Sequence record: PZ445450.1
Length of the DNA: 64,000 nt
Source: a phage
Strand: one strand, 5' to 3'
Shown: positions 1 through 64,000 of the stretch, one piece after another
Position numbering within the stretch: the stretch's first letter is position 1
How the letters are laid out: each line of letters starts with the position of its first letter
Program-made: the position numbers and the translations under genes
The notes under the pieces: model-generated
The model's input: only the letters and a program-made list of their open reading frames with translations
What the model was told of the DNA's origin: nothing
The model's database searches: none

Positions 1-1
1 C

Positions 2-502
2 AACACCGATAAAACTGATGCTAAAGGTATACCTCCTTACAAGTTCCAAGTGGTTGTGTTTGGTGGTGCAACGGAGGACATTTGCCAAGCGCTTTACCAA
101 ACTATCGCCTGTACGAACAGGACTTATGGTAATATTTTCTACGATGTCACTACATCTGACGGTCAAACTGAAAGAATTTATTATTCCAAGGCAAATACCT
201 ACCGACTGGATGTAAGAATTACCTACTCCGGTGCTGCGCTTTCCACAACCGAAAAAGATGCCATTGTAGAGGCTCTTTTGCAGGTTGTTAACGGACTGGA
301 TGTTGCAGATACGTTGTATAATATCCAATTGGTCGGTGCTGCATCTGCTGCTGTGTCAATAGGCAGATTTAATAGACTGGTAATTCAAGTTAAACCAGTA
401 GGAGCTTCTGATGAAGCTTACACTACAAACGATATTGTTGCGAACATGACCGAGGTGTTTGACCTCGACGAAAGTAATATAACTTTCCAACAAACTATTT
501 AA
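2..502 (+). CDS. Tail/baseplate structural protein, C-terminal part (5' end lies outside window)
   Basis: Frame 2 is open from the window edge to the stop at 500-502; first gene of a co-directional structural block; product inferred from context only. Confidence 0.45.
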   Translation, partial: NTDKTDAKGIPPYKFQVVVFGGATEDICQALYQTIACTNRTYGNIFYDVTTSDGQTERIYYSKANTYRLDVRITYSGAALSTTEKDAIVEALLQVVNGLDVADTLYNIQLVGAASAAVSIGRFNRLVIQVKPVGASDEAYTTNDIVANMTEVFDLDESNITFQQTI

Positions 503-513
503 GGCGGCGAGAT

Positions 514-1200
514 ATGGCAGAGATTAAGTCGGATGTTAACCACATCCACACTCTGCCAGATTTTGTTCAGGGAGGTCTTGACTACCTGCCTGGAGATTTT
601 CTGGCTGAGAAGGTTAATTTAGTCACATTCTTAACCGTGTACCTTAAAAGGTTGGAGGATGTTGATAAGATGCTGGTAGGTTTGGCTGAAGGAAGATTGC
701 TTAACAATGCCAGCGGAAGATACCTTGACGAAGTTGGTAATCAACTTGGTATTCTTAGAAATGGACTTTCAGATGCTGATTTTCGTGCCACACTAATTAT
801 TCAGCAGGCCGCAGCATCAAGGGGCGGGACTCGCGAAGATGTCATCTCTACCTTGCGACAATTGTTCGGAAGAGACAATTTCGATACGTGGAAAGGAGAC
901 AACTTCAGGTTTGACATAAACATTAGAAAAACCTGCTTTGACATACTGCAGTCTATCGACCAGATCTTAGATATGCTACCATTGCCTTGTCATTTGCGTC
1001 TTACAGAATCGCAAGGGCAAGCTTTTGGTTTTGAAGGGGACTCCACAGCTCTTGGCTTCGGATCAGTATGGGAAGAAAACCAGTTCGGAGTTGGGGGGCT
1101 GGCTACTTTGCTGTATGTTCCTGACGTAAGACCTGATTGGGACACCACGACCATTTATTGTGAAAGTATTACAGTAAACGCAACTAGACAGGAGGGTTAA
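514..1200 (+). CDS. Putative small baseplate/tail protein
   Basis: 228-aa ORF packed between structural genes; N-terminal LPDFVQG..YLPGDF motif; function by position. Confidence 0.4.
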   Translation: MAEIKSDVNHIHTLPDFVQGGLDYLPGDFLAEKVNLVTFLTVYLKRLEDVDKMLVGLAEGRLLNNASGRYLDEVGNQLGILRNGLSDADFRATLIIQQAAASRGGTREDVISTLRQLFGRDNFDTWKGDNFRFDINIRKTCFDILQSIDQILDMLPLPCHLRLTESQGQAFGFEGDSTALGFGSVWEENQFGVGGLATLLYVPDVRPDWDTTTIYCESITVNATRQEG

Positions 1201-3272
1201 TGGCAACAGCTGTTTTTAAACCTTACCGTGATTACTCTACAATGGCTGCACAGTTTCATTACCGAACAGTTCAGGATACTGCCGTTCCTGGTAGGGATTA
1301 TAATCATGTTGAGGGCGATGTAACTATCCCAATTGGGGCAACCAGTATTGAGATCCCCGTGGAAATTGTTGACAAATTACCCAACAGGTTGCCAAGAAGC
1401 TTCTTTATGGAGTTTTCATCAAAATCTCAAGGGGTGATGATTGGAACACAAAGGGCGAAATGTACAATAGTTTCAGATGAGAATCTTGACAGGATATCTT
1501 GGGACACTGTTGAGGAGAGAATGTTTCACCCAAGGTATTGGGTTACAACTACTCAGCAGACTGAAAGTACCTGTATTGTTGCAGATAACAACTGTTGTAT
1601 TAACCGTTTAGTGTCAAGAACATATGGAGGTATGGCTGGGTGCATTTGGGAAACAGTTGACAAGTATGACCATTTCGGTATTGGGTTTGATGATCACTAT
1701 GAGATGAGAAACACCAAGCTTTGGTTCAGAATGTCAATAACCAATGCCAGCAACTTCTCCACTCCTGAAAAGATGATTATGACTGTAGACCTTGTTGATG
1801 GCACAATCATCTATGTTCCTTTAGCTCAATATGCTGTCAGCATCTCAGAGGACAAGAATGTTGCAGAAATTCATATTGATTTTGAGGACTGCGTCGGGAT
1901 GGACCAGAACAACAACATGATGGGTGTTGATCCTCGGCAGGTGAGAAGGATTTTAATACCGCTCATGCCTAAAGACTGGGTAAGTAATAGCACAGACCCG
2001 AGAACGGAAAATGTAGAGTGTGAGTTGCGCCTAGATCTGCTCCAGCCAGACACAGGCTGGAAAATGATGCAACTTAACAATATTCAGGTTAAAGAGCACG
2101 ATGTTGGGATCTGCACCGCATATGACGATATGTGGAACGTGTCTCCTTTAAGGGTGTTGAACAATATCAAGCGTCTGGGCTATACCGGAACCATAAACCA
2201 TTATGTTGGTATGAGTCATTATTATGACTACACATGGTCAGGAACCCAATGGTCTATAAACAGAACAGGAGCGCTAAACGCTGCAGCTTATAAATGGCAT
2301 GATGATTTTATGTACAATGCCAAACGACATAACTTCGACGTTATGCAATCTGTAAGTTTTGAGCTTTTCAGCGACGCCTGCCCGTTGGAATGGACCCAAA
2401 GAGACTGGAACGATAACTACGCTAAAACAGGGTATACACCTTGTAGCTACCTCCTGTCTCCAACCATTGAAGAGGGTATGAATTTCCTTACTGCAGTATT
2501 TAAGAATTTTGCATCAGCCGCTATGAGAAACAACCTGCCAGTGATTATGCAGGTTGGTGAACCGTGGTGGTGGTACAATACCGATACTCGTAGACCTTGT
2601 ATTTATGATTACCCTACAAAACAGGCGTTTTATGATGAGACAGGCGAGTATGCATTAGATATTGGGACTATTGACGATCCTAAAACTGGCGGTGTTTACG
2701 ACAAGTATGTAGCATTTTGTCGTGGTAAGCTTGGCGCTCGTATTGCGGCTATTTCAAAGGCAATAAAAGCACACGCTGCATCAGCTCAGATGACAGCTTT
2801 GCTGTTTTTCCCAACCATTATGGAAACCGAGCTTACGCAAAAGCTGAACCTTGCTGACCAATATAAAAAGGAAGCAGGTGCTCTTGATTTCTTCTGCACT
2901 GAGTGCTACGATTGGGTGATGCAGGGAGGTATTGAAAAGGCAAAAGAGTCTGTAAACATACCTATCGTTAAGTTAGGTTGGCAACCGTCTGAAATACAAT
3001 ACCTTGCAGGGTTCGTTCCTAGCAAAGAGCTTGCTCCGGTATATGGCTACGACCCAACTAGGAATTACCAAGAATTTTTATGGAGATGTATTTGCGGAAA
3101 CATGGCAACCATAGAGTATAGATACCCTGAGGTAAAACAGTATGTGTGGGCATACCCGCAAGTAATGTCTGACAGCATCACTGTTACCGCTAGAGATTCT
3201 ACCGTGCTTCATATGGGGCAGGTTGCTCTGAAAGGGTATGTAGAAGATGTTGTCCCGCCAGACTTCTCATAA
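1200..3272 (+). CDS. Putative tail/baseplate structural protein (690 aa)
   Basis: Long ORF, start shares a base with upstream stop (translational coupling), immediately upstream of tail fibre genes. Confidence 0.45.
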   Translation: MATAVFKPYRDYSTMAAQFHYRTVQDTAVPGRDYNHVEGDVTIPIGATSIEIPVEIVDKLPNRLPRSFFMEFSSKSQGVMIGTQRAKCTIVSDENLDRISWDTVEERMFHPRYWVTTTQQTESTCIVADNNCCINRLVSRTYGGMAGCIWETVDKYDHFGIGFDDHYEMRNTKLWFRMSITNASNFSTPEKMIMTVDLVDGTIIYVPLAQYAVSISEDKNVAEIHIDFEDCVGMDQNNNMMGVDPRQVRRILIPLMPKDWVSNSTDPRTENVECELRLDLLQPDTGWKMMQLNNIQVKEHDVGICTAYDDMWNVSPLRVLNNIKRLGYTGTINHYVGMSHYYDYTWSGTQWSINRTGALNAAAYKWHDDFMYNAKRHNFDVMQSVSFELFSDACPLEWTQRDWNDNYAKTGYTPCSYLLSPTIEEGMNFLTAVFKNFASAAMRNNLPVIMQVGEPWWWYNTDTRRPCIYDYPTKQAFYDETGEYALDIGTIDDPKTGGVYDKYVAFCRGKLGARIAAISKAIKAHAASAQMTALLFFPTIMETELTQKLNLADQYKKEAGALDFFCTECYDWVMQGGIEKAKESVNIPIVKLGWQPSEIQYLAGFVPSKELAPVYGYDPTRNYQEFLWRCICGNMATIEYRYPEVKQYVWAYPQVMSDSITVTARDSTVLHMGQVALKGYVEDVVPPDFS

Positions 3273-3284
3273 TCAGGAGATAAA

Positions 3285-4325
3285 ATGTCAAAACCTAGTT
3301 TTCCATTAGAGATTTGGGCAGAGGAGGATCAGGTTCTGCCTAACACCCACAGACAGAACAGGCTACGCCCGATTGATGATTTGTGGAGAAAAGGTTGGGA
3401 TCTTGGTCAAAAGCCCTCATGCGAAGAGCTTAACTATATTTTCAATATGCTCGGGACTTGGGCAAAATACATTGCTGACGAGCAGATTCCCGCTCAAGAA
3501 GGCCGTTATCTGGTACGTGATAATAACTTGAGTGATCTTTTGAACATTCCTGTTGCCCGTAGAAACCTTGGGATTATTACTAAGGAAGAGGCAGACGCCA
3601 GGTATGTAAAAGTTACAGGTGATACAATGACAGGCCCATTGGGTTTGCAACGTATCAACTTTAAAGCTGCCGAGACAGATAAGGCTTGGATAGAGACAAC
3701 TATTGGCCCAGATAAGACAACTCTCGACTTTGGGTTAAGTGATAATTTTGGGTCGTTTGATGATGGTGGCACATCTACAATAGATGCGTTTCGTTGGAGA
3801 TTCCAGCCAACTCAGCCGGATATTAATCCAGAGTTCACTTTGATGTACCTTAACGCGATCACGGCTAACCGTGCGCTGTTGAAAGTGGTAGGCAATGTTG
3901 AAGTTGTCGATAACATGAGGTGCAATAACCTTACTATCAGCAATACAGCAACATTCACCAACTGTAATGTGGCTAGTCAGTTGACGGCTGGGTCAGTATA
4001 TGTTAATGGTGGTGCAAGTTGTGACAGTATGGTTGTAAGAAGCCAGCACTGTGTTGTCGGTAACAGAAATGTGGTGCGCTCCGTGAATGGAGTGACGGCT
4101 AACGGTAACGGTGATGTAACGATCACTATCCCGCAGACAGGTGTGCAAGACATCAGAATCGGTGCAAGACTTGTGGACGGCGTTTCTGAATCTCCAATCC
4201 GCAACGGCTACGTTGTCACAGGCTGGCATTTCGGTGACAAAAAAGAGATGCGTGGTTCAACCTACTGGGCAGGACCTTTACAAAAACTTGTAAATGGTCA
4301 ATGGATCACTGTTAATTATGCATAG
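3285..4325 (+). CDS. Tail fibre protein, paralog A
   Basis: RBS AGGAGA before ATG; N-terminus PLEIWAEEDQV.. and C-terminus LVNGQWITVNYA shared with the 5340-6383 paralog; followed by a Tfa chaperone gene. Confidence 0.65.
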   Translation: MSKPSFPLEIWAEEDQVLPNTHRQNRLRPIDDLWRKGWDLGQKPSCEELNYIFNMLGTWAKYIADEQIPAQEGRYLVRDNNLSDLLNIPVARRNLGIITKEEADARYVKVTGDTMTGPLGLQRINFKAAETDKAWIETTIGPDKTTLDFGLSDNFGSFDDGGTSTIDAFRWRFQPTQPDINPEFTLMYLNAITANRALLKVVGNVEVVDNMRCNNLTISNTATFTNCNVASQLTAGSVYVNGGASCDSMVVRSQHCVVGNRNVVRSVNGVTANGNGDVTITIPQTGVQDIRIGARLVDGVSESPIRNGYVVTGWHFGDKKEMRGSTYWAGPLQKLVNGQWITVNYA

Positions 4326-4339
4326 ATCGGAGGACTAGC

Positions 4340-4924
4340 ATGAAAATACTTCAAGAGTTTAAACTTTACCAACCGGGATCTGGCGAATACCACTCCAACA
4401 AGGAAACCAAGGAGCTGACCCCTCAAGAGGTCGAGGATTACACCGCATACACTGGGTATTTTTTACGTAATGATGATGGTGATTGGTATGTGCAGTCACG
4501 AACATTACGACAAGAAAATCCAGGGTGTATCTTCCTACTTGTTGACGAGAAGGGAATTCTTAAGACATCTACAGAAGAACCTGATGCCTTATGGCCTGCT
4601 CCAGGTCTTCGTGTGGTTATCGCCAAAAAAGAAGAGGTACCAGAAAACATTATGCTTCACCACGACGCTTTGCGTTTAGTTGGTGATGAATTTGTCACAG
4701 ACAATGAATTCTTTGTTCAACAGGCAGAGGGTGTCATAGAGACAGAACTTGCTTGGGCTACTGCTAGAATTGGTGCCTATCAAGACATGATTGACCTTGA
4801 ATATGATCTTACTGATGACCAGAAACGTAACATCAGAGATTTGAAAATGTACAGGGTAAAACTTCTTGAAATAGATACATCTAAAGCCCCTGACATTTTC
4901 TTCCCGGAGCGACCTACCCTCTAA
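4340..4924 (+). CDS. Tail fibre assembly chaperone (Tfa family)
   Basis: C-terminal MYRVKLLEIDTSKAPDIFFPERP matches the conserved Tfa signature (W.KYRV.L..VDTS.APDI.WP); sits directly after a fibre gene; RBS GGAGGA. Confidence 0.7.
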   Translation: MKILQEFKLYQPGSGEYHSNKETKELTPQEVEDYTAYTGYFLRNDDGDWYVQSRTLRQENPGCIFLLVDEKGILKTSTEEPDALWPAPGLRVVIAKKEEVPENIMLHHDALRLVGDEFVTDNEFFVQQAEGVIETELAWATARIGAYQDMIDLEYDLTDDQKRNIRDLKMYRVKLLEIDTSKAPDIFFPERPTL

Positions 4925-4935
4925 GAGGAGGTGTT

Positions 4936-5250
4936 GTGGAGTTGGATTTGGCGGCATTGTACGGTATCTGCATGGGTACCGTTGTCCCGATCTGTGTATG
5001 GGCTTTCAACCAGTGGCACACCAAATGGAAAGGCATTTCCAAGAGGTTGGATGAGCTGGAGAAAGACCTCATCTTAGTGAAAAACAGTATGGTTACAAAA
5101 GATAGACTTGATTCCGTTATCGAGACTCGGTTAAGCAAGCTAGAGGCCGATATTAACGACCTTAAGCAGGATGTCAGGACAGATGTCTCCGGCATCCGAG
5201 CTGATGTACAAAAGATTTTGCACATGCTCGTAGAGCATAGTAAAAGGTAA
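4936..5250 (+). CDS. Membrane-anchored coiled-coil protein, unknown function
   Basis: 104-aa ORF, GTG start after GAGGAGG; N-terminal hydrophobic helix LAALYGICMGTVVPICVWAF then heptad-rich region. Confidence 0.4.
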   Translation: MELDLAALYGICMGTVVPICVWAFNQWHTKWKGISKRLDELEKDLILVKNSMVTKDRLDSVIETRLSKLEADINDLKQDVRTDVSGIRADVQKILHMLVEHSKR

Positions 5251-5259
5251 ACAAAGGTC

Positions 5260-5295
5260 AGAACGGAAAGGACTCCGTTCTTGCATTTTGTTCTC
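5260..5295 (+). terminator. Rho-independent terminator
   Basis: 8-bp stem AGAACGGA/TCCGTTCT with 6-nt loop, followed by TGCATTTTGTTCTC. Confidence 0.6.
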
Positions 5296-5339
5296 TAAAG
5301 TGTTAAAATAGTCCTAAGGAATTTTCTCAGGAGAACGTG

Positions 5340-6383
5340 ATGACTAAACCAGTTATCCCTCTTGATATTTGGGCCAATCAGGATGTTGTGCTTGAAAATA
5401 CGGGAGAGTTGAATAAATCTCAACCAAAAAAAGAAGAGAGATTGAAAGGTTGGGATATGACACAAAGAATGGCATGTGAAGTTGTTAACTTTGAACTTCA
5501 CATGCTTTCTGCGTGGTTGAAGCATTTAACAGAAGATGTTGTCCCAGGATGGGATAATAGATTCTTAAGGGTCACTAATAATCTAGCAGACGTTCCAGAC
5601 AAAGCTGCTGCACGTCAAGTTCTCAATGTATACTCACCTGAAGAAATGGACGATCTATATGTTGACAAGTCTGGAGACATAATGACTCAGACTCAAACTT
5701 TAGGTCTTCAAAGAATCGAGTTTGCATCTGCGTCAACAGACAGTGCGGCAATATATACCACCATAACTCCAGACAAGACGACGATGGATTTCTGGATTAT
5801 GGACAACATCGGTGGTGCTGACGGCACAGACCTTGATGATCCTTCTCACCAAATAGATGGGTTCCGTTGGAGATTTCAACCTTCTGGTGGGCAGCCTGTG
5901 TTTTCAGCTATGAAGCTCAATGCTATAACTGCCAACCGTGCAAGACTGGCTATCCAAGGAAATCTTGAATGCAACGATGCAAAAAGTTCCTCTGCAAATG
6001 CCAATGCGGTCACGATACCAAGAGCCACTGTTAATGGACAACAATCCTGCGGAAGCGCTCAAATAGGTGGAAGAGTTGATTGTAACGATGAAACCGTCAG
6101 GGGCCAATATGCAACAGTTGGTGGAAGAAACGTGGTCCGCAGGGTAAATGGTAACGGCGCAGACAGTAGCGGTAACCTTACTATCCCTATGCCTAGCAGA
6201 GGGGTTGATGATGTAAGGATAGCAAACCGTTTTAAAACCACCTACAGAGAGTCAAGAGTCTACCCTGGACATGTGATGTGCTCTGGTAACTACGCTTATA
6301 AACACCCTTATCAAGGTGATTACTGGACAGGTGCTATCCAAAAACTTGTAAATGGTCAATGGATCACTATATCTTATGCTTAA
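5340..6383 (+). CDS. Tail fibre protein, paralog B
   Basis: ATG at 5340 after AGGAGA (track start 5337 is GTG); N-terminus PLDIWANQD.. and C-terminus LVNGQWITISYA conserved with paralog A, middle divergent. Confidence 0.65.
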   Translation: MTKPVIPLDIWANQDVVLENTGELNKSQPKKEERLKGWDMTQRMACEVVNFELHMLSAWLKHLTEDVVPGWDNRFLRVTNNLADVPDKAAARQVLNVYSPEEMDDLYVDKSGDIMTQTQTLGLQRIEFASASTDSAAIYTTITPDKTTMDFWIMDNIGGADGTDLDDPSHQIDGFRWRFQPSGGQPVFSAMKLNAITANRARLAIQGNLECNDAKSSSANANAVTIPRATVNGQQSCGSAQIGGRVDCNDETVRGQYATVGGRNVVRRVNGNGADSSGNLTIPMPSRGVDDVRIANRFKTTYRESRVYPGHVMCSGNYAYKHPYQGDYWTGAIQKLVNGQWITISYA

Positions 6384-6394
6384 AAAGAGGGTAA

Positions 6395-6661
6395 ATGAAA
6401 CTAACTCAGTTTTTATGGGGACTGGTTGCGGCATCTGATGACCCTACGAAAGTGTCCCAATCTAAGCTATGGTCGAACATAGGCATGGCGGTGATGACTG
6501 GGGTGTTTATTCATATGGGGTATAATGATACGCTTCCTGAATGGTATGCGTGGATATACGCGCCTTCAGTAGCTTGCCCCCAGCTTATTAGCAAATTCAT
6601 CTCGCTCCGGTGGGGTTGCCAGCACCCTGACCACGTTAAAAACGAAGAGCAAAAAGCTTAA
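6395..6661 (+). CDS. Small hydrophobic protein, unknown function
   Basis: 88-aa ORF between fibre genes with hydrophobic segments; possible fibre accessory protein; no motif recognised. Confidence 0.4.
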   Translation: MKLTQFLWGLVAASDDPTKVSQSKLWSNIGMAVMTGVFIHMGYNDTLPEWYAWIYAPSVACPQLISKFISLRWGCQHPDHVKNEEQKA

Positions 6662-6670
6662 GGAGAAATC

Positions 6671-8416
6671 ATGGCGCAAGACATGACAAGCTTTGAGCAG
6701 GCGGTAGATCAAGTAATTGTTGATTCTGAACGTTTGCACCTGATTGTCAACGGTAACGCTGTGGATGAAGTTGTCGTAGAGGATGGGACCACCATCCCTA
6801 CGGTACGAAAAGCCATGCTTGACACCCTTTATTTTAAAACGCCACCGATCCCTTGGGCGTATGGTGCATCCACAACAGTTTTTAACCAGCTGTACGAGTT
6901 TAAAGGGGACACAGGCCCTCAGTGGTGGTACGCTCCCGCAGCATCAAAATCTAACCCGGTTAGAATGCCAGCAGATCCTTCACAATCCCCAAACTGGAGA
7001 TTATATACCGATTCTGCAGTAATGGCAAAATACTACGCAAAACTTAACAGTCCGAGGTTCGAAGGTGACCCGCGAGTACCTACGCCTCCAATGGACGACA
7101 AATCCGAGTCTATAGCAAACACAGAGTTTGTTGTTGACTATGTGGATAGCATATTTGAAGCCATGGAGGGAATGAAAGTTACTGTAGGGTCTTTGGTGGT
7201 AAAAGGTCTTACAGAACTTGCTAACACTATAGTTGGTGGCACACTCACCTTACATGGGCCTGTTAATGGAGCAGATTCTACTGCACGCTTCAGGAACCTA
7301 ATCCTCACGGCAAATACTTCTACACTTACTTTTGCGTGGAGTGATCCTAAGCATGCAGACTGGAGAAGCACAGAGCTGCAACCTCATGAAGTGTCCACCC
7401 ACAGGGTTATAGCTGACACTATAACTTCTGGGAAACCAGTGGCTAATAATAACGATGTGCATTTTGATGGTCTAGGTAATAACTTTTTTGACTACGTGTA
7501 CATTCGTGGTAATGCCATGAAGGCAGCAACCGAACCGACATTGCAGGTAGATGGAACCACCAGGGTTAAGAACCTTGAGGTGACAGGCACTGTTACAGGG
7601 ATAACCTACTCTGTCGATGGCACCATGATTTACCCTAGCTATATTGAAAGCACGGGGGACGCATTAATAAATGGTGATTTAGAAGTTGGCGGATCTGTAG
7701 TTATTCGAGGTACAGCCTCTATCCAAAACATAGCTCTGAATACCCTAAGAGTCAATGAGCGTGCAACTTTTGAAGGGGAAGGGCTTACAGCCAACAAAGG
7801 TGTAATTACCGAGCTGACAACCACTACTTTAACTGCAACAACTGCAAACTCTGAAAACTGCAACGTTACCAGAAACTTGCAGGTAAATGGAGATGTTAGT
7901 TTAAACGCAGCAGGGACGGGCACCACCTACCTTCACAACCTTGAAATATCCGGCACAGTGACTGGGTGGCTGCCAGACTTCTCTAATGTCAACTTTGTTT
8001 GTAATGGCATTAACTCCAGCGGCAAGATAACCACCTCTCAAGAAATTGAGGCGGGTAAAACCATTACTGCCCCTACTTTCCACGCAGGAAAGGTAGATTT
8101 TGATTTAGAGGAGGTTGACGCGTCCAGTGGGACATGGACACCTAACGGGCAGGCCAGTATGTATGTTGTCCACGCGAAAGGGGATTTTACAATAGGACAA
8201 TGGCCTGGTACATCAGCGGAAGATAAACCTTATCCATTCACTGCGGTTATCTATGTCATTCAGGATGCTGTAGGTCACAACGTGACTTTGCACGATAAGT
8301 ATGCTATCCTGTCGGCAACGCCTGTTATTAATAACAAGGCTAATAGTGTTACCTTGCTGCAATTAACATATTGTGGTGTTGGTGATATCGTAGACGTAGT
8401 AATTGCACAACGTTAA
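6671..8416 (+). CDS. Tail fibre protein with conserved phage fibre motif
   Basis: RBS AAGGAGA; contains LNSPRFEGDPRVPTPPMDDKSESIANTEFV, the conserved SP.F.G.P..PT...IANT.FV fibre motif seen in T4/P2/lambda fibres. Confidence 0.7.
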   Translation: MAQDMTSFEQAVDQVIVDSERLHLIVNGNAVDEVVVEDGTTIPTVRKAMLDTLYFKTPPIPWAYGASTTVFNQLYEFKGDTGPQWWYAPAASKSNPVRMPADPSQSPNWRLYTDSAVMAKYYAKLNSPRFEGDPRVPTPPMDDKSESIANTEFVVDYVDSIFEAMEGMKVTVGSLVVKGLTELANTIVGGTLTLHGPVNGADSTARFRNLILTANTSTLTFAWSDPKHADWRSTELQPHEVSTHRVIADTITSGKPVANNNDVHFDGLGNNFFDYVYIRGNAMKAATEPTLQVDGTTRVKNLEVTGTVTGITYSVDGTMIYPSYIESTGDALINGDLEVGGSVVIRGTASIQNIALNTLRVNERATFEGEGLTANKGVITELTTTTLTATTANSENCNVTRNLQVNGDVSLNAAGTGTTYLHNLEISGTVTGWLPDFSNVNFVCNGINSSGKITTSQEIEAGKTITAPTFHAGKVDFDLEEVDASSGTWTPNGQASMYVVHAKGDFTIGQWPGTSAEDKPYPFTAVIYVIQDAVGHNVTLHDKYAILSATPVINNKANSVTLLQLTYCGVGDIVDVVIAQR

Positions 8417-8425
8417 TATATATCT

Positions 8426-8455
8426 AACCGCTCCTGACGGGGCGGTTTTCTTATC
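8426..8455 (+). terminator. Rho-independent terminator
   Basis: Stem AACCGCTCC/GGGGCGGTT with TGAC loop, followed by TTCTTATCT. Confidence 0.55.
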
Positions 8456-8466
8456 TGGAGAACACA

Positions 8467-11400
8467 ATGCTTCCAATCCCTTTGCTAAAACTTGGTCGTC
8501 ATTTCCTCGATAAGAGAGGTGGAATTAAGGAACTTGCTGTTCTGTCATACCCAATAGACAACAGTGATGGTACAAGCAACACAGTATCCTATGTAAATAG
8601 CTTAGCTATACTTTTTGATGATGGTCAACTTAATATCACGGGCTATAACAGGTTCGGAGAGTGCCGCACTGGGGATCTTGACACGATAAACTATCCCAAC
8701 GAGGCTGCCTGGAACGTTGATCATGTGTGGAGAGCAGACCGTGCGTTTGTGATCCGAACTTTTGATAACCAGTTTTTCTACATCGGCTGCACTGCAGGGC
8801 TTATTGGGTCTGATGCTGCAGGCGGTAATGATGTTTGTGTAAGAGAGTGGACACCTCTTCCTGAACAGATCGTTAAAGGATTGCACCTTGACACCCACCC
8901 AGAGCGCCTTATTGAGGTGATGGGTGGTATTAACAACACTGTCTGGGTTATTGCAGAGGCAGAAGGCACTGGCATACTTAACCTGTATGGGTCTGGTAAC
9001 AACACCTACGGATCTTTGCATGTAGATAAAAATCAGCATGCAACCCCTGTAAAGATTGGTGAGACATCGGAAAATCCTGAAACAGGCCCTTGGAAAAACC
9101 CAAGCATCAACTGCGAGGTGCATGACAACTCTGTTATTTTCGGTGGTCCTAGGGGTTTCTGGATTGCTGGATACGACTTTCTGAGAAATAACAGTAGAAA
9201 CGACCTTGTTTGGCCTCCTGTGCAGATCACTCGTAACGATTTGAGGGGCATTCCTGCAGATGAGGAGTGGAAAGGGTTTATGTGTGGTCCTAACGGGGCA
9301 ATAATTGCCACACAGAGGATGCATAGACCCGATGACCAGCAGCTTGTTAACGTATTCTACGGGCAAGACGTTTGGGGAGATGACACATGGCGTTCCTTAA
9401 ATATCACCTACACCCATGAGGTAATAATGGCTCGTGGGTACGGCACAAGTGGCATTTTCTTCAATAATGGCACTAAGCAGTATCGTGGATTCTCTCGCAA
9501 CTTGTGTAATGATATTGGCGCACAATCTGCAAACAATAGCCCTAGGGCCAATTTTATCCACTATCAAGCTCTTGCTACAGCTAAATATGTTGAGCAACGC
9601 CTGCCAGTTAGCTGGACAGAGAGTGTTTATTTCCAAGGCATCCACAGGGAAGGTTTCTTAGGAACCTTTACTGTTGTTAATGGTAAACTTTGGTGGTCAG
9701 GCATCCCAAGGGGGAGTTTTGCAGGCTCTAACAACCTGTTTGGCGGCAGACTTAATAGTCAGGGGTTCACAGAGGTTCCTGAGAATTGGTATAAAAATGT
9801 CCCAGTAGACAGTTGGGGTGTTGATGATATTTTCGACGTTAACGGTGTTAGCAGCGTTAGCAATATTTACATTGGTGACACGGTCAAGATGAAATTGAAG
9901 CCTCAGCCAGAAGGGGCTACGTTCATTATTGACAAGATTGAACTGGTAAATGCTGCAGGCACGGTTGTTACAGATGCAAATTACCAATTCTCCACCAACT
10001 GGAACCACGGCGGGGCCAATGAAGTTGTTGTTACCCAGTATAACAGAAATGTTAACAGACGTGGCCTGTACTCTGTAAAAATAACTTATCATGACAAGCA
10101 TGGCACAGGCAGAACCCATACGACAAGGACTTTGAACTGGAACACCATAGTTCCTGCGTATCCGTCTAACGGCAAGTGGCATACCGTTGGTAGAAACAAG
10201 CAGTTCCATGTTAACGATACTGTATACTTTGGGCTGAATGGTACTCAGCCTGCAGTAGAAGGTGATACATCATATATGGTCCGACTCCACAGAATGGATG
10301 CTGGATCAGTCACTTACGATGTTACCCAAGAGATTTATGATCAGAGAAGAAATACCTACAACAACTTGGTGCAGACACAGGCCGTATGGGAGTTCAACCC
10401 TAACGGCAGAGGTGGTAAAATGTTGCAGGTTAACGAGCAAAACGGAACGTCGTTAACTGTCCACGAACACCCAGACCCTTGGCCTGATCCTGGAAAACCT
10501 CACCCAGGCGCTCGTACGCTGAAAATTGTCAGCCATGATGTAGGATATTTCGGAATACGCTGGGAAGCTACAGTAAGGTATGCCGACGGGACAACAAACA
10601 ACATAGGGATTACACTTGGTGGCACCAGTGAAGATAACTCGCTGAAAATTGCCTACACTCCTAGAGGTATATCTATTGACAATATGGATGTTGTTCGCAA
10701 TGGTTACGGCGATGTGAATGTCAAAGTTACTCTTGGCGAACATCTTGGTGGGGAAAGGATCATCATGTATGCTTTTGATCATGACCCGCGTACCAACGGA
10801 ACTTATGCAAATCAGGCATGGAGTTACCTGATAAATGCACCTGGGCCGAATACTAAAGAGTTCTACTACGGCATGAAGCGAGATGTGTGCAAGAAAACAG
10901 GAACACATGACTGGATTGCTATCTGCGTTAAAGATGAGCGCACAGCTTGGGATGAGCCTGTTAACAGATGGTTCATAGGTATTCCTACCAGAAGTGATAA
11001 GTATGTCGCAGAATATATTGTATGCATGGGCGGTACCAACCTGAACATGTGTTGGAACGAGGATGCAAACAAATACTCTGATTATGACTATATGAGGGAC
11101 TACTCTTGTAATCAGTGGTTTAACCAATCAACAGGATACCCTCCACGTCAGGCGAGAGTAAACCCTGCAATCTTCACAGATACGCAGGTTTTCTTGACAA
11201 AACAGGCCAACGAGGTTCAGACCTTCAAGAATAAATACGATCCTAACAAGTGGTTCTACAACTGTTACGGCGCATTTTTCTGGGGACCTGGTGAGTTACC
11301 TGGTGGAGGATCTTGCTTGAATGAGGCAACTTACGCCAGTGACTACATCATGGGGCAGGTCAAGAAGTATAAGATAATCCCCGGTCCTGAGACTCTGGGC

Positions 11401-14094
11401 AATGCCGTTGACCCTTATATCATCATGACTGCACTGAGATCAAACATGGACGGGACATCCATGTCTATGCAAATTCCGGTAACAAACGGGTACAAACGTG
11501 TTGTGATGATCATTAAGTGCGACTTAATAGGTAAACAAGTTCTTGCAGAAAACGGGACATCCACACATCCTTTTGAGATTGCTCTGCACTATCAGTTTGC
11601 TGACTCGCCTTTTGCAGGTGATAAGGGAATATCTGATACAGATGCACAGCGTTGTAAGAAAGTATTGTTGGGTGCAGGTTGGTGGTGGTATGAGTTTGAT
11701 TTAACAGACAAATTCACCGACACATCTAAAGTTGTAACAGGACTTCGTCTAGACCTTGGCGAGAACATGCACAAAGCTGTTTGTGATGGCACCTATGGTG
11801 ACCCTACAATATACCTAAAATATATTTCTTTTGAGCATCCGGAAGATGTTGTCTATGGTCCAAAACTGAGATTGTTTGGCAGTTGGATTGCAAAAGATAG
11901 GGTAGGCATGGGTAAGAAGGTAAGAGGGTTCTTGGTTGATGCAGGAACAGAAGACATGCTGGTTAATGCAGTATGGCCTGAATTACCTGGGACTCAGTGG
12001 GACAACTCAGCCAAATCTATAAACTGGTTTAACATTCATAGGGCCATGTGGACCACTAACTGCTACTTGTGGAGAGAGCTTAACGATCAGGCCTTTGGAT
12101 TCAGCGATGGTAGAAGGATGGCGATCATTTGCTGGACAACACTGCAAAGATGTTATGACCATGACTATGAGATTGGGGGCAGGGCATGGAAAAATATCAG
12201 GGATAGAATCATAACCAATTTTGCAGACGACAACGGTGGTGGAGCACATAACTTTGGCACAAGCCGACTCATCCATTTGAACGGATCCTCAGCCTACAAG
12301 AAAGAAGGTTACTCTGGGTCTATGATCGAGTGGGGTCTGGTGAAAGATGCTCGCGTATTGATGGGCCAGCAACTTGCTGCCGCAATAGGTCCCAGCGCAG
12401 TGCAGTCGGTTAAACCAGCGTGGTTCGATATTCCATTGTGGTCACCCGGAACACCGGGAACTGCTGCAATCAACCCTACCACTGGGGATCTAGAAATCTC
12501 CTGGGAGGACTTGAAGCAGGTCGGTGGTTGGGACAAAACAGGGTATCAGGTTCAGTGGTGGAGGGCTGATGGATCTTTAGCCGCTGATGAGTTTGTTAAG
12601 GACAATTTCTACACTATGTCCTCTGCAAAAGCACAGCAATTATTTGGTCAGGCAACTCCGTCAACGATCACCATGTCTATGTGCTGTAAAGACAACAGGA
12701 CTGGAGCTTTGGGGCCAAGGGTTGCTAAAGTTTTCTCAGGTATTAAATGGAATCTACCTGTCCAAAGTATTTCATGGAAGCAAATAGGTGATAACAAGCT
12801 GCTGGTTACCCCTGCCTGTCAGTTCAACGCAACTCTTAACGTTGATCCTGCTGTTGCGGCAAACTCAGCTAAAGCTTCTGACTTCTCTGTGTCTAACACT
12901 GCTATGGCAGATGTGAGGAAGATTGACACGCTGAACGCCAGAATTACCTGTAAAAACACTTATGGCACATTCCAGATCATCAACAACTTCACAGATGCTG
13001 ATTCTAAGGTAGTGAGGACAGCAAGCCAGACTTTGAGTTTAGGAACTCTGGCCTATGCGGCCCTGATCACTGAACAGTCGGCAACACTCCAAGGAGGTGG
13101 TGTAGGCAAGTCCATTACAACACCTGTGTGGAAGCCAAATGAGTGGGTTGTGTTTGATTTGACTGTGGACTTCTCCAGCGATAATAACTGGACATGGGTA
13201 AGGAATTGTTTGTCACAGTTGATGGGCGGTCCAAGCTCCGTTAGTGATAGTCACGACTCTACTGACCCGAGTGTGTTCCAGGTAGGTAAAACTCACCCAG
13301 AGACTGGAGAAACGTTGCCTGACAGGAAGTATGCGTTGGTTTGCATCTCTTACGGGAAGGCAGATGTCACCTTCTCAGGGACACACACTTATAACGGAAC
13401 CTACAATTTCTCAAGGAAGTATAGTCTCAAAGCAGGGAACATTATAGACGAGGTTGGTGCACTGTATAATCCTGGCAACGGCATAGGGATTGTGGGTGGT
13501 CAACTGCAGATGCAGGAACCTTCTATTACCCCTTCCAACGTATCTGGGATTAGAAAGACTTGGGAAAGTAGCAATACCAACATTGCAACAGTGGATGCTA
13601 CCACAGGACTGGTAACATTTAAAGCTACTGGGAATGTCACCATAAAGTTTGTAGTTACAGATGATGCAGGCCGCAAAACGTCCTCAACATCATTCACTGT
13701 CAAACAGATGGCACCTCAGTGGTTTATTTGGGAAGGAAATCCTCTTGACGGGGCCTACCCTAGACCTGCAGGAACGTCTAATATGAGGGTCTTTACCGGT
13801 CCGGTAATGAACAATCCGACCACAACCACCAACCCTACATTTTTTGGTGCTTACATACCTGAAATTATTGGCCTACCAAGGAACCAGATACAACTGCTTT
13901 TCGGAGCAGGTGTTGATGGTCTAGCCACTTTTGGGTACAGTGACAACATTGATGCAGCCAGAAGCTCGGGTTGGATTGGATTTAAGTTTCAGTGGAACCC
14001 TGGTGGTAGAACATTAGGTATTGCAAGCATAGGTGTTATGCTACCTGGTAACCAGCAATACCATCTCGAAGCTTATACAAACTTCCCTAGTTAA
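8467..14094 (+). CDS. Giant tail-associated protein (1875 aa) with Ig-like Big_2 domain; putative adhesin/host-specificity protein
   Basis: Uninterrupted 5.6-kb ORF with RBS; near C-terminus SNVSGIRKTWESSNTNIATVDATTGLVTFKATGNVTIKFVVTDDAGRKTSSTSFTV fits the Big_2 pattern. Confidence 0.6.
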   Translation: MLPIPLLKLGRHFLDKRGGIKELAVLSYPIDNSDGTSNTVSYVNSLAILFDDGQLNITGYNRFGECRTGDLDTINYPNEAAWNVDHVWRADRAFVIRTFDNQFFYIGCTAGLIGSDAAGGNDVCVREWTPLPEQIVKGLHLDTHPERLIEVMGGINNTVWVIAEAEGTGILNLYGSGNNTYGSLHVDKNQHATPVKIGETSENPETGPWKNPSINCEVHDNSVIFGGPRGFWIAGYDFLRNNSRNDLVWPPVQITRNDLRGIPADEEWKGFMCGPNGAIIATQRMHRPDDQQLVNVFYGQDVWGDDTWRSLNITYTHEVIMARGYGTSGIFFNNGTKQYRGFSRNLCNDIGAQSANNSPRANFIHYQALATAKYVEQRLPVSWTESVYFQGIHREGFLGTFTVVNGKLWWSGIPRGSFAGSNNLFGGRLNSQGFTEVPENWYKNVPVDSWGVDDIFDVNGVSSVSNIYIGDTVKMKLKPQPEGATFIIDKIELVNAAGTVVTDANYQFSTNWNHGGANEVVVTQYNRNVNRRGLYSVKITYHDKHGTGRTHTTRTLNWNTIVPAYPSNGKWHTVGRNKQFHVNDTVYFGLNGTQPAVEGDTSYMVRLHRMDAGSVTYDVTQEIYDQRRNTYNNLVQTQAVWEFNPNGRGGKMLQVNEQNGTSLTVHEHPDPWPDPGKPHPGARTLKIVSHDVGYFGIRWEATVRYADGTTNNIGITLGGTSEDNSLKIAYTPRGISIDNMDVVRNGYGDVNVKVTLGEHLGGERIIMYAFDHDPRTNGTYANQAWSYLINAPGPNTKEFYYGMKRDVCKKTGTHDWIAICVKDERTAWDEPVNRWFIGIPTRSDKYVAEYIVCMGGTNLNMCWNEDANKYSDYDYMRDYSCNQWFNQSTGYPPRQARVNPAIFTDTQVFLTKQANEVQTFKNKYDPNKWFYNCYGAFFWGPGELPGGGSCLNEATYASDYIMGQVKKYKIIPGPETLGNAVDPYIIMTALRSNMDGTSMSMQIPVTNGYKRVVMIIKCDLIGKQVLAENGTSTHPFEIALHYQFADSPFAGDKGISDTDAQRCKKVLLGAGWWWYEFDLTDKFTDTSKVVTGLRLDLGENMHKAVCDGTYGDPTIYLKYISFEHPEDVVYGPKLRLFGSWIAKDRVGMGKKVRGFLVDAGTEDMLVNAVWPELPGTQWDNSAKSINWFNIHRAMWTTNCYLWRELNDQAFGFSDGRRMAIICWTTLQRCYDHDYEIGGRAWKNIRDRIITNFADDNGGGAHNFGTSRLIHLNGSSAYKKEGYSGSMIEWGLVKDARVLMGQQLAAAIGPSAVQSVKPAWFDIPLWSPGTPGTAAINPTTGDLEISWEDLKQVGGWDKTGYQVQWWRADGSLAADEFVKDNFYTMSSAKAQQLFGQATPSTITMSMCCKDNRTGALGPRVAKVFSGIKWNLPVQSISWKQIGDNKLLVTPACQFNATLNVDPAVAANSAKASDFSVSNTAMADVRKIDTLNARITCKNTYGTFQIINNFTDADSKVVRTASQTLSLGTLAYAALITEQSATLQGGGVGKSITTPVWKPNEWVVFDLTVDFSSDNNWTWVRNCLSQLMGGPSSVSDSHDSTDPSVFQVGKTHPETGETLPDRKYALVCISYGKADVTFSGTHTYNGTYNFSRKYSLKAGNIIDEVGALYNPGNGIGIVGGQLQMQEPSITPSNVSGIRKTWESSNTNIATVDATTGLVTFKATGNVTIKFVVTDDAGRKTSSTSFTVKQMAPQWFIWEGNPLDGAYPRPAGTSNMRVFTGPVMNNPTTTTNPTFFGAYIPEIIGLPRNQIQLLFGAGVDGLATFGYSDNIDAARSSGWIGFKFQWNPGGRTLGIASIGVMLPGNQQYHLEAYTNFPS

Positions 14095-14105
14095 CAGGAG
14101 GAAAA

Positions 14106-14138
14106 TAAAAAAGGGGCCAAACGGCCCCTTTCTTTTTA
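14106..14138. terminator. Bidirectional rho-independent terminator between convergent genes
   Basis: Stem AAGGGGCC/GGCCCCTT with AAAC loop, flanked by A-run upstream and T-run downstream. Confidence 0.75.
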
Positions 14139-14141
14139 TAA

Positions 14142-14342
14142 TTAGTAATATTCCCAACACGACCCATCTTCAGACGGCTGGACACGCTTACCTTCATGAT
14201 CGACATAGGTGTAACCACAGCCTTCACAGATAACAGGTGCCGCGTAACCTTCCTTCCACTGGTCTTCTGTGATCAGTCCTTTCAGATCTCCGCAGTCACG
14301 ACCAAACAACTCTTCAGAACAATCTTTGCAAAAATCAGCCAT
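14142..14342 (-). CDS. Small Cys-rich zinc-ribbon-like protein
   Basis: 66-aa ORF with C..C pairs CKDCSEE and CEGCGY. Confidence 0.45.
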   Translation of the reverse strand: MADFCKDCSEELFGRDCGDLKGLITEDQWKEGYAAPVICEGCGYTYVDHEGKRVQPSEDGSCWEYY

Positions 14343-14345
14343 TTC

Positions 14346-14753
14346 TCAGTCCTCGCATTTAACAAATTTTTCTACAGATCCACCAAGCACAGCTTGCTGT
14401 TTTATGGCGCTTTCTTCATCATAGTGGATAGACTTATGTTCCGTACCCCCAAACTTACCTGTGTGAAAGGTGTGCACCCAAATCTCTTTGGGGAGGGATT
14501 TATTCTCTTTCTCCACCAACTCCCACATACCCCACAAGTGATCTGTGATATCTTTGATGAAATATCCCTCGCCGAGGTTTGTATTCACACTATAAGCTGA
14601 TTCGTGATCTCCACAAATATAACGGAAGGCTGTGTACTCTTTACCTGGTGTGAAGTGAGTATCCATTAGTATAGCTGTTAAAGAATAAGGGTCTCGAAAG
14701 CCCAAGAACTTTAGTTTAACAATTTCGACATTTACATCTGCAAGATTGTTCAT
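14346..14753 (-). CDS. Hypothetical protein
   Basis: Start moved to ATG 14753 (GAGGAG RBS); the track start 14792 would sit on the -10 of the adjacent promoter. Confidence 0.45.
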   Translation of the reverse strand: MNNLADVNVEIVKLKFLGFRDPYSLTAILMDTHFTPGKEYTAFRYICGDHESAYSVNTNLGEGYFIKDITDHLWGMWELVEKENKSLPKEIWVHTFHTGKFGGTEHKSIHYDEESAIKQQAVLGGSVEKFVKCED

Positions 14754-14783
14754 GACGATCTCCTCTGTTTGGTTGGTGAGATA

Positions 14784-14812
14784 ATCATACATAGATCTGA
14801 TGTTGGTGTCAA
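14784..14812 (-). promoter_or_regulatory. Sigma70-like promoter (minus strand)
   Basis: Minus strand reads TTGACA-N17-TATGAT; drives the leftward gene block. Confidence 0.55.
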
Positions 14813-14917
14813 GCTTAATTTTAAACGATTTTGGAGAGGTATTTTGTTCAGGAGGGTAATCACATAAGGTAGGACAATTTATGAAGGCACAGGCCTCGTT
14901 TGAGGCCTTAAAATCGA

Positions 14918-15298
14918 TTATGACACTTTTACGTAGCGCTCTGACAGGGCTGGAAAGCCAAAAGCAGTACCTATACTACCGTACGCTACCCACCATTGAA
15001 GTTCATCGTGACACCATTTTCCGATCAGGAAGGTGCTGGGGTAGCGGGTCAGTATTTTGGCATAAGCTTTAGGGTCTGCATCTTCTGGGATAATGATACT
15101 TGGAACATCTTTGTTATGACCACAGCAGCAGTTTAGAGTTTTCAATCCTGCCGCCCATAGACTCATGATAGGCTTAACCATGCACTTATCAAGGCACACA
15201 CGTTTTTTGCCGTCACGGAGCTTTTTAGGCACATCAACGATAACATTTTGATGCTTGGCACCTTTCACTTTCCAATTATAGGATTTACACTTGCACAT
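14918..15298 (-). CDS. Cys-rich hypothetical protein
   Basis: 126-aa ORF with CKCK and LNCCCGHNKD clusters; GGAG upstream. Confidence 0.45.
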   Translation of the reverse strand: MCKCKSYNWKVKGAKHQNVIVDVPKKLRDGKKRVCLDKCMVKPIMSLWAAGLKTLNCCCGHNKDVPSIIIPEDADPKAYAKILTRYPSTFLIGKWCHDELQWWVAYGSIGTAFGFPALSERYVKVS

Positions 15299-15328
15299 TT
15301 AATCAGTCTCCATCTAGAAAGCAATACT

Positions 15329-15499
15329 TTACTTAAAATCTTTGTCACCTATTACGATTGCACGAATCCACTCATTGTGATGTTCAATGGCGGCAAGGCG
15401 TAACATAATGCAGTGATTGTCATTACTAAACACGGTGCGGTAAGCTTTAGCAGCACCATGATATAACTTCCACATCAGGTAATGATATCTTCGCCTCAT
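15329..15499 (-). CDS. Small hypothetical protein (56 aa, not in ORF track)
   Basis: Hand-translated minus ORF filling the gap; ATG at 15499 preceded by GGAG. Confidence 0.3.
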   Translation of the reverse strand: MRRRYHYLMWKLYHGAAKAYRTVFSNDNHCIMLRLAAIEHHNEWIRAIVIGDKDFK

Positions 15500-15504
15500 G
15501 GCTC

Positions 15505-15975
15505 TTACTCCGGTTCAGGATCTGGGTAATCTTCAATAATAAAAGGCCATCCGTTCCGCTTAGCCTCAGACTTATACTCGATCTCCTTCATTGCAAACTC
15601 TAACTGATTTTTAGCCGGAATACATGCCGGAGAATCATCAATCCAAATATCCGGGTAGATATCAAACTGCGCCAGATAGGCTGCCTTCTGAACACCTCCA
15701 GTATAAAACACACCAACATCAAGCTCCTTGCGCCAATACTCAATGTCTACATTGTCTTGAGTAATGAATCGGAAAGTCACAAGGTAGACTGTCCACCCCT
15801 CCTTCTTCAGATCCCTGATCAGGCGGGAGAAGATGAAAGGGCTCGCATTAAATGTTCCATCAAAGTCAATGGCAATGATGTGTGTGCCGTGGCGTGTCTC
15901 ATATGGATTGCTTGTGGTAAGATTGCTGTAATTAAAAGGGACTTCTTCCCCGCAGTAGCTGTAGTCCATATTCAC
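15505..15975 (-). CDS. HAD-superfamily phosphatase-like protein
   Basis: Motif I IAIDFDGT (DxDGT), motif II YLVT, Lys region KAAY, motif IV IWIDDSP. Confidence 0.55.
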   Translation of the reverse strand: MNMDYSYCGEEVPFNYSNLTTSNPYETRHGTHIIAIDFDGTFNASPFIFSRLIRDLKKEGWTVYLVTFRFITQDNVDIEYWRKELDVGVFYTGGVQKAAYLAQFDIYPDIWIDDSPACIPAKNQLEFAMKEIEYKSEAKRNGWPFIIEDYPDPEPE

Positions 15976-16247
15976 ACCTTCTCGTTGATAAATTTACGGG
16001 CGGTTTGGTGAGTTGTTTCTGCTGTCTTCAGAATAATATTAATTTTATTGTCAAGATCATTCATCTCTGCAGTTAATTCAGGAATCTCCCCGGCATGCAT
16101 AGTGAAATCATACATAGACATGCCCAGAATCTCATTGATGCGGCGGTTGCATTCTGCAGCACGCTGGTTCATTTTCCAAGCTAACACCAAAGCCTCCTGC
16201 GTAGCCTCTAGTGCAAAATCTAATACGTCGGCCTCTTCTTTCGTCAT
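15972..16247 (-). CDS. Hypothetical protein
   Basis: Start moved to internal ATG 16247 with AGGAGA RBS; the track's longer form overlaps the next gene by 236 nt. Confidence 0.45.
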   Translation of the reverse strand: MTKEEADVLDFALEATQEALVLAWKMNQRAAECNRRINEILGMSMYDFTMHAGEIPELTAEMNDLDNKINIILKTAETTHQTARKFINEKV

Positions 16248-16302
16248 CTTTCTCTCCTGTTGTATTGTTGGTAGGTGTATGAATACCTTATAACCCACCT
16301 TT

Positions 16303-16869
16303 TTATTCAAACTGCAATAGTAAGTCCACCACCGCGCTAGGTCTGTCAACAAATTCCCCAGGTCCACATGCCCACAGAGGGTATCCGTCCACATACCGCC
16401 AAATCCAACCTGCAGTGTGGAGTTCGAGCAGGGCAGTACCGTCCTTACTGTCAACCACTCTTTCCCACAGTGTTGGGCAGCGAAGCTTGAGAATCGGATC
16501 ACCTCCCTTATACCCGTCCATGTAGATACCCATTGCAAAGTTCAGCATCATCTTTTTGTGCACTGATCTCTTACTGAGGGTGCTCATCACTTCCTCTTTG
16601 TGAATGTTTGTAAGCTTCTCTTTGGCTACCCGCAGATCGTTGCAACCATTGTTCAGCAGATCTTCCAGACACTTGATCCGGAGGTCGTGAATGTCTTTGT
16701 CGTGTACCGTTGGCACAGGGTCGTAGCGGTATAGCACTGTTGATACAAGGTTGCTCGGGTGTGGGTCTGACAGCAACCCATAACCCCAATACTCTTCTGT
16801 ATCTGAAAGGACAAGACACCCAATGTCTCTGTCAAGCTTTCCTGTGTTGTAAGCCACATTGACCGCCAT
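16303..16869 (-). CDS. Hypothetical protein (188 aa)
   Basis: ORF with GGAG upstream of ATG; no confident motif. Confidence 0.45.
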   Translation of the reverse strand: MAVNVAYNTGKLDRDIGCLVLSDTEEYWGYGLLSDPHPSNLVSTVLYRYDPVPTVHDKDIHDLRIKCLEDLLNNGCNDLRVAKEKLTNIHKEEVMSTLSKRSVHKKMMLNFAMGIYMDGYKGGDPILKLRCPTLWERVVDSKDGTALLELHTAGWIWRYVDGYPLWACGPGEFVDRPSAVVDLLLQFE

Positions 16870-16871
16870 GA

Positions 16872-17117
16872 CTATAGCTCCACTAGCAAAGTGCTTTCAA
16901 AGTGCCGTTCATGCAGACCGTTGTAAGGGACCACTTCCACAACACCATCACGGACATACGGGGCCATCATAGTGGTATAATCTCCAAACGGGTTGGTATT
17001 GTCACTAACCACAACCACCTTCTGCCCTTCCTTGGCAGAGTGCCAAATAGATCTACACTTCATCAGGTGTTCGAGAGCTCCAGGTAAAATTTTGTTACGT
17101 TCTTTACGGGTCTTCAT
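16872..17117 (-). CDS. Hypothetical protein
   Basis: 81-aa ORF tightly packed in leftward operon. Confidence 0.4.
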   Translation of the reverse strand: MKTRKERNKILPGALEHLMKCRSIWHSAKEGQKVVVVSDNTNPFGDYTTMMAPYVRDGVVEVVPYNGLHERHFESTLLVEL

Positions 17118-17563
17118 AACAGATATAGCTCCTTATGAAAGTGGTCTTTTAATTTCTCACTGAGAAACTTCTTGATACCTTCCTCTAAAGTGTTTTCGAT
17201 GTAGTCCAGCTTAACTGCTTCGATGGACATATCATAGATTGCCAGCTCTAAGCTGTCAAGTCCCATCATAGCATGAACCATAAGATTTTCATCTTCAGAT
17301 ACATTCAGGGGACTTCCTATAACATCTGGAGGCAGAATAGTTTCCCAATTATTCTGGGTGGTAGTTCTCCCGCCATCTACTTTACGGCGCAGTTCGAATG
17401 TGTTCTTAGTGTAGAACACTTCATAAGAAACGATACGACTGTCACTCTCATAATAAACGAAGTTCAGGTAGGAGCCTAGCCGCAGTCGGCAAACTTCCAC
17501 CCCAAACCATTGTTTCTTATAAGAATTCAGGCTAATGCTGTCGCATTCACGTTTGCTCAACAC
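17114..17563 (-). CDS. Hypothetical protein
   Basis: 149-aa ORF, 4-nt overlap with downstream gene. Confidence 0.4.
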   Translation of the reverse strand: MLSKRECDSISLNSYKKQWFGVEVCRLRLGSYLNFVYYESDSRIVSYEVFYTKNTFELRRKVDGGRTTTQNNWETILPPDVIGSPLNVSEDENLMVHAMMGLDSLELAIYDMSIEAVKLDYIENTLEEGIKKFLSEKLKDHFHKELYLL

Positions 17564-17579
17564 GGCTATCTCCTTTTTG

Positions 17580-17813
17580 TTAATCTTCGTAAATCAGGAT
17601 TTCTGCTTTAGGTTTTCGTGCTTTCAGGTCCAGCTCTATCCAGTGCACCACAGCTGTTTCAAGAAAAACAGCTTGGATGCATCCGTCCTCAGCGTGCCCC
17701 ACCAACATAACGAGATCTTCACCTTCGTCATCTGCATCACGAACATAAAGAATCTCTCCAGATTCGAAGTCTTTCACAACCTGATTGCTAGATAATTTTC
17801 GAATTTTTGCCAT
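17580..17813 (-). CDS. Hypothetical small protein, possible distant relative of the 87-aa triplet
   Basis: 77-aa ORF adjacent to the tandem triplet. Confidence 0.4.
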   Translation of the reverse strand: MAKIRKLSSNQVVKDFESGEILYVRDADDEGEDLVMLVGHAEDGCIQAVFLETAVVHWIELDLKARKPKAEILIYED

Positions 17814-17814
17814 A

Positions 17815-18078
17815 TCAGAAACCCTCTAAAAAGCTCTTGTAGAAAACAATCTCAGTATCCACACCAGTCACAATCTTGTCGTTCCTGATTTCATCGGTAA
17901 GATAGGTGTCAAAACGCAGAACCTGTGTGGTGTTGTCACACATCCACTCAGCTGTGACCATTGCGAAAATCTTAGCATCTTCATTATCTGGTGTGAATGT
18001 TACCACCTCACCGCACTTAAACTTTTCGATAGGCTGAGTGTTAGCTTTCGGTTCTGCGATAGTGATTTTTGTGGTCAT
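17815..18078 (-). CDS. Small protein, tandem paralog 1 of 3
   Basis: Exactly 264 nt like its two neighbours; shared pattern PGTVV / CGEVV ... ILGE. Confidence 0.5.
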   Translation of the reverse strand: MTTKITIAEPKANTQPIEKFKCGEVVTFTPDNEDAKIFAMVTAEWMCDNTTQVLRFDTYLTDEIRNDKIVTGVDTEIVFYKSFLEGF

Positions 18079-18341
18079 TATTCTCCTCCTTCTTTTGAAT
18101 AGCTTGTCTCTCCAAGGATGGTAATTTTGGTGTCAAGCTCTGTAACTTTCATGTTTGGCGGCAGATCGTACAACTCATTATTTTCTAAATCGAACCCCCA
18201 CACACAATGTTCTCCTGTTTTGACAATCATAACTATGTTTTGAATGCCGTCTCCGTCGCAACTTACCACGGTCCCACACGGAAAACTGTCTGCACGCTTT
18301 TTGTTCTTCACCTTAGAATTGAATACAATGCTGGTAGCCAT
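18078..18341 (-). CDS. Small protein, tandem paralog 2 of 3
   Basis: 264-nt ORF; start/stop overlap with neighbours; conserved CGTVV..IVMIVK..ILGE. Confidence 0.5.
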   Translation of the reverse strand: MATSIVFNSKVKNKKRADSFPCGTVVSCDGDGIQNIVMIVKTGEHCVWGFDLENNELYDLPPNMKVTELDTKITILGETSYSKEGGE

Positions 18342-18604
18342 TATTGTTCCTCCACCATAACTTCGCCAAGAATTTCTATGCAGGCATCCATTTCTGTAAC
18401 AACCAAACTGTGAGGTAGTTCTACAAACACCTTTCTGAACAGATCAAATACCCCAACATATATGTTTGCAGGATGTGATTTTACAACAAGTGCTGTATTC
18501 ACATCCCCAAGTTCATCAACAAACATCACCACAGTGCCTGGAGCTACTGAGGACAGATACTTCTTAGTTTTACGGTTTGATGCAAATTTTAACTCTGTTG
18601 CCAT
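18341..18604 (-). CDS. Small protein, tandem paralog 3 of 3
   Basis: 264-nt ORF; conserved PGTVV..ALVVK..ILGE. Confidence 0.5.
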   Translation of the reverse strand: MATELKFASNRKTKKYLSSVAPGTVVMFVDELGDVNTALVVKSHPANIYVGVFDLFRKVFVELPHSLVVTEMDACIEILGEVMVEEQ

Positions 18605-18619
18605 AAATAACCTCCTCTC

Positions 18620-20080
18620 TTACTTAGCGTACTCGATTAATTCCACAGTTTTCCCAAAGCTCGGGATATAATTTTTATTATACCCTTCAGTTAGGACCCA
18701 TAGAGTATCGTACTTTTTCCACTTGTTGTCAACAGCCTTTTGTTCAAAGTTATGCTCAAAGTATAGGTCGGTCAGGACGATGACATCTTTTGCATTCGGT
18801 ATGTTGGCATCCAGATACTCGAACACGCAAGCAGCTGTTGTGCCCCATGTTGAGTGGACCTCATAGTTGATCATCTCGTCTATGTTGCCGCGAGTGTATA
18901 CTTTAACCTCTCCAACCTCAGTTGACCAACAGAACATTGTAACCTTAAACTCTTTATACAGATTGCACAATCCGGTGATTTCATTGAACATTTTCTTTAA
19001 AGTTCTTTGAGAGATCGAGCCAGAAACGTCTAAAGCTACAACAATATCTATGGTGTTTTCCGGATTACGACCAGGAACAATAACGTGCTGGTTCTTGTTT
19101 ATAGCCCCAACTTTTCGCATTGTGCTGGTCAAAGACCCAGATCGGCGACCAGGTTTTCTGTAGGTCAGTTCAGCCTTTCGTTTAGACAACATGCGTTGCT
19201 TAATGATGTCTATATAGTTGATTACAGGCTTACCCCTGTTCTTGACAAACTCACGCACCGCCTCAGGGCAACGACCTCCGGAAGCTTGCATTGCTGCTTC
19301 CAGCATGTCACCAGAGTCTTGCATGGCCTGATCTTTATCAGATTGGCTGATTACAGGTTGTGGCTGATCATACCCCATAGCCTTTCCGAGATCATCACTG
19401 GTGCCACCGTTCCCACTCATGTGATCATCGGTTTGTCGCTTATCCCCCTGAGAGTTATCACCTTTACCACTCTTACTTTTACCGTTATTCTGATCTCTTT
19501 GCTTATCAAGAACTGCATAGACGTTCTCAGCAATCCATCCATGAAACCTCATGTCGCAGTAGCAGCTGGCTAAGAAACCAAAAGGCTTACCTTTTACGAA
19601 CGTAGTGCTTTTCCCCTTCGGGAAGAAAACACAAGGAGGCTTGCTAAAGTCCACCACAAGGCCTGTGTTGATAACGTGATCACAAGCAATATTGAACAGC
19701 TCTGGCTCAAAGCTTTTACCACGGACTAGGTGATCACAGATAATATGCCCCACCTCATGTGACAGAAGAAAGGCCACCTCTTTCACAGATTTGGGGGAAT
19801 AGAAAACCTCAGCCATTTCAAACTGCTCGTCAGTCAGAGATGCTTTAAGAATTGTTTTGCGCTCATCTGCCAATCCCATAATGAATTCGGGGCTGTAGTA
19901 GATGCGTTTATGGTCGGTTGCCATGGTGGAGCACCATGTGTGGTTTTCTACGAACTGCAACCCTGACAGCAGTGTGCCGTAAAACGGCAGCTTTTCAAGG
20001 AGATACATACGTGCAGCCTGCAACATTCTCAGGGCATCATCTTTTTGTGAGGCAATGATTTCTGAACTTCTGCTATCCAT
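18620..20080 (-). CDS. vWA-domain protein with N-terminal HExxH metallopeptidase-like motif
   Basis: HEVGHIICDH zinc-peptidase motif; C-terminal MIDAS-like VVALDVSGSIS; ATG 20080 with GGAG preferred over track TTG 20101. Confidence 0.65.
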   Translation of the reverse strand: MDSRSSEIIASQKDDALRMLQAARMYLLEKLPFYGTLLSGLQFVENHTWCSTMATDHKRIYYSPEFIMGLADERKTILKASLTDEQFEMAEVFYSPKSVKEVAFLLSHEVGHIICDHLVRGKSFEPELFNIACDHVINTGLVVDFSKPPCVFFPKGKSTTFVKGKPFGFLASCYCDMRFHGWIAENVYAVLDKQRDQNNGKSKSGKGDNSQGDKRQTDDHMSGNGGTSDDLGKAMGYDQPQPVISQSDKDQAMQDSGDMLEAAMQASGGRCPEAVREFVKNRGKPVINYIDIIKQRMLSKRKAELTYRKPGRRSGSLTSTMRKVGAINKNQHVIVPGRNPENTIDIVVALDVSGSISQRTLKKMFNEITGLCNLYKEFKVTMFCWSTEVGEVKVYTRGNIDEMINYEVHSTWGTTAACVFEYLDANIPNAKDVIVLTDLYFEHNFEQKAVDNKWKKYDTLWVLTEGYNKNYIPSFGKTVELIEYAK

Positions 20081-20113
20081 TAAAACTCCAGAAGGGGCCA
20101 ATGGCCCCTGTCA

Positions 20114-21091
20114 TTATTTAACGTGTTTGAAAATACCTGCCAACTCTGTCATTGTCATGCGGGTGGTCTTCATAAGATCTGTCATAGCTTTCTCCATAAT
20201 TGGAGATACTACCATAAAGTTACCTTTGGTGAAACCTTTATTCCAGTCGGTCACTAACAGGGGCTTAAGTCCAGCTCCGAGACGTTCACCAGTTAAAGCA
20301 CAGCATTTGCGAACATACGAACTCTTAAATTGGCTGAACGACAGATCAACTTTCATACCTGCATCGTAGAACGTTTGACAATAGAAAGTGTAAGCCTTAG
20401 CAACCTCAACATCATCAGGCAGTGCAGGAACCTCTTCTGCAATCTCCTCTTCGACCTCCTGAGGCTCTTTTTCCTCTTCAGAGTTCTGTTCTCCAATTTC
20501 TTCTGTCACAGTTTCGTTTACGATGTCTGAAATGTGTTTGTTGGCTGCACGATCAGCCATGAAATTTTTAAAGTCCTGCATTGGTGACATATCTTCTTCC
20601 TCTTCGTCAAAAAGTGCTAGTTTATCTTCTTCTGTCCCATATTGCAAGATGAAGTCTTCAAAAGTATAATCACCTTTCAATTTCTCCATACGCTCTTCGC
20701 TCAGGTGAAGCATCATCTGCTGGACAATTTTTCGATCAGTTTTGTCTTTTATCAATATTGCAGTCTTTTTATCTACCAGACAGTCTTTCAGAGCGTTGCA
20801 CCTCAACCCTACCACACAACAATTGTCAATTGCGTAAGGACCTTCATCATCTATCCGCTCCAGAGATGGGTAGAAAGGATTCCCCAGCCCGTTTTCATCT
20901 GTGTGCATGTCGAAAGGTATAAGGGTATAGTCGCATACCCCCTCTCCTAAAAGTTTTTTACCAAATAGGAGGTATTCTTCCCATGACAGGTTGAACTCTA
21001 TATCTCGTTTCCGTGCATTATTTTGTTTGCGTCTGTATTTTTTGAGCAGGCGCTCTAACTCTTCTGGTGTATAATATTTTTCAAGATTCAT
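20114..21091 (-). CDS. Nuclease-like protein with acidic linker (tentative)
   Basis: ERIDDEGPYAIDNCCVV..CNALK resembles HNH/AP2-type nuclease spacing but lacks the canonical His; central EEEEDM..EEEKEPQEVEEE; start set at ATG 21091. Confidence 0.35.
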   Translation of the reverse strand: MNLEKYYTPEELERLLKKYRRKQNNARKRDIEFNLSWEEYLLFGKKLLGEGVCDYTLIPFDMHTDENGLGNPFYPSLERIDDEGPYAIDNCCVVGLRCNALKDCLVDKKTAILIKDKTDRKIVQQMMLHLSEERMEKLKGDYTFEDFILQYGTEEDKLALFDEEEEDMSPMQDFKNFMADRAANKHISDIVNETVTEEIGEQNSEEEKEPQEVEEEIAEEVPALPDDVEVAKAYTFYCQTFYDAGMKVDLSFSQFKSSYVRKCCALTGERLGAGLKPLLVTDWNKGFTKGNFMVVSPIMEKAMTDLMKTTRMTMTELAGIFKHVK

Positions 21092-21164
21092 GAGTTGTCT
21101 CTCGTGCTCTGTAGGTGAAGAAATCTTATCAAGTGCCTCGACAGATGTCAACCTCAAAAACGTG

Positions 21165-21193
21165 TTGACTTTACTATAAATCTACGATATAGT
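21165..21193 (+). promoter_or_regulatory. Sigma70-like promoter
   Basis: TTGACT-N17-TATAGT in the divergent intergenic region upstream of the rightward block. Confidence 0.6.
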
Positions 21194-21233
21194 GCACCCA
21201 TTCGAAAGAAAACGAACACAGGAGCACTTAATC

Positions 21234-22133
21234 ATGGCAAATCTTAACAGCTTTAGCACTCGGTGGAAACAAGATATCACAACCAATCTCTCAGCAGGTG
21301 ATATCCTTTCTGCAATTTACGAGGCTTTGGATGATAAAGCTACTTCAAGATCGGTTTGTACTAACCCGCTAATTCCTATAGTGATGAAGGTAATTGAGCG
21401 GAGGTTGGTATCCGGGTCTGATAAGTGGACATATTTAGATAATGGAGGGCATACTTACTCCAACGGATATGTTGATATAAAAGTGGAATACGCAGTATCA
21501 TACCGCCGGAGCGGTTCTGTAACTTTCAACTTCTCTGGAGGTTTTCGATCTCTGGCTACTTCACCTTTTGTTTCCTCAGAGGAGAAGTATGAGCTGCCAT
21601 TTCTTTGGATGATGGCTAACGCGACAGGAAAAACCCCCGTTAGCATCCGAGTAAAATACAACTACAACGGATCTAGTAAGATCTATGCCGAAAGTGCCTC
21701 AGCAAGTTTTTATTTTGTGATGGGGGATGGAATCCTCAAACATATAAAGATGTGCGATATGCATGATGTTATAAATGAAGTGACTGATAAGAATGTTCTA
21801 GTGAAAGACCTCAACAATTTTTATACACCCGGAGACTATTACGTCAGCCGTCCACTGTGCATCTTTAATGCCGCACACCCTCTAGGTGAGTATTTGATCG
21901 CCAATAGCGATATTGCCAATAACCGCTTCGAGGTAGCAAGAGTTCAGAATGAGGTATTGACATCTTGCAAGAGCGGTGATAAGTTTACCGAAGAAGAGAT
22001 GGGTGTTTTAGAAATGATGGGATATAAGTGTAGCCTTTGGGTAGATGAGGTGTTTAATGATTGCATCTATGGACAGGATATTTACCCATTAAAGAAGTAT
22101 ACTGATACAAGTTTAATTTATGCGAGGGTTTGA
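21234..22133 (+). CDS. Hypothetical protein (299 aa)
   Basis: ATG 21234 after CAGGAG; first gene of the rightward module. Confidence 0.5.
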   Translation: MANLNSFSTRWKQDITTNLSAGDILSAIYEALDDKATSRSVCTNPLIPIVMKVIERRLVSGSDKWTYLDNGGHTYSNGYVDIKVEYAVSYRRSGSVTFNFSGGFRSLATSPFVSSEEKYELPFLWMMANATGKTPVSIRVKYNYNGSSKIYAESASASFYFVMGDGILKHIKMCDMHDVINEVTDKNVLVKDLNNFYTPGDYYVSRPLCIFNAAHPLGEYLIANSDIANNRFEVARVQNEVLTSCKSGDKFTEEEMGVLEMMGYKCSLWVDEVFNDCIYGQDIYPLKKYTDTSLIYARV

Positions 22134-22408
22134 CTATGATGAAGGCATGTGGTAATGTATATTACGTCGGTGAACATGTTCAGGCAGACAGTGTGTGGAA
22201 ATCTATTAAGTCCACCACTGACGATGCCTTTCTGAGCGGGTTATGCTTTCCCAGCCCAGGGGACACTCTCCCTTACCCTGGAGATTTTGTTGTCAACAAG
22301 ATGGACGGTTATACCGTGTGCCTGATGGTTGAAAAAATCTTTTTAGACACTAGACGCAATCACCGTTTTGTGTTAAAATTTCAAGAATGTAAAATGACAA
22401 TTGCCTAA
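22130..22408 (+). CDS. Hypothetical protein
   Basis: 92-aa ORF overlapping upstream stop. Confidence 0.4.
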   Translation: MTMMKACGNVYYVGEHVQADSVWKSIKSTTDDAFLSGLCFPSPGDTLPYPGDFVVNKMDGYTVCLMVEKIFLDTRRNHRFVLKFQECKMTIA

Positions 22409-22421
22409 GGAGACCTTGCCG

Positions 22422-22778
22422 ATGTCTAAAGTTACTTATCGTGCAGCTATTTACTGCAATGAACACCCAATCAATAATGATGGTCACTGCCTTTTTAAAG
22501 AAAATCAGTTGGGATGTATTGTCCTCCCTGATGAAGGGAAAGGTTATCTGATTGCATTGACAGGGTTTGAACCTGAAGCTCTGGAAGCCAATCTGGACTA
22601 CCTGGTAGAAGAGGGTGCTGCAGACCTGGTTGCCAATGGCCTCTCCATAAGCCTTGACGAAGTGGAGCGCTTCATGGGCAATTACCGTGTAGTGCGTGAG
22701 TTTACTATCGAGGTGGAAACTCCAGAGTGGGGTAGCCATGAAACTAATGCCGAAGAAAAAGAAGAGGAGGTAGAATAA
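22422..22778 (+). CDS. Hypothetical protein with acidic C-terminus
   Basis: ATG 22422 after TAAGGAGA; ends EEKEEEVE. Confidence 0.45.
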   Translation: MSKVTYRAAIYCNEHPINNDGHCLFKENQLGCIVLPDEGKGYLIALTGFEPEALEANLDYLVEEGAADLVANGLSISLDEVERFMGNYRVVREFTIEVETPEWGSHETNAEEKEEEVE

Positions 22779-23035
22779 TGAAAGTGCAGATCTTGACTAA
22801 TGCCGAGAAGATGTTTATTGAAGATACACCTTTTGAAGCTGGTGAGCTACAGTTCATTTATTTTGTTGACTTAGATAAGGTGTTCCCTGCACTGAATCTT
22901 GGTCTGGATGAAGTTCCTCATAAGGTTTTGTGCCAAGTTGTTCGTGCATTAGCGGCAGATGGGGAGTTCCACACCCTTGAAGATGTCCAGACCTACGGGT
23001 ATCTTGAACTACAACGAGAAGAAGAGGTGGACTGA
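22778..23035 (+). CDS. Hypothetical protein
   Basis: 85-aa ORF, start overlaps upstream stop. Confidence 0.4.
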   Translation: MKVQILTNAEKMFIEDTPFEAGELQFIYFVDLDKVFPALNLGLDEVPHKVLCQVVRALAADGEFHTLEDVQTYGYLELQREEEVD

Positions 23036-23037
23036 TA

Positions 23038-23418
23038 ATGGCCCGGTGGAAGACAACAGTTGACCTTCATGATCAGTGGTTAGGACGCATCACTGAAGAC
23101 GGGAAGCTAGTGGAGTGGGACAATAAGCATGTTAGCGAGTTGGCAAGTATTGTGGCTGGCAAGTTACGCTCCAAGTTCCCTGAACAACTGGATCCTGATA
23201 GTTCAAAGTTCGATCCTGAGTTGGAGGATGTTGTATACTACTTCGACACCGTTGATGACTACGACGCGTGGTTTGCAGCACGGGAGCTTTACCCACAAGG
23301 CTCTGCTATGCGTCAGATGGAAGAAGATTATCCTCCGTGTGAGCAATTCAATAGTGCAATGACTTGCCTCTATGATTGGGCAGATAAGAACCTTGTCTGG
23401 ATTCGGACTGCATTTTAG
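23038..23418 (+). CDS. Hypothetical protein
   Basis: 126-aa ORF in tight co-directional array. Confidence 0.4.
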   Translation: MARWKTTVDLHDQWLGRITEDGKLVEWDNKHVSELASIVAGKLRSKFPEQLDPDSSKFDPELEDVVYYFDTVDDYDAWFAARELYPQGSAMRQMEEDYPPCEQFNSAMTCLYDWADKNLVWIRTAF

Positions 23419-23462
23419 TGGGCAGGAATGGCGGCAAGGATGCTGCTTAAGGAGTAGTAGAG

Positions 23463-23732
23463 ATGTTATACCAGCAATATGAACTTCGTGCAGAAAAAGA
23501 GTTAAATTTTGACAAAGATATTCACAGATATTATTATGGGAAAGTTAGAGGGCAAGCAAGAAAGTGTACTCCAACACTCTTTTATGCCAGCAGACGACTA
23601 GCGCCAGAAGAGGCAACAGCAGAAAGGGTTGCGTACAACTGGAGAGTCACGTATGATATTGATAGATCCGATGTAATATCTGTTTTGGAAAACTTTGAAA
23701 ACACTTACACACAAGTAGAGGACTTTTACTAA
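23463..23732 (+). CDS. Hypothetical protein
   Basis: 89-aa ORF; stop overlaps start of the AAA ATPase gene. Confidence 0.4.
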   Translation: MLYQQYELRAEKELNFDKDIHRYYYGKVRGQARKCTPTLFYASRRLAPEEATAERVAYNWRVTYDIDRSDVISVLENFENTYTQVEDFY

Positions 23733-24916
23733 TGTCAAGAAACGTATTCGAAAGTGGTCAAATCACTGTCCGTGAGTTGCCAGCTATTATTCAGTTTGCC
23801 CAACGTCATAGCCGATCTGTCCTAATTTTGGGACCAATGGGTGTAGGTAAAAGCCAGGTGATGAAGCAGATCGCTGATAATATGTTCGGTGAGCGAGATG
23901 ACAACCTTGTTGACGTGCGACTGTCAGATAAAGATCCTGCCGACTTATCTGGGCTACCTATCCCTGTAGAAGCGGATGGAACTACACGTACAGTGTTTGC
24001 AATTCCAGAATTTTGGCCTGCGGATCCTGACTGGAGCGGAATTATCTTTCTGGATGAGCTCACTCATGCAGATAACTACCTGCAAAAGGTTGCAATGCAA
24101 ATTATGCTTGACCACAAGTGCGGTACTTATGCATTCCCTAAGGGGTCTGTTTTTGTGGCTGCTGGTAACCGTTCTACAGATGGTGCGGTTCTTTCGGCGC
24201 TCGAAGCCCCTCTGGCTAACCGTTTTATCATTGTAGAGGTTACAAGCAATGCAGAGGTGTTTATTGAGGACTACGCATTCCTTAATGGGGTGCACTCCTC
24301 TGTAATTGGATATCTGAAAAGAGTTCCATCAGCTATCGATAATTATGAGGCCATGGCTGAGATTAATTGTCCATCTTTTGCCACACCGCGATCTTGGGTT
24401 GCTGCATCTGATATCTTGCACGATTTTGACAGCGGTATTATTTCTGACGCTATGGCCCGTGTTCTTCTGCAAGGTGCTATTGGTCACACTGCAGCGGTAG
24501 AGATCTGGACTTACCACACCAAGAAACGCAACTTACCGGAAATCGGTCGGATTATGGCAGGAGGTTGCAAAGAATACGTAGGTCCTAAACAGCCAGACAT
24601 CTTGTGGATTCTTGGATCTGAAGGTTGCATCGCTATTCGTAATATGATGGAAAATGCAAGTATCTCCGACGAAGATCTTGTTAGCTGTGTGGCAAACTTT
24701 CTCGATTTCCTTTGGGAAAACTTCAAGGACGAGAACCGAGATTTTGTATTTTCAGTCTTTATGGCGATGATGAAACCTAATGCCTTAGGAAATGCCTTGC
24801 TTATCGGTAAAGGTCGTGACAAGATCGTTGCTCAGCTGATCAAAGCATACCCAAACCTGATGAAGATTGTAAAAGAGTTTGGTGAAGAGTTTAGCGCCAT
24901 TTTGGCTAAAGCTTAA
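23732..24916 (+). CDS. AAA+ ATPase (MoxR/CbbQ-like)
   Basis: Walker A GPMGVGKS, Walker B IIFLDEL; about 390 aa typical of MoxR-type ATPases that pair with vWA proteins. Confidence 0.7.
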   Translation: MSRNVFESGQITVRELPAIIQFAQRHSRSVLILGPMGVGKSQVMKQIADNMFGERDDNLVDVRLSDKDPADLSGLPIPVEADGTTRTVFAIPEFWPADPDWSGIIFLDELTHADNYLQKVAMQIMLDHKCGTYAFPKGSVFVAAGNRSTDGAVLSALEAPLANRFIIVEVTSNAEVFIEDYAFLNGVHSSVIGYLKRVPSAIDNYEAMAEINCPSFATPRSWVAASDILHDFDSGIISDAMARVLLQGAIGHTAAVEIWTYHTKKRNLPEIGRIMAGGCKEYVGPKQPDILWILGSEGCIAIRNMMENASISDEDLVSCVANFLDFLWENFKDENRDFVFSVFMAMMKPNALGNALLIGKGRDKIVAQLIKAYPNLMKIVKEFGEEFSAILAKA

Positions 24917-24925
24917 GGAGGTTGT

Positions 24926-25306
24926 ATGGCTAAAGTAGGTAAGCGGGGAAACTACCTGGTGGTATTGACCGAGGAGCCGGAGAAGGAGTACGAATGCAGC
25001 TCCACTTGCGTGATCGATATCCGAGAAAAAGATGTAGATGAAATCTGGTTTAAAATATTGGACGCTTGCGACAGCAGTGATTATTTCTTCATCTATGTCA
25101 ACGATAAGGCTGGGTTCTTCCATGACGACGGAGAGTTGCCGTATGAAATCTATGAACTTGTAGAGGCTTGCCATCGTGGAGATGCGGAGTTGTTTGGCTT
25201 ACGGCTGAAAAGCGGTAAATTCTTCTATCAAGATGAGTGCATGAATCTTCATAACTTTGTAGAGGGAACTTGCAACGATGGAGAGATTTTGGCACACTAC
25301 GATTAA
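24926..25306 (+). CDS. Hypothetical protein
   Basis: 126-aa ORF with AGGAGG RBS. Confidence 0.45.
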   Translation: MAKVGKRGNYLVVLTEEPEKEYECSSTCVIDIREKDVDEIWFKILDACDSSDYFFIYVNDKAGFFHDDGELPYEIYELVEACHRGDAELFGLRLKSGKFFYQDECMNLHNFVEGTCNDGEILAHYD

Positions 25307-25317
25307 TTTCTAAGACC

Positions 25318-25346
25318 TCCCCCGCTTCGGCGGGGATTTTCTATTT
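25318..25346 (+). terminator. Rho-independent terminator
   Basis: Stem CCCCGC/GCGGGG with TTCG tetraloop followed by ATTTTCTATTT. Confidence 0.65.
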
Positions 25347-25355
25347 GGAGTTATT

Positions 25356-25856
25356 GTGAAAATTAAGATCTTTGCTATTATTTTGAGCGCATTTTTATCG
25401 CTGCCTGTTGTTGCAGCACCAAAACAAAAAGTATACCATACTTGCAAGCCATCAGATACTAAGGAAAACATTCTAGCATGCAATATCTACAGGGAAGCTA
25501 GAGGGGATGGCACGATGGGTATGCTGGCATCTGGGTTTGCCACCCTAAACAGGAAATCTCACCCCAAATACCCGGACACCATAAGAAAGATTGTCTACCA
25601 ACCTAACCAGTTTTCGTGGACAAACCACGGCAAAACTTTTAAGGTGACAGAAAAAGATTCATGGGATCACGCTAAAAGTCTTGCAAAGATGCTTCTAAAG
25701 GTCTATAATAACAACCATGTTGCATACATGGCTATGGACATAACAGGTGGAGCAACACACTACCATACAACCAAAGTACGACCGAAATGGGCAAAAAAGA
25801 TGCAGAGGACAGCTCAATTCGGGAGTCATATCTACTACAAGGAGCGCAATAAATGA
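25356..25856 (+). CDS. Secreted cell-wall hydrolase (SleB/Hydrolase_2-like)
   Basis: N-terminal signal peptide MKIKIFAIILSAFLSLPVVAAP; CNIYREARGDG and VYQPNQFSW fit the Hydrolase_2 signature. Confidence 0.6.
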   Translation: MKIKIFAIILSAFLSLPVVAAPKQKVYHTCKPSDTKENILACNIYREARGDGTMGMLASGFATLNRKSHPKYPDTIRKIVYQPNQFSWTNHGKTFKVTEKDSWDHAKSLAKMLLKVYNNNHVAYMAMDITGGATHYHTTKVRPKWAKKMQRTAQFGSHIYYKERNK

Positions 25857-27835
25857 TTGTAAACAGTAATGAAACTAAAGCAGTACTAACCGGAAATATG
25901 GAGGTCACCAGGGGCTCAATTTCTCTGAACAAAGAGACTTTTGGGCTAATCATTAAAGGGATTTACGAAGATAAGGTGCTGGCAAGCTGCCGTGAACCAA
26001 TCTTCAATGCTGTGGACTCCCATGTTGAGTCTGGACGGGGTGATGTACCGATCATCATTCACTCCCCTACAGACCTTGAACCATACTTCTTTGTGCAGGA
26101 CGTTGGATTGGGCATGTCAGAAGAGATGGTCCGCAACACTTTCATGAACCTCGGTGAGTCAACCAAGCGCAACAGCAACGCTCTGGTTGGCAATAAAGGT
26201 GTTGGTTCAAAGGCTCCGTTCAGCATGGTGGACACTTTCGATGTTATCAGTGTGCACAATGGTATTGAAAGCACATATCTATTGTTCTTGGATCAGGGTA
26301 TCCCAAACGTTACCAAGATCCGCGAGCGGAAGACTGAAGAGCACAACGGGGTAAAAGTTCAGTTCCATGTTAAGAAAGAGCATGTCCTGAAATATCGCAC
26401 TGCTATTGCATCGTGCTTACGCTATGCGAAGTTTCCGTTCATCGTCACCGATCCCATGACCAGTAAGATGTTAGAAGGTGACAAGGTTGAGGCACAGTAT
26501 CATTACGAGAAGGATGGCTGGAAAATGACCATCCTGAAAGGTTATACCAGTTCTGATGAGAGCCGTGTTGTGATGGGTAACCAACCTTACCGCTCCAAGT
26601 TCCTGGAGACATTGACCGATTACCCTGCAATCTGCGTGGAAATTCCTATTGGGGATTGCAATATTAACCCTGGGCGTGAATGGACCATAGAGGGCCATGA
26701 CGACGGTGGATTCCAGGATCGCCTGGAGGCATTTGTCAAAGAAGGTATACGTCTTCGCGGGGCAGAAGTTGTTGCAGAACTGGAGACGGCAAAAACCTCC
26801 GCAGAAGCACGTGAAATGATGAAGAATAGTGGAGTGTTCGGACACATCTTCGGCAAGAACTTTATGTGGAACCGTTGGGAAGAAACAGGGCTTGGCGACT
26901 TAGGCGATTGTGAAATTTTCGCTGGAGGCTTAAATAAAGGCCGCATAGGCTATGCTTGTTACGGAAAGTCGGAGTTCTTACGAGGTGTATACCTTGTATT
27001 TAACGACGGAGACGGCAAATATAACCGGAATAAGTGTAACTACTTAAGCGAGATCACCGGACGCAACGTTTTCTATTGCCGGAACACGGATCTGGTGAAA
27101 GAGTTTAAAGAGGCGGCACACCATCCGTTCTTTGCAGATACGGTCAAATTGTTATCGGAGCTTCCACGCCGACCTGCGAAGAAAGGTGAAACCAAAACTC
27201 GTTACGAGCCAGGCTACTGGGTTAAGAAGCTTAGAGAGGATGGCTACTTCCATCGTGAGCGCCTCACGAAGGCAGAGTTCAAGAAGATTAAGCATTGCAT
27301 TCCTTATGAGGGGGATATCCAACGGGGAAGCTGCTGGCTGGGCCAGATGAGTAACATCTACCAGCAAAATTATGACCGTGTGCGTGCTGCACTCCAGATT
27401 CCTGAAGGTGAAGATCTGTACCTGGTATCAGAATCTCGTCTGCTTTGGACTGATCCTGATTGCCAGTATGTTACAGAGAAGAATGTGGAACATTTGTTGA
27501 AAGAGGATGCTTGGAAATTCTTACTGACTCGCGCAGCAAATGAAACTTCATATGACAGCCTGTATAGACAATTAGGGAAAATTATCCCCATGCAGGATTT
27601 TGGAAATTATCGGCCACATTTCCACAAGTGGGAAGGTAACACCGCGTGGAAGCACAGTGAGCTAAATCATCGTGCCAAAATCTTAATCGCCAACCGGGTT
27701 AAGTGCGGGAAGGCCTATATTGCAAGATTGGAAAAGAAATATCCACTTTTGAAGCATGTGGGCTTGAAATATTGGGACACTCCTGCTATGATTGAATACC
27801 GTGAACTGATCGATACAAAGAATAACATCAAATAA
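25853..27835 (+). CDS. rIIA: rIIA-like protein (GHKL ATPase fold)
   Basis: Bergerat-fold boxes DVGLGMSEE and GNKGVGSKAPFS; 660 aa; immediately upstream of an rIIB homolog. Confidence 0.7.
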   Translation: MIVNSNETKAVLTGNMEVTRGSISLNKETFGLIIKGIYEDKVLASCREPIFNAVDSHVESGRGDVPIIIHSPTDLEPYFFVQDVGLGMSEEMVRNTFMNLGESTKRNSNALVGNKGVGSKAPFSMVDTFDVISVHNGIESTYLLFLDQGIPNVTKIRERKTEEHNGVKVQFHVKKEHVLKYRTAIASCLRYAKFPFIVTDPMTSKMLEGDKVEAQYHYEKDGWKMTILKGYTSSDESRVVMGNQPYRSKFLETLTDYPAICVEIPIGDCNINPGREWTIEGHDDGGFQDRLEAFVKEGIRLRGAEVVAELETAKTSAEAREMMKNSGVFGHIFGKNFMWNRWEETGLGDLGDCEIFAGGLNKGRIGYACYGKSEFLRGVYLVFNDGDGKYNRNKCNYLSEITGRNVFYCRNTDLVKEFKEAAHHPFFADTVKLLSELPRRPAKKGETKTRYEPGYWVKKLREDGYFHRERLTKAEFKKIKHCIPYEGDIQRGSCWLGQMSNIYQQNYDRVRAALQIPEGEDLYLVSESRLLWTDPDCQYVTEKNVEHLLKEDAWKFLLTRAANETSYDSLYRQLGKIIPMQDFGNYRPHFHKWEGNTAWKHSELNHRAKILIANRVKCGKAYIARLEKKYPLLKHVGLKYWDTPAMIEYRELIDTKNNIK

Positions 27836-27845
27836 GGAGACCAAG

Positions 27846-29051
27846 ATGATTTTCATCTACGAACATTTCAAAACCCGTAAAGAAGCACGAGACCGCCGTG
27901 CAGAACTTGAGAAGAAGGGTTTCACATGTGCCATTGAGAAAGGCGACACAACCTGGACACTGGCAGTTGGTGCCCCAGAGTTGTTCGATCCTGACCGTGA
28001 CAGCGTCTGCTACACCCGTGAGGATTTTGAAACCCGCGAAGAGGCCCGTTTATTTCGATACGGTCTGGAAGATAACGGTAAGTACGCTATGATCTTAGAT
28101 TTAGGCGAAGGTTCCGTTAAACGTTGGGGCGTGGTATACCCACTGTGTGTTGTTCACGGTGTGGGGTTCACTGGGGTAGCAATCAAGTCAGAAGAACCTT
28201 TAGTAGAAGTCAAAGATCCGGTGCTGGAGGTGGTGAGCAGTGTGTCTCAGCAACAGACTCGAAGCATCGAGCCTTTGGTAGTTATTTGTGGGGAACTCCT
28301 CCAGATCACCTGCAACGAAGGCATTTTTGAAATTCGCCGCAGCGAAAGTGAGGAAGTTTACCAGAAAGTCTTCGACCATATCTCTGTTCAGGAATATGAT
28401 GAGGCAATTGGTGAAATCCTTGTCTGGCTGGAACGCAAGAATGAGTTCACCACACTTGCAGACAACCTGATCATGAAAGATGGCAAGCTCTACTACTACG
28501 GTGTAGAGATGCGATCCACCATTGCAAAGAAAATTGAGAAAGATTATGCAGACGGAACGCTGGATGACCGCTATGTGAAATTCCTCGTTCGCCTGCTACG
28601 CAATCCTTCTGCAAAATCTGTAAACATGCTCTACGATTTTATGCAGGCCAACGATATCCAGATTGCAGAAGATGGTCGAATCATTTGCTACAAAGGGGTT
28701 CAGTTTAACGGCAGCAAGTGGGTGGATTGGCACAGTGGTAAAGTTCCACAATACCAGGGTGCTTTTGTATCCATGCCTCGTAACTTTGTAGAGGATGATC
28801 CGGAAGCTGCGTGCTCCTATGGCTTACACTGCGCCAGCAAAGAGTATGCAAAGAGCTACGGCACTGTAATGACTGTCATGGTTGACCCTGCAGATGTGGT
28901 TAGTGTGCCATACCAACACAATAGCGCCAAGTGCCGTGCATGCCGCTATGAGATTGTGGTAGCTCCGGAAGCACGCAAAGATGGAGACCCTATTGAATAT
29001 GTAGTTGATCGTGACGGTAACACTATCGACATTCTTTACGAGGAGGCGTAA
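27846..29051 (+). CDS. rIIB: rIIB-like protein
   Basis: C-terminal CSYGLHCASKEYAKSYGTV..VDPADVVSVPYQHNSAKCRACRYEIV closely parallels T4 rIIB as recalled from memory; not database-verified. Confidence 0.75.
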   Translation: MIFIYEHFKTRKEARDRRAELEKKGFTCAIEKGDTTWTLAVGAPELFDPDRDSVCYTREDFETREEARLFRYGLEDNGKYAMILDLGEGSVKRWGVVYPLCVVHGVGFTGVAIKSEEPLVEVKDPVLEVVSSVSQQQTRSIEPLVVICGELLQITCNEGIFEIRRSESEEVYQKVFDHISVQEYDEAIGEILVWLERKNEFTTLADNLIMKDGKLYYYGVEMRSTIAKKIEKDYADGTLDDRYVKFLVRLLRNPSAKSVNMLYDFMQANDIQIAEDGRIICYKGVQFNGSKWVDWHSGKVPQYQGAFVSMPRNFVEDDPEAACSYGLHCASKEYAKSYGTVMTVMVDPADVVSVPYQHNSAKCRACRYEIVVAPEARKDGDPIEYVVDRDGNTIDILYEEA

Positions 29052-30421
29052 TGGAAAAAGGGCAGTATGATGTAGGCACAGATGCTGCCCTCGTTGCAAT
29101 CATGAGCGGTGAGAATGTCTTCGTTTCAGGACCTGCAGGTTGTGGGAAGACGTATCTCATCAACATGATCCAGTCGATGTATGGAGACTCTTGCATAACG
29201 GTTGCCCCGACAGGGGTAGCCGCTTTAAACGTTAATGGAGCAACAGCACACCGAACCTTCGATCTTGCAGCAGGTGTGAGCATGGAGTCAGACTGGACCG
29301 CAATAAGGGCAAAAACAGCAAAGCCTTTGAAAAGCAAGGCATTTACCATCCTAATTATCGATGAAATCTCTATGATCCGTGCTGATAAGTTTATAGAGAT
29401 GGATAGGAAACTCCGCTTCCTTCGAAAAAATGACAAACCTTTCGGAGGCATACAGGTCATATTGTTTGGCGATTTTTACCAGGCACCTCCTGTTGTCTCT
29501 TCTATGGAGAAGGAAGCCTACTTCAACTTCTACCATACGGACCTGTGTTGCTATACCGAATCTTGGAAAGAGCTTGACCTCCACAACATAGCCCTAGTAG
29601 ATCAGTTCCGACAGGAGTCTATTCGATTTGCTACAATGCTCAACTGTGTTCGTGAGGGTCGTCGCATAAAAGAGGTTGTAGCAGAACTTAATGCTCGCTG
29701 TTACAAAGGAGGTGTACCAACAGACGCTCTCACAATTTGCGCCACCAACAAACAAGCAGAGGAAGTGAACAGAAGGTTCTATGATGCCATCAACGCCCCA
29801 GAGAAGGTATACACTGGTGAAATGAAGGGTAAGTTTCCCTCCACCCTGCCAGTTGAGCAGGAGATGAAGTTGAAAATTGGCATGAAAGTTATGATAACCG
29901 CCAACGATGTTGACCCGACGCACAAAGTACCTTATTATGTTAACGGAACACGTGCTACAATTGTTAAATTTAAGAACAAGGCGGTGGTGGTAGAGCTTGA
30001 AGATGGAACACAGGTTGACATAGAGCAGAGGTTGTGGGAGAATAACGAGTATAAGCCATCTCAGAGATACAACATTGCAGAAAGGAAGATGGAGAAGTTT
30101 ATAGAGAGGGTAGTGATTGGGTCATACAAGCAACTTCCTCTGAAATCTGGGTACGCCGTAACATCTCATAAAAGTCAAGGACTTACACTAGATTGTTACA
30201 ACCTAGACCTTGGAAAGAACGGAGCTTTCTCTCCTGGGATGACGTATGTCGCTTTGAGTAGAGTTAAGACAATACAAGGAATAAACTTGTTGCGTCCACT
30301 AAGAGAGGTTGACATTATTGTTGACCCGCGAGTCGTAGAGTTTTACAATACAACATTCCCTGACTTAGACAAAATTGTCAGGAAAGATTTTGAAACCAGA
30401 GCAGAAGAGGGGGACGTATGA
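29051..30421 (+). CDS. dda: Dda-like SF1B DNA helicase
   Basis: Walker A GPAGCGKT, motif II IIDEISM, QAPPV, VTSHKSQGLTLD and YVALSRVK; 456 aa. Confidence 0.75.
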   Translation: MEKGQYDVGTDAALVAIMSGENVFVSGPAGCGKTYLINMIQSMYGDSCITVAPTGVAALNVNGATAHRTFDLAAGVSMESDWTAIRAKTAKPLKSKAFTILIIDEISMIRADKFIEMDRKLRFLRKNDKPFGGIQVILFGDFYQAPPVVSSMEKEAYFNFYHTDLCCYTESWKELDLHNIALVDQFRQESIRFATMLNCVREGRRIKEVVAELNARCYKGGVPTDALTICATNKQAEEVNRRFYDAINAPEKVYTGEMKGKFPSTLPVEQEMKLKIGMKVMITANDVDPTHKVPYYVNGTRATIVKFKNKAVVVELEDGTQVDIEQRLWENNEYKPSQRYNIAERKMEKFIERVVIGSYKQLPLKSGYAVTSHKSQGLTLDCYNLDLGKNGAFSPGMTYVALSRVKTIQGINLLRPLREVDIIVDPRVVEFYNTTFPDLDKIVRKDFETRAEEGDV

Positions 30422-30759
30422 GTTTGTGGAGAAATATCGTTAACTACGTGTGCGGCAATCCAACTCCTGAAGAGAAGGATGTTGTGATTCACGATTTTAC
30501 TAAAAGATCTCGTGAAAAAGATCTACTGCTAACAAAGGTGACTGATAAAGATCCTGCAGTAGGGGACTGGGCAGGTTTTGCGTTTACATCGGACAAATAC
30601 ACCTTTAACAAAGGTGACTACCTTGTTGTGGATTTTAACGAAGACATTGAGGGTGCTGAACCTTACTATCAAACCCTTATTGTTGCAGGGTGTGTTGATC
30701 TCTCTGCAGGCATGCACAGTTTGATTCTTTTTGAGCTTGACTCTGAAGACCTTGAGTAG
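30418..30759 (+). CDS. Hypothetical protein
   Basis: 113-aa ORF overlapping helicase stop. Confidence 0.4.
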   Translation: MSLWRNIVNYVCGNPTPEEKDVVIHDFTKRSREKDLLLTKVTDKDPAVGDWAGFAFTSDKYTFNKGDYLVVDFNEDIEGAEPYYQTLIVAGCVDLSAGMHSLILFELDSEDLE

Positions 30760-30819
30760 TAAGATGTGAGTATAAAGGGGAGGCACTCCTCCCCACAAAA
30801 ACTAAGGAAGCACTAAACG

Positions 30820-31122
30820 ATGAAACGTTATAAACCATACACTTTTGAAATCGATTTCGAACTTGACGATATGTTTACTGTGGAAGCTCAGGCAGTTGTC
30901 CAGTTGCCAGACTCGGAGTGCCGTGACTCTGATGTTGACTATTACGGGTTTAGACAAATTACCGATGTGCGTGTTTACCACAACGGTGAAGAGGTGGACT
31001 TCCACCAACTGCCAAACGATATGCGCCACTCAATTTACAAACGTGCAGCCCGTGAACTAGAGTCCTATCTGGATGCAGCGACGACAGCAGCTGCATTTGC
31101 TGAAGAAGTGGGAGGTTTCTGA
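30820..31122 (+). CDS. Hypothetical protein
   Basis: 100-aa ORF after a GC stem-loop near 30775-30792. Confidence 0.4.
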   Translation: MKRYKPYTFEIDFELDDMFTVEAQAVVQLPDSECRDSDVDYYGFRQITDVRVYHNGEEVDFHQLPNDMRHSIYKRAARELESYLDAATTAAAFAEEVGGF

Positions 31123-31517
31123 TGATTACAGGTGTGAAGATTATCCAATACCACTTAACCAAATTGGAAGATGCTGAAAAAGAGCTTGCAGAAGTTCTGA
31201 ATGGTGGATATACTTTGCTATCATGCGCCTGCTCAGACACATACGCTGTGTGGACACTTATCCGGAAGGAAGAGCCTGCGGGGATCTTGGTGCCAAACCC
31301 TAAGATCATTAGTGAGGTGGATGACTACGCTCAGGACGGCCTGCCAGAAGGCTGGGAAGTATGGGAAGGTGGTGAAAACCCTGCACCAGGTAAGTGGGTA
31401 AAATACAAACTGCGTAGTGGCGCACAGTACGCTGACTATTCTGATGACCTGGACTGGAGTCATTCTTCACCAGAATCATCTGCAAGTTCCTATGATATCA
31501 TAGCTTTTAAGGAATAA
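31122..31517 (+). CDS. Hypothetical protein
   Basis: 131-aa ORF; start overlaps upstream stop. Confidence 0.4.
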   Translation: MITGVKIIQYHLTKLEDAEKELAEVLNGGYTLLSCACSDTYAVWTLIRKEEPAGILVPNPKIISEVDDYAQDGLPEGWEVWEGGENPAPGKWVKYKLRSGAQYADYSDDLDWSHSSPESSASSYDIIAFKE

Positions 31518-31529
31518 GGAGAAGGTGGT

Positions 31530-32012
31530 ATGTCAGATTTTATGTGGAAAGTTGGTTATTCCTCCCCTGAAATGTGTAAGGCCTGTTTTGTGAAAATAGG
31601 TCGCGAGGATATCGACAAAGTGATTCTTAAGTTTCGTGATGTGGCTGTAATCGGCAACCGAGTGCTTAAGCACTTAAAGAATCTGAAGCTCACCAAAAAG
31701 AAGTTCTTTGGACTTTTCGAAGAGAAGGTTGATGCTTGGACCCATTGCATTCAGGAAGCTAAATCTCACTACAGTGCTATCATTACCCCAGAACGGGTAG
31801 CCAAGATGGAAGGATTCATAAACAGCACAGAGTTTGAGTGCCTGAAAGCTGCACTTGATAGTTATCCGAAATGCCTCAAGCACTTGGACAAGTATGTAGA
31901 AAAGGATGGGGAAATGTACCTAACCCTGGACGCATATTATGAGATGCAAGAAATTTTAAATTTAGATTTGACATTGGTATCCACCGAGTATACAATAGGT
32001 ATCCGGGTTTAA
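31530..32012 (+). CDS. Hypothetical protein
   Basis: 160-aa ORF with GGAGAAGG RBS. Confidence 0.45.
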   Translation: MSDFMWKVGYSSPEMCKACFVKIGREDIDKVILKFRDVAVIGNRVLKHLKNLKLTKKKFFGLFEEKVDAWTHCIQEAKSHYSAIITPERVAKMEGFINSTEFECLKAALDSYPKCLKHLDKYVEKDGEMYLTLDAYYEMQEILNLDLTLVSTEYTIGIRV

Positions 32013-32018
32013 CACTAG

Positions 32019-32047
32019 GCCCTGCCCGAAAGGGTGGGGCTTTTTGC
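32019..32047 (+). terminator. Rho-independent terminator (one of two identical copies)
   Basis: GCCCTGCCC-GAAA-GGGTGGGGC then TTTTT; identical 23-mer recurs at 42168. Confidence 0.7.
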
Positions 32048-32063
32048 ATTAGGAGACAGCAAA

Positions 32064-32828
32064 TTGAAATTCATCTACAAAGAACACTACCACAAAGGTG
32101 TTGTGTGGAGTCTATTTGACGGGTCTGGTGGTGCAGTTATTGACTGGGCAAAAGCTGGGTACCTGTGCCTGTGCTTTAATGCAGAAGGTGCTGACCACGG
32201 CAGTTATGCAGAGGTGATAACCGATCATCCTAACATTCACTATGTGGATTATTGGATTGACCCATGGTTCCCTCAAGAAACTTTTTGCATGTATCCAGCT
32301 CCAGACTTTATTCTTGCATTTCCTCCGTGCACGCATTTAGCAGTATCCGGAGCTGCACACTTTAAGAAAAAGCTGGCTAAGGACCCACTGATCCAAATTA
32401 ATGCTGTGAAAGATGCTCGGGTTGCGGAAGAGTTGGGAGAGATTTACGATTGCCCGTGGCATGTAGAGAATCCTGTAGGGGTTATGTCCACACTGTGGCG
32501 AAAACCTGATTACCGTTTTCATCCTTCGGATTATGGTGGGTATTTACCGGAGGATGATGTAAACCCCTGGTTTCCTGAATTTATAGCTCCACGTGATGCC
32601 TATCCAAAAATAACTTGCGGCTGGATAGGCAATGGATTTATAATCCCGGCCACAAAACCTGTCCCGCAAATAGTTGACGCGGTTAGCGGGTATTCCATGC
32701 AACACGCCAAGCTGGGTGGAAAGAGTGCAAGAACGAAGATGATCCGAAGCCTCACGCCACGTGGCTGGGCAAAAGCCGTATTCTTAGCAAACGAGCCTGT
32801 AGTAAGGAGCAGAATTAATGGGAAGTAA
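32064..32828 (+). CDS. Compact C5-cytosine DNA methyltransferase-like protein
   Basis: Motif I LFDGSGG, motif IV-like FPPCTHLAVSG (Thr where Gln is usual), motif VI HVENPVG, C-terminal RSLTPRGWAKAV; start tentatively TTG 32064 after AGGAGA. Confidence 0.5.
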   Translation: MKFIYKEHYHKGVVWSLFDGSGGAVIDWAKAGYLCLCFNAEGADHGSYAEVITDHPNIHYVDYWIDPWFPQETFCMYPAPDFILAFPPCTHLAVSGAAHFKKKLAKDPLIQINAVKDARVAEELGEIYDCPWHVENPVGVMSTLWRKPDYRFHPSDYGGYLPEDDVNPWFPEFIAPRDAYPKITCGWIGNGFIIPATKPVPQIVDAVSGYSMQHAKLGGKSARTKMIRSLTPRGWAKAVFLANEPVVRSRINGK

Positions 32829-34896
32829 ATTTATGGCATCTGCATACAACCGTTTCGGTGAGCCAAACCCGAAAGCAACTAAGTATAAAAGTGGGGGAAG
32901 TGTGAAACGAGACTATCGTGATGAAAAAGAGGTTGAAACTGTAGAGACTGTTTTAGAAAATACTAAAATCGTCCCTGTCCCACAACAAAATATCGGTCTG
33001 ATGGCTGCACAATATTTTGGTGTGCGATCAGCATTGTCCCAAGAAGACGGTGTGACAGTTACTGCAACATATTTCCCATATTACGACCGCTACGGAAATC
33101 TGTCCGGTTTCAAAAAGCGTGACTGGACGATTCCTAAAGAGCAAAGAGGCCATTTCTCCGTTGTTGGCATAGTAAAGGCTAACTCTCAGATGTTTGGTCA
33201 AAAGCTGTGTGCATCTTCCAACAACCGTAAGCAGATTAACGTTTGTGAGGGAGAAGGTGATGTTATTGCAGCATGGCAGGCTGCATATCAGATACAAGTA
33301 AAAGGGATTCTCACCAACGCTAAAGCCCCAGCAAAGGTGAAGCAGTGGGCTAAAGAGGTCCAGGACGGGATCGACGCAGTTATCAACGGTGGTGATCTGG
33401 CAGGAAAACCCTGCCTGCCTTTTGTTGGAATTAACTGTGGATGTGCAAACGCAGTAGATACTTTTGCAAACAATGAGAAGTTTATCCGTAGCTATGGAAC
33501 AGTTGTGCTGGCAATGGATAACGATGCAGCTAACGAGGTAGAGAAGCAAAAACACGTCATTAAAGGTGTTGAGGCTACGCACAATATCGCAGCATTTTTG
33601 ATGGCTGATAACGTTTACCACGTAGAGTACCCTGGTGAAGTAAACGATCCTGACGGTGTAAAAGATATCCGTGACATGCTGAAGGCTAAAAAGCTGGAAG
33701 ATATTGTAAACATGTTCCGGCATCCTGTTAAGTATGTACCGGATGCTGTATCGGATTTAGAAGACTTCTCTATCGAATCTTTGCGGAAAAAGACTTCCAA
33801 CGGGGTAGATATCAGCGCAGAGTTCCCAAAACTGCAAAAAATGCTAAAAGGCTTGCACAAAGGGACACTCGTAATGCTTACAGGTCCATCAGGAGGCGGT
33901 AAAACAACTGTAGCTAAAAAACTGGAACACTGTATTGCAAGATACCTAATGGACCCGACATGTCCAAAGGCTGATGATTACGAAGAGGATGATCGTCTAT
34001 GCATGATTCATCTTGAGGAGGACCCAGAGGAAGCAATTAACTCCTTGTATGCAAACCAGTTAGGGTTTGATGTTAAAGAGTTTGTTGAAGATCCTAGCCA
34101 GTTTTTAACTGATCAAGAACACGCAGAGATTCACCAATCATGGGCAAAAGCTGGAAAAATCAAAGTGTTCAAACATTTCGGGTCTATTCCGGTGGACGAG
34201 TTGATTACCAAGCTTAAGCAAATGGTTTGCCTGTACCATTGTCGTTATATTGTGCTGGATCACCTGTCCATGGTAATTTCGGGGCTTAATGTTAAGGATG
34301 AGCGAAAAGAGCTGGACATGGCTATGACCCAACTGGCTGCGTTTTGTAAGCAGTTTAACGTGTTTATCTTGGTGATCGCTCACCTCAAACGTACAGAGAT
34401 TGTGCCTCCTAAAGACAAGGATGGTAACCCGTTACCTTTCTGGTATCCTGTGCGAAAAGAGAATTTGCGAGGATCGGCTGGGCTTGAACAGTTGAGTTGG
34501 GTAGTCATAGGTGTCGAGGCCGAAGAAATGGTGGATCGTTCTCGTGGGCGTGTCCGTTTAGTAGGTCTTAAAAACCGTCCAGCAAAAACATTGGGTATTG
34601 CAGACACTTTGGTTATGGACCCACATACAGGTAAGTTTCATGATGCCAGTAATTGGTACTGGGACAAAGAAATGCAAATGTTTACAGATGGAGAAGGTGG
34701 GGAGGTTGTTTGGAGACCTCAGGCTATGTTTGAGGATCAGGAGCATGCAGTTGTAGAAACACCTATGGGCAAGGTTGTGGCTGATAAGGTTGTAACTCCT
34801 ACTGTTAAGCCTGTTGACACACAAGAAGACCTTCCGTATGATGATCCGTCCTCTGACCCTGTTCCTGGTTTTGAAGACGATGAAACACCTTTTTAA
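32818..34896 (+). CDS. Bifunctional primase-helicase (T7 gp4-like)
   Basis: TOPRIM-like CEGEGD; DnaB-family Walker A LTGPSGGGKTT; 692 aa. Confidence 0.75.
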   Translation: MGSKFMASAYNRFGEPNPKATKYKSGGSVKRDYRDEKEVETVETVLENTKIVPVPQQNIGLMAAQYFGVRSALSQEDGVTVTATYFPYYDRYGNLSGFKKRDWTIPKEQRGHFSVVGIVKANSQMFGQKLCASSNNRKQINVCEGEGDVIAAWQAAYQIQVKGILTNAKAPAKVKQWAKEVQDGIDAVINGGDLAGKPCLPFVGINCGCANAVDTFANNEKFIRSYGTVVLAMDNDAANEVEKQKHVIKGVEATHNIAAFLMADNVYHVEYPGEVNDPDGVKDIRDMLKAKKLEDIVNMFRHPVKYVPDAVSDLEDFSIESLRKKTSNGVDISAEFPKLQKMLKGLHKGTLVMLTGPSGGGKTTVAKKLEHCIARYLMDPTCPKADDYEEDDRLCMIHLEEDPEEAINSLYANQLGFDVKEFVEDPSQFLTDQEHAEIHQSWAKAGKIKVFKHFGSIPVDELITKLKQMVCLYHCRYIVLDHLSMVISGLNVKDERKELDMAMTQLAAFCKQFNVFILVIAHLKRTEIVPPKDKDGNPLPFWYPVRKENLRGSAGLEQLSWVVIGVEAEEMVDRSRGRVRLVGLKNRPAKTLGIADTLVMDPHTGKFHDASNWYWDKEMQMFTDGEGGEVVWRPQAMFEDQEHAVVETPMGKVVADKVVTPTVKPVDTQEDLPYDDPSSDPVPGFEDDETPF

Positions 34897-34911
34897 TGTT
34901 TAACCAAGAGT

Positions 34912-34940
34912 GGGAGGGGTAGTACAACCGCCTCCCCTTT
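34912..34940 (+). terminator. Stem-loop, possible terminator
   Basis: GGGAGG/CCTCCC stem with 13-nt loop then CTTT; weak U-tract. Confidence 0.35.
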
Positions 34941-34954
34941 AAGGAGAACACTTT

Positions 34955-37732
34955 ATGAGTATGTATAGCTTCGATTTTGAGGCCTCTGGGCTTTTGGAAG
35001 ATCCAGACCTTTATTATCACTGCGGCCTGTTTAAAGCGTTGAATAAGAACCGTTTTATGCTGTTCCTTCCTCTGAATGACCGCACACACTACTCCGAGGA
35101 GGATATAGAAAAGGCTAAGAACTTCATTCTGGCAAAGAAAACTCTTTATAAAGATTTTGAAGTTCGCATAGCAGATTTTTCGGAGTTGGAAGGTTGGCTT
35201 ACAGGCAATTCTGACTGGTCACCAACAGCTTTGAACTGCCATAACTGCTACAGTTATGACTTTATGCTAATGGAAAGATTATCCGGTATTCATTTTGATA
35301 TGTTCCGTGATCCTAAATGCATGGGGACTATCAACGACCACCAGGTTAACCTGTTTGATACGTTGGCTATGAGCCGAATCTTGTGGCCTGATCGCCCTTT
35401 ACCAAAAGGTTGTCCGGACGCTGTATTCAACCCGGTTACTAAGAAAATGCAACCTGTTGGTCCTCACGGCCTTATGGCATGGGGCTACGCCCTTGGTAAC
35501 CAGAAAGTTCAAATTGATGACTGGCGCGATCTTCCGCTGTGGAAATATGTGGATCGTGTGTTCGAGGACGTTATCATCCAGGAGTTGCTCTGGAAAGAGT
35601 TGGTAGCGGAATCAAAAGGTGTATTCTACGGCAAATCTGACATGCAGAACTTTATGTATGACCCTGCCAAAGAGAAGCCTAAAGGATTCAAGAAGATTAC
35701 CTGGAAGAATGCATTACGCCGAGGCATGCTGCAGCATTTCCTGATGGAGTTGCAGGCTCGACAGGGTGTGTATTTCGACATAGATGGGGCTATTGCTTTA
35801 CGTGACCGCTGCGATGCGTGGATGAAAGAGATCGCTGATCGTGTTGAACCACAACTTCCTTTAAAAGAGTTATCAATGTCTCAGCGGCCTAAGTTCCCTG
35901 AAAAGCCGTTTAACCAGGATGGGACAATCTCCAATAATGGTTGGAAATGGTTAAAAGACAAGCTTGGCTACCCTGTGGACATGAGTGCTTTAGAATTCAA
36001 AGCTCCTCCTAAGCGAGCATTTACCTCCACAGGAGATGTCAGTAAGATGGGGATAAAATGGTGTGAAGAGATGGGCTGTAAAGACCCTGATAAGATGGCG
36101 GATTTCTTGAGGGGCTATATCAAGGGCACCTCCACACCACAACCTTTACCTAAAGAGCTAATGGATCAGGCAATAAGCGATCTACAGCAGAAGCGAATGC
36201 CTGACTGCAAGATACCTATGAAAATCAGCAATCAGGACGATATTAAGCGATACCTGATCAGTGCTGGTTGGCTTCCGACAATGTGGAGAACTAAGGATGT
36301 AACTAAAGACAGCAAGAAGAAAGCTCTACCTGATGCAGATGTTGATGCACGAGTGTATGCATATATGGACGAGCTTTTAGAGTCAGAGTATTGTGACCTA
36401 ATTATCAACTTCTGGAACAAAACTGATGCTAAGTTCCAGACAACCGTGCACAAGTTCCGAAGCTTTCCTAACTCCGAAAGGATTAAAAAGGAAGTATTCG
36501 GGAAAATACGTAGAAAAGCTAGGGCACTTATTACTTCTCCGCAACTGAAAGATACGTTTGGACACCTATGCCCGAATCTTGAAAAATTGAACGGAGAGAT
36601 GGCTAAAGATATCGTCTTGTGGTTATCATTGCGAAACCGCAGATCGGTCCTTGATCCAATCAAGGAGGATAAGGTTGATACTGGTCTTCTTAATCACCCA
36701 CGTTTGAAGATTGACCATAAGCTTCCTGCTAAAAGTTCTGGATTAACAAACACTTCCCGACAGAAACACAGTATTTGTGCAAACATGCCTAAACCATCTC
36801 CTAAAGTGGTTATGGGTAAAGAGATGCGTAGTCTGTGGGGTGTTCCTCCAGGATACTTTGAGATCGGTATTGACGGGTCCAACTTAGAGCAGCTTATCGG
36901 GGCTTGGGGTGCCTTTGAGTTCGACAACGGCTTGTACTATGATGTTGTAAGTAACGGAGACGCACACCAAAACAATGCTGAGGCATATACAAAAGTAGCA
37001 GGCAAAGAGGTGTCTCGTAACGACGGTAAACCTATCACGTATGGGGTTATGTACGGGGCACAAAAAGATAAAGTTGCAGATATGCTGGATATCTCCCCAG
37101 AGTTGGGGCAAAGGGTGATCGATGCACTTTGGGATGCCAACCCCGGTCTTAAGGGGCGCAAAGAGGATCTGGAGAAATTCTGGGAAGCAACAGGTAAGAA
37201 GTTTATCTACTCTTTTGATGGTCATGCTATCTGGACCCGATCTAAACACTCTTTACTTAATGCATACCAACAAAATGGTGGTGCATCGCTGTGTGACTTA
37301 GTTGGGATACTCATGCACCACCAAATGGTGAAGCGTGGGTGGTACGATGAAGGTGTCCGTCGTATTATTTATTACCATGATGAGTACCAACTTCAGGTCC
37401 CTGACACACCTAAGTATAAGACTGTGTACACCTTCGACACAATTGAAGAATTGGAAGCATTTAAGGCAGAGCAGGAGGCCAAACTTCATGTGTTCGACGG
37501 TCATAAGTACAAAAAGGCACGCAAGGATGAAAACGGAAACGAAGTGGTTGACAGAGACGGAAACACGGTGTACGATCCTATCCTGAACGATGACGGAAAG
37601 CTTGAACTTATCTGGAGCCCTGTGGGTGAAATGGTGGTGCATTGCTTCTGGCAAGCTTCTAAAATGATGGGCGTTCCATTCCAGATCACAGGTGAATACT
37701 TGTGCGGTCGTAACTGGGGTGATTGTCACTAA
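34955..37732 (+). CDS. Family A DNA polymerase (Pol I/T7-type)
   Basis: Motif A-like IDGSNLEQLIGAW, motif B KPITYGVMYGAQ, motif C YYHDEYQL; 925 aa. Confidence 0.75.
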   Translation: MSMYSFDFEASGLLEDPDLYYHCGLFKALNKNRFMLFLPLNDRTHYSEEDIEKAKNFILAKKTLYKDFEVRIADFSELEGWLTGNSDWSPTALNCHNCYSYDFMLMERLSGIHFDMFRDPKCMGTINDHQVNLFDTLAMSRILWPDRPLPKGCPDAVFNPVTKKMQPVGPHGLMAWGYALGNQKVQIDDWRDLPLWKYVDRVFEDVIIQELLWKELVAESKGVFYGKSDMQNFMYDPAKEKPKGFKKITWKNALRRGMLQHFLMELQARQGVYFDIDGAIALRDRCDAWMKEIADRVEPQLPLKELSMSQRPKFPEKPFNQDGTISNNGWKWLKDKLGYPVDMSALEFKAPPKRAFTSTGDVSKMGIKWCEEMGCKDPDKMADFLRGYIKGTSTPQPLPKELMDQAISDLQQKRMPDCKIPMKISNQDDIKRYLISAGWLPTMWRTKDVTKDSKKKALPDADVDARVYAYMDELLESEYCDLIINFWNKTDAKFQTTVHKFRSFPNSERIKKEVFGKIRRKARALITSPQLKDTFGHLCPNLEKLNGEMAKDIVLWLSLRNRRSVLDPIKEDKVDTGLLNHPRLKIDHKLPAKSSGLTNTSRQKHSICANMPKPSPKVVMGKEMRSLWGVPPGYFEIGIDGSNLEQLIGAWGAFEFDNGLYYDVVSNGDAHQNNAEAYTKVAGKEVSRNDGKPITYGVMYGAQKDKVADMLDISPELGQRVIDALWDANPGLKGRKEDLEKFWEATGKKFIYSFDGHAIWTRSKHSLLNAYQQNGGASLCDLVGILMHHQMVKRGWYDEGVRRIIYYHDEYQLQVPDTPKYKTVYTFDTIEELEAFKAEQEAKLHVFDGHKYKKARKDENGNEVVDRDGNTVYDPILNDDGKLELIWSPVGEMVVHCFWQASKMMGVPFQITGEYLCGRNWGDCH

Positions 37733-37781
37733 TGTAAACTATCAGCACAGGGAGGTGCTGTTGAGCAAAGAGGAGACTTTT

Positions 37782-38066
37782 ATGGTAGTAGAGCCAACAA
37801 AAACATTTACATCCATGACCATTCCTGTTATTATGCAGGTGGAGTGTGTTCAGGTATCTCAAGTGTGGCCTGGCACCAAAATCCCAACAGGGCCTGATTT
37901 CTTTCAGGTTGGGAAAGTGTACAATGTCTGGAAGGCACCAGATTGTTACCCTTTCATTAAAGATGACCGTGGGATGCTGTGGTATCTTGGAAATGACTTG
38001 ACACTGCACCTTGGGAATGCTATTATTGCAGTATTCAGACTTAACAAGAAGGAGACCGATCAATGA
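37782..38066 (+). CDS. Small protein, paralog family X (1 of 3)
   Basis: ATG 37782 after AGGAGA; FQVGKVYNVWKAPDCYPFIKDDRGMLWYLGND shares a pattern with the next two ORFs. Confidence 0.45.
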   Translation: MVVEPTKTFTSMTIPVIMQVECVQVSQVWPGTKIPTGPDFFQVGKVYNVWKAPDCYPFIKDDRGMLWYLGNDLTLHLGNAIIAVFRLNKKETDQ

Positions 38067-38290
38067 CGACTTTGGTTAAAGCTACCTTTGTAGAAGAAAA
38101 GATGACAGACCTGTCATTCTTTAAAGAAGGAAAGACCTACGAGGTTTATTACGATAAAGCTCGTGCAAACAAAATGATTAAAGACGAGGAAGGGGTTGCC
38201 TGGTATATCTCTCACCTGGCAAACGGTGAGTATCATATCTACGGAACCACTTTGCTTGCCAAGTTTGTAGTTGTTGAAGAGGACCTATGA
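38063..38290 (+). CDS. Small protein, paralog family X (2 of 3)
   Basis: FKEGKTYEVYYDK..IKDEEGVAWYISHLANG. Confidence 0.45.
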   Translation: MTTLVKATFVEEKMTDLSFFKEGKTYEVYYDKARANKMIKDEEGVAWYISHLANGEYHIYGTTLLAKFVVVEEDL

Positions 38291-38481
38291 AAGTAAAGTA
38301 TCTTGCTGAAGGTATGAATAGGTATTTTACCCTTGGTGAAGAATATTGGCCCTTTACAAACAACGGTGATGTCTACGTGAAAGATAATTTCGGCACGCCG
38401 TGGTTTCTGCACTCTAATGGGCTGGGATACTCCATTTACTGCGGTGCAGTGAACAACACAACTCTTGCAGAGTTCGTTTAG
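38287..38481 (+). CDS. Small protein, paralog family X (3 of 3)
   Basis: FTLGEEYWPF..VKDNFGTPWFLHSNG. Confidence 0.45.
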   Translation: MKVKYLAEGMNRYFTLGEEYWPFTNNGDVYVKDNFGTPWFLHSNGLGYSIYCGAVNNTTLAEFV

Positions 38482-38491
38482 AGGAGGTAGG

Positions 38492-38863
38492 ATGTTAGTA
38501 AAAGGTACCCACACAGTCAAACAACGTATTGAAGTTGAGATTGATGATTGTGAGCTGAAGCATATTTTACGGTCATGCTCCAACGTTTTGCTCCTTAGTA
38601 TTCTCCAGGAGCGAGCGGAGAACGAGTTCTTAAATGCACTGGCAGGCCGCCCTGGTGATTTCTGTGTGCGTAAGCGTGGTGACAACAAGTCATGGCTGTG
38701 GGAGATAGACGCAGAATGGGATTACCATAAAAATGAGGGTATAGATGAACCTATTCGTGAATTGACGGACAACGAGGTTCAGATGTACAATGAAGTTTGT
38801 CAGTGGGCAAAAAGTCAACAAACTTATCTTGATCCTTGGTGGATGATCGAAAATAGTCGTTGA
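38492..38863 (+). CDS. Hypothetical protein
   Basis: ATG 38492 after GAGGAGG; 123 aa. Confidence 0.45.
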   Translation: MLVKGTHTVKQRIEVEIDDCELKHILRSCSNVLLLSILQERAENEFLNALAGRPGDFCVRKRGDNKSWLWEIDAEWDYHKNEGIDEPIRELTDNEVQMYNEVCQWAKSQQTYLDPWWMIENSR

Positions 38864-38888
38864 CAGGAAGTAAGATTAGATATAAGAT
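38860..38888 (+). promoter_or_regulatory. Sigma70-like promoter (weak -10)
   Basis: TTGACA-N17-TAAGAT upstream of 38940 gene. Confidence 0.4.
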
Positions 38889-38939
38889 GCTTCACACAAA
38901 CAGAGCGTTGATTGTTTAACACTTAAGGAGACCGCTAAG

Positions 38940-39194
38940 ATGAAAATTACTCTGAAGCCAGAATGCGTTGAAAATGACCGAGCTTTTAAAGATTGCACAA
39001 TCGGTGCAATTTATGAAGCAGAGTTTTGTGAGAACCCTTTGGTAAAAGCCCTTCTGGAAGAAGGAGCTCCTCTATCACAGGAAGAGCTTGATGAGTTGGA
39101 AAACTCAGCACAGTGCCTTACCTTTAAAGATGATGAAGGAGACTCTGTCTGGTGCACTGTTAATGAAGTAGTTTTTGTAAAACCTGAACATTAA
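38940..39194 (+). CDS. Small protein, paralog family Y (1 of 2)
   Basis: KPECVENDRAFKDCT..KDDEGDSVWCT pattern shared with 39258 gene. Confidence 0.45.
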   Translation: MKITLKPECVENDRAFKDCTIGAIYEAEFCENPLVKALLEEGAPLSQEELDELENSAQCLTFKDDEGDSVWCTVNEVVFVKPEH

Positions 39195-39197
39195 TGC

Positions 39198-39226
39198 TTG
39201 ACAACAGTCATAGGGCTTACTATAAT
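39198..39226 (+). promoter_or_regulatory. Consensus sigma70 promoter
   Basis: Exact TTGACA-N17-TATAAT. Confidence 0.7.
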
Positions 39227-39257
39227 GGCCCTATCAAAACGAAAGGGGACCACAGCA

Positions 39258-39530
39258 ATGACCAAACAATATCAACGAATTAAAGCCAAGGTTAAGCCAG
39301 ACTATCTGGAGAAGGACTCTGCTTTTCGGGACTGCACAGCTGACAAAGTTTACACAGGGGCCGTCCTGTTGAACGATGAACTTGAAGTAGATATTCTGGG
39401 TAAAGAGGCCACTATTAAGGACGACCAAGGCGATTATGTTTGCTGCACCACACGTGAGCTAGAAATCTTAGAATACTTCGGTGAAATCTTCACCTCTCTT
39501 GATGATTACTTAGATGATGAGGAAGCGTGA
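39258..39530 (+). CDS. Small protein, paralog family Y (2 of 2)
   Basis: ATG 39258 downstream of the promoter (track start 39198 lies on the -35); KPDYLEKDSAFRDCT..KDDQGDYVCCT. Confidence 0.45.
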   Translation: MTKQYQRIKAKVKPDYLEKDSAFRDCTADKVYTGAVLLNDELEVDILGKEATIKDDQGDYVCCTTRELEILEYFGEIFTSLDDYLDDEEA

Positions 39531-39919
39531 TGAAAAATATTTGGGATATCGATATCTTTGAAGCCTCTAAGCTTGATGGTGCTGATGGAGTGATTATGGT
39601 GTCTGATGGCAAGGCAACACTAACTTCCGGAGATATCATCTATGCCTTGGACGAGCTGGCGCTTCTGAAATCTACCGGTAACACTTTAGAGGAGCGTCTT
39701 CAAGGCTTCGCCTTCAAAGAAGGCACAAATACCGCCATGATGTGCACCACACGGACAGTTCAAGTTGGTAACGGTGTCTATATGATCATTGCTGTGTGTC
39801 CTAAATTCAGCAACGTCAACAAAGATGATGCTGACGCTGTCAACGATGTGGTTGTTCTCTTCGTGGGTGACGCTATGGCAGATCTGATGAATGCAGGAGA
39901 AGCAGCAAATGAAGACTGA
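39527..39919 (+). CDS. Hypothetical protein
   Basis: 130-aa ORF overlapping upstream stop. Confidence 0.4.
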   Translation: MMKNIWDIDIFEASKLDGADGVIMVSDGKATLTSGDIIYALDELALLKSTGNTLEERLQGFAFKEGTNTAMMCTTRTVQVGNGVYMIIAVCPKFSNVNKDDADAVNDVVVLFVGDAMADLMNAGEAANED

Positions 39920-40211
39920 AAACATCACCCCCGCAGGGTTCTTAAAAGTATACCGTGAACTGCTATATACTACAGAGGACAGTGTTCTAGAGTATCCAGA
40001 ATATCTTTTGCTGTATAAGTATCTGCAGGAGGCTGGTGAAAATCTGCCAGTTAGTGCAGAAGGTGGTCCGAACTGGATATACAGCGCATGGAGAAAGGTT
40101 GACATTCTCCCCGACCCAGGTAAAGATATGGTAGTTTGGCAGCTTATTAACAACATCGGGATTCCAATCTTTGATGAAGCTGTTAAAATCTATTTTGAAC
40201 TTGACGATTAA
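39909..40211 (+). CDS. Hypothetical protein
   Basis: ATG 39909 after AGGAGA; overlaps upstream stop. Confidence 0.4.
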   Translation: MKTENITPAGFLKVYRELLYTTEDSVLEYPEYLLLYKYLQEAGENLPVSAEGGPNWIYSAWRKVDILPDPGKDMVVWQLINNIGIPIFDEAVKIYFELDD

Positions 40212-40228
40212 TATCAGGAGACCTTAAG

Positions 40229-40474
40229 ATGACTGAAGTAGTTGCTCGCGCAGGACAGAAAGTACGTTGTGTTGAAGTAGGTTTTGGTGGCAAAGGGTGT
40301 CAAAACTTGACTCAAGGTAAGGAATACGCTGTTATTTCTGGTGGTGGCGACGAAAGTATTGTGTTCGAGGGCCACATCCTGGATGCTGAAAACTTTGAAA
40401 TCTTTGACGACGATGGGGATCCGATCACCTGCCTGCTGGACGGGAATTGGGGAACTTTCGAAGTGATTGGCTAA
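40229..40474 (+). CDS. Hypothetical small protein
   Basis: 81-aa ORF with AGGAGA RBS. Confidence 0.45.
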   Translation: MTEVVARAGQKVRCVEVGFGGKGCQNLTQGKEYAVISGGGDESIVFEGHILDAENFEIFDDDGDPITCLLDGNWGTFEVIG

Positions 40475-40557
40475 CAAATACCTATTGTAATTTACAGAAG
40501 GAGATGCTAAAATAGTGTCTCCTTCTATGTTGTTCAAATAAAATCGGAGATTCCATA

Positions 40558-40923
40558 ATGGAACAAATGAACGATCAAGCGTCGGTTGCGATGAACGAGC
40601 AAGAACAACCTCAAGAATTTTTCTTAGGGTTAAGTAAAGATCAAGTGTCTCTTTTGCTAGTGCTTTCTTCTTTCATGGGAAGACTTCAGGAGCTCACACA
40701 ACAACCGGAGGCTGAACAATTATTTCAGGCTCTGCGTGAAGAAGAAAAATATCGTCGTTTGGACTATGCCTTAGGTTGGGTAGCTCAACAACGAGATATG
40801 CTGATGGCCCTCTCTGGGACCACAAGTTTTGCAATGGGCCTGTTGGCTCAAGTTCAGGACAAATTAATTCAAGCAGGGTTTGCACACACGGCAAACACTA
40901 ACGAAGAACAAGGAGACAAATAA
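40558..40923 (+). CDS. Hypothetical protein
   Basis: 121-aa ORF; stop overlaps start of SSB-like gene; preceded by stem-loop GAAGGAGA..TCTCCTTC. Confidence 0.45.
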   Translation: MEQMNDQASVAMNEQEQPQEFFLGLSKDQVSLLLVLSSFMGRLQELTQQPEAEQLFQALREEEKYRRLDYALGWVAQQRDMLMALSGTTSFAMGLLAQVQDKLIQAGFAHTANTNEEQGDK

Positions 40924-42152
40924 TGAGCGTTATTCAACAATTCGCTAACCCGATGAATCCGCGTGAAACTGTTTTACTGGCTCACGGCATGATTAAACGC
41001 GTCAGCATCAAGCCTATCAAAGGTGCTGATCCTACAACAGGTATTAAAACCACTGTGTGGCAAGGTAAGAAAATTGAGTCCAGCCACACCATCTCTTTAC
41101 TGATTTCTGAACTGGATTCCTCTGATAACCTGCTTCAAGGTGGTGAAGAAGTCTGGATCAGCATGGGTGATAAACTGCTTAAACCGGGTCATCAAGACTC
41201 TGTCTCTGTTAAGATTGATGACAAGTGGGAAACCGTAACGCCAGGATGGATCGTAAATATCCCTTTGAAGGCAAACGAGCATAACGGTAAGACCTACTAC
41301 AAAGGCTCACTGGCTAAGATGGTTAAGCTGGGCGCAGGAGAGGCTCCAGCAGCGACTCAGCAGCAAAAACAGCAACAAGGTGCACAATCACAAGGCCAGA
41401 AGCAGAAACCTCAGCAGAATGCCAATCAGGACGTTTTACGCATCTATGGTGATGTGACTCAGATTGTTGGCAACGTGGTTACTGTAAATGACCACAAGAT
41501 TGGCGAAGGTGCTATGGTTGTAACTGATGAGCAGCTTAAAGACCTGGTGGTAGGCGGTCGTGTTGCAGCCATTGTGGACAAAGACACCGGAAACATTATC
41601 AGTGGTTTCAAAGCCTACCCACCTAAGGCAGAGAACGGCACTCAAGGCCCTGGTGGCAAGCGTAAATCCTCTTACGACCCTATTGGTGTGGAGACGGGGC
41701 ATAGCATCAATGCGTTGCAGATCATCCTGGATCGTGGGTTTAAGGTAGACGACCCACTAGGCGTGGCTAAAACACTGCACGTAGTCACCATCGAGCTTAA
41801 GAAAGAGTATGCTCAAGCCACCAACCGAACTGAAGATGAAGTAGGTGCCAGTGTCGGTAATGCGGTGTTGAACGCTTGTCGCCGTATTGACAAGAAAACG
41901 AAAGTTGATGATTTTGCAGCGGCAATTACTGCAGAAGCAAAAGATGTTTTGACTAATCTGGCTGAGCCGTTGTACGATTGGATCAAGAACGGTGCTGAGT
42001 CCACTGACCATCAAGAACCTCAAGCTGCCAAACAGGAAGAAGCCGCTCCACAGCAAAACACTGTAGACGCCCCTCCTGTAAATGATGAGGAAGATGACCC
42101 GATGGATCAGAATCCAGCACAGTACGCCTTTGATGATGACATCCCTTTTTAA
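40923..42152 (+). CDS. SSB-like protein with host-type acidic C-terminal tip
   Basis: Ends FDDDIPF, identical to the bacterial SSB C-terminal tip; Gln-rich low-complexity linker QQQKQQQGAQSQGQKQKPQQ; in replication module. Confidence 0.55.
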   Translation: MSVIQQFANPMNPRETVLLAHGMIKRVSIKPIKGADPTTGIKTTVWQGKKIESSHTISLLISELDSSDNLLQGGEEVWISMGDKLLKPGHQDSVSVKIDDKWETVTPGWIVNIPLKANEHNGKTYYKGSLAKMVKLGAGEAPAATQQQKQQQGAQSQGQKQKPQQNANQDVLRIYGDVTQIVGNVVTVNDHKIGEGAMVVTDEQLKDLVVGGRVAAIVDKDTGNIISGFKAYPPKAENGTQGPGGKRKSSYDPIGVETGHSINALQIILDRGFKVDDPLGVAKTLHVVTIELKKEYAQATNRTEDEVGASVGNAVLNACRRIDKKTKVDDFAAAITAEAKDVLTNLAEPLYDWIKNGAESTDHQEPQAAKQEEAAPQQNTVDAPPVNDEEDDPMDQNPAQYAFDDDIPF

Positions 42153-42167
42153 CATCTAGTCAACATG

Positions 42168-42197
42168 GCCCTGCCCGAAAGGGTGGGGCATTTTTGT
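42168..42197 (+). terminator. Rho-independent terminator (second identical copy)
   Basis: Same 23-mer GCCCTGCCC-GAAA-GGGTGGGGC followed by ATTTTTGT. Confidence 0.7.
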
Positions 42198-42214
42198 ATA
42201 AGGAGATCTGAAAA

Positions 42215-42631
42215 ATGACATTAGAAGATATCATTGTTAAGCCTGAGAACTATGACCAATACAACCTGTCAACTCAATCTGTAGACCTTGGATGCGCCAC
42301 GGTCAGTGCGTGGCTGGTTAACGGAAAAGAGTTGGATAAATGCTTGGAAGCCCACATGTCTGTTAACAAGTTCCTGGATGAAAACACTCACTGGCTTGAG
42401 GGTGCAGGCGTATATGCTTCATGGTTGGAGAGTATGGGATTCGACTACCAATCTGAAGAGGGGTGGTGGAGCTATTTAGCTATCTGCCCAGAGACGCTAC
42501 AATGCTTCATGAAATATTCTGAAGATTTGGAGTACCGTGCGGTGGTTGATAGTGCTATTGCCCGTTATAGCCGTAAACCTTTTTCCCACGACATTAAAAC
42601 TGTGGAAGAATTTGTTGAAGTTTTCTGTTGA
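42215..42631 (+). CDS. Hypothetical protein
   Basis: 138-aa ORF with AAGGAGA RBS. Confidence 0.45.
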   Translation: MTLEDIIVKPENYDQYNLSTQSVDLGCATVSAWLVNGKELDKCLEAHMSVNKFLDENTHWLEGAGVYASWLESMGFDYQSEEGWWSYLAICPETLQCFMKYSEDLEYRAVVDSAIARYSRKPFSHDIKTVEEFVEVFC

Positions 42632-42657
42632 CACGGATTGAAAGGTGTGCAATTATA
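42628..42657 (+). promoter_or_regulatory. Sigma70-like promoter
   Basis: TTGACA then AT-rich -10 (AATTATAAC) at 17-19 nt. Confidence 0.45.
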
Positions 42658-42727
42658 ACTTCATAGAACGGGAGGACGTGATGAACGAAGAAAACTGGGA
42701 TGTATAACTAACAGGAGGCCACTGCCC

Positions 42728-42925
42728 ATGATTTATCGAATCCGTGTAAGAGAAGATGCACCAGGCTGTTACTTTGACTGGCGTGGGTGGTGGTTTCTCC
42801 ACCCGATGGATGGACTCACAGATAGAATGCTGGATGCTGCCCTTTATACAGATACCGATATAGAATATAATCTCTATCTGAAGGACGGTATAGATAACGG
42901 TCTATTTGAAGCAATTCCTGTGTAA
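42728..42925 (+). CDS. Hypothetical small protein
   Basis: 65-aa ORF. Confidence 0.4.
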   Translation: MIYRIRVREDAPGCYFDWRGWWFLHPMDGLTDRMLDAALYTDTDIEYNLYLKDGIDNGLFEAIPV

Positions 42926-42993
42926 GAGACTGTGATAGCCATGTTTTATGATCTTCCTGTAGCACCACCACCTGTTGAACCCGGAGAACTAAG

Positions 42994-43419
42994 ATGATCT
43001 ATGAAATGCCAAAACTGATTCGTGACGATGCCCAAAACGCTCACACCATTATTATGGGCAAACGCATGGATATTATTTGTCATAAAGATTTCTGGGAAGG
43101 AAGTTACTTCACAGAGTATTTTGGTAAACTGGACAATGGTCTGCTGATCCAGTTCTACACCGATGCGGAAAACAACATTCACTGGGAGTTCGAAACTGAA
43201 GATATCCATAAACTTTTCACCTTCCTCGGTATTAAGGTTGAGGCCAAGTTTGAAGAAGGTGAGTGCGACGATTGTGGATTCTATGAGGTAACAGATTTCT
43301 ACCTTCCAAGTGGTAAAAATCTCTACTACGAAAGCCACTTCGGCAACTCAAATATGCCACAGGGTTGGGATGAGTTTTTGGAAATTGCAGAAGAGGAGCT
43401 GGAATACCGTGATTATTGA
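42994..43419 (+). CDS. Hypothetical protein, translationally coupled to the macro-like gene
   Basis: 141-aa ORF; stop overlaps downstream start. Confidence 0.45.
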   Translation: MIYEMPKLIRDDAQNAHTIIMGKRMDIICHKDFWEGSYFTEYFGKLDNGLLIQFYTDAENNIHWEFETEDIHKLFTFLGIKVEAKFEEGECDDCGFYEVTDFYLPSGKNLYYESHFGNSNMPQGWDEFLEIAEEELEYRDY

Positions 43420-43867
43420 TACTGTAAAGGGAGATCTAATCTCCATTTTCAAGAAAGGGTCAGGCCACATGATCCACGGTTGTAACTGCTTTCACACAAT
43501 GGGTGCAGGTATAGCGAAAGATATTGCCCGTGAGTTCCCTCAAGCACTGGCAGCCGACAAAGAGACTGCTTATGGTAATCTAGACAAGCTGGGTATGTTT
43601 TCTTGTTGGGAGCATTTTGCCAAGGCCAGGGTCGTATATGGAATCAACCTGTATACCCAGTTCTACCCAGGGCCCAATGCTGAATACTTCTCAATCATGA
43701 AAGGTTTTGAGCGAGTCAACGAGGTATTCAAAGGTATGTCATTGCCGTTCTACATTCCTAAAATCGGATGCGGTATTGGAGGTCTAAAGTGGGAACATGT
43801 AGAAGATGTAATTAATCTTGCAACCACAGATATTGATGTGGTTGTAGTAGAGTACAAAAAGTGTTGA
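43409..43867 (+). CDS. Macro-like domain protein (ADP-ribose binding/processing fold)
   Basis: IHGCNCFHTMGAGIAKDIAREFP and PKIGCGIGG fit the Macro_2/Poa1p-like signature; start proposed at GTG 43409 after GAGGAG (track start would overlap upstream gene by 110 nt). Confidence 0.5.
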   Translation: MIIDTVKGDLISIFKKGSGHMIHGCNCFHTMGAGIAKDIAREFPQALAADKETAYGNLDKLGMFSCWEHFAKARVVYGINLYTQFYPGPNAEYFSIMKGFERVNEVFKGMSLPFYIPKIGCGIGGLKWEHVEDVINLATTDIDVVVVEYKKC

Positions 43868-43892
43868 CGACCATCTTCTGAGGTGATATAGT
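43864..43892 (+). promoter_or_regulatory. Sigma70-like promoter
   Basis: TTGACG-N17-TATAGT. Confidence 0.55.
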
Positions 43893-43921
43893 TTCCACAA
43901 CAACTAAGAGAGGAGAGCACT

Positions 43922-44092
43922 GTGGAGACTAAAATCTTAATTCTTGCTGTGGTAGATACAACCGAAGGAGCTATATTCGAATCTGCAGGAGGGTATTTCT
44001 ACCTACCATACGGAAAAAGAACTTCCGAGCCAAGTAAAGATTCAATCCTCAAAGTGTTCCCGTGTGCTTTCTGGCTGGAGATTTTGGTATAA
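43922..44092 (+). CDS. Small hypothetical protein (56 aa, not in ORF track)
   Basis: GTG start after GAGGAGA, hand-translated, downstream of promoter. Confidence 0.3.
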   Translation: METKILILAVVDTTEGAIFESAGGYFYLPYGKRTSEPSKDSILKVFPCAFWLEILV

Positions 44093-44118
44093 GATTGCAG
44101 ATGATTTGGGAGAGAATT

Positions 44119-44313
44119 ATGAGAAACAAGAAAGAACTTTACTCTGGTGAGTGGATCAACGATCAACAGGTGGGAGAGGTAACCTGCTTCCGATGTTTTA
44201 CCAGGTACAATCTTAAAACTGCACCAAAAAGTGTTCCAAAGACTGATGGTTATTATATAAAAGAACCCCATTGCCCAAAATGTAAATGCCGATTGTACTG
44301 GAGCAATCTGTAA
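44119..44313 (+). CDS. Small zinc-ribbon-like protein
   Basis: CFRCF and CPKCKC pairs; ATG 44119 after GGAG. Confidence 0.4.
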   Translation: MRNKKELYSGEWINDQQVGEVTCFRCFTRYNLKTAPKSVPKTDGYYIKEPHCPKCKCRLYWSNL

Positions 44314-44317
44314 GAGG

Positions 44318-44345
44318 TTGACATCTGAAAACTGCAGTGTATAAT
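44318..44345 (+). promoter_or_regulatory. Sigma70-like promoter
   Basis: TTGACA-N16-TATAAT. Confidence 0.65.
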
Positions 44346-44376
44346 ATACGCATAAACTAACAGAGAGCGATGTATT

Positions 44377-44568
44377 ATGGTAATTTTTAACCGAGATGGT
44401 ATCATAGTTAGACAGCACCCGTTCCTTGAATACTATCAAATTGAGCAATGGTGCTACGGGGATTGCAGTCACTCCTATGGGCAAAGTTGGGGATACCGTA
44501 CAGTTTTTGAATCCACAGACCTTGACAAAGTAAGACAGAAAGTTTTAGAACTTATTAACAACAAGTGA
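44377..44568 (+). CDS. Hypothetical small protein
   Basis: 63-aa ORF downstream of promoter. Confidence 0.4.
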   Translation: MVIFNRDGIIVRQHPFLEYYQIEQWCYGDCSHSYGQSWGYRTVFESTDLDKVRQKVLELINNK

Positions 44569-44575
44569 GTATGAT

Positions 44576-44908
44576 ATGGTAACATTGGAAAGACGTAAAG
44601 CTATCGCCGCCACACTGGCAGACATCTTTTGGGATTGCAACTTAAAAGATACCAGAAATTGTGGCGCATCTGTAGATGTATTATTCTCACGGCCCACCAT
44701 TGTTGCAATGGGAAACCTGTTAAACGTAGTGTACGGAGCATGGGATAAAGAGGGTGGATTTTACATCTGGCAACCTGACTACGGGACCTGGAAAGAGGTA
44801 AGGGGTGCGGATGACTTTGGGCCTGCAGCTGCTAAGATGGATGGCTGGCAAATTTATGTTGGAAACGACATGAAGCTGAAAGGCGAGATTGTTTACTGGT
44901 TACCTTAA
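44576..44908 (+). CDS. Hypothetical protein
   Basis: 110-aa ORF. Confidence 0.4.
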   Translation: MVTLERRKAIAATLADIFWDCNLKDTRNCGASVDVLFSRPTIVAMGNLLNVVYGAWDKEGGFYIWQPDYGTWKEVRGADDFGPAAAKMDGWQIYVGNDMKLKGEIVYWLP

Positions 44909-44928
44909 GAGAATGCAGGAGATAAAGT

Positions 44929-45174
44929 ATGAACAAAGGGTGGACATTTGTAGACGGCGTTAAAAACATGCCTCTAGGGAAGTATATTGTAGCCATGGCA
45001 GATGAGAATGGCAAGGTGGATTTCGGAGTTTGCGAGGTTGTTCTTGCAGGATCTGGTGACTATGCTCACAAAACTGGGATAATTAACGGTCATTTCTACT
45101 TTGATTACAACCCTGTTGTGGCGTATATGGCTATGCCAGAGTTAGAGCTCCCAAAGGAGGGTGCAGATGTTTAA
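44929..45174 (+). CDS. Hypothetical protein
   Basis: 81-aa ORF with GGAG RBS. Confidence 0.4.
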   Translation: MNKGWTFVDGVKNMPLGKYIVAMADENGKVDFGVCEVVLAGSGDYAHKTGIINGHFYFDYNPVVAYMAMPELELPKEGADV

Positions 45175-45364
45175 GCTTAAATCTGCATGGAACATCGCTG
45201 TGGGGGACGAGATCCGCATCCCAGGTGGAAAGACCATTATGAAGATATCACGTATCGAGTATGAAGGTGATCGTGTATTTCATATCTTTGCAGAAGATGG
45301 TCGAGAAATTTATATACAGGCAGGCTCTCACATCTATATCCGTAAGAAAGGGGACGACAAATGA
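45161..45364 (+). CDS. Hypothetical protein
   Basis: 67-aa ORF overlapping neighbours. Confidence 0.4.
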   Translation: MQMFKLKSAWNIAVGDEIRIPGGKTIMKISRIEYEGDRVFHIFAEDGREIYIQAGSHIYIRKKGDDK

Positions 45365-45693
45365 CAGAGATCATCGTTTCAACTGCAGGGTATGTATTCC
45401 TGACAATCATTGCGTTGGCTATTCTGGTGGCGGTGTATGGATTTGTTATCCTGCCTATTCTTGAGACATTTAGTTTGTGTCGGTGTTGGAGAAAAGCTTA
45501 CGGACCACAACCGTGGAAAGACTGGTTCCATTTGGTGCGTATAGCGTTCTCTTATGCCTATGACCACTCTAGCAGTGCATGCGTAACCGGGTACCATGCC
45601 TACAACTGGAACTGGGAAGGGCTGGGGAGATGGACTGTTACAAAAACTATACCCTTACGGTTGTATAAAGGAAAGAACAAACTGGGCACCTGA
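45361..45693 (+). CDS. Small membrane protein
   Basis: Hydrophobic N-terminal helices GYVFLTIIALAILVAVYGFVILPIL. Confidence 0.45.
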   Translation: MTEIIVSTAGYVFLTIIALAILVAVYGFVILPILETFSLCRCWRKAYGPQPWKDWFHLVRIAFSYAYDHSSSACVTGYHAYNWNWEGLGRWTVTKTIPLRLYKGKNKLGT

Positions 45694-46005
45694 TATTTTT
45701 AAGTTATCAGGTTGCTAGAGATCAGGAGGATTTCTAAAATGGATTTCCTCCTTTTGATATTTCACCGGACCAGATATTTTAAAATTCTTAGAAAATCAGA
45801 AAATGGATCGAAAACTAAAATGGATTTTTCAGAGTAGGCGCGACAAGCTGAATCGCTCATCCTATCGTTTGCACCATATTCTAGACCACCATTACAGATT
45901 TCCCGCACATGCTCACATCCTTCTACTAGAACTTCCTCCACTTACCCTTGACTTTTTATGGTAATAGTCTAACCACTATCTTGAGGTTGCGGTACAGCTT
46001 TCCGG

Positions 46006-46170
46006 GTACTCGATCTGTTTTTCGTTTCAAAGATTGAATTTTCTGAAAATTTTTCTCGATAAATTTCTCAGTACTCGATCTGTTTTTCGTTTTCTGAATC
46101 GGATTTTCTGGAAATCGTTCCGGAGCTCGACCTGAAATTTTTGGGGACGAAATCGATTTTTCGTTTTCAG
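46006..46170. repeat. Imperfect direct repeats with about 65-bp period
   Basis: GTACTCGATCTGTTTTTCGTTT at 46006 and 46071, related CGATTTTTCGTTTTC at 46154; AAATGGATTTTT motif recurs in the region. Confidence 0.6.
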
Positions 46171-46242
46171 AAATGGATTTTTAAAATTTCTATATGGGAA
46201 TATTTTATAGGATACTGTTTTATAGGAAATTGTTACGGAGGG

Positions 46243-46260
46243 TAATTAGCATGCTAATTA
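46243..46260. repeat. Perfect 18-bp palindrome
   Basis: TAATTAGCATGCTAATTA; operator-like. Confidence 0.6.
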
Positions 46261-46330
46261 AATTTATTAAATGCGAGGAGTTCTCATTTAGAATTTTGAA
46301 TGATAATCATTCTCGTTTGCAGAATAACGG

Positions 46331-46370
46331 GCAGGCCCGGTGATTGTCTCCCGGCCCCTGTTGCCCCGGC
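46331..46370 (+). repeat. GC-rich element, copy 1
   Basis: Core CCGGTGATTGTCTCCC within GGGCAGGCCCGG..CCGGCCCCTG. Confidence 0.55.
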
Positions 46371-46464
46371 TTGTTATTATAGTATCACACAGGACAAAGA
46401 AAGCAAGGACTTTTTGCATAAATTTTTAAATGATAATGATAACCGTTCTCATTTTATGCAGCGC

Positions 46465-46505
46465 CCATCCCCGGTGGTTGTCTCCCCCGTCACCGGTGCC
46501 TGCCG
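46465..46505 (+). repeat. GC-rich element, copy 2
   Basis: Core CCGGTGGTTGTCTCCC followed by CACCGGTGCCTGCC; reverse complement matches copy at 55694. Confidence 0.55.
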
Positions 46506-46675
46506 TCCTTTCGATAGGTATATTGTGCCACCTGGCGGGGCCGCTGTCAACACTTTTCAAAAAATTTTTCTAACCTGATGCGCTAACCGTTGCAACCTGG
46601 CGGGGCCAGCCTGGCAGGGGGGTGAAAGCTTGCAAACCTGGTAGTAGGGTAAACAATTGAAGAGGAGGTACAAAA

Positions 46676-46849
46676 ATGAAAGGTAATGCTACTCACCTGG
46701 AGAATGTAGCGATTAATGACGCTGAGGCTATCGCCCTGGTTGAAAAGGCTATGGCGGGAGCGTTGGAACATAAAGAAGAGTACGAAAAAATGGTGGTTAA
46801 CCTAGCGGGGGCGGCAGGTGGATTCTATCATAAAAATAATTTAAAATAG
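46676..46849 (+). CDS. Small early protein (57 aa, not in ORF track)
   Basis: ATG after GAGGAGG; hand-translated to TAG 46847-46849. Confidence 0.4.
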   Translation: MKGNATHLENVAINDAEAIALVEKAMAGALEHKEEYEKMVVNLAGAAGGFYHKNNLK

Positions 46850-46852
46850 TCG

Positions 46853-46880
46853 TTGACAACAAGGTTAATCATGGTATTAT
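46853..46880 (+). promoter_or_regulatory. Sigma70-like early promoter
   Basis: TTGACA-N16-TATTAT; the track ORF start at 46853 lies on this promoter. Confidence 0.6.
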
Positions 46881-46930
46881 TACCCTACAAGGTGAACAAC
46901 ACCGCACTAACCAGTAAAGAGGATAAATTT

Positions 46931-47128
46931 ATGAACGCATACGGGATCAAAGTACGTTGCAACACTCGCCAGGTGGTCACCAATCAAGTGATTTGCCGGG
47001 TGGATGTAACCATCAACAACGGGCAAGGCCTTTATAAATTTCGTCGCGGTCATAGCTATACCCTGCAACAGCTTAATCGTTGCGCCCTGACAAAAGGTCA
47101 GATCAACCACTGGTTTAATAAAAAATAA
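46931..47128 (+). CDS. Small early protein
   Basis: ATG 46931 after AAAGAGGA. Confidence 0.45.
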   Translation: MNAYGIKVRCNTRQVVTNQVICRVDVTINNGQGLYKFRRGHSYTLQQLNRCALTKGQINHWFNKK

Positions 47129-47131
47129 ATA

Positions 47132-47160
47132 TTGACATGTAGTCTGAAACAAAATATACT
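47132..47160 (+). promoter_or_regulatory. Sigma70-like early promoter
   Basis: TTGACA-N17-TATACT. Confidence 0.6.
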
Positions 47161-47192
47161 GAAAGCACAAAAGACACTAAGAGGATAAAATC

Positions 47193-47591
47193 ATGAAAAC
47201 CACAACCTTTAATTTTGACAATGCTGACTTCTCTTTTTCTGATGTTAAAAGCTGCCGCCGTGATCGCGGATTCTACAAGGCCTATAATCTGGTTGGCCTG
47301 GACGATGATAATAATTTGCACGAAGTAGCGGAGATCCGGTACTATGCCGCCGCCAGCGGTAACACTCACTACTGTGTATTTTGGATTCACGACAACAAGA
47401 ACAATAAGTACGGTTATACTGGCGGCAAGGCGAGCGGTCACGGTTATGATAAAGCCAACGCTGCACTTGAAAGCGCATTAAGTGCCATGGGAATCACTGC
47501 CGACGGCTGGATCTATGAAGAAGAGTTTTTGGCGGCACTTGCTAACCACCTGGGCTATAAAAAGCACATTGTAACATGTGCCCACGAATAA
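47193..47591 (+). CDS. Early protein, unknown function
   Basis: 132-aa ORF with AAGAGGA RBS. Confidence 0.5.
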   Translation: MKTTTFNFDNADFSFSDVKSCRRDRGFYKAYNLVGLDDDNNLHEVAEIRYYAAASGNTHYCVFWIHDNKNNKYGYTGGKASGHGYDKANAALESALSAMGITADGWIYEEEFLAALANHLGYKKHIVTCAHE

Positions 47592-47599
47592 AAAAATTA

Positions 47600-47627
47600 T
47601 TGACACGCTGCAAAATTCAAGTAAACT
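47600..47627 (+). promoter_or_regulatory. Sigma70-like early promoter
   Basis: TTGACA-N16-TAAACT, then 5' hairpin GGCGGGAATGTTTCCCGCC. Confidence 0.5.
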
Positions 47628-47675
47628 ATACACAAAAGGCGGGAATGTTTCCCGCCAACACAAAGGAAAAAGATC

Positions 47676-48071
47676 ATGAATAAGAACGTACGCCGCATCA
47701 TGAACGAACTGGCAAACGATGAAAAAATTATTGACATGCATTTAGTCAACATTTGCCGCCGTTGTGTAACATATAACAACCGCGCCGCAAAAGCGCGTGA
47801 GATGAACGCAAAAGGCACCTTAAAGCCTTTTCAGGTGGTTGTAAAATCTATAACTAATGCAGCAGGCCAGGCGCATGACCACAACAACGAGAGCACTAAT
47901 ATTGATCCGTCTTACGTAATGAAACGGATCCGGACTTGCAAGAATAAAGAGCAGGTGTATAACGTCATAGATTGGCTGGACTCCCTGGGCGATGTGGTTT
48001 ACAATAGGTTTTCTGCAGCCATCGAGATCCAGCTTGACAGATTGGACGGGAAAGTACTAAAAACTTATTGA
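47676..48071 (+). CDS. Early protein, unknown function
   Basis: 131-aa ORF; leader ..CCAACACAAAGGAAAAAGATC ATG. Confidence 0.5.
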   Translation: MNKNVRRIMNELANDEKIIDMHLVNICRRCVTYNNRAAKAREMNAKGTLKPFQVVVKSITNAAGQAHDHNNESTNIDPSYVMKRIRTCKNKEQVYNVIDWLDSLGDVVYNRFSAAIEIQLDRLDGKVLKTY

Positions 48072-48082
48072 GTTTATTTTTA

Positions 48083-48119
48083 GATGGCCTTGACTCCAGG
48101 GCCATCAATAAAGTAAACT
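48083..48119 (+). repeat. Conserved hairpin-promoter repeat, copy 1
   Basis: GATGGCC-TTGACTCCAG-GGCCATC hairpin holding TTGACT, then AATAAAGTAAACT; near-identical at 48704 and 52448. Confidence 0.6.
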
Positions 48120-48151
48120 AACCACAATTAAGCGGAAAAGGAGGCTTAAAG

Positions 48152-48271
48152 ATGAGCACTACACGCCAGCACACAAAGGTAACTATTATCGTTTGCATCA
48201 TTGGTTACATCCTGGCGCAAATGTTGATGGGTAGCGCCAACGGTGTAGCAAAATTTTTCTTAAACTTTTAA
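48152..48271 (+). CDS. Small hydrophobic peptide (39 aa)
   Basis: RBS AAAAGGAGG; VTIIVCIIGYILAQMLMG. Confidence 0.35.
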   Translation: MSTTRQHTKVTIIVCIIGYILAQMLMGSANGVAKFFLNF

Positions 48272-48299
48272 TTGACAAGCTAACTTAGATCAGTATACT
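48272..48299 (+). promoter_or_regulatory. Sigma70-like early promoter
   Basis: TTGACA-N16-TATACT. Confidence 0.6.
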
Positions 48300-48350
48300 A
48301 AGCACATAGACGGGAAAACTTCCCCAGACACACGAAAGGAGAAAAACACC

Positions 48351-48692
48351 ATGACTACTATGACCGCCGAAGAAAAAGCCCTGCAGATCGCCGCTCTGAA
48401 AAAACAGATCGCAGACCTTGAGAATAAGATCGATAACTTTGAAATCGACGAGGACAAGTACGACGAAAACTATGATGAATGGCTAGACGAGGTTTATGGC
48501 GAAATTATGATCGGAAACATTTCTTTTCTTCCGTCGCGTATCCTCAAGGAGTTAGATCCTATCGCTTACCGCTGCGGATTTAGCGACTACATCGACAGCC
48601 TGGATATTGAGGACGATGAAGAATACCGGGAATTACAGACAGAGTTGGAAGAAGCAAAAGAAGAGCTTGCGGAGCTGGAAGAAAACGAGTAA
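48351..48692 (+). CDS. Highly acidic early protein (113 aa)
   Basis: About one third Asp/Glu with coiled-coil segments; strong promoter and AAAGGAGA RBS. Confidence 0.5.
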   Translation: MTTMTAEEKALQIAALKKQIADLENKIDNFEIDEDKYDENYDEWLDEVYGEIMIGNISFLPSRILKELDPIAYRCGFSDYIDSLDIEDDEEYRELQTELEEAKEELAELEENE

Positions 48693-48703
48693 GATTATTT
48701 TTA

Positions 48704-48740
48704 GATGGCCTTGACTCCAGGGCCATCAATAAAGTAAACT
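48704..48740 (+). repeat. Conserved hairpin-promoter repeat, copy 2
   Basis: Same GATGGCCTTGACTCCAGGGCCATC..AAAGTAAACT element. Confidence 0.6.
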
Positions 48741-48781
48741 TTATACTGTTAACACTGAACTAATGCATAGGAGTTAAAACC

Positions 48782-49027
48782 ATGGCAGCACTAATCACTA
48801 AATATTACGCCCCTACCAACACCAAAAGCGCCCGTATCATGGTAAAAGGCTTCGGACGTAAAAAGGTTTACACCTGGGATTATGCCTTAGACACGGAAGA
48901 CAACTACACCAACGCGATGACAGATTTTATTAATGAGCTGAACACGCGGATCTTGACAAATTATAAAATTACCGATATTGCCTATATAGGGGAAGGCGGG
49001 ATCTGTTTTGTCGGTATCGTCAAATAA
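48782..49027 (+). CDS. Early protein, unknown function
   Basis: 81-aa ORF after repeat copy 2. Confidence 0.45.
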   Translation: MAALITKYYAPTNTKSARIMVKGFGRKKVYTWDYALDTEDNYTNAMTDFINELNTRILTNYKITDIAYIGEGGICFVGIVK

Positions 49028-49103
49028 ACTGTTTTTTCGGTGGTCCTGGTAGCAGGGCCATCTATAAAGATAGTTTATCAATACAATGAAAGGAGAAAGT
49101 AAC

Positions 49104-49451
49104 ATGATCAGTGGGGCAAGTTTTATTATTGGCGCTATTGCTACGGCTTTAATTGTAAACAAGATCCAATCTAAAAACGAAAAAGAGAGCAACGCGCTCA
49201 CAGAATACCCATTTTGGATATTCAACGACAATGAAGACTACATTATCAAGTACAAGAATGAGAAGGGCGACCAGGTAACACCGCGACCGATCCCGGCCTA
49301 CAAGATGCAAGAAACACTATACCGCCTAAAGGCTGGAGGCGCAAAAATCGTAGACTTTTGGGGATATGATTGCAAGGATCAGGAGGTTATAAAACGGCGT
49401 ATCCGGGCTATTCAGGCCAATATTGAAGTTAGCAAGGGGGGGAATATATGA
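49104..49451 (+). CDS. Early protein with N-terminal hydrophobic helix
   Basis: ATG 49104 after AAGGAGAAAG; N-terminus ISGASFIIGAIATALIV. Confidence 0.45.
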   Translation: MISGASFIIGAIATALIVNKIQSKNEKESNALTEYPFWIFNDNEDYIIKYKNEKGDQVTPRPIPAYKMQETLYRLKAGGAKIVDFWGYDCKDQEVIKRRIRAIQANIEVSKGGNI

Positions 49452-49645
49452 AGATTAATTTTGAGAAGATTGTAAAGCGATCTCATGTTTCCGAAGAGCT
49501 GCCGGAACGACGCCAGCGTAACAATAAACTGAATAAGCCAAAAAGATTTGGAAAGATCTGGCGAAATCATTATGATCGTAAATTGCCTGGCCTACTTTTG
49601 GAACGTGAACGACAGGCAGAACGATACCGCCATAAAGACAAATAA
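49448..49645 (+). CDS. Small basic protein
   Basis: 65-aa Lys/Arg-rich ORF overlapping upstream stop. Confidence 0.4.
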   Translation: MKINFEKIVKRSHVSEELPERRQRNNKLNKPKRFGKIWRNHYDRKLPGLLLERERQAERYRHKDK

Positions 49646-49653
49646 CAACCAAC

Positions 49654-49683
49654 GCCCCGCCATTGTGCGGGGCTTTTTATTTC
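49654..49683 (+). terminator. Rho-independent terminator
   Basis: Stem GCCCCGC/GCGGGGC, loop CATTGT, then TTTTTATTTC. Confidence 0.7.
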
Positions 49684-49826
49684 TATCCTACGAATAGCGC
49701 CCCTGGTTGGCCCTGTAAGCGCCAAAAAGGCCCCACCTATGCAATCGCCCCCCTTTAACCTGAAAACATCGCTTAGGGCCGTTTTATGGCGTTAAAAATA
49801 TCATTGACAGTGATTTTATTTAAAGC

Positions 49827-49854
49827 TTGACATCTTAAACAGGTTAGCTATACT
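49827..49854 (+). promoter_or_regulatory. Sigma70-like early promoter
   Basis: TTGACA-N16-TATACT; second TTGACA at 49804. Confidence 0.6.
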
Positions 49855-49886
49855 AACCACATCAAAGAGAGAAAGGAGTAAACGCC

Positions 49887-50147
49887 ATGCGTAAATTAAA
49901 AAATTTTGATAAAGTTGATGTTGTCCTGAATAATTTTTACTACTGCAACAACAAGGCCATTTGGTGGCGTGATAGTTCCACCGATAAAGTCAAGGCGCGC
50001 TTTCTCCAGGGGCACTGGCAAGGCCGCCCAGTGATTAAAATCATGGGGCAATTGGTAGCGTTTAAAAATTGCCGCCGTGTTGATGACGTTGAGGAGATTT
50101 TAAACATTTTGCGCCACAATAATTTAAAAAATAGTGTTGACAAGTAA
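49887..50147 (+). CDS. Early protein, unknown function
   Basis: 86-aa ORF; 3' end overlaps next promoter. Confidence 0.45.
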   Translation: MRKLKNFDKVDVVLNNFYYCNNKAIWWRDSSTDKVKARFLQGHWQGRPVIKIMGQLVAFKNCRRVDDVEEILNILRHNNLKNSVDK

Positions 50148-50164
50148 ATCTCAATAAGTATAAT
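50137..50164 (+). promoter_or_regulatory. Sigma70-like early promoter
   Basis: TTGACA-N16-TATAAT, then 5' hairpin GGCGGGAAAACTTACCGCC. Confidence 0.65.
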
Positions 50165-50221
50165 TAAACACACAGGCGGGAAAACTTACCGCCACTAACA
50201 AAGAAAACAGGAGAAAATATC

Positions 50222-50845
50222 ATGACCACCGTTAACATTACCACAGGTTACAATTTATCTTTCGACGTGCTGACCGACGAACAAAAAGAAAAAGCCATTG
50301 AAATGGTACGCGAAAGAGAAGAACACAGCGGGGATGACTTTTTTGCAGAAAGTGTAATTGAACACTACAAAGAATATATCTTTCCAGAGTACGGCCTTGA
50401 AGATACCGAAGTACATTGGTCCGGCTTTTGGTGCCAGGGTGACGGCGCGTCAATCAGTGCTGAAAACGTGGATTTAGAAAAATTTTTGCGTAAAGTAAAG
50501 GCCCTGACCAAGTTCCGATCAATTCGTCACTTGTTCGGCACAATGCACGATGGCGAGTTATCAGCCAGTGTTGAACGCGACAAGTACAGCCATTACAGCC
50601 ATGAAAACACTGTAAGCGGATACATTGATACCACCTGGCTAGATCTGACCGCCAAACAAGAAAACAAAGTGGAAGACCTGGAAGAGCTGATCACCGAGAC
50701 GGTACGGGAGCTATCCCGCAAGGTTTACGTAGACCTGGAGGAGGCCTATCTAGAACAGTTCACTACCGAAAACCTGATCGGCCTTATTGAGGCCAATGAT
50801 TGGCGGTTTGATGTGGATGAATATGGAGAGATGAGTTTTTCATAA
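50222..50845 (+). CDS. Acidic early protein (207 aa), unknown function
   Basis: ORF with CAGGAGA RBS; Glu/Asp-rich. Confidence 0.5.
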   Translation: MTTVNITTGYNLSFDVLTDEQKEKAIEMVREREEHSGDDFFAESVIEHYKEYIFPEYGLEDTEVHWSGFWCQGDGASISAENVDLEKFLRKVKALTKFRSIRHLFGTMHDGELSASVERDKYSHYSHENTVSGYIDTTWLDLTAKQENKVEDLEELITETVRELSRKVYVDLEEAYLEQFTTENLIGLIEANDWRFDVDEYGEMSFS

Positions 50846-50853
50846 ATAAAGTG

Positions 50854-50881
50854 TTGCAATAATCTAAAAACCTGCTATATT
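50854..50881 (+). promoter_or_regulatory. Sigma70-like early promoter
   Basis: TTGCAA-N16-TATATT, then hairpin GGGGCAAGACGTTTGCCCC. Confidence 0.5.
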
Positions 50882-50934
50882 AAAACTCAAGGGGGCAAGA
50901 CGTTTGCCCCACACAAAACAAAGAGGAAAACATT

Positions 50935-51315
50935 ATGAAAAACACTACTAAAGCTATTGACACCGTTATGTTTAACCTGGTTACCTTTCGCGAGGATATG
51001 AAAGATCTTCCACGTGAAACAGTGTGCGATCACATTGAAAACTATCGCAAACTAATCAAAGAGTTGCCTTTAAAACGTGACCAGTATGCGGCTAACGCTA
51101 TGCTCAACGCCATGATCAAAAAGATGATTCAGTGTGATTTAACCCTGGCCTATGATTATGCAGGTGGTCGTTTTGCAGTATACAATCAGCCCGTGCCTGG
51201 TATGGGCACCACTGAAGAATTGCACGCGCTCAATCTAAAACAAGACGTGTGGGATAGTATGCCCCGCGTGGTGGTGTGGGCAGAAAGCGGAAAGATTTAC
51301 GGCGATAATTTTTAA
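50935..51315 (+). CDS. Early protein, unknown function
   Basis: 126-aa ORF with AAGAGGAAAA RBS. Confidence 0.5.
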   Translation: MKNTTKAIDTVMFNLVTFREDMKDLPRETVCDHIENYRKLIKELPLKRDQYAANAMLNAMIKKMIQCDLTLAYDYAGGRFAVYNQPVPGMGTTEELHALNLKQDVWDSMPRVVVWAESGKIYGDNF

Positions 51316-51324
51316 TCAGGTAAC

Positions 51325-51351
51325 AGGCGGCATATTTGCCGCCTTATTGTT
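51325..51351 (+). terminator. Rho-independent terminator
   Basis: Stem AGGCGGCA/TGCCGCCT, loop TATT, then TATTGTT. Confidence 0.6.
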
Positions 51352-51379
51352 AAACAGAACTGCAAAAGAGGTACATAGA

Positions 51380-51751
51380 ATGGAATTTATTATTTTGGCC
51401 GTATTAGTTGCCTTGTTTAACGCCTGGATCGCTGGCAAGATGGGTAGATCCGCCTTTTTATGGTTTATTATATCTATTTTCCTGGGGGTGGTTGCAACTA
51501 TTGTACTTGTTATCCTTGCAATTGTTGACAAAGGCGATAATAGAAAGGGTAAAGTATTTTCCGACCTGTATGACGCGCAAACATTTGTCAACGCCTATTA
51601 TAGTGATCTTCCAGTCTCCCTACGCTGCAGCCTTGCACAACAGGTTTTCGATGAAGCTAAAACCAGAGATCACGCCCATGAGATTTGTTTAACTGAGGCG
51701 GATCGCCTATTTGAGAGGAATAGAAAATATGTGGGCCAGCCGTTTAAATAA
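51380..51751 (+). CDS. Membrane protein
   Basis: ATG 51380 after AAAGAGG; two hydrophobic helices FIILAVLVALFNAWIAG and LWFIISIFLGVVATIVLVILAIV. Confidence 0.45.
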   Translation: MEFIILAVLVALFNAWIAGKMGRSAFLWFIISIFLGVVATIVLVILAIVDKGDNRKGKVFSDLYDAQTFVNAYYSDLPVSLRCSLAQQVFDEAKTRDHAHEICLTEADRLFERNRKYVGQPFK

Positions 51752-51974
51752 TACCACGTTAATTAATCCCTTTGATGAAGATTTGAAGCCAGCCGCCTGG
51801 CGTGATGGATTCAATAACGAACGCTTTATTTTCAGGCCTGATCTTAAGGAATTTTATAACAATGGATCGAACAACGACAGAGATAATTTTTCTTGTGATG
51901 TGCGTGGTGATGGTACTCCTGGGGGCCATTGTAAACCACGTCACTACTACCAGGATGAAAGGGGGAGACGATGA
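51729..51974 (+). CDS. Hypothetical protein
   Basis: ATG 51729 after GAGGAA; overlaps neighbours. Confidence 0.35.
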   Translation: MWASRLNNTTLINPFDEDLKPAAWRDGFNNERFIFRPDLKEFYNNGSNNDRDNFSCDVRGDGTPGGHCKPRHYYQDERGRR

Positions 51975-52090
51975 CAACCAAGGATAAGCCCCGCACCGAT
52001 AAGGTGCGCCGGGTTATGGTATGGCTTGAGATCATCGCCCTTGAAATATTGTTAGGCGTAGGGATGTATTTTATCGCTGTAAGTAACTGA
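51971..52090 (+). CDS. Small membrane peptide (39 aa, not in ORF track)
   Basis: ATGA overlap with upstream stop; WLEIIALEILLGVGMYFIAV. Confidence 0.3.
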   Translation: MTTKDKPRTDKVRRVMVWLEIIALEILLGVGMYFIAVSN

Positions 52091-52094
52091 TAAC

Positions 52095-52125
52095 GGCCCC
52101 CGATCCCTGGGGGCCTAACTTTTTC
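52095..52125 (+). terminator. Rho-independent terminator
   Basis: Stem GGCCCCC/GGGGGCC, loop GATCCCT, then TAACTTTTTC. Confidence 0.65.
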
Positions 52126-52147
52126 AAAAAATTTTTCTTCCGGGGTG

Positions 52148-52175
52148 TTGCAATCCGGTCCGAAATATGGATAAT
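52148..52175 (+). promoter_or_regulatory. Sigma70-like promoter, TTGCA-type
   Basis: TTGCAA-N16-GATAAT preceded by TG; same ATATGGATAAT box as promoter at 53314. Confidence 0.5.
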
Positions 52176-52234
52176 AATAATAATCAACGGGGAGCTAATC
52201 CCCACCAACACAAAAACCAGAAAGGAGAAACAAA

Positions 52235-52435
52235 ATGAGCAACAATATCCGCGTTATTAACTTCAAAAAAGAAGAAAAAATTGCCGTGCTGATTGACGGT
52301 CAAGAAATCTTCAAGGGCGACTATGAAGATCATCAAACGGCGATTAGTATCACTCGCGTGATTGGTTACCATAATTTTTACCCCCAAGGCGCTGAGGCAG
52401 CTGTTAAACGAATCAAAGAGATTGTAGGCCTGTAA
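52235..52435 (+). CDS. Small early protein
   Basis: 66-aa ORF; leader hairpin GGGGAGCTAATCCCC + CCAACACAAAAACC + AAAGGAGA. Confidence 0.5.
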   Translation: MSNNIRVINFKKEEKIAVLIDGQEIFKGDYEDHQTAISITRVIGYHNFYPQGAEAAVKRIKEIVGL

Positions 52436-52447
52436 AATTTATTTTTA

Positions 52448-52484
52448 GATGGCCTTGACTCCAGGGCCATCAATAAAGTAAATT
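52448..52484 (+). repeat. Conserved hairpin-promoter repeat, copy 3
   Basis: GATGGCCTTGACTCCAGGGCCATC..AAAGTAAATT. Confidence 0.6.
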
Positions 52485-52528
52485 TAAACCCTGTTAAAAT
52501 ACCACGCAGTTAACAAGGAGTGATAGAC

Positions 52529-52828
52529 ATGTTTATCCAGGCTAATAATCTTTATTTCTTTGATGGTCAGATCGTAGACGGCGTGGAAGTAGAGATCACC
52601 GGGTGCCCTGGCGGTCAGGTTATGACTTTTCGGAATAATGCCTTTGATGATTCTCATATCGTTATGAGAATGGAAGTTAGTAAGCTGGACGATAAGAAAA
52701 CACTCATTGATTATTCCGTGAAAGATCATCCAGACTACCACATGATCTATGGCGATTTGTGCATTGTTGACCGTGACAAGGTGAACGGCATTGTGATCGC
52801 TATTGTGAACGATGTTTTCTCAAACTAG
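52529..52828 (+). CDS. Early protein, unknown function
   Basis: ATG 52529 after AAGGAG. Confidence 0.45.
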   Translation: MFIQANNLYFFDGQIVDGVEVEITGCPGGQVMTFRNNAFDDSHIVMRMEVSKLDDKKTLIDYSVKDHPDYHMIYGDLCIVDRDKVNGIVIAIVNDVFSN

Positions 52829-52845
52829 TTTCAGCAGGTTATTTT

Positions 52846-53196
52846 ATGAAAGTAAAACTATATTACCTTAATGAGCTTAACCCCCTTGCCCAGGTCCGCG
52901 CCCTGGCTAATACCTTGATTTGTGAGAAATCTGTATATTGTGTTGAGATTAACGCCATGCGTGAACGTCTCAAAGGTGGTTACTTTGACATCCATGCTGC
53001 AATCAACGGCCTGAATATGGAATTTATCCGCTTACGTAACAGCCGCCAGAGTCTGGCAAGAATGGAACAAGATCCGGCCCACCTTCGTAAGCTGGTTATT
53101 GAAAACCATCTGATGTTCAATGCCGATGGCGATTATTACCATTTTCACCGTAAACGCTGGTACCGTAGCGGCAATATAGGAAATAATGCAAAATAA
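52846..53196 (+). CDS. Early protein, unknown function
   Basis: 116-aa ORF. Confidence 0.45.
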   Translation: MKVKLYYLNELNPLAQVRALANTLICEKSVYCVEINAMRERLKGGYFDIHAAINGLNMEFIRLRNSRQSLARMEQDPAHLRKLVIENHLMFNADGDYYHFHRKRWYRSGNIGNNAK

Positions 53197-53232
53197 GGCC
53201 CCCGGCAGGGCCTACAGCGATATAATCATCTA

Positions 53233-53266
53233 AAGGCTATGCAACCGCATGGCCTTTATTATTTTG
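53233..53266 (+). terminator. Rho-independent terminator
   Basis: 10-bp stem AAGGCTATGC/GCATGGCCTT, loop AACC, then TATTATTTT. Confidence 0.6.
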
Positions 53267-53313
53267 GCGTTACAGCGGCCCCAAGGCGCTTAAAAATTTT
53301 TTTAAAGAAGTGC

Positions 53314-53341
53314 TTGCATCAAGTCCTACAATATGGATAAT
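53314..53341 (+). promoter_or_regulatory. Sigma70-like promoter, TTGCA-type
   Basis: TTGCAT-N16-GATAAT with upstream TG; 5' hairpin GGGGGCGGCCCCC follows. Confidence 0.5.
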
Positions 53342-53397
53342 AGGACGTGTCAGGGGGCGGCCCCCAATCATTAACCGGATAGATAGGAGTTAAAACT

Positions 53398-53682
53398 ATG
53401 GCTATTGTTACCGTTGGCGATGTAGTAGAAATGGAAGCCAAATACTTAAAAGCGGGTATGCATATCCTACGCAACGATCTTGAGCTAGTCCTGACAATGG
53501 TCGACTATAATCCCGGCCAGGATTATCCAAGCATCGACTACTTTTTTGAGTATGTTGATGAAGAGCTAAAAGAAGACGAAGCCTATTGCGGTGAATTTTG
53601 CAACTTCTTTTGCCCTGATGAGGTTGTAAAAGTTATCTATCAACCTGGCGTACCTTTCCCGTTGCACGCCATCAATAAATAA
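53398..53682 (+). CDS. Early protein, unknown function
   Basis: 94-aa ORF with TAGGAG RBS. Confidence 0.5.
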   Translation: MAIVTVGDVVEMEAKYLKAGMHILRNDLELVLTMVDYNPGQDYPSIDYFFEYVDEELKEDEAYCGEFCNFFCPDEVVKVIYQPGVPFPLHAINK

Positions 53683-53744
53683 GCCTAGCGGGGCCGAAAA
53701 GGCCCCTCCTGAAATTATGAAAAAATAAAGAGGGGTAAATCATC

Positions 53745-53981
53745 ATGATTGAACAAATTAAAAGCACTAAACCGAACGTTAACGGCAATGTTTCTCACTT
53801 TATTGGTGATAATGAAAGAGGGACACCGTACGCTGCGGTAACAGTTCAACCGAACGGGGATTATTGGTTTACTGTATACGGATCTTATTCTTTTGGGCGT
53901 CCGGTGCATGATAGAATTTTAAAAGTAGCTAATCCGACCGGGAAGAATATCACAGCAGAAAAATTTTTTGAAAATAGTTGA
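53745..53981 (+). CDS. Early protein, unknown function
   Basis: 78-aa ORF with AGAGGGG RBS. Confidence 0.45.
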   Translation: MIEQIKSTKPNVNGNVSHFIGDNERGTPYAAVTVQPNGDYWFTVYGSYSFGRPVHDRILKVANPTGKNITAEKFFENS

Positions 53982-54008
53982 CATGACCGTATAAGACTGT
54001 AGTATATA
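53978..54008 (+). promoter_or_regulatory. Sigma70-like promoter
   Basis: TTGACA then TATATA at about 19 nt; 5' hairpin GGGGGCAAGCCCC follows. Confidence 0.4.
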
Positions 54009-54053
54009 AATCAAAGGGGGCAAGCCCCACCAACCACAAAGAGGATAAAAATC

Positions 54054-54233
54054 ATGGCTATTATTGCAAAGACCGAGATTGTAGGGTTAGATTCTATTCT
54101 CCTGGCATATGAGGAAGCTATAGAAATGTATGTGGTTTCCTACGGTGAGTATATCCGTGAATATAAATCTGTTGATCTAGCTTTTGAATGTTATATTCGC
54201 CAGGTCAATAAAGCATATGATGATTATCGTTAA
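54054..54233 (+). CDS. Small early protein (59 aa, not in ORF track)
   Basis: ATG after AAGAGGA; hand-translated to TAA 54231-54233. Confidence 0.35.
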   Translation: MAIIAKTEIVGLDSILLAYEEAIEMYVVSYGEYIREYKSVDLAFECYIRQVNKAYDDYR

Positions 54234-54239
54234 AATAGT

Positions 54240-54267
54240 TTGACAACAATTATAAATCGGGTAGAAT
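54240..54267 (+). promoter_or_regulatory. Sigma70-like promoter
   Basis: TTGACA-N16-TAGAAT, then hairpin GCGGCA-ATGA-TGCCGC. Confidence 0.55.
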
Positions 54268-54318
54268 GTATTTCGTAGGGCGGCAATGATGCCGCTCACA
54301 ACTAGAAGAGGGGTCATC

Positions 54319-54513
54319 ATGGCGCTTAAAAAACTAACAAGCAATACTCGTTGGGATGAAATCGACGGGGAAGTTTACATTTTCGCCCGTAAACCAGGGG
54401 ATCAAAAATGGTCAAAGGCTTTTACTTGCCACCCTGCAACAATAGACCTGATAAAAAGGGAAGGTCTACGTGAAGCAGTATCAAGAAGCCTACTGATCCC
54501 TTGTAAAAAATAG
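54319..54513 (+). CDS. Small early protein
   Basis: ATG 54319 after AGAAGAGGGG; track start 54286 lies inside the leader hairpin. Confidence 0.45.
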   Translation: MALKKLTSNTRWDEIDGEVYIFARKPGDQKWSKAFTCHPATIDLIKREGLREAVSRSLLIPCKK

Positions 54514-54594
54514 TTGGACAATACGCGGTTACCTGGTAAAGTGTACGACATAGGGCGGGGCAATAAGGCAACGCCCATTAATGAGGGTGGAATC

Positions 54595-54699
54595 ATGTTA
54601 GAGAAAATTTTCACGGTTGTAGTAGTGGGCCTGGCGTTATCGGTTGGAGTAGTTGCAACTATGGCTAACATGATCCTATCTTCCCACGGTATTGGATAA
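54595..54699 (+). CDS. Small membrane peptide (34 aa)
   Basis: ATG 54595 after GAGGGTGG; FTVVVVGLALSVGVVATMANMIL; the track's 54514 start is probably an artefactual extension. Confidence 0.3.
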   Translation: MLEKIFTVVVVGLALSVGVVATMANMILSSHGIG

Positions 54700-54925
54700 G
54701 GTGAATCAAATGATCACGAATAAAACAGGTAAAACAGAATTTTTACGCGGCTTGCAGATCGGCAAGCCTGAGATCTGGTATTGCACTAAAACACCACGTG
54801 ACGAAATGAAAGACTTCACCGCCACGCTACAACGGGTAAAGATATCCATCACACAGAAAAAGGCCTTGATAGTGGTGGAAGGTGAGATCCCCCAAGCCGT
54901 TGTTATAGTTGAGCGTACAGCATAG
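54692..54925 (+). CDS. Hypothetical protein
   Basis: Track ORF; alternative in-frame ATG at 54710. Confidence 0.4.
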   Translation: MDKVNQMITNKTGKTEFLRGLQIGKPEIWYCTKTPRDEMKDFTATLQRVKISITQKKALIVVEGEIPQAVVIVERTA

Positions 54926-55014
54926 TTTAATCTATACCGTACACCCCATTAACTAACAAAGCATAAACAGGCGGCGGTGACCGCCTTAAACGCAACAGAA
55001 AGAGGATAGACACA

Positions 55015-55299
55015 ATGAAAAAGATGATCGCAGTGGTTGCCCTGGTTGTTGGACTTAATGCGCCTGCAATGGCTAAAGAGCTGGCAAAAGAGGTAGATCT
55101 AACTGATATCCATGCCGTCAATCAAATCGGGGTTACTTATCGCTTATGCCTTGCCGCTAAAACTTTTAAGGACGGCACTACAGAGTACTACGGATTCGAG
55201 GGCGTCCGGTGCGGTGAACTTGCTCGCGACCTTAAAGAAGATCCAGACCTGGAGGATCTGCCGATAACCGTAAACGGGAAAACTTACGTGAACCGTTAA
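55015..55299 (+). CDS. Secreted small protein
   Basis: Signal-peptide-like MKKMIAVVALVVGLNAPAMA; RBS AAAGAGGA. Confidence 0.5.
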   Translation: MKKMIAVVALVVGLNAPAMAKELAKEVDLTDIHAVNQIGVTYRLCLAAKTFKDGTTEYYGFEGVRCGELARDLKEDPDLEDLPITVNGKTYVNR

Positions 55300-55444
55300 C
55301 CATGAGAAAGATAATTATTACCATAGGGATCGTGGCGGCAATGTTGGCGATCTTTCCCCTTATGGTTAGGTATGTGCTGATCAGTGTTGTCCTGGTAGTC
55401 AGCGATCTAATGTTATATATTAACTCATTGTTTTAGGTGGAATA

Positions 55445-55636
55445 ATGACAGCAGAAGAAGTTAAAAAAGTACTGGCAGTACTACGTTACCATAATCATTG
55501 CAAGGTGAAGAATGATCCTGATTATCTCGATTCATCCCTTGAAGAGGATACACTGCAAGCCATAAGCAACATGCAAGAATTGCTTAAGCGTATGACAGAG
55601 AAAAACCGACCGGACTATATAGGCGAAAAAATATAA
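55445..55636 (+). CDS. Small early protein
   Basis: 63-aa ORF. Confidence 0.45.
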   Translation: MTAEEVKKVLAVLRYHNHCKVKNDPDYLDSSLEEDTLQAISNMQELLKRMTEKNRPDYIGEKI

Positions 55637-55650
55637 TCTTTATAAACCAT

Positions 55651-55684
55651 AAAACAGGGCTTGTAATGGTCCTGTTTTTTGTTA
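55651..55684 (+). terminator. Rho-independent terminator
   Basis: Stem AAAACAGG/CCTGTTTT with wobble-extended inner pairs, T-run TTTTTTGTT. Confidence 0.65.
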
Positions 55685-55693
55685 TACTTATTT

Positions 55694-55745
55694 CACGGCA
55701 GGCACCTGGCGACGGGGGGAGACAATCACCGGGGGTGCCTGTCAT
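55694..55745 (-). repeat. GC-rich element, copy 3 (inverted)
   Basis: GGCAGGCACC..GACGGGGGGAGACAATCACCGGGGGTGCCTGTC is the near reverse complement of copy 2. Confidence 0.55.
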
Positions 55746-55765
55746 ATAAAAAACTATAAAAACCG

Positions 55766-55794
55766 TTGACACCTGCCAGGCGGTGGGGTAACAT
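55766..55794 (+). promoter_or_regulatory. Sigma70-like promoter
   Basis: TTGACA-N17-TAACAT. Confidence 0.45.
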
Positions 55795-55848
55795 TTATCT
55801 TGAAGGGGCAAAAGTGCTCACACAACAACCAGAAGAGAGGAAAACGCC

Positions 55849-56121
55849 ATGTTAAGCTGGATTAACCAAGAAGTCGAATCACGTTTTAATACTATTTAGG
55901 ATCTCATCGAAAAAGAGGACGGAACATCAAGCCCTTATCTCAATAATCTTGAATTCCATTTCGTGGAAGCGATGAACGCAGAACATGATCACGAAGGTGG
56001 TGCGGACGAGTTCGCTAAAGGGTATGGCTTCAACAATGCCAACGAAATGATCGAGGCGGTTGTACTCCAGGCTGAGGAAGATTATCAATTAAAAACGCTT
56101 GAATTCTGCCGCCGTAAGTAA
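55849..56121 (+). other. Early ORF interrupted by an in-frame TAG at 55897-55899 (codon 17 of 90)
   Basis: ATG 55849 after AGAAGAGAGGAAAA; frame open on both sides of a single amber codon to TAA 56119-56121; alternative downstream start ATG 55975. Confidence 0.4.
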
Positions 56122-56183
56122 TAAGATAATGACACGGGCCAAAAGGCCCACTAATCAGAACCGCACAAAAAGAGAGAAAGAAA

Positions 56184-56402
56184 ATGGCAACCCGTAAAAT
56201 TAAAGTTGTTTGCATTGAATCAACTGGTAGCGCTTTTGTAGTTGGTCAGAAATATAATGCGGTTTTAATGGGTACGGATTGGAAGGTTAAAGGCCTTGAT
56301 GGTTACGAATACGGCACTACTCGGGGATTGCGTGGTCGAATCGGATACGTGAGTTTTGACAACAAAGAAAAATTTGTTTTCGATATTGTTGTGAGTAAAT
56401 AG
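56184..56402 (+). CDS. Small early protein
   Basis: 72-aa ORF with AAAGAGAGAAAG RBS. Confidence 0.45.
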   Translation: MATRKIKVVCIESTGSAFVVGQKYNAVLMGTDWKVKGLDGYEYGTTRGLRGRIGYVSFDNKEKFVFDIVVSK

Positions 56403-56458
56403 CAATTCATGCTATATTATCAACTAATCAAAACGAACCGCATAAAGAGGAAAACATC

Positions 56459-56722
56459 ATGAAACGTCTTGACCAGCTCAAACTAGTTCAGTACATGGCT
56501 TACAGAATTCTTGAAGTCCAAAAAGGTAGCAAAAAAGAAGTTTGCGAGAAAGCGTACAAGATCTTTACTCGCAAAAAAGACGATTGGATGTTACGCCAGA
56601 CCAAAAAAGCCGATATCTTGGGGTACCTGGAAGAAGAGATCCGGCTTGAAGAACAAGAAGAGATCCGCCGTAGTGAGGCAGATTATCAGGCAGCTTGGGA
56701 AAACTGGATGAGCAACAAATAA
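56459..56722 (+). CDS. Small early protein
   Basis: 87-aa charged ORF with AAAGAGGAAAA RBS. Confidence 0.45.
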   Translation: MKRLDQLKLVQYMAYRILEVQKGSKKEVCEKAYKIFTRKKDDWMLRQTKKADILGYLEEEIRLEEQEEIRRSEADYQAAWENWMSNK

Positions 56723-56788
56723 TACAACAGGTTGCATGGTCAGGGGCGATAAAGCCCCTTGATCACATAAAAATTATGCTATCCCTTG

Positions 56789-56817
56789 TTGACAGGGATC
56801 GGCAGTTTTGCTATATT
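56789..56817 (+). promoter_or_regulatory. Sigma70-like promoter
   Basis: TTGACA-N17-TATATT. Confidence 0.6.
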
Positions 56818-56866
56818 CTTTTTTGAAGGGAAGTTGTAAGAAAATTAACTAAGAGGTAAAAACACC

Positions 56867-57286
56867 ATGAACATTAAATCTGATAATCCGGCATATAGCT
56901 TTGATAACGCTTTTTGTCACGGTCCGGCGGCGAAAGGATTCGAAATCGATGGTAAACTAATTATTGTCAATGTTGACGGGGAAGAGGTTGCAGTATATCC
57001 GGTGGCAGACGTTAAAAGCCGTCTACAATGCCGCATAGATGTTACCGCCTATCAGCTTGATCCGGTCCGGGTAGTTGCCCTGGTCCTGGAAGAAGAAATT
57101 AAAGCAATGCACCACAGCAACAAGTTTATTGGTGACGCTCAAGATAATATGCAGGTATGCCGCTATAAAGTTAATGAAGTGCTTAAAGAGTACGGCTATA
57201 AGGATTTAATGATCAAGCGCGATGAAAAATTCCGCTACCGTAACAACCTGGCAAATCGGATTTTTGAAATATACGAATCATTATAA
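56867..57286 (+). CDS. Early protein, unknown function
   Basis: 139-aa ORF with TAAGAGGTAAAA RBS; last gene of rightward early cluster. Confidence 0.5.
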   Translation: MNIKSDNPAYSFDNAFCHGPAAKGFEIDGKLIIVNVDGEEVAVYPVADVKSRLQCRIDVTAYQLDPVRVVALVLEEEIKAMHHSNKFIGDAQDNMQVCRYKVNEVLKEYGYKDLMIKRDEKFRYRNNLANRIFEIYESL

Positions 57287-57304
57287 TTTCTTAACTGAAT
57301 TATC

Positions 57305-57334
57305 AAGGGGCTTAAAGGCCCCTTTCTTTTTGTC
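57305..57334 (+). terminator. Rho-independent terminator closing the early cluster
   Basis: Stem AAGGGGC/GCCCCTT then TCTTTTTGTC. Confidence 0.75.
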
Positions 57335-58046
57335 TGCTCTTCTCCTACCATAAACGGCCCTACCTGGCAAGTGGAATAATTGACTAGCCATCAATCCCAC
57401 ATACTGTACAAATATACATGGAAAATAACTATTGCATAATCTTTCATTGTGCGGTAGCAGGGCCATTTTTACCCGTTTTCTCTCCCAAAAGTGCACGTAA
57501 TGCCGCTATTGCACAAATTTTAACCTGATGCACATATCCAATATCTTGTCAACAACTAAAAATCTTTATAAGTCATACACTTATACAGCATCGAAAGCGT
57601 GTTCTACGTGAAAAATCGAGTATAACTATAGCCGCCAGATCTCAGAATTCACGTACGCACGCCATTCTATAGCCTGCAAAGTATTTATTCCAACCACAGA
57701 ATAACGGAATAGTCAATACCTGCATAAAATAATTATTCGTGTAAACTGCATAACATAAATCAGCTCAGGTGTCAACATTTTTCGTAAACAGTCCGAAATT
57801 ATCACGATGAGTTATCATAAACAGAGAAATCTTTAGTCGTCTAATGTTTACTGTACATTACTATACTGACTGGAATCATTAGATGACTAAGAAAAAGATA
57901 AGAAATAATTAATAATGTAATTGTTTTATCTGTAACAATAAGGCAACCATGCAAACGAATGTCATGGCGCGACGGAGTCGCGACATAATATAAAAGCAGT
58001 AACCATCACCCCCGTGATAGTTTGTCTGCAATCTATTATTCAGATC

Positions 58047-58118
58047 ATAGTTGCCTTGTATTTAGTTAATCATGACATAACAAGCAAGGCAACTATAGCT
58101 CTGATAATAGTTGCCCTG
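58047..58118. repeat. 12-bp inverted repeat pair plus a direct copy
   Basis: ATAGTTGCCTTG (58047) / CAAGGCAACTAT (58085) with 26-bp spacer; direct variant ATAGTTGCCCTG at 58107. Confidence 0.6.
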
Positions 58119-58247
58119 CTTTTATATTATGTCATAGATTGTTAGCTTGTTAACTGTCAGCCTGTTGGCTGTTAGCTTGTCAATTATTAAATTGCTAATC
58201 TTTATCATGCAAACGAATGTCATGGCTTATCATCTCTGTGTAAACAG

Positions 58248-58302
58248 TTTGGGCGTAAACTATTCAGGCGTAAACAGTCTATGCGTAAACAGTGAGATAT
58301 GG
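58248..58302 (+). repeat. Four tandem 15-bp repeats (iteron-like)
   Basis: Units start 58248, 58263, 58278, 58293, each G(T/C)GTAAAC(A/T)..; dispersed GTAAACAG copies also near 57783, 58587, 59347. Confidence 0.65.
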
Positions 58303-59837
58303 AATAGTAACAGCCGTTATTGTGTCATATTGTGTGACATTGTGTCCGGTGTCTGGTGTCCAGTGTGTCAGACAAGTTTTTCTCCTCTTTGTCAAGTGCT
58401 GCATGAAAAATTTACAAACTGGTATGGTAGCATTTTTGCGGCCCTGTTTACATTCAGTTGTGTATGTATAACCCTTGTTGTGTGGGCGTTTAGACGTCTA
58501 GACGGTTGGAAGTCTGCAGGTCAATATCTAATCTATCGGCTGCTAACTATATCCCACACAAATAGTAAGAAATATAATTGTTATGTGCGTAAACAGTAAC
58601 TCATGTTATCAATCCCTGTATGTATCGCCAGTGGTGCGCATAATGGGTATTATGTTAAATTGCCCGTAATGATAATGGTTCTCACAATGATAGGTATTCT
58701 CATTCATCCACACAAAATAGGTTGCAAATGTTGTGCCACTGTGTGAACGGCCTGGCCTATTAATTTCCCTCACTGCCTCGATATTTGAGAATTGTTATAA
58801 GAATGAGAAGTATTCCCATTTCGTCCGCCTGGCAGCACTCCTGTAGTCCTACAAGGACTCTAGCTGAAAGCTAGACCCTTCGGGCCTCCCTGCAGGTCAG
58901 GTCAAAATCGTGGTAGAATTGGGCTTATTCAGATATTTCTGGCCGACTCTTCAGGTCTGTGTGGGAAAAGCCAACCTCTCCGGCGGGGCAGGGGGAGGTC
59001 AATTAAAAAATTTACGTGGTGTATGAAGCGCTCTTCAGGTAAGGCAGGTATTATGGGATGAAACCCTCTTCAGGCAATGATATTTGTGGGTGTGATATTT
59101 GCTGGAAAGCCAGATATGACGGGACTCCCGGCGGGGATGGGGCAGTACAGACAGGGAAAATATGGGGATGTAGTTGGGTAAATTGATCAGACAGGTAGAG
59201 TATGGAATATGTTACAAGTATGTTAAATATGGAGGGTGAATATCTGTAGGATTTGTGTGTAAAATCAAAGACTTAAGCGGTGTTGTGGTATTTTCTATAA
59301 ATAATTCAAGTTTAATAGGTAATATTTGTCTCTATCCACTCTGTGTGGTAAACAGATTCAGATGATATTGGTTTGCAAGTGTATACATAATATACAAATT
59401 AAAGATACAAGAAACCCCCCTCCCCCTTCGGCTACCATTCACCTTTTCCTCTGACTGGTACTTAAACACTTATTCAGACTCTTCAGGTTATCACCCATAT
59501 ATCATATGGCAGTGACTGGTGTCCTCCGGCCCCTCTTTCGTCACCCGTCCGCTTCGCCATGCTAATGCCATAGCCAAATGTTCGGTTGTTCACCCTGTTC
59601 ACTCAGGTGTATCTCCATACCCCTTCAAACCGAAGAGAACAGAAAACCCGAATTACTCGGTAAAAGAAAAGAGAAGAACTTAATTTTATCATGATAGGCA
59701 AGAATGTCAAGGCATGACTGCTCACTAAACAAGCAAACAGTCATGTGTGGAAGGTAAGTGATTGTGGTGGTAGGAAATTTAGTTGAAAGATGTGTTATAG
59801 GTGCTCCCAGCACTTTAGCCGGGTAGCTAATTGTGTG

Positions 59838-60053
59838 TCAGTCCAGTGGTTCATCACCTACTTCACTGAAATCAATGTTCATGGTCTCCTCCCAACCATC
59901 AATCTCAGCACCAGAGTAGAGATCTTTAGGACTTACTCCCAAAGCCTCAGCAACAGAGTCTATATTTAACACCTCTGGCAGGTATGATTCATCGAATTCA
60001 AGGTAAATCAGGCCACGAGTGTTGTCAGCTCCACCAAATATTTCTATCTTCAT
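59838..60053 (-). CDS. Small acidic protein
   Basis: Start set at ATG 60053 with GAGGAGA RBS; 71 aa. Confidence 0.45.
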   Translation of the reverse strand: MKIEIFGGADNTRGLIYLEFDESYLPEVLNIDSVAEALGVSPKDLYSGAEIDGWEETMNIDFSEVGDEPLD

Positions 60054-60173
60054 GAAATCTCCTCTGGAAATGAGAATGTGAACAGGGTTTATATGTTCCA
60101 ATGCACTGGAATTATGCACGTTTGCCTCTTCAGGCCATGCTTTAGCATGAGGAACCTGTGTGGGCTCGGTGCT

Positions 60174-60386
60174 TCATAGTCTACCACCTCTGAACTCTTC
60201 GTGCTCAGGCATAATAGAGAACCAGATATCTACGATGTCTTCCCACGTTAGGTCATCAGCCTCAGGATCTACCTGGAGCGAAGATGGAGAATCTTCAGAA
60301 TTGAAGTTTTCCTCTTGCACTGGCTCAGTCAAGGGACATATAGTCACTCCTTTGGATGTCTCTTCAGACGCATGTGTGGTAGTCAT
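60174..60386 (-). CDS. Small acidic protein
   Basis: 70-aa Asp/Glu-rich ORF; weak RBS. Confidence 0.35.
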   Translation of the reverse strand: MTTTHASEETSKGVTICPLTEPVQEENFNSEDSPSSLQVDPEADDLTWEDIVDIWFSIMPEHEEFRGGRL

Positions 60387-60689
60387 GTTCCACCCGTGAG
60401 TATTCCGGCAACAGCCGCTATGGAAGTAATGATCATCAGGATCACCACTAAAACTTCAGACAATGTTCTCATTGTGTATTCCATATTCTCCAAACTGTGT
60501 GTGGATACTATCACGGGAGCGGTAATGTGTCAACAGCAACGCCGCGAGGGTTTGGTTAAAATCCGAGCGTATGGTGATTTGGGTCAAAACGGACGTGCGT
60601 TCTCGCTACGCTCGAAAGAGAGGTTTGTTTATAGACCGTCCTTAAACGCTCTGTAACGAGATTATCTGTCCAAGGTATGCAATCGTGCA

Positions 60690-60722
60690 CCAGATAAAGA
60701 AAAGGACGCCATAGAGCGTCCT
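60690..60722 (-). terminator. Rho-independent terminator (minus strand)
   Basis: Stem AGGACGC/GCGTCCT; minus-strand RNA gets a U-tract from the + strand A-run CAGATAAAGAAAAGG. Confidence 0.55.
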
Positions 60723-60752
60723 AGGTGTCTTAAATTTGATATTTTGCTATAC

Positions 60753-61058
60753 CTATGAGGGCTTATCAAGGTTGGAGTAGCTGAAAGGTGTCAAAAGGTG
60801 ATTGTCAAAATCTCTCAAACTGTCCAGATCTTTTTCCTCGTCCTGACACCATCTGTGCCTACATTTATTGTTGTAGTGCATAGAATGCATAGCGTTCTGC
60901 AACTTAACAGGCACAAGTGATTCAGGAGTGGATAGTATTGTTGGGTATGCCAGAACCACCTCAAATAGTGGGAACACATCGAAACTAAAGTCTACCTCTG
61001 CAGAGGTTGATGGCATGTAGGAGTATTTAGCCGCCTTTGTAGACATAATCCACCTCAC
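60753..61058 (-). CDS. Hypothetical protein
   Basis: 101-aa ORF. Confidence 0.45.
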   Translation of the reverse strand: MRWIMSTKAAKYSYMPSTSAEVDFSFDVFPLFEVVLAYPTILSTPESLVPVKLQNAMHSMHYNNKCRHRWCQDEEKDLDSLRDFDNHLLTPFSYSNLDKPS

Positions 61059-61381
61059 ACAGGTTTGATAATACCTTTACCGAATAATTCTTCGTATCTA
61101 ATCTTATCCGGATCCCACTCCTGGATAATTTCGAAGACAATATCCAACCCAGGGATAATCACTTCTCCAGTGTCAAGTTTGGCAAGAACAAAACCAGAAG
61201 GCTGAATGGTTTCCCAGTTGCGACGATTGGAATAGAAGACCTCGAAAATATCACCGACCTTGATCTGTTGATCAAGATGTTCAAGATTCTCTTTCATATA
61301 GATGCAGCGGATTTTTCGTGCAGGCCATAGACCGCCTGCATCACGTTCATTTAGTTCTTTTACAGTAATCGGTATACCCAT
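61055..61381 (-). CDS. Hypothetical protein
   Basis: 108-aa ORF with AAGGAGA RBS. Confidence 0.45.
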   Translation of the reverse strand: MGIPITVKELNERDAGGLWPARKIRCIYMKENLEHLDQQIKVGDIFEVFYSNRRNWETIQPSGFVLAKLDTGEVIIPGLDIVFEIIQEWDPDKIRYEELFGKGIIKPV

Positions 61382-61404
61382 CTCAAATCTCCTTCATGGA
61401 TAGT

Positions 61405-61432
61405 AAAAGAGGGGCTTGGGCCCCTCTTTGTC
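61405..61432. terminator. Stem-loop terminator/attenuator between minus-strand genes
   Basis: Stem AGAGGGG/CCCCTCT flanked by A-run and T-run. Confidence 0.5.
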
Positions 61433-61433
61433 A

Positions 61434-61739
61434 TTATTCTACAGAGCGTTTGAACAGAATGTCTGCCTCAGACATGTGCTCAACCTCTTCTTCGATTTTA
61501 GCTCGACGTTTTTCAGCCTCATAGCGAATATCGAACTCGGTAGCCACCAGAGATTTGATGAATTTAGGAGAATACAGATGATCCTGCTTCTCAACAAGAA
61601 TGATATCCTTGATGGCATCTTTCAGATCTTTAATCTGAAGCTGGAGTTCCACCAGTTCTTCGATTGTTTTGCGAAGGCGATCACGTTCTGCAGTGTCAGA
61701 AGGAAGAGAGGTGAACAGTTCAACTTTAGATTTAGCCAT
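61434..61739 (-). CDS. Coiled-coil protein
   Basis: 101-aa charged heptad-rich ORF. Confidence 0.45.
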   Translation of the reverse strand: MAKSKVELFTSLPSDTAERDRLRKTIEELVELQLQIKDLKDAIKDIILVEKQDHLYSPKFIKSLVATEFDIRYEAEKRRAKIEEEVEHMSEADILFKRSVE

Positions 61740-61767
61740 AGTAGGAGTCTCCTTATGTTGTTTTAAA

Positions 61768-62019
61768 TTAACGTTCTACAAAAATACCATTCAGTTCAAT
61801 AACCAGGAATTTCTGGTCTTCACTATCGTCTCGTGCCAGTACCTCACAGACGTATCGGTCATCCCCATCATCATCGCAGTCAAATACAAGACTGAGGACT
61901 TTATCATGGTAAACCTTCGCCACTACCGCCTCGTAAGTATTGCCGATTGTGAATCCAAGATAATCTCCGATGCATTTGACAACAACATGGTCTCCAGCAT
62001 TTAAGTCAATCTTTGTCAT
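61768..62019 (-). CDS. Small protein
   Basis: Start moved to ATG 62019 with AAGGAG RBS; acidic patch DCDDDGDD. Confidence 0.45.
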   Translation of the reverse strand: MTKIDLNAGDHVVVKCIGDYLGFTIGNTYEAVVAKVYHDKVLSLVFDCDDDGDDRYVCEVLARDDSEDQKFLVIELNGIFVER

Positions 62020-62174
62020 TACTGCGCTCCTTGGGTAATAATACTGTATGTAAAACTTTAACCAGAGATGTGAATAACGCCCCAAAACACACCGATAGCA
62101 CTAAAACAGACAAGGCCATCATTAAAGCTTCAGTAAAATCAGTCACTCCTCACCTCTTGTTAGTCACTATACTG

Positions 62175-62438
62175 TCATTTATCCTTGCCGTCAAGAACTT
62201 TTTTAAATCTTTCAGGGATATCTCCTGTTCTTAGATAGTTCATGACCTCGCAAGGTTCCCACTTGAATTTCTTACAGAGCAGGACGGCTGAGATTGTTTC
62301 ATTGCGAAAAGAAAGGATATTAATATCCCACTCTGAGAACCCCAACTTCCGAAGGGTAGCTATAGAAATCCTCACCGCAACCCAGCAGCAAAAACATGCA
62401 ACAAACGCCACTGCTACAACCCACATCAGGATGTTCAT
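62175..62438 (-). CDS. Small membrane protein
   Basis: N-terminal helix ILMWVVAVAFVACFCCWVAV. Confidence 0.45.
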   Translation of the reverse strand: MNILMWVVAVAFVACFCCWVAVRISIATLRKLGFSEWDINILSFRNETISAVLLCKKFKWEPCEVMNYLRTGDIPERFKKVLDGKDK

Positions 62439-62527
62439 ACAAGCACCTTACTGAAATACAAGACACAGTGTTAAGGTTACTGACCAGCAAATAATTAACA
62501 GAACTGTTGCAACCTTGGCAAGATTTA

Positions 62528-62815
62528 TCATAGTGCCTCTAAGATTTCATATCCATCTGGTCGGAATACAAGCCACTCCGTGGCTCCGTTTGGTCGATAC
62601 GCTTTATACAGAACAACCTGATCTCGGCACATGCACATAGCTACATAGTTTTCATCCACACCTGCAGCCTGCATTGCAGCTTCTTCTCCGGCAACTGCTT
62701 TGCTTACAACCTCCTTGGTAGGCAGGTGTGCGATCAGTTCGTCACCATCATTAACTCCAAAATGGCTGAGCTCCCCATTGGTATCTTTAATCTTAATCTT
62801 AACCAGATCTTTCAT
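62528..62815 (-). CDS. Hypothetical protein
   Basis: 95-aa ORF. Confidence 0.4.
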   Translation of the reverse strand: MKDLVKIKIKDTNGELSHFGVNDGDELIAHLPTKEVVSKAVAGEEAAMQAAGVDENYVAMCMCRDQVVLYKAYRPNGATEWLVFRPDGYEILEAL

Positions 62816-63144
62816 TAGTCTTCCTCCAGGTTCAAAGGCCCTAAGATTTCATATGCCAGATTAGAAGTTACCAGAGGGTCTTCTGCATCTTTAGTATTAT
62901 ACCACCCGTGAATAACCAGAGTCCCACTCTGTTTCATATCCAACTGGAACTGTTCTGCAGTTTCCTCCTCCATCTCTAAGATTTCCATAAGGTATTTGAT
63001 GTTAGGAAGGTATGCAGCTGTTACAGTCCCCTCTACCAGACCTTCAGGCCAACCTACATCTGGATGACAAGTAGGAACCAGGTTGGTCAGCTTAATGGTG
63101 TACGCTTTTTCTGCACGAGCCTTCAGTAACGGGTCAATCTTCAT
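62815..63144 (-). CDS. Hypothetical protein
   Basis: 109-aa ORF, start/stop overlap with neighbours. Confidence 0.4.
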   Translation of the reverse strand: MKIDPLLKARAEKAYTIKLTNLVPTCHPDVGWPEGLVEGTVTAAYLPNIKYLMEILEMEEETAEQFQLDMKQSGTLVIHGWYNTKDAEDPLVTSNLAYEILGPLNLEED

Positions 63145-63494
63145 TATTCGTCCTCCTCTTCGGTGCCTGCTTCCAGTAATAAGTTAAGAATATCTTCTGC
63201 ACAAGGCTCATAGAACTCTTGGCCTTCATTATCGATGATTTTGTAGTCATCTCCACGAATAATCAGGGGATCACTCTCAAAATTATCGAGACCTTTAACA
63301 ACGACAACACGATCGATTGCCATCATTGTAAGAACTTTATCGACATCTTCCTCTGCTACACCATACTGCAGCAGAATGTCCTTGGTAGGAGGAACAGCAT
63401 CCACCACAACACCGTTACCAAAACCTTCCGGCAAGTTAGCTAAAATATCTTCCGGAACCACATTAGTATCAAAACCGGTAATTTCTACTTTCAT
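63144..63494 (-). CDS. Hypothetical acidic protein
   Basis: 116-aa ORF. Confidence 0.4.
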   Translation of the reverse strand: MKVEITGFDTNVVPEDILANLPEGFGNGVVVDAVPPTKDILLQYGVAEEDVDKVLTMMAIDRVVVVKGLDNFESDPLIIRGDDYKIIDNEGQEFYEPCAEDILNLLLEAGTEEEDE

Positions 63495-63755
63495 TTACAG
63501 CACCTCTTCGTCAACTACTTCATAAAAATGGCCTGGGATTGCAATAGCGTTCTCACCTTCACCTACAAACACAGTTCCATCAAGAATCAACATCATAAGA
63601 ATTTCTGTAATATCCTCTTCCGGAACGTTGCCAAAACCTTTAATCAGCTCGTAGGTTGGGAGATTTACCTCTAAGATGTCACCATCTTTAGAACGGAAAT
63701 CAACACCGTCCTGAATCTCTGCCGTTTCAAGGTTTTTCAATTTAATCTTCATCAA
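63495..63755 (-). CDS. Hypothetical protein
   Basis: 86-aa ORF with AGGAGA RBS. Confidence 0.45.
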   Translation of the reverse strand: MMKIKLKNLETAEIQDGVDFRSKDGDILEVNLPTYELIKGFGNVPEEDITEILMMLILDGTVFVGEGENAIAIPGHFYEVVDEEVL

Positions 63756-63784
63756 TCAGTCTCCTGTCTTGTTAAGATGAAGGT

Positions 63785-63813
63785 ATTATTTCACACAGGG
63801 TTGGCGTTGTCAA
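63785..63813 (-). promoter_or_regulatory. Sigma70-like promoter (minus strand) with -35 inside a hairpin loop
   Basis: Minus strand TTGACA-N17-AATAAT; -35 lies in loop of CACACAGG/CCTGTGTG hairpin (63792-63823). Confidence 0.45.
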
Positions 63814-63831
63814 CACCTGTGTGCAAGAAAA

Positions 63832-64000
63832 TTACTGAAACAGTGTGAATAAATTACCTTCCGGTGGGAACTTATCTGCCAAAAACGGTGTTAGCACAGT
63901 AGCCTTCTGAAGATCTGGGGTCCACTCGTTGTTCAGAACATCCCAATAGTACGCAATGTTGCTGTGTGGGTGCCGCATTACGAACTTTTTCCCTTCGTAG
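63832..64000 (-). CDS. Hypothetical protein, C-terminal part (5' end outside window)
   Basis: Minus frame open from window edge to TAA at 63834-63832; hand-translated; not in ORF track. Confidence 0.3.
   Translation of the reverse strand, partial: YEGKKFVMRHPHSNIAYYWDVLNNEWTPDLQKATVLTPFLADKFPPEGNLFTLFQ

What the first reader, a model, noticed from the sequence alone, without database searches (positions are those of the whole stretch)
58248..58302. Four phased 15-bp tandem repeats (iteron-like array)
Units at 58248/58263/58278/58293 share the core GCGTAAAC with a 15-bp period, and the same octamer recurs dispersed through the non-coding locus. Phased short repeats are typical binding arrays for initiator or terminase small-subunit proteins.
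Basis: seen in the sequence. Interest (0 to 1): 0.6.

Follow-up and report, generated by a model that had tools for sequence, protein, structure and literature searches.

The report
Phased repeats beside phage terminal repeat
The four phased repeats are real and lie 78 bp from one edge of the 459-bp terminal repeat that marks the ends of an rV5-like phage chromosome, so they most likely help the DNA-packaging machinery recognise or process the genome end rather than start replication.

Summary
GTAAAC cores sit at 58240, 58255, 58270 and 58285 (period 15), with a degenerate fifth unit at 58301. GCGTAAAC occurs in only three tandem units and once more, at 58587.

The window is an rV5-like phage (Vequintavirus). 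The array lies in a 2.5-kb ORF-free region between converging gene blocks. That region contains the virion's 459-bp direct terminal repeat (DTR), window 58371-58829. Five GenBank records, including EdH4 with an exact 459-bp repeat at both ends, begin or end exactly at these positions.

In 16 relatives the array always occupies the same slot, with 2-10 units of 15-16 bp. The core is GTRAAYWRT and the spacers look random. A second short array (RTGTCA) runs from it to the cut site. Both arrays sit in a hypervariable island abutting the well-conserved DTR.

T7 has the same layout: a CCTAAAG heptamer array with a 13-bp period next to its terminal repeat, checked here in sequence.

Best reading: a binding array of the concatemer junction, used for packaging or end processing (confidence 0.45). 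Origin iterons are less likely: no initiator gene, no DnaA-box enrichment, non-helical period, variable copy number. A neutral minisatellite is not excluded. The array is absent outside the genus.

The parts
58238..58309 (+). The 15-bp phased array. Four strong units: GTGTAAACAGT, GCGTAAACTAT, GCGTAAACAGT, GCGTAAACAGT, with cores at 58240/58255/58270/58285. One degenerate unit, GGAATAGTA, at 58301.
   Evidence: Relatives have 2-10 units with a 15-16 bp period and consensus GTRAAYWRT.
58318..58370 (+). Second array of short repeats (TATTGTGTCA x3, then GTGTC(C/T)G x3.6; core RTGTC(A) in relatives). It runs up to the terminal-repeat boundary: ...GTGTCA^GACAAG.
   Evidence: In every relative the last unit..(A/G)TGTCA, directly precedes DTR nucleotide 1.
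58371..58829 (.). 459-bp direct terminal repeat (DTR) of the virion DNA: GACAAGTTTTTCTCC...CATTTCGTCCGCC.
   Evidence: Gotham annotates repeat_region 1-459. The interval maps exactly to record ends in PP464953, PV763136, PP261279 and MH752840. EdH4 has an exact 459-bp repeat at both ends, mapping to 58829 and 58371. Korf 2019 (PMC6563267) reports 458 bp. Identity among relatives is 95.6-97.6%.
58135..58180 (+). 8-bp repeat array (TAGCTTGT x6). It is the most variable stretch of the left hypervariable island and is replaced by other short repeats in relatives.
   Evidence: (Gotham has ATTATTGTCATG-type repeats there; conservation 0.39-0.62).
57948..57968 (+). 21-nt direct repeat CATGCAAACGAATGTCATGGC, copy 1 (left of the large inverted repeat).
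   Evidence: both copies are present in all 16 relatives.
58206..58226 (+). 21-nt direct repeat, copy 2. It marks the left edge of the 15-bp array in every relative.
57982..58133 (.). Large inverted repeat with perfect 18-nt outer arms and inner ATAGTTGCCTTG/CAAGGCAACTAT hairpins. It has cruciform or hairpin potential.
   Evidence: I1, I7, I14. (single-stranded DNA fold -59 kcal/mol, z = -9.5). (94-100% conserved). KPP-1 has an analogous inverted repeat.
57784..57792 (+). Dispersed single copy of the core, GTAAACAGT, in the conserved left flank.
58589..58597 (+). Dispersed copy GCGTAAACAGT inside the DTR. A second, inverted copy (GTAAACAG) lies at 58444-58451 on the minus strand.
   Evidence: both are also present in Gotham.
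58830..58900 (.). Right hypervariable island abutting the DTR. Some relatives have a minimal 21-nt form (TGGCAGCACTCCTGTAGGTCA). The window and others carry 33-66-nt insertions.
57290..59830 (.). ORF-free region of about 2.5 kb between converging gene blocks. It contains all of the parts above.
   Evidence: The homologous region of about 2 kb in Bas54 takes no transposon insertions (preprint 10.1101/2025.11.20.689424).

Best explanation
The array is a genus-conserved, copy-number-variable set of phased recognition sites. The core is GTRAAYWRT, with a 15-16 bp period, all on one strand. It lies in unique DNA just inside one boundary of the 459-bp direct terminal repeat of a Vequintavirus genome, so it is part of the concatemer junction.

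Shown here:
- its position relative to the termini;
- its conservation as an array, with a constrained core and free spacers;
- its continuity with a second short-repeat array that ends at the cut site.

Inferred: a packaging or end-processing protein loads cooperatively on these sites. That protein could be the DNA-recognition component of the terminase or an accessory factor; no small terminase is annotated in this group. Loading would position the nuclease that cuts at ...TGTCA^GACAAG, and possibly set up the duplication of the terminal repeat.

By position and form the array resembles the T7 CCTAAAG arrays next to the T7 terminal repeat. By proposed role it resembles lambda cosB R sites or P1/SPP1 pac repeats.
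For: - DTR mapped to 58371-58829 (literature). The array ends 78 bp from the boundary.
- All 16 Vequintavirus sequences have the array in the same slot, between the second 21-nt repeat and the DTR. They carry 2-10 units, and 94% of spacings are 15 or 16 bp. Shuffled segments give 0.35 units on average.
- Spacer positions carry about 0.1 bit, while core positions are near-invariant or limited to R/Y/W alternatives.
- Copies of the core also lie inside the DTR and in the conserved flank.
- The RTGTCA array runs to the cut site in every relative.
- T7 shows the same layout: terminal repeat 1-160, a CCTAAAG array at 174-340 with a 13-bp period, copies inside the repeat and before the right repeat.
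- The homologous region in Bas54 tolerates no transposon insertion.
- Segment lengths differ by non-multiples of 3, so the repeat is not coding.
Against: - No binding or packaging assay exists. The function of the T7 arrays is itself not established (my knowledge).
- Copy number falls to 2-3 degenerate units in RudolfGeigy, with no exact GTAAAC. A large array is therefore not required.
- The array and the motif are absent or not enriched at the termini of other genera: KPP-1, A5-4, Mt1B1_P17.
- No small terminase is annotated.
- The core information content is inflated, because units were picked by similarity to the core.
- Two papers describe vequintaviruses as circularly permuted or headful, in conflict with the DTR evidence.
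Confidence: 0.45

Rival explanations
1. Neutral minisatellite. DNA next to the terminal-repeat boundaries is broken and resynthesised in every packaging round. Short repeats would expand and contract there by slippage or unequal exchange, with no sequence-specific function.
For: - Hypervariable islands sit exactly on both sides of the DTR, with conservation of 0.28-0.76 against 0.9-1.0 elsewhere.
- Copy number ranges from 2 to 10, and RudolfGeigy keeps only degenerate units.
- The neighbouring 8-bp array is replaced outright in relatives.
- The array is absent in other genera.
Against: - Units share the 9-bp core but not the spacers. Slippage or conversion would homogenise whole units.
- Variation in the core is limited to R/Y/W alternatives.
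- The array persists in the same slot and on the same strand in all 16 genomes.
- The same 9-mer occurs at conserved single-copy sites at 57784 and 58589.
Confidence: 0.22
2. Replication-origin iterons. A phage initiator binds the repeats and opens the nearby AT-rich DNA.
For: - Dense direct and inverted repeats.
- An AT-rich stretch at 57860-57949 with 22-23% GC.
- Local GC skew is negative in the left flank and positive in the right flank.
- The region is essential in Bas54.
- T7 has origin-associated promoters phiOL and phiOR next to its terminal repeats (annotation).
Against: - The 15-16 bp period is not in helical phase, and the core is only 9 bp.
- Copy number is highly variable and the array is hypervariable, whereas the rest of the region is 90-100% conserved.
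- No Pfam domain was found in the 10 nearest ORFs.
- DnaA boxes are not enriched: 4 against 8.1 expected.
- The rV5 authors ascribed the skew change here to the switch in transcription direction.
Confidence: 0.15
3. Binding sites for a host or phage protein acting on the genome end. Possible roles are control of DNA entry, end protection or early regulation, in the manner proposed for the repeat-rich injection-stop region of T5 (my knowledge, not tested).
For: - In virion DNA the array lies about 540-590 bp from a physical end, just internal to one DTR copy.
- The small genes on both sides, which I take to be early genes, are transcribed toward the ends.
- Repeat-rich, ORF-free DNA is also found near the termini of KPP-1 and in the equivalent ORF-free regions of A5-4 and Mt1B1_P17.
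Against: There is no evidence of stepwise DNA entry in this myovirus group. No known host-factor motif was recognised. Nothing found here specifically favours this reading.
Confidence: 0.1

Closest known systems
Phage T7 short-repeat arrays flanking the 160-bp terminal repeat (SRL/SRR of Dunn and Studier 1983; the names are from my knowledge, the sequence was checked here)
   Same: - A short conserved core (7 bp, CCTAAAG) with variable spacers and a non-helical period (13 bp), immediately beside the terminal repeat.
- Extra copies of the core inside the repeat.
- All on one strand.
- The window shows a 9-bp core, a 15-bp period, a 78-bp distance to the DTR, and copies inside the DTR.
   Different: - There is no sequence similarity.
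- T7 has arrays on both sides of the repeat. Here only one side has the GTAAAC array; the other side has an insertion polymorphism.
- The host virus is a 136-kb myovirus rather than a T7-like podovirus.
- The function of the T7 arrays is not established, so the analogy is one of position and form only.
Small-terminase binding arrays at packaging sites (lambda cosB R1-R3, P1 pac hexamers, SPP1 pacL/pacR boxes); from my knowledge
   Same: Several short repeats lie within about 150 bp of the terminase cut site. They are proposed to load the recognition subunit.
   Different: - Those phages use cos or headful packaging and have an identified small terminase.
- Here packaging gives exact ends with a 459-bp repeat.
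- No small terminase is annotated.
- Binding is untested.
Iterons of plasmid and phage origins (lambda ori, P1 oriR, P4 ori/crr)
   Same: Direct repeats in non-coding DNA near an AT-rich stretch. The variant core GTGAACA read on the other strand (TGTTCAC) resembles the P4 type I iteron TGTTCACC. That is a recollection, not a test.
   Different: - The period is 15-16 bp rather than about 22.
- Copy number is variable.
- No cognate initiator gene lies nearby.
- No DnaA boxes are present.
- The array abuts a genome terminus.

Membership tests
Repeat arrays flanking a direct terminal repeat (T7 SRL/SRR type) | Lies in unique DNA immediately next to a boundary of the virion's direct terminal repeat | tested here: met
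   The DTR is 58371-58829. The array is 58238-58309, and the RTGTCA repeats fill the gap up to the boundary.
Repeat arrays flanking a direct terminal repeat (T7 SRL/SRR type) | Short conserved core, variable spacers, regular period of one to two helical turns | tested here: met
   Core GTRAAYWRT, spacers about 0.1 bit, 94% of spacings 15 or 16 bp. T7: CCTAAAG with a 13-bp period.
Repeat arrays flanking a direct terminal repeat (T7 SRL/SRR type) | Arrays of the same core on both sides of the terminal repeat, and copies inside it | tested here: inconclusive
   Copies inside the DTR lie at 58444 (minus strand) and 58589. On the right side there is only a single copy at 59348 and no array.
Terminase-recognition (pac/cosB-type) array | Located close to the terminase cut site | tested here: met
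   It lies 78-130 bp from the inferred cut at 58370/58371.
Terminase-recognition (pac/cosB-type) array | Bound by the small terminase or another recognition subunit, and required for packaging | not testable with these tools
   No small terminase is annotated next to the large subunit. No binding or genetic data exist for the array itself. There is only region-level essentiality in Bas54.
Origin iterons | Repeats of about 17-22 bp, spaced in helical phase, in a fixed number | tested here: not met
   The core is 9 bp, the period 15-16 bp, and the genus has 2-10 units.
Origin iterons | Cognate initiator gene adjacent to, or containing, the repeats | tested here: not met
   The 10 nearest ORFs have no Pfam family at E <= 0.01. 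All are small hypothetical proteins in annotated relatives. A novel initiator cannot be excluded.
Origin iterons | Adjacent AT-rich unwinding element and host DnaA boxes | tested here: inconclusive
   An AT-rich stretch at 57860-57949 lies about 300 bp away. DnaA boxes are not enriched: 4 in the window against 8.1 expected, with one in the region.
Origin iterons | Supports initiation of replication | not testable with these tools
   This needs marker-frequency analysis, 2D gels or a plasmid replication assay.

The most novel reading that the evidence does not exclude
In a phage group with no recognisable small terminase, the GTRAAYWRT array and the RTGTCA array would form the recognition site of a new kind of DNA-end-recognition protein for exact-end (direct terminal repeat) packaging. 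Rapid turnover of the repeats at the DTR edges would set packaging specificity between co-infecting vequintaviruses. This would also explain why the 2-kb intergenic region is essential in Bas54.
Probability: 0.15. Interest if true: 0.65.

Novelty: new member of a known kind. Interest (0 to 1): 0.4.

Why it matters
A 2026 review says the way terminase starts and ends packaging is less well understood for phages with exact direct terminal repeats than for cos or headful phages (PMC13595956).

For rV5-like phages the literature disagrees on whether the genome has fixed ends at all. A 2025 transposon study found the intergenic region of about 2 kb essential but gave no function.

Placing the terminal repeat inside that region gives an immediate candidate reason for the essentiality. 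Defining the conserved-core arrays, the cut-site sequence and the conserved inverted repeat beside it gives concrete sequences to mutate. The practical uses are correct linearisation of Vequintavirus genome records and the engineering of these therapeutic-candidate phages.

The finding is not a new principle. T7 shows the same arrangement.

Tried and rejected
- **Rfam scan** of 56500-60500 at E <= 1: only a chance microRNA match. No known RNA family.
- **Coding repeat:** a 150-aa TTG ORF (58147-58599) spans the array. Array segments in relatives differ by non-multiples of 3, and units are 15 or 16 bp. Rejected.
- **DnaA boxes:** not enriched.
- **Pfam on 10 flanking ORFs:** nothing. This includes the 101-aa protein that some records call a 'transcriptional regulator'.
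- **Conservation beyond the genus:** KPP-1 (Mydovirus, DTR known), A5-4 and Mt1B1_P17 were read. None has a tandem GTAAAC array or any enrichment of the hexamer.
- **IMG/VR scans:** an exact DTR-boundary 26-mer gave one contig. The phased pattern GTAAAC x3 returned 120 or more stretches. I did not read them; judging by the contig names (many giant-virus bins) I took them to be unrelated tandem repeats and did not pursue them.
- **Literature search on 'pacB':** matched PacBio papers only.
- **T7 right-end hairpin:** I recalled this from memory. Only short inverted repeats (10-12 nt) were found in T7 39200-39937. I do not rely on this parallel.
- **GTGTC repeats as T7-primase-type sites:** considered because rV5 has a gp4-like primase/helicase. 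In relatives the repeat is RTGTCA rather than GTGTC. Left as speculation.

Full report
**1. Observation**

The sequence at 58238-58309 reads gtGTAAACAGTttgggcGTAAACTATtcaggcGTAAACAGTctatgcGTAAACAGTgagatatGGAATAGTA.

- Tandem Repeats Finder reports 58240-58293, period 15, 3.6 copies, score 66.
- The repeat finder gives three 21-nt copies with 15-nt spacing.
- GTAAAC starts at 58240, 58255, 58270 and 58285.
- A phased quadruple of this hexamer is expected about 3e-8 times in 64 kb, and about 4e-5 for any hexamer.

So the array is real. Its fourth 'unit' at 58293 has no core, and the true first unit lies before its start coordinate. GCGTAAAC occurs in three tandem units and only once elsewhere, at 58587. 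The more general core GTAAACAG has 8 copies in the window, 7 of them within 57784-59355, against 2 expected.

**2. Context**

The window is an rV5-like phage of the genus Vequintavirus. The segment 57300-59800 matches 121 phage records at 90-96% identity.

The array lies in an ORF-free stretch of about 2.5 kb (about 57290-59830). Small plus-strand genes end at 57286 on the left, followed by a terminator-like hairpin at 57305-57324. Small minus-strand genes lie on the right from about 59838. The junction is therefore convergent. Rfam finds nothing there.

**3. The region holds the genome termini**

- Phage Gotham annotates a repeat_region at 1-459 of its record. Read against the window, this is 58371 (GACAAGTTTTTCTCC...) to 58829 (...CATTTCGTCCGCC).
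- Used as a query, this 459-bp interval maps exactly onto the first or last 458-459 bases of PP464953, PV763136, PP261279 and MH752840.
- EdH4 carries an exact 459-bp repeat at both ends. Its first base aligns to window 58829 on the reverse strand, and its last base to 58371. Its authors reported a 458-bp terminal redundancy (PMC6563267).
- The Mydovirus KPP-1 has a 514-bp repeat with T7-type packaging by PhageTerm (PMC9862379). It also lies at a convergent junction, and its boundary sequences are similar.

The original rV5 paper and one 2026 paper describe the genome as circularly permuted or headful. I judge the exact record ends and the EdH4 repeat to be stronger evidence, but no reads were examined here.

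The array ends 78 bp from the left boundary of the terminal repeat.

**4. Behaviour in relatives**

I compared 16 Vequintavirus sequences. The segment between the second copy of a 21-nt direct repeat (CATGCAAACGAATG[G/T]CATGGC) and the first base of the terminal repeat always contains the array.

- It has 2 units in RudolfGeigy and 10 in rV5.
- 94% of spacings are 15 or 16 bp.
- Shuffled segments give 0.35 such units on average, against 5.5 observed.
- The consensus is (R)(Y)GTRAAYWRT. Spacer positions carry about 0.1 bit. The core information content is inflated by how the units were picked.
- Segment lengths differ by non-multiples of 3, so the mechanical 150-aa ORF across it is not a gene.

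After the array comes a second array with core RTGTCA and a period of about 10-12 bp. Its last unit abuts the boundary in every genome...TGTCA^GACAAG.

A 12-sequence alignment gives the conservation profile:

| Segment | Conservation |
|---|---|
| Non-coding flank 57300-58125 | mostly 0.9-1.0 |
| Non-coding flank 58900-59500 | mostly 0.9-1.0 |
| Terminal repeat | mostly 0.9-1.0 |
| Adjacent coding sequence | 0.81-0.87 |
| Left island next to the repeat, 58125-58370 | 0.39-0.76 |
| Right island next to the repeat, 58830-58900 | 0.28-0.5 |

The right island is an insertion polymorphism, not a repeat array.

Outside the genus (KPP-1, A5-4, Mt1B1_P17) there is no tandem GTAAAC array and no enrichment of the hexamer.

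**5. Neighbouring elements**

- A large inverted repeat at 57982-58133 has perfect 18-nt outer arms. It folds as single-stranded DNA at -59 kcal/mol with z = -9.5. It is 94-100% conserved.
- It is flanked by the two 21-nt direct repeats.
- An AT-rich stretch lies at 57860-57949.
- Local GC skew is negative in the left flank and strongly positive in the right flank.
- DnaA boxes are not enriched.
- None of the 10 nearest ORFs has a Pfam domain.
- No small terminase is annotated beside the large subunit in RudolfGeigy.

**6. Mechanism**

The best-supported reading is that the array belongs to the concatemer junction. It would serve as a loading site for the protein that recognises the genome end for exact-end packaging.

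- Shown: position, phasing, constrained core, continuity with the array that ends at the cut.
- Inferred: protein binding and the role in cutting or repeat duplication.

The rivals are a neutral minisatellite created by breakage and repair at the ends, origin iterons, and a site for an end-binding regulatory protein. I give these 0.45, 0.22, 0.15 and 0.10.

**7. Comparison with known systems**

T7 was read directly.

- Its terminal repeat is 1-160.
- A CCTAAAG array with a 13-bp period occupies 174-340.
- Copies lie inside the repeat, and CCTAAGG/CCTAAAG copies precede the right repeat.

This is the closest analogue in position and form. There is no sequence similarity, and T7 has arrays on both sides.

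Terminase-binding arrays of lambda, P1 and SPP1 are functional analogies from my knowledge. Membership in origin iterons fails on repeat length, phase and number, and on the absence of an adjacent initiator.

**8. Novelty and value**

The terminal repeat of vequintaviruses is already published. I did not find the flanking arrays, the cut-site context or the link to the essential intergenic region of Bas54 (preprint 10.1101/2025.11.20.689424) described in the papers I searched.

The element is a new member of a known kind. A 2026 review notes that exact-end packaging is poorly understood. Interest is moderate, at 0.4.

Noticed in passing
window 57290-59830: Outside two small variable islands, the ORF-free region is 90-100% conserved across 12 vequintaviruses. 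That is more than the adjacent coding sequence (0.81-0.87). A preprint reports that the homologous region of Bas54 takes no transposon insertions. Most of this conserved DNA has no assigned function.
   Followed up: partly
window 57982-58133: A large, perfectly conserved inverted repeat (18-nt perfect outer arms, inner hairpins) has very strong fold potential (z = -9.5). It is flanked by two copies of a 21-nt direct repeat. A sigma-70-like promoter on the minus strand (58153-58126, 10 of 12 matches) and a terminator-like hairpin (58022-58001) bracket it, so a small minus-strand RNA of about 125 nt is conceivable.
   Followed up: partly
window 58830-58900: Directly right of the terminal repeat, relatives differ by presence or absence of 33-66-nt GC-rich inserts between short repeats of CTCCTGTAGGTCA. 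The minimal form is 21 nt (rV5, I29, Murica, SYGMH1). The window has a 70-nt form.
   Followed up: partly
window 58900-59500: The right flank is strongly G-rich on the plus strand (GC skew up to +0.75). It carries repeated CTCTTCAGG (58947, 59031, 59066, 59479) and CCGGCGGGG (58980, 59128) motifs. CTCTTCAG-type motifs also occur in the equivalent region of the distant phage A5-4 (L018 about 5390-5710).
   Followed up: no
window 56867-57286 (+): The 139-aa gene that is last before the non-coding region is 84-90% identical at protein level in phAPEC8-like (Stephanstirmvirinae) and A5-4-like phages. In some of those records it also lies about 1 kb from a record end. This suggests exchange of an end-proximal module between distant E. 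coli myoviruses.
   Followed up: partly
window 61434-61739 (-): A 101-aa protein is 100% identical in nearly all vequintaviruses. It is 42-60% identical across Seunavirus, Mydovirus, Certrevirus and Aeromonas phages. Some records call it 'transcriptional regulator' or 'dsDNA-binding protein', but it has no Pfam match.
   Followed up: partly
GenBank records MG0656xx: About 18 records named 'Campylobacter phage' with host Campylobacter jejuni are 93-97% identical to E. coli vequintaviruses across this region. The host labels look doubtful.
   Followed up: no
rV5 NC_011041 104302-106805 (L016): The rV5 genome paper calls the genome circularly permuted. It attributes the skew change at 104425-105475 to a switch in transcription direction. 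That interval is the terminal-repeat region described here, so many Vequintavirus records are probably linearised at arbitrary points.
   Followed up: partly
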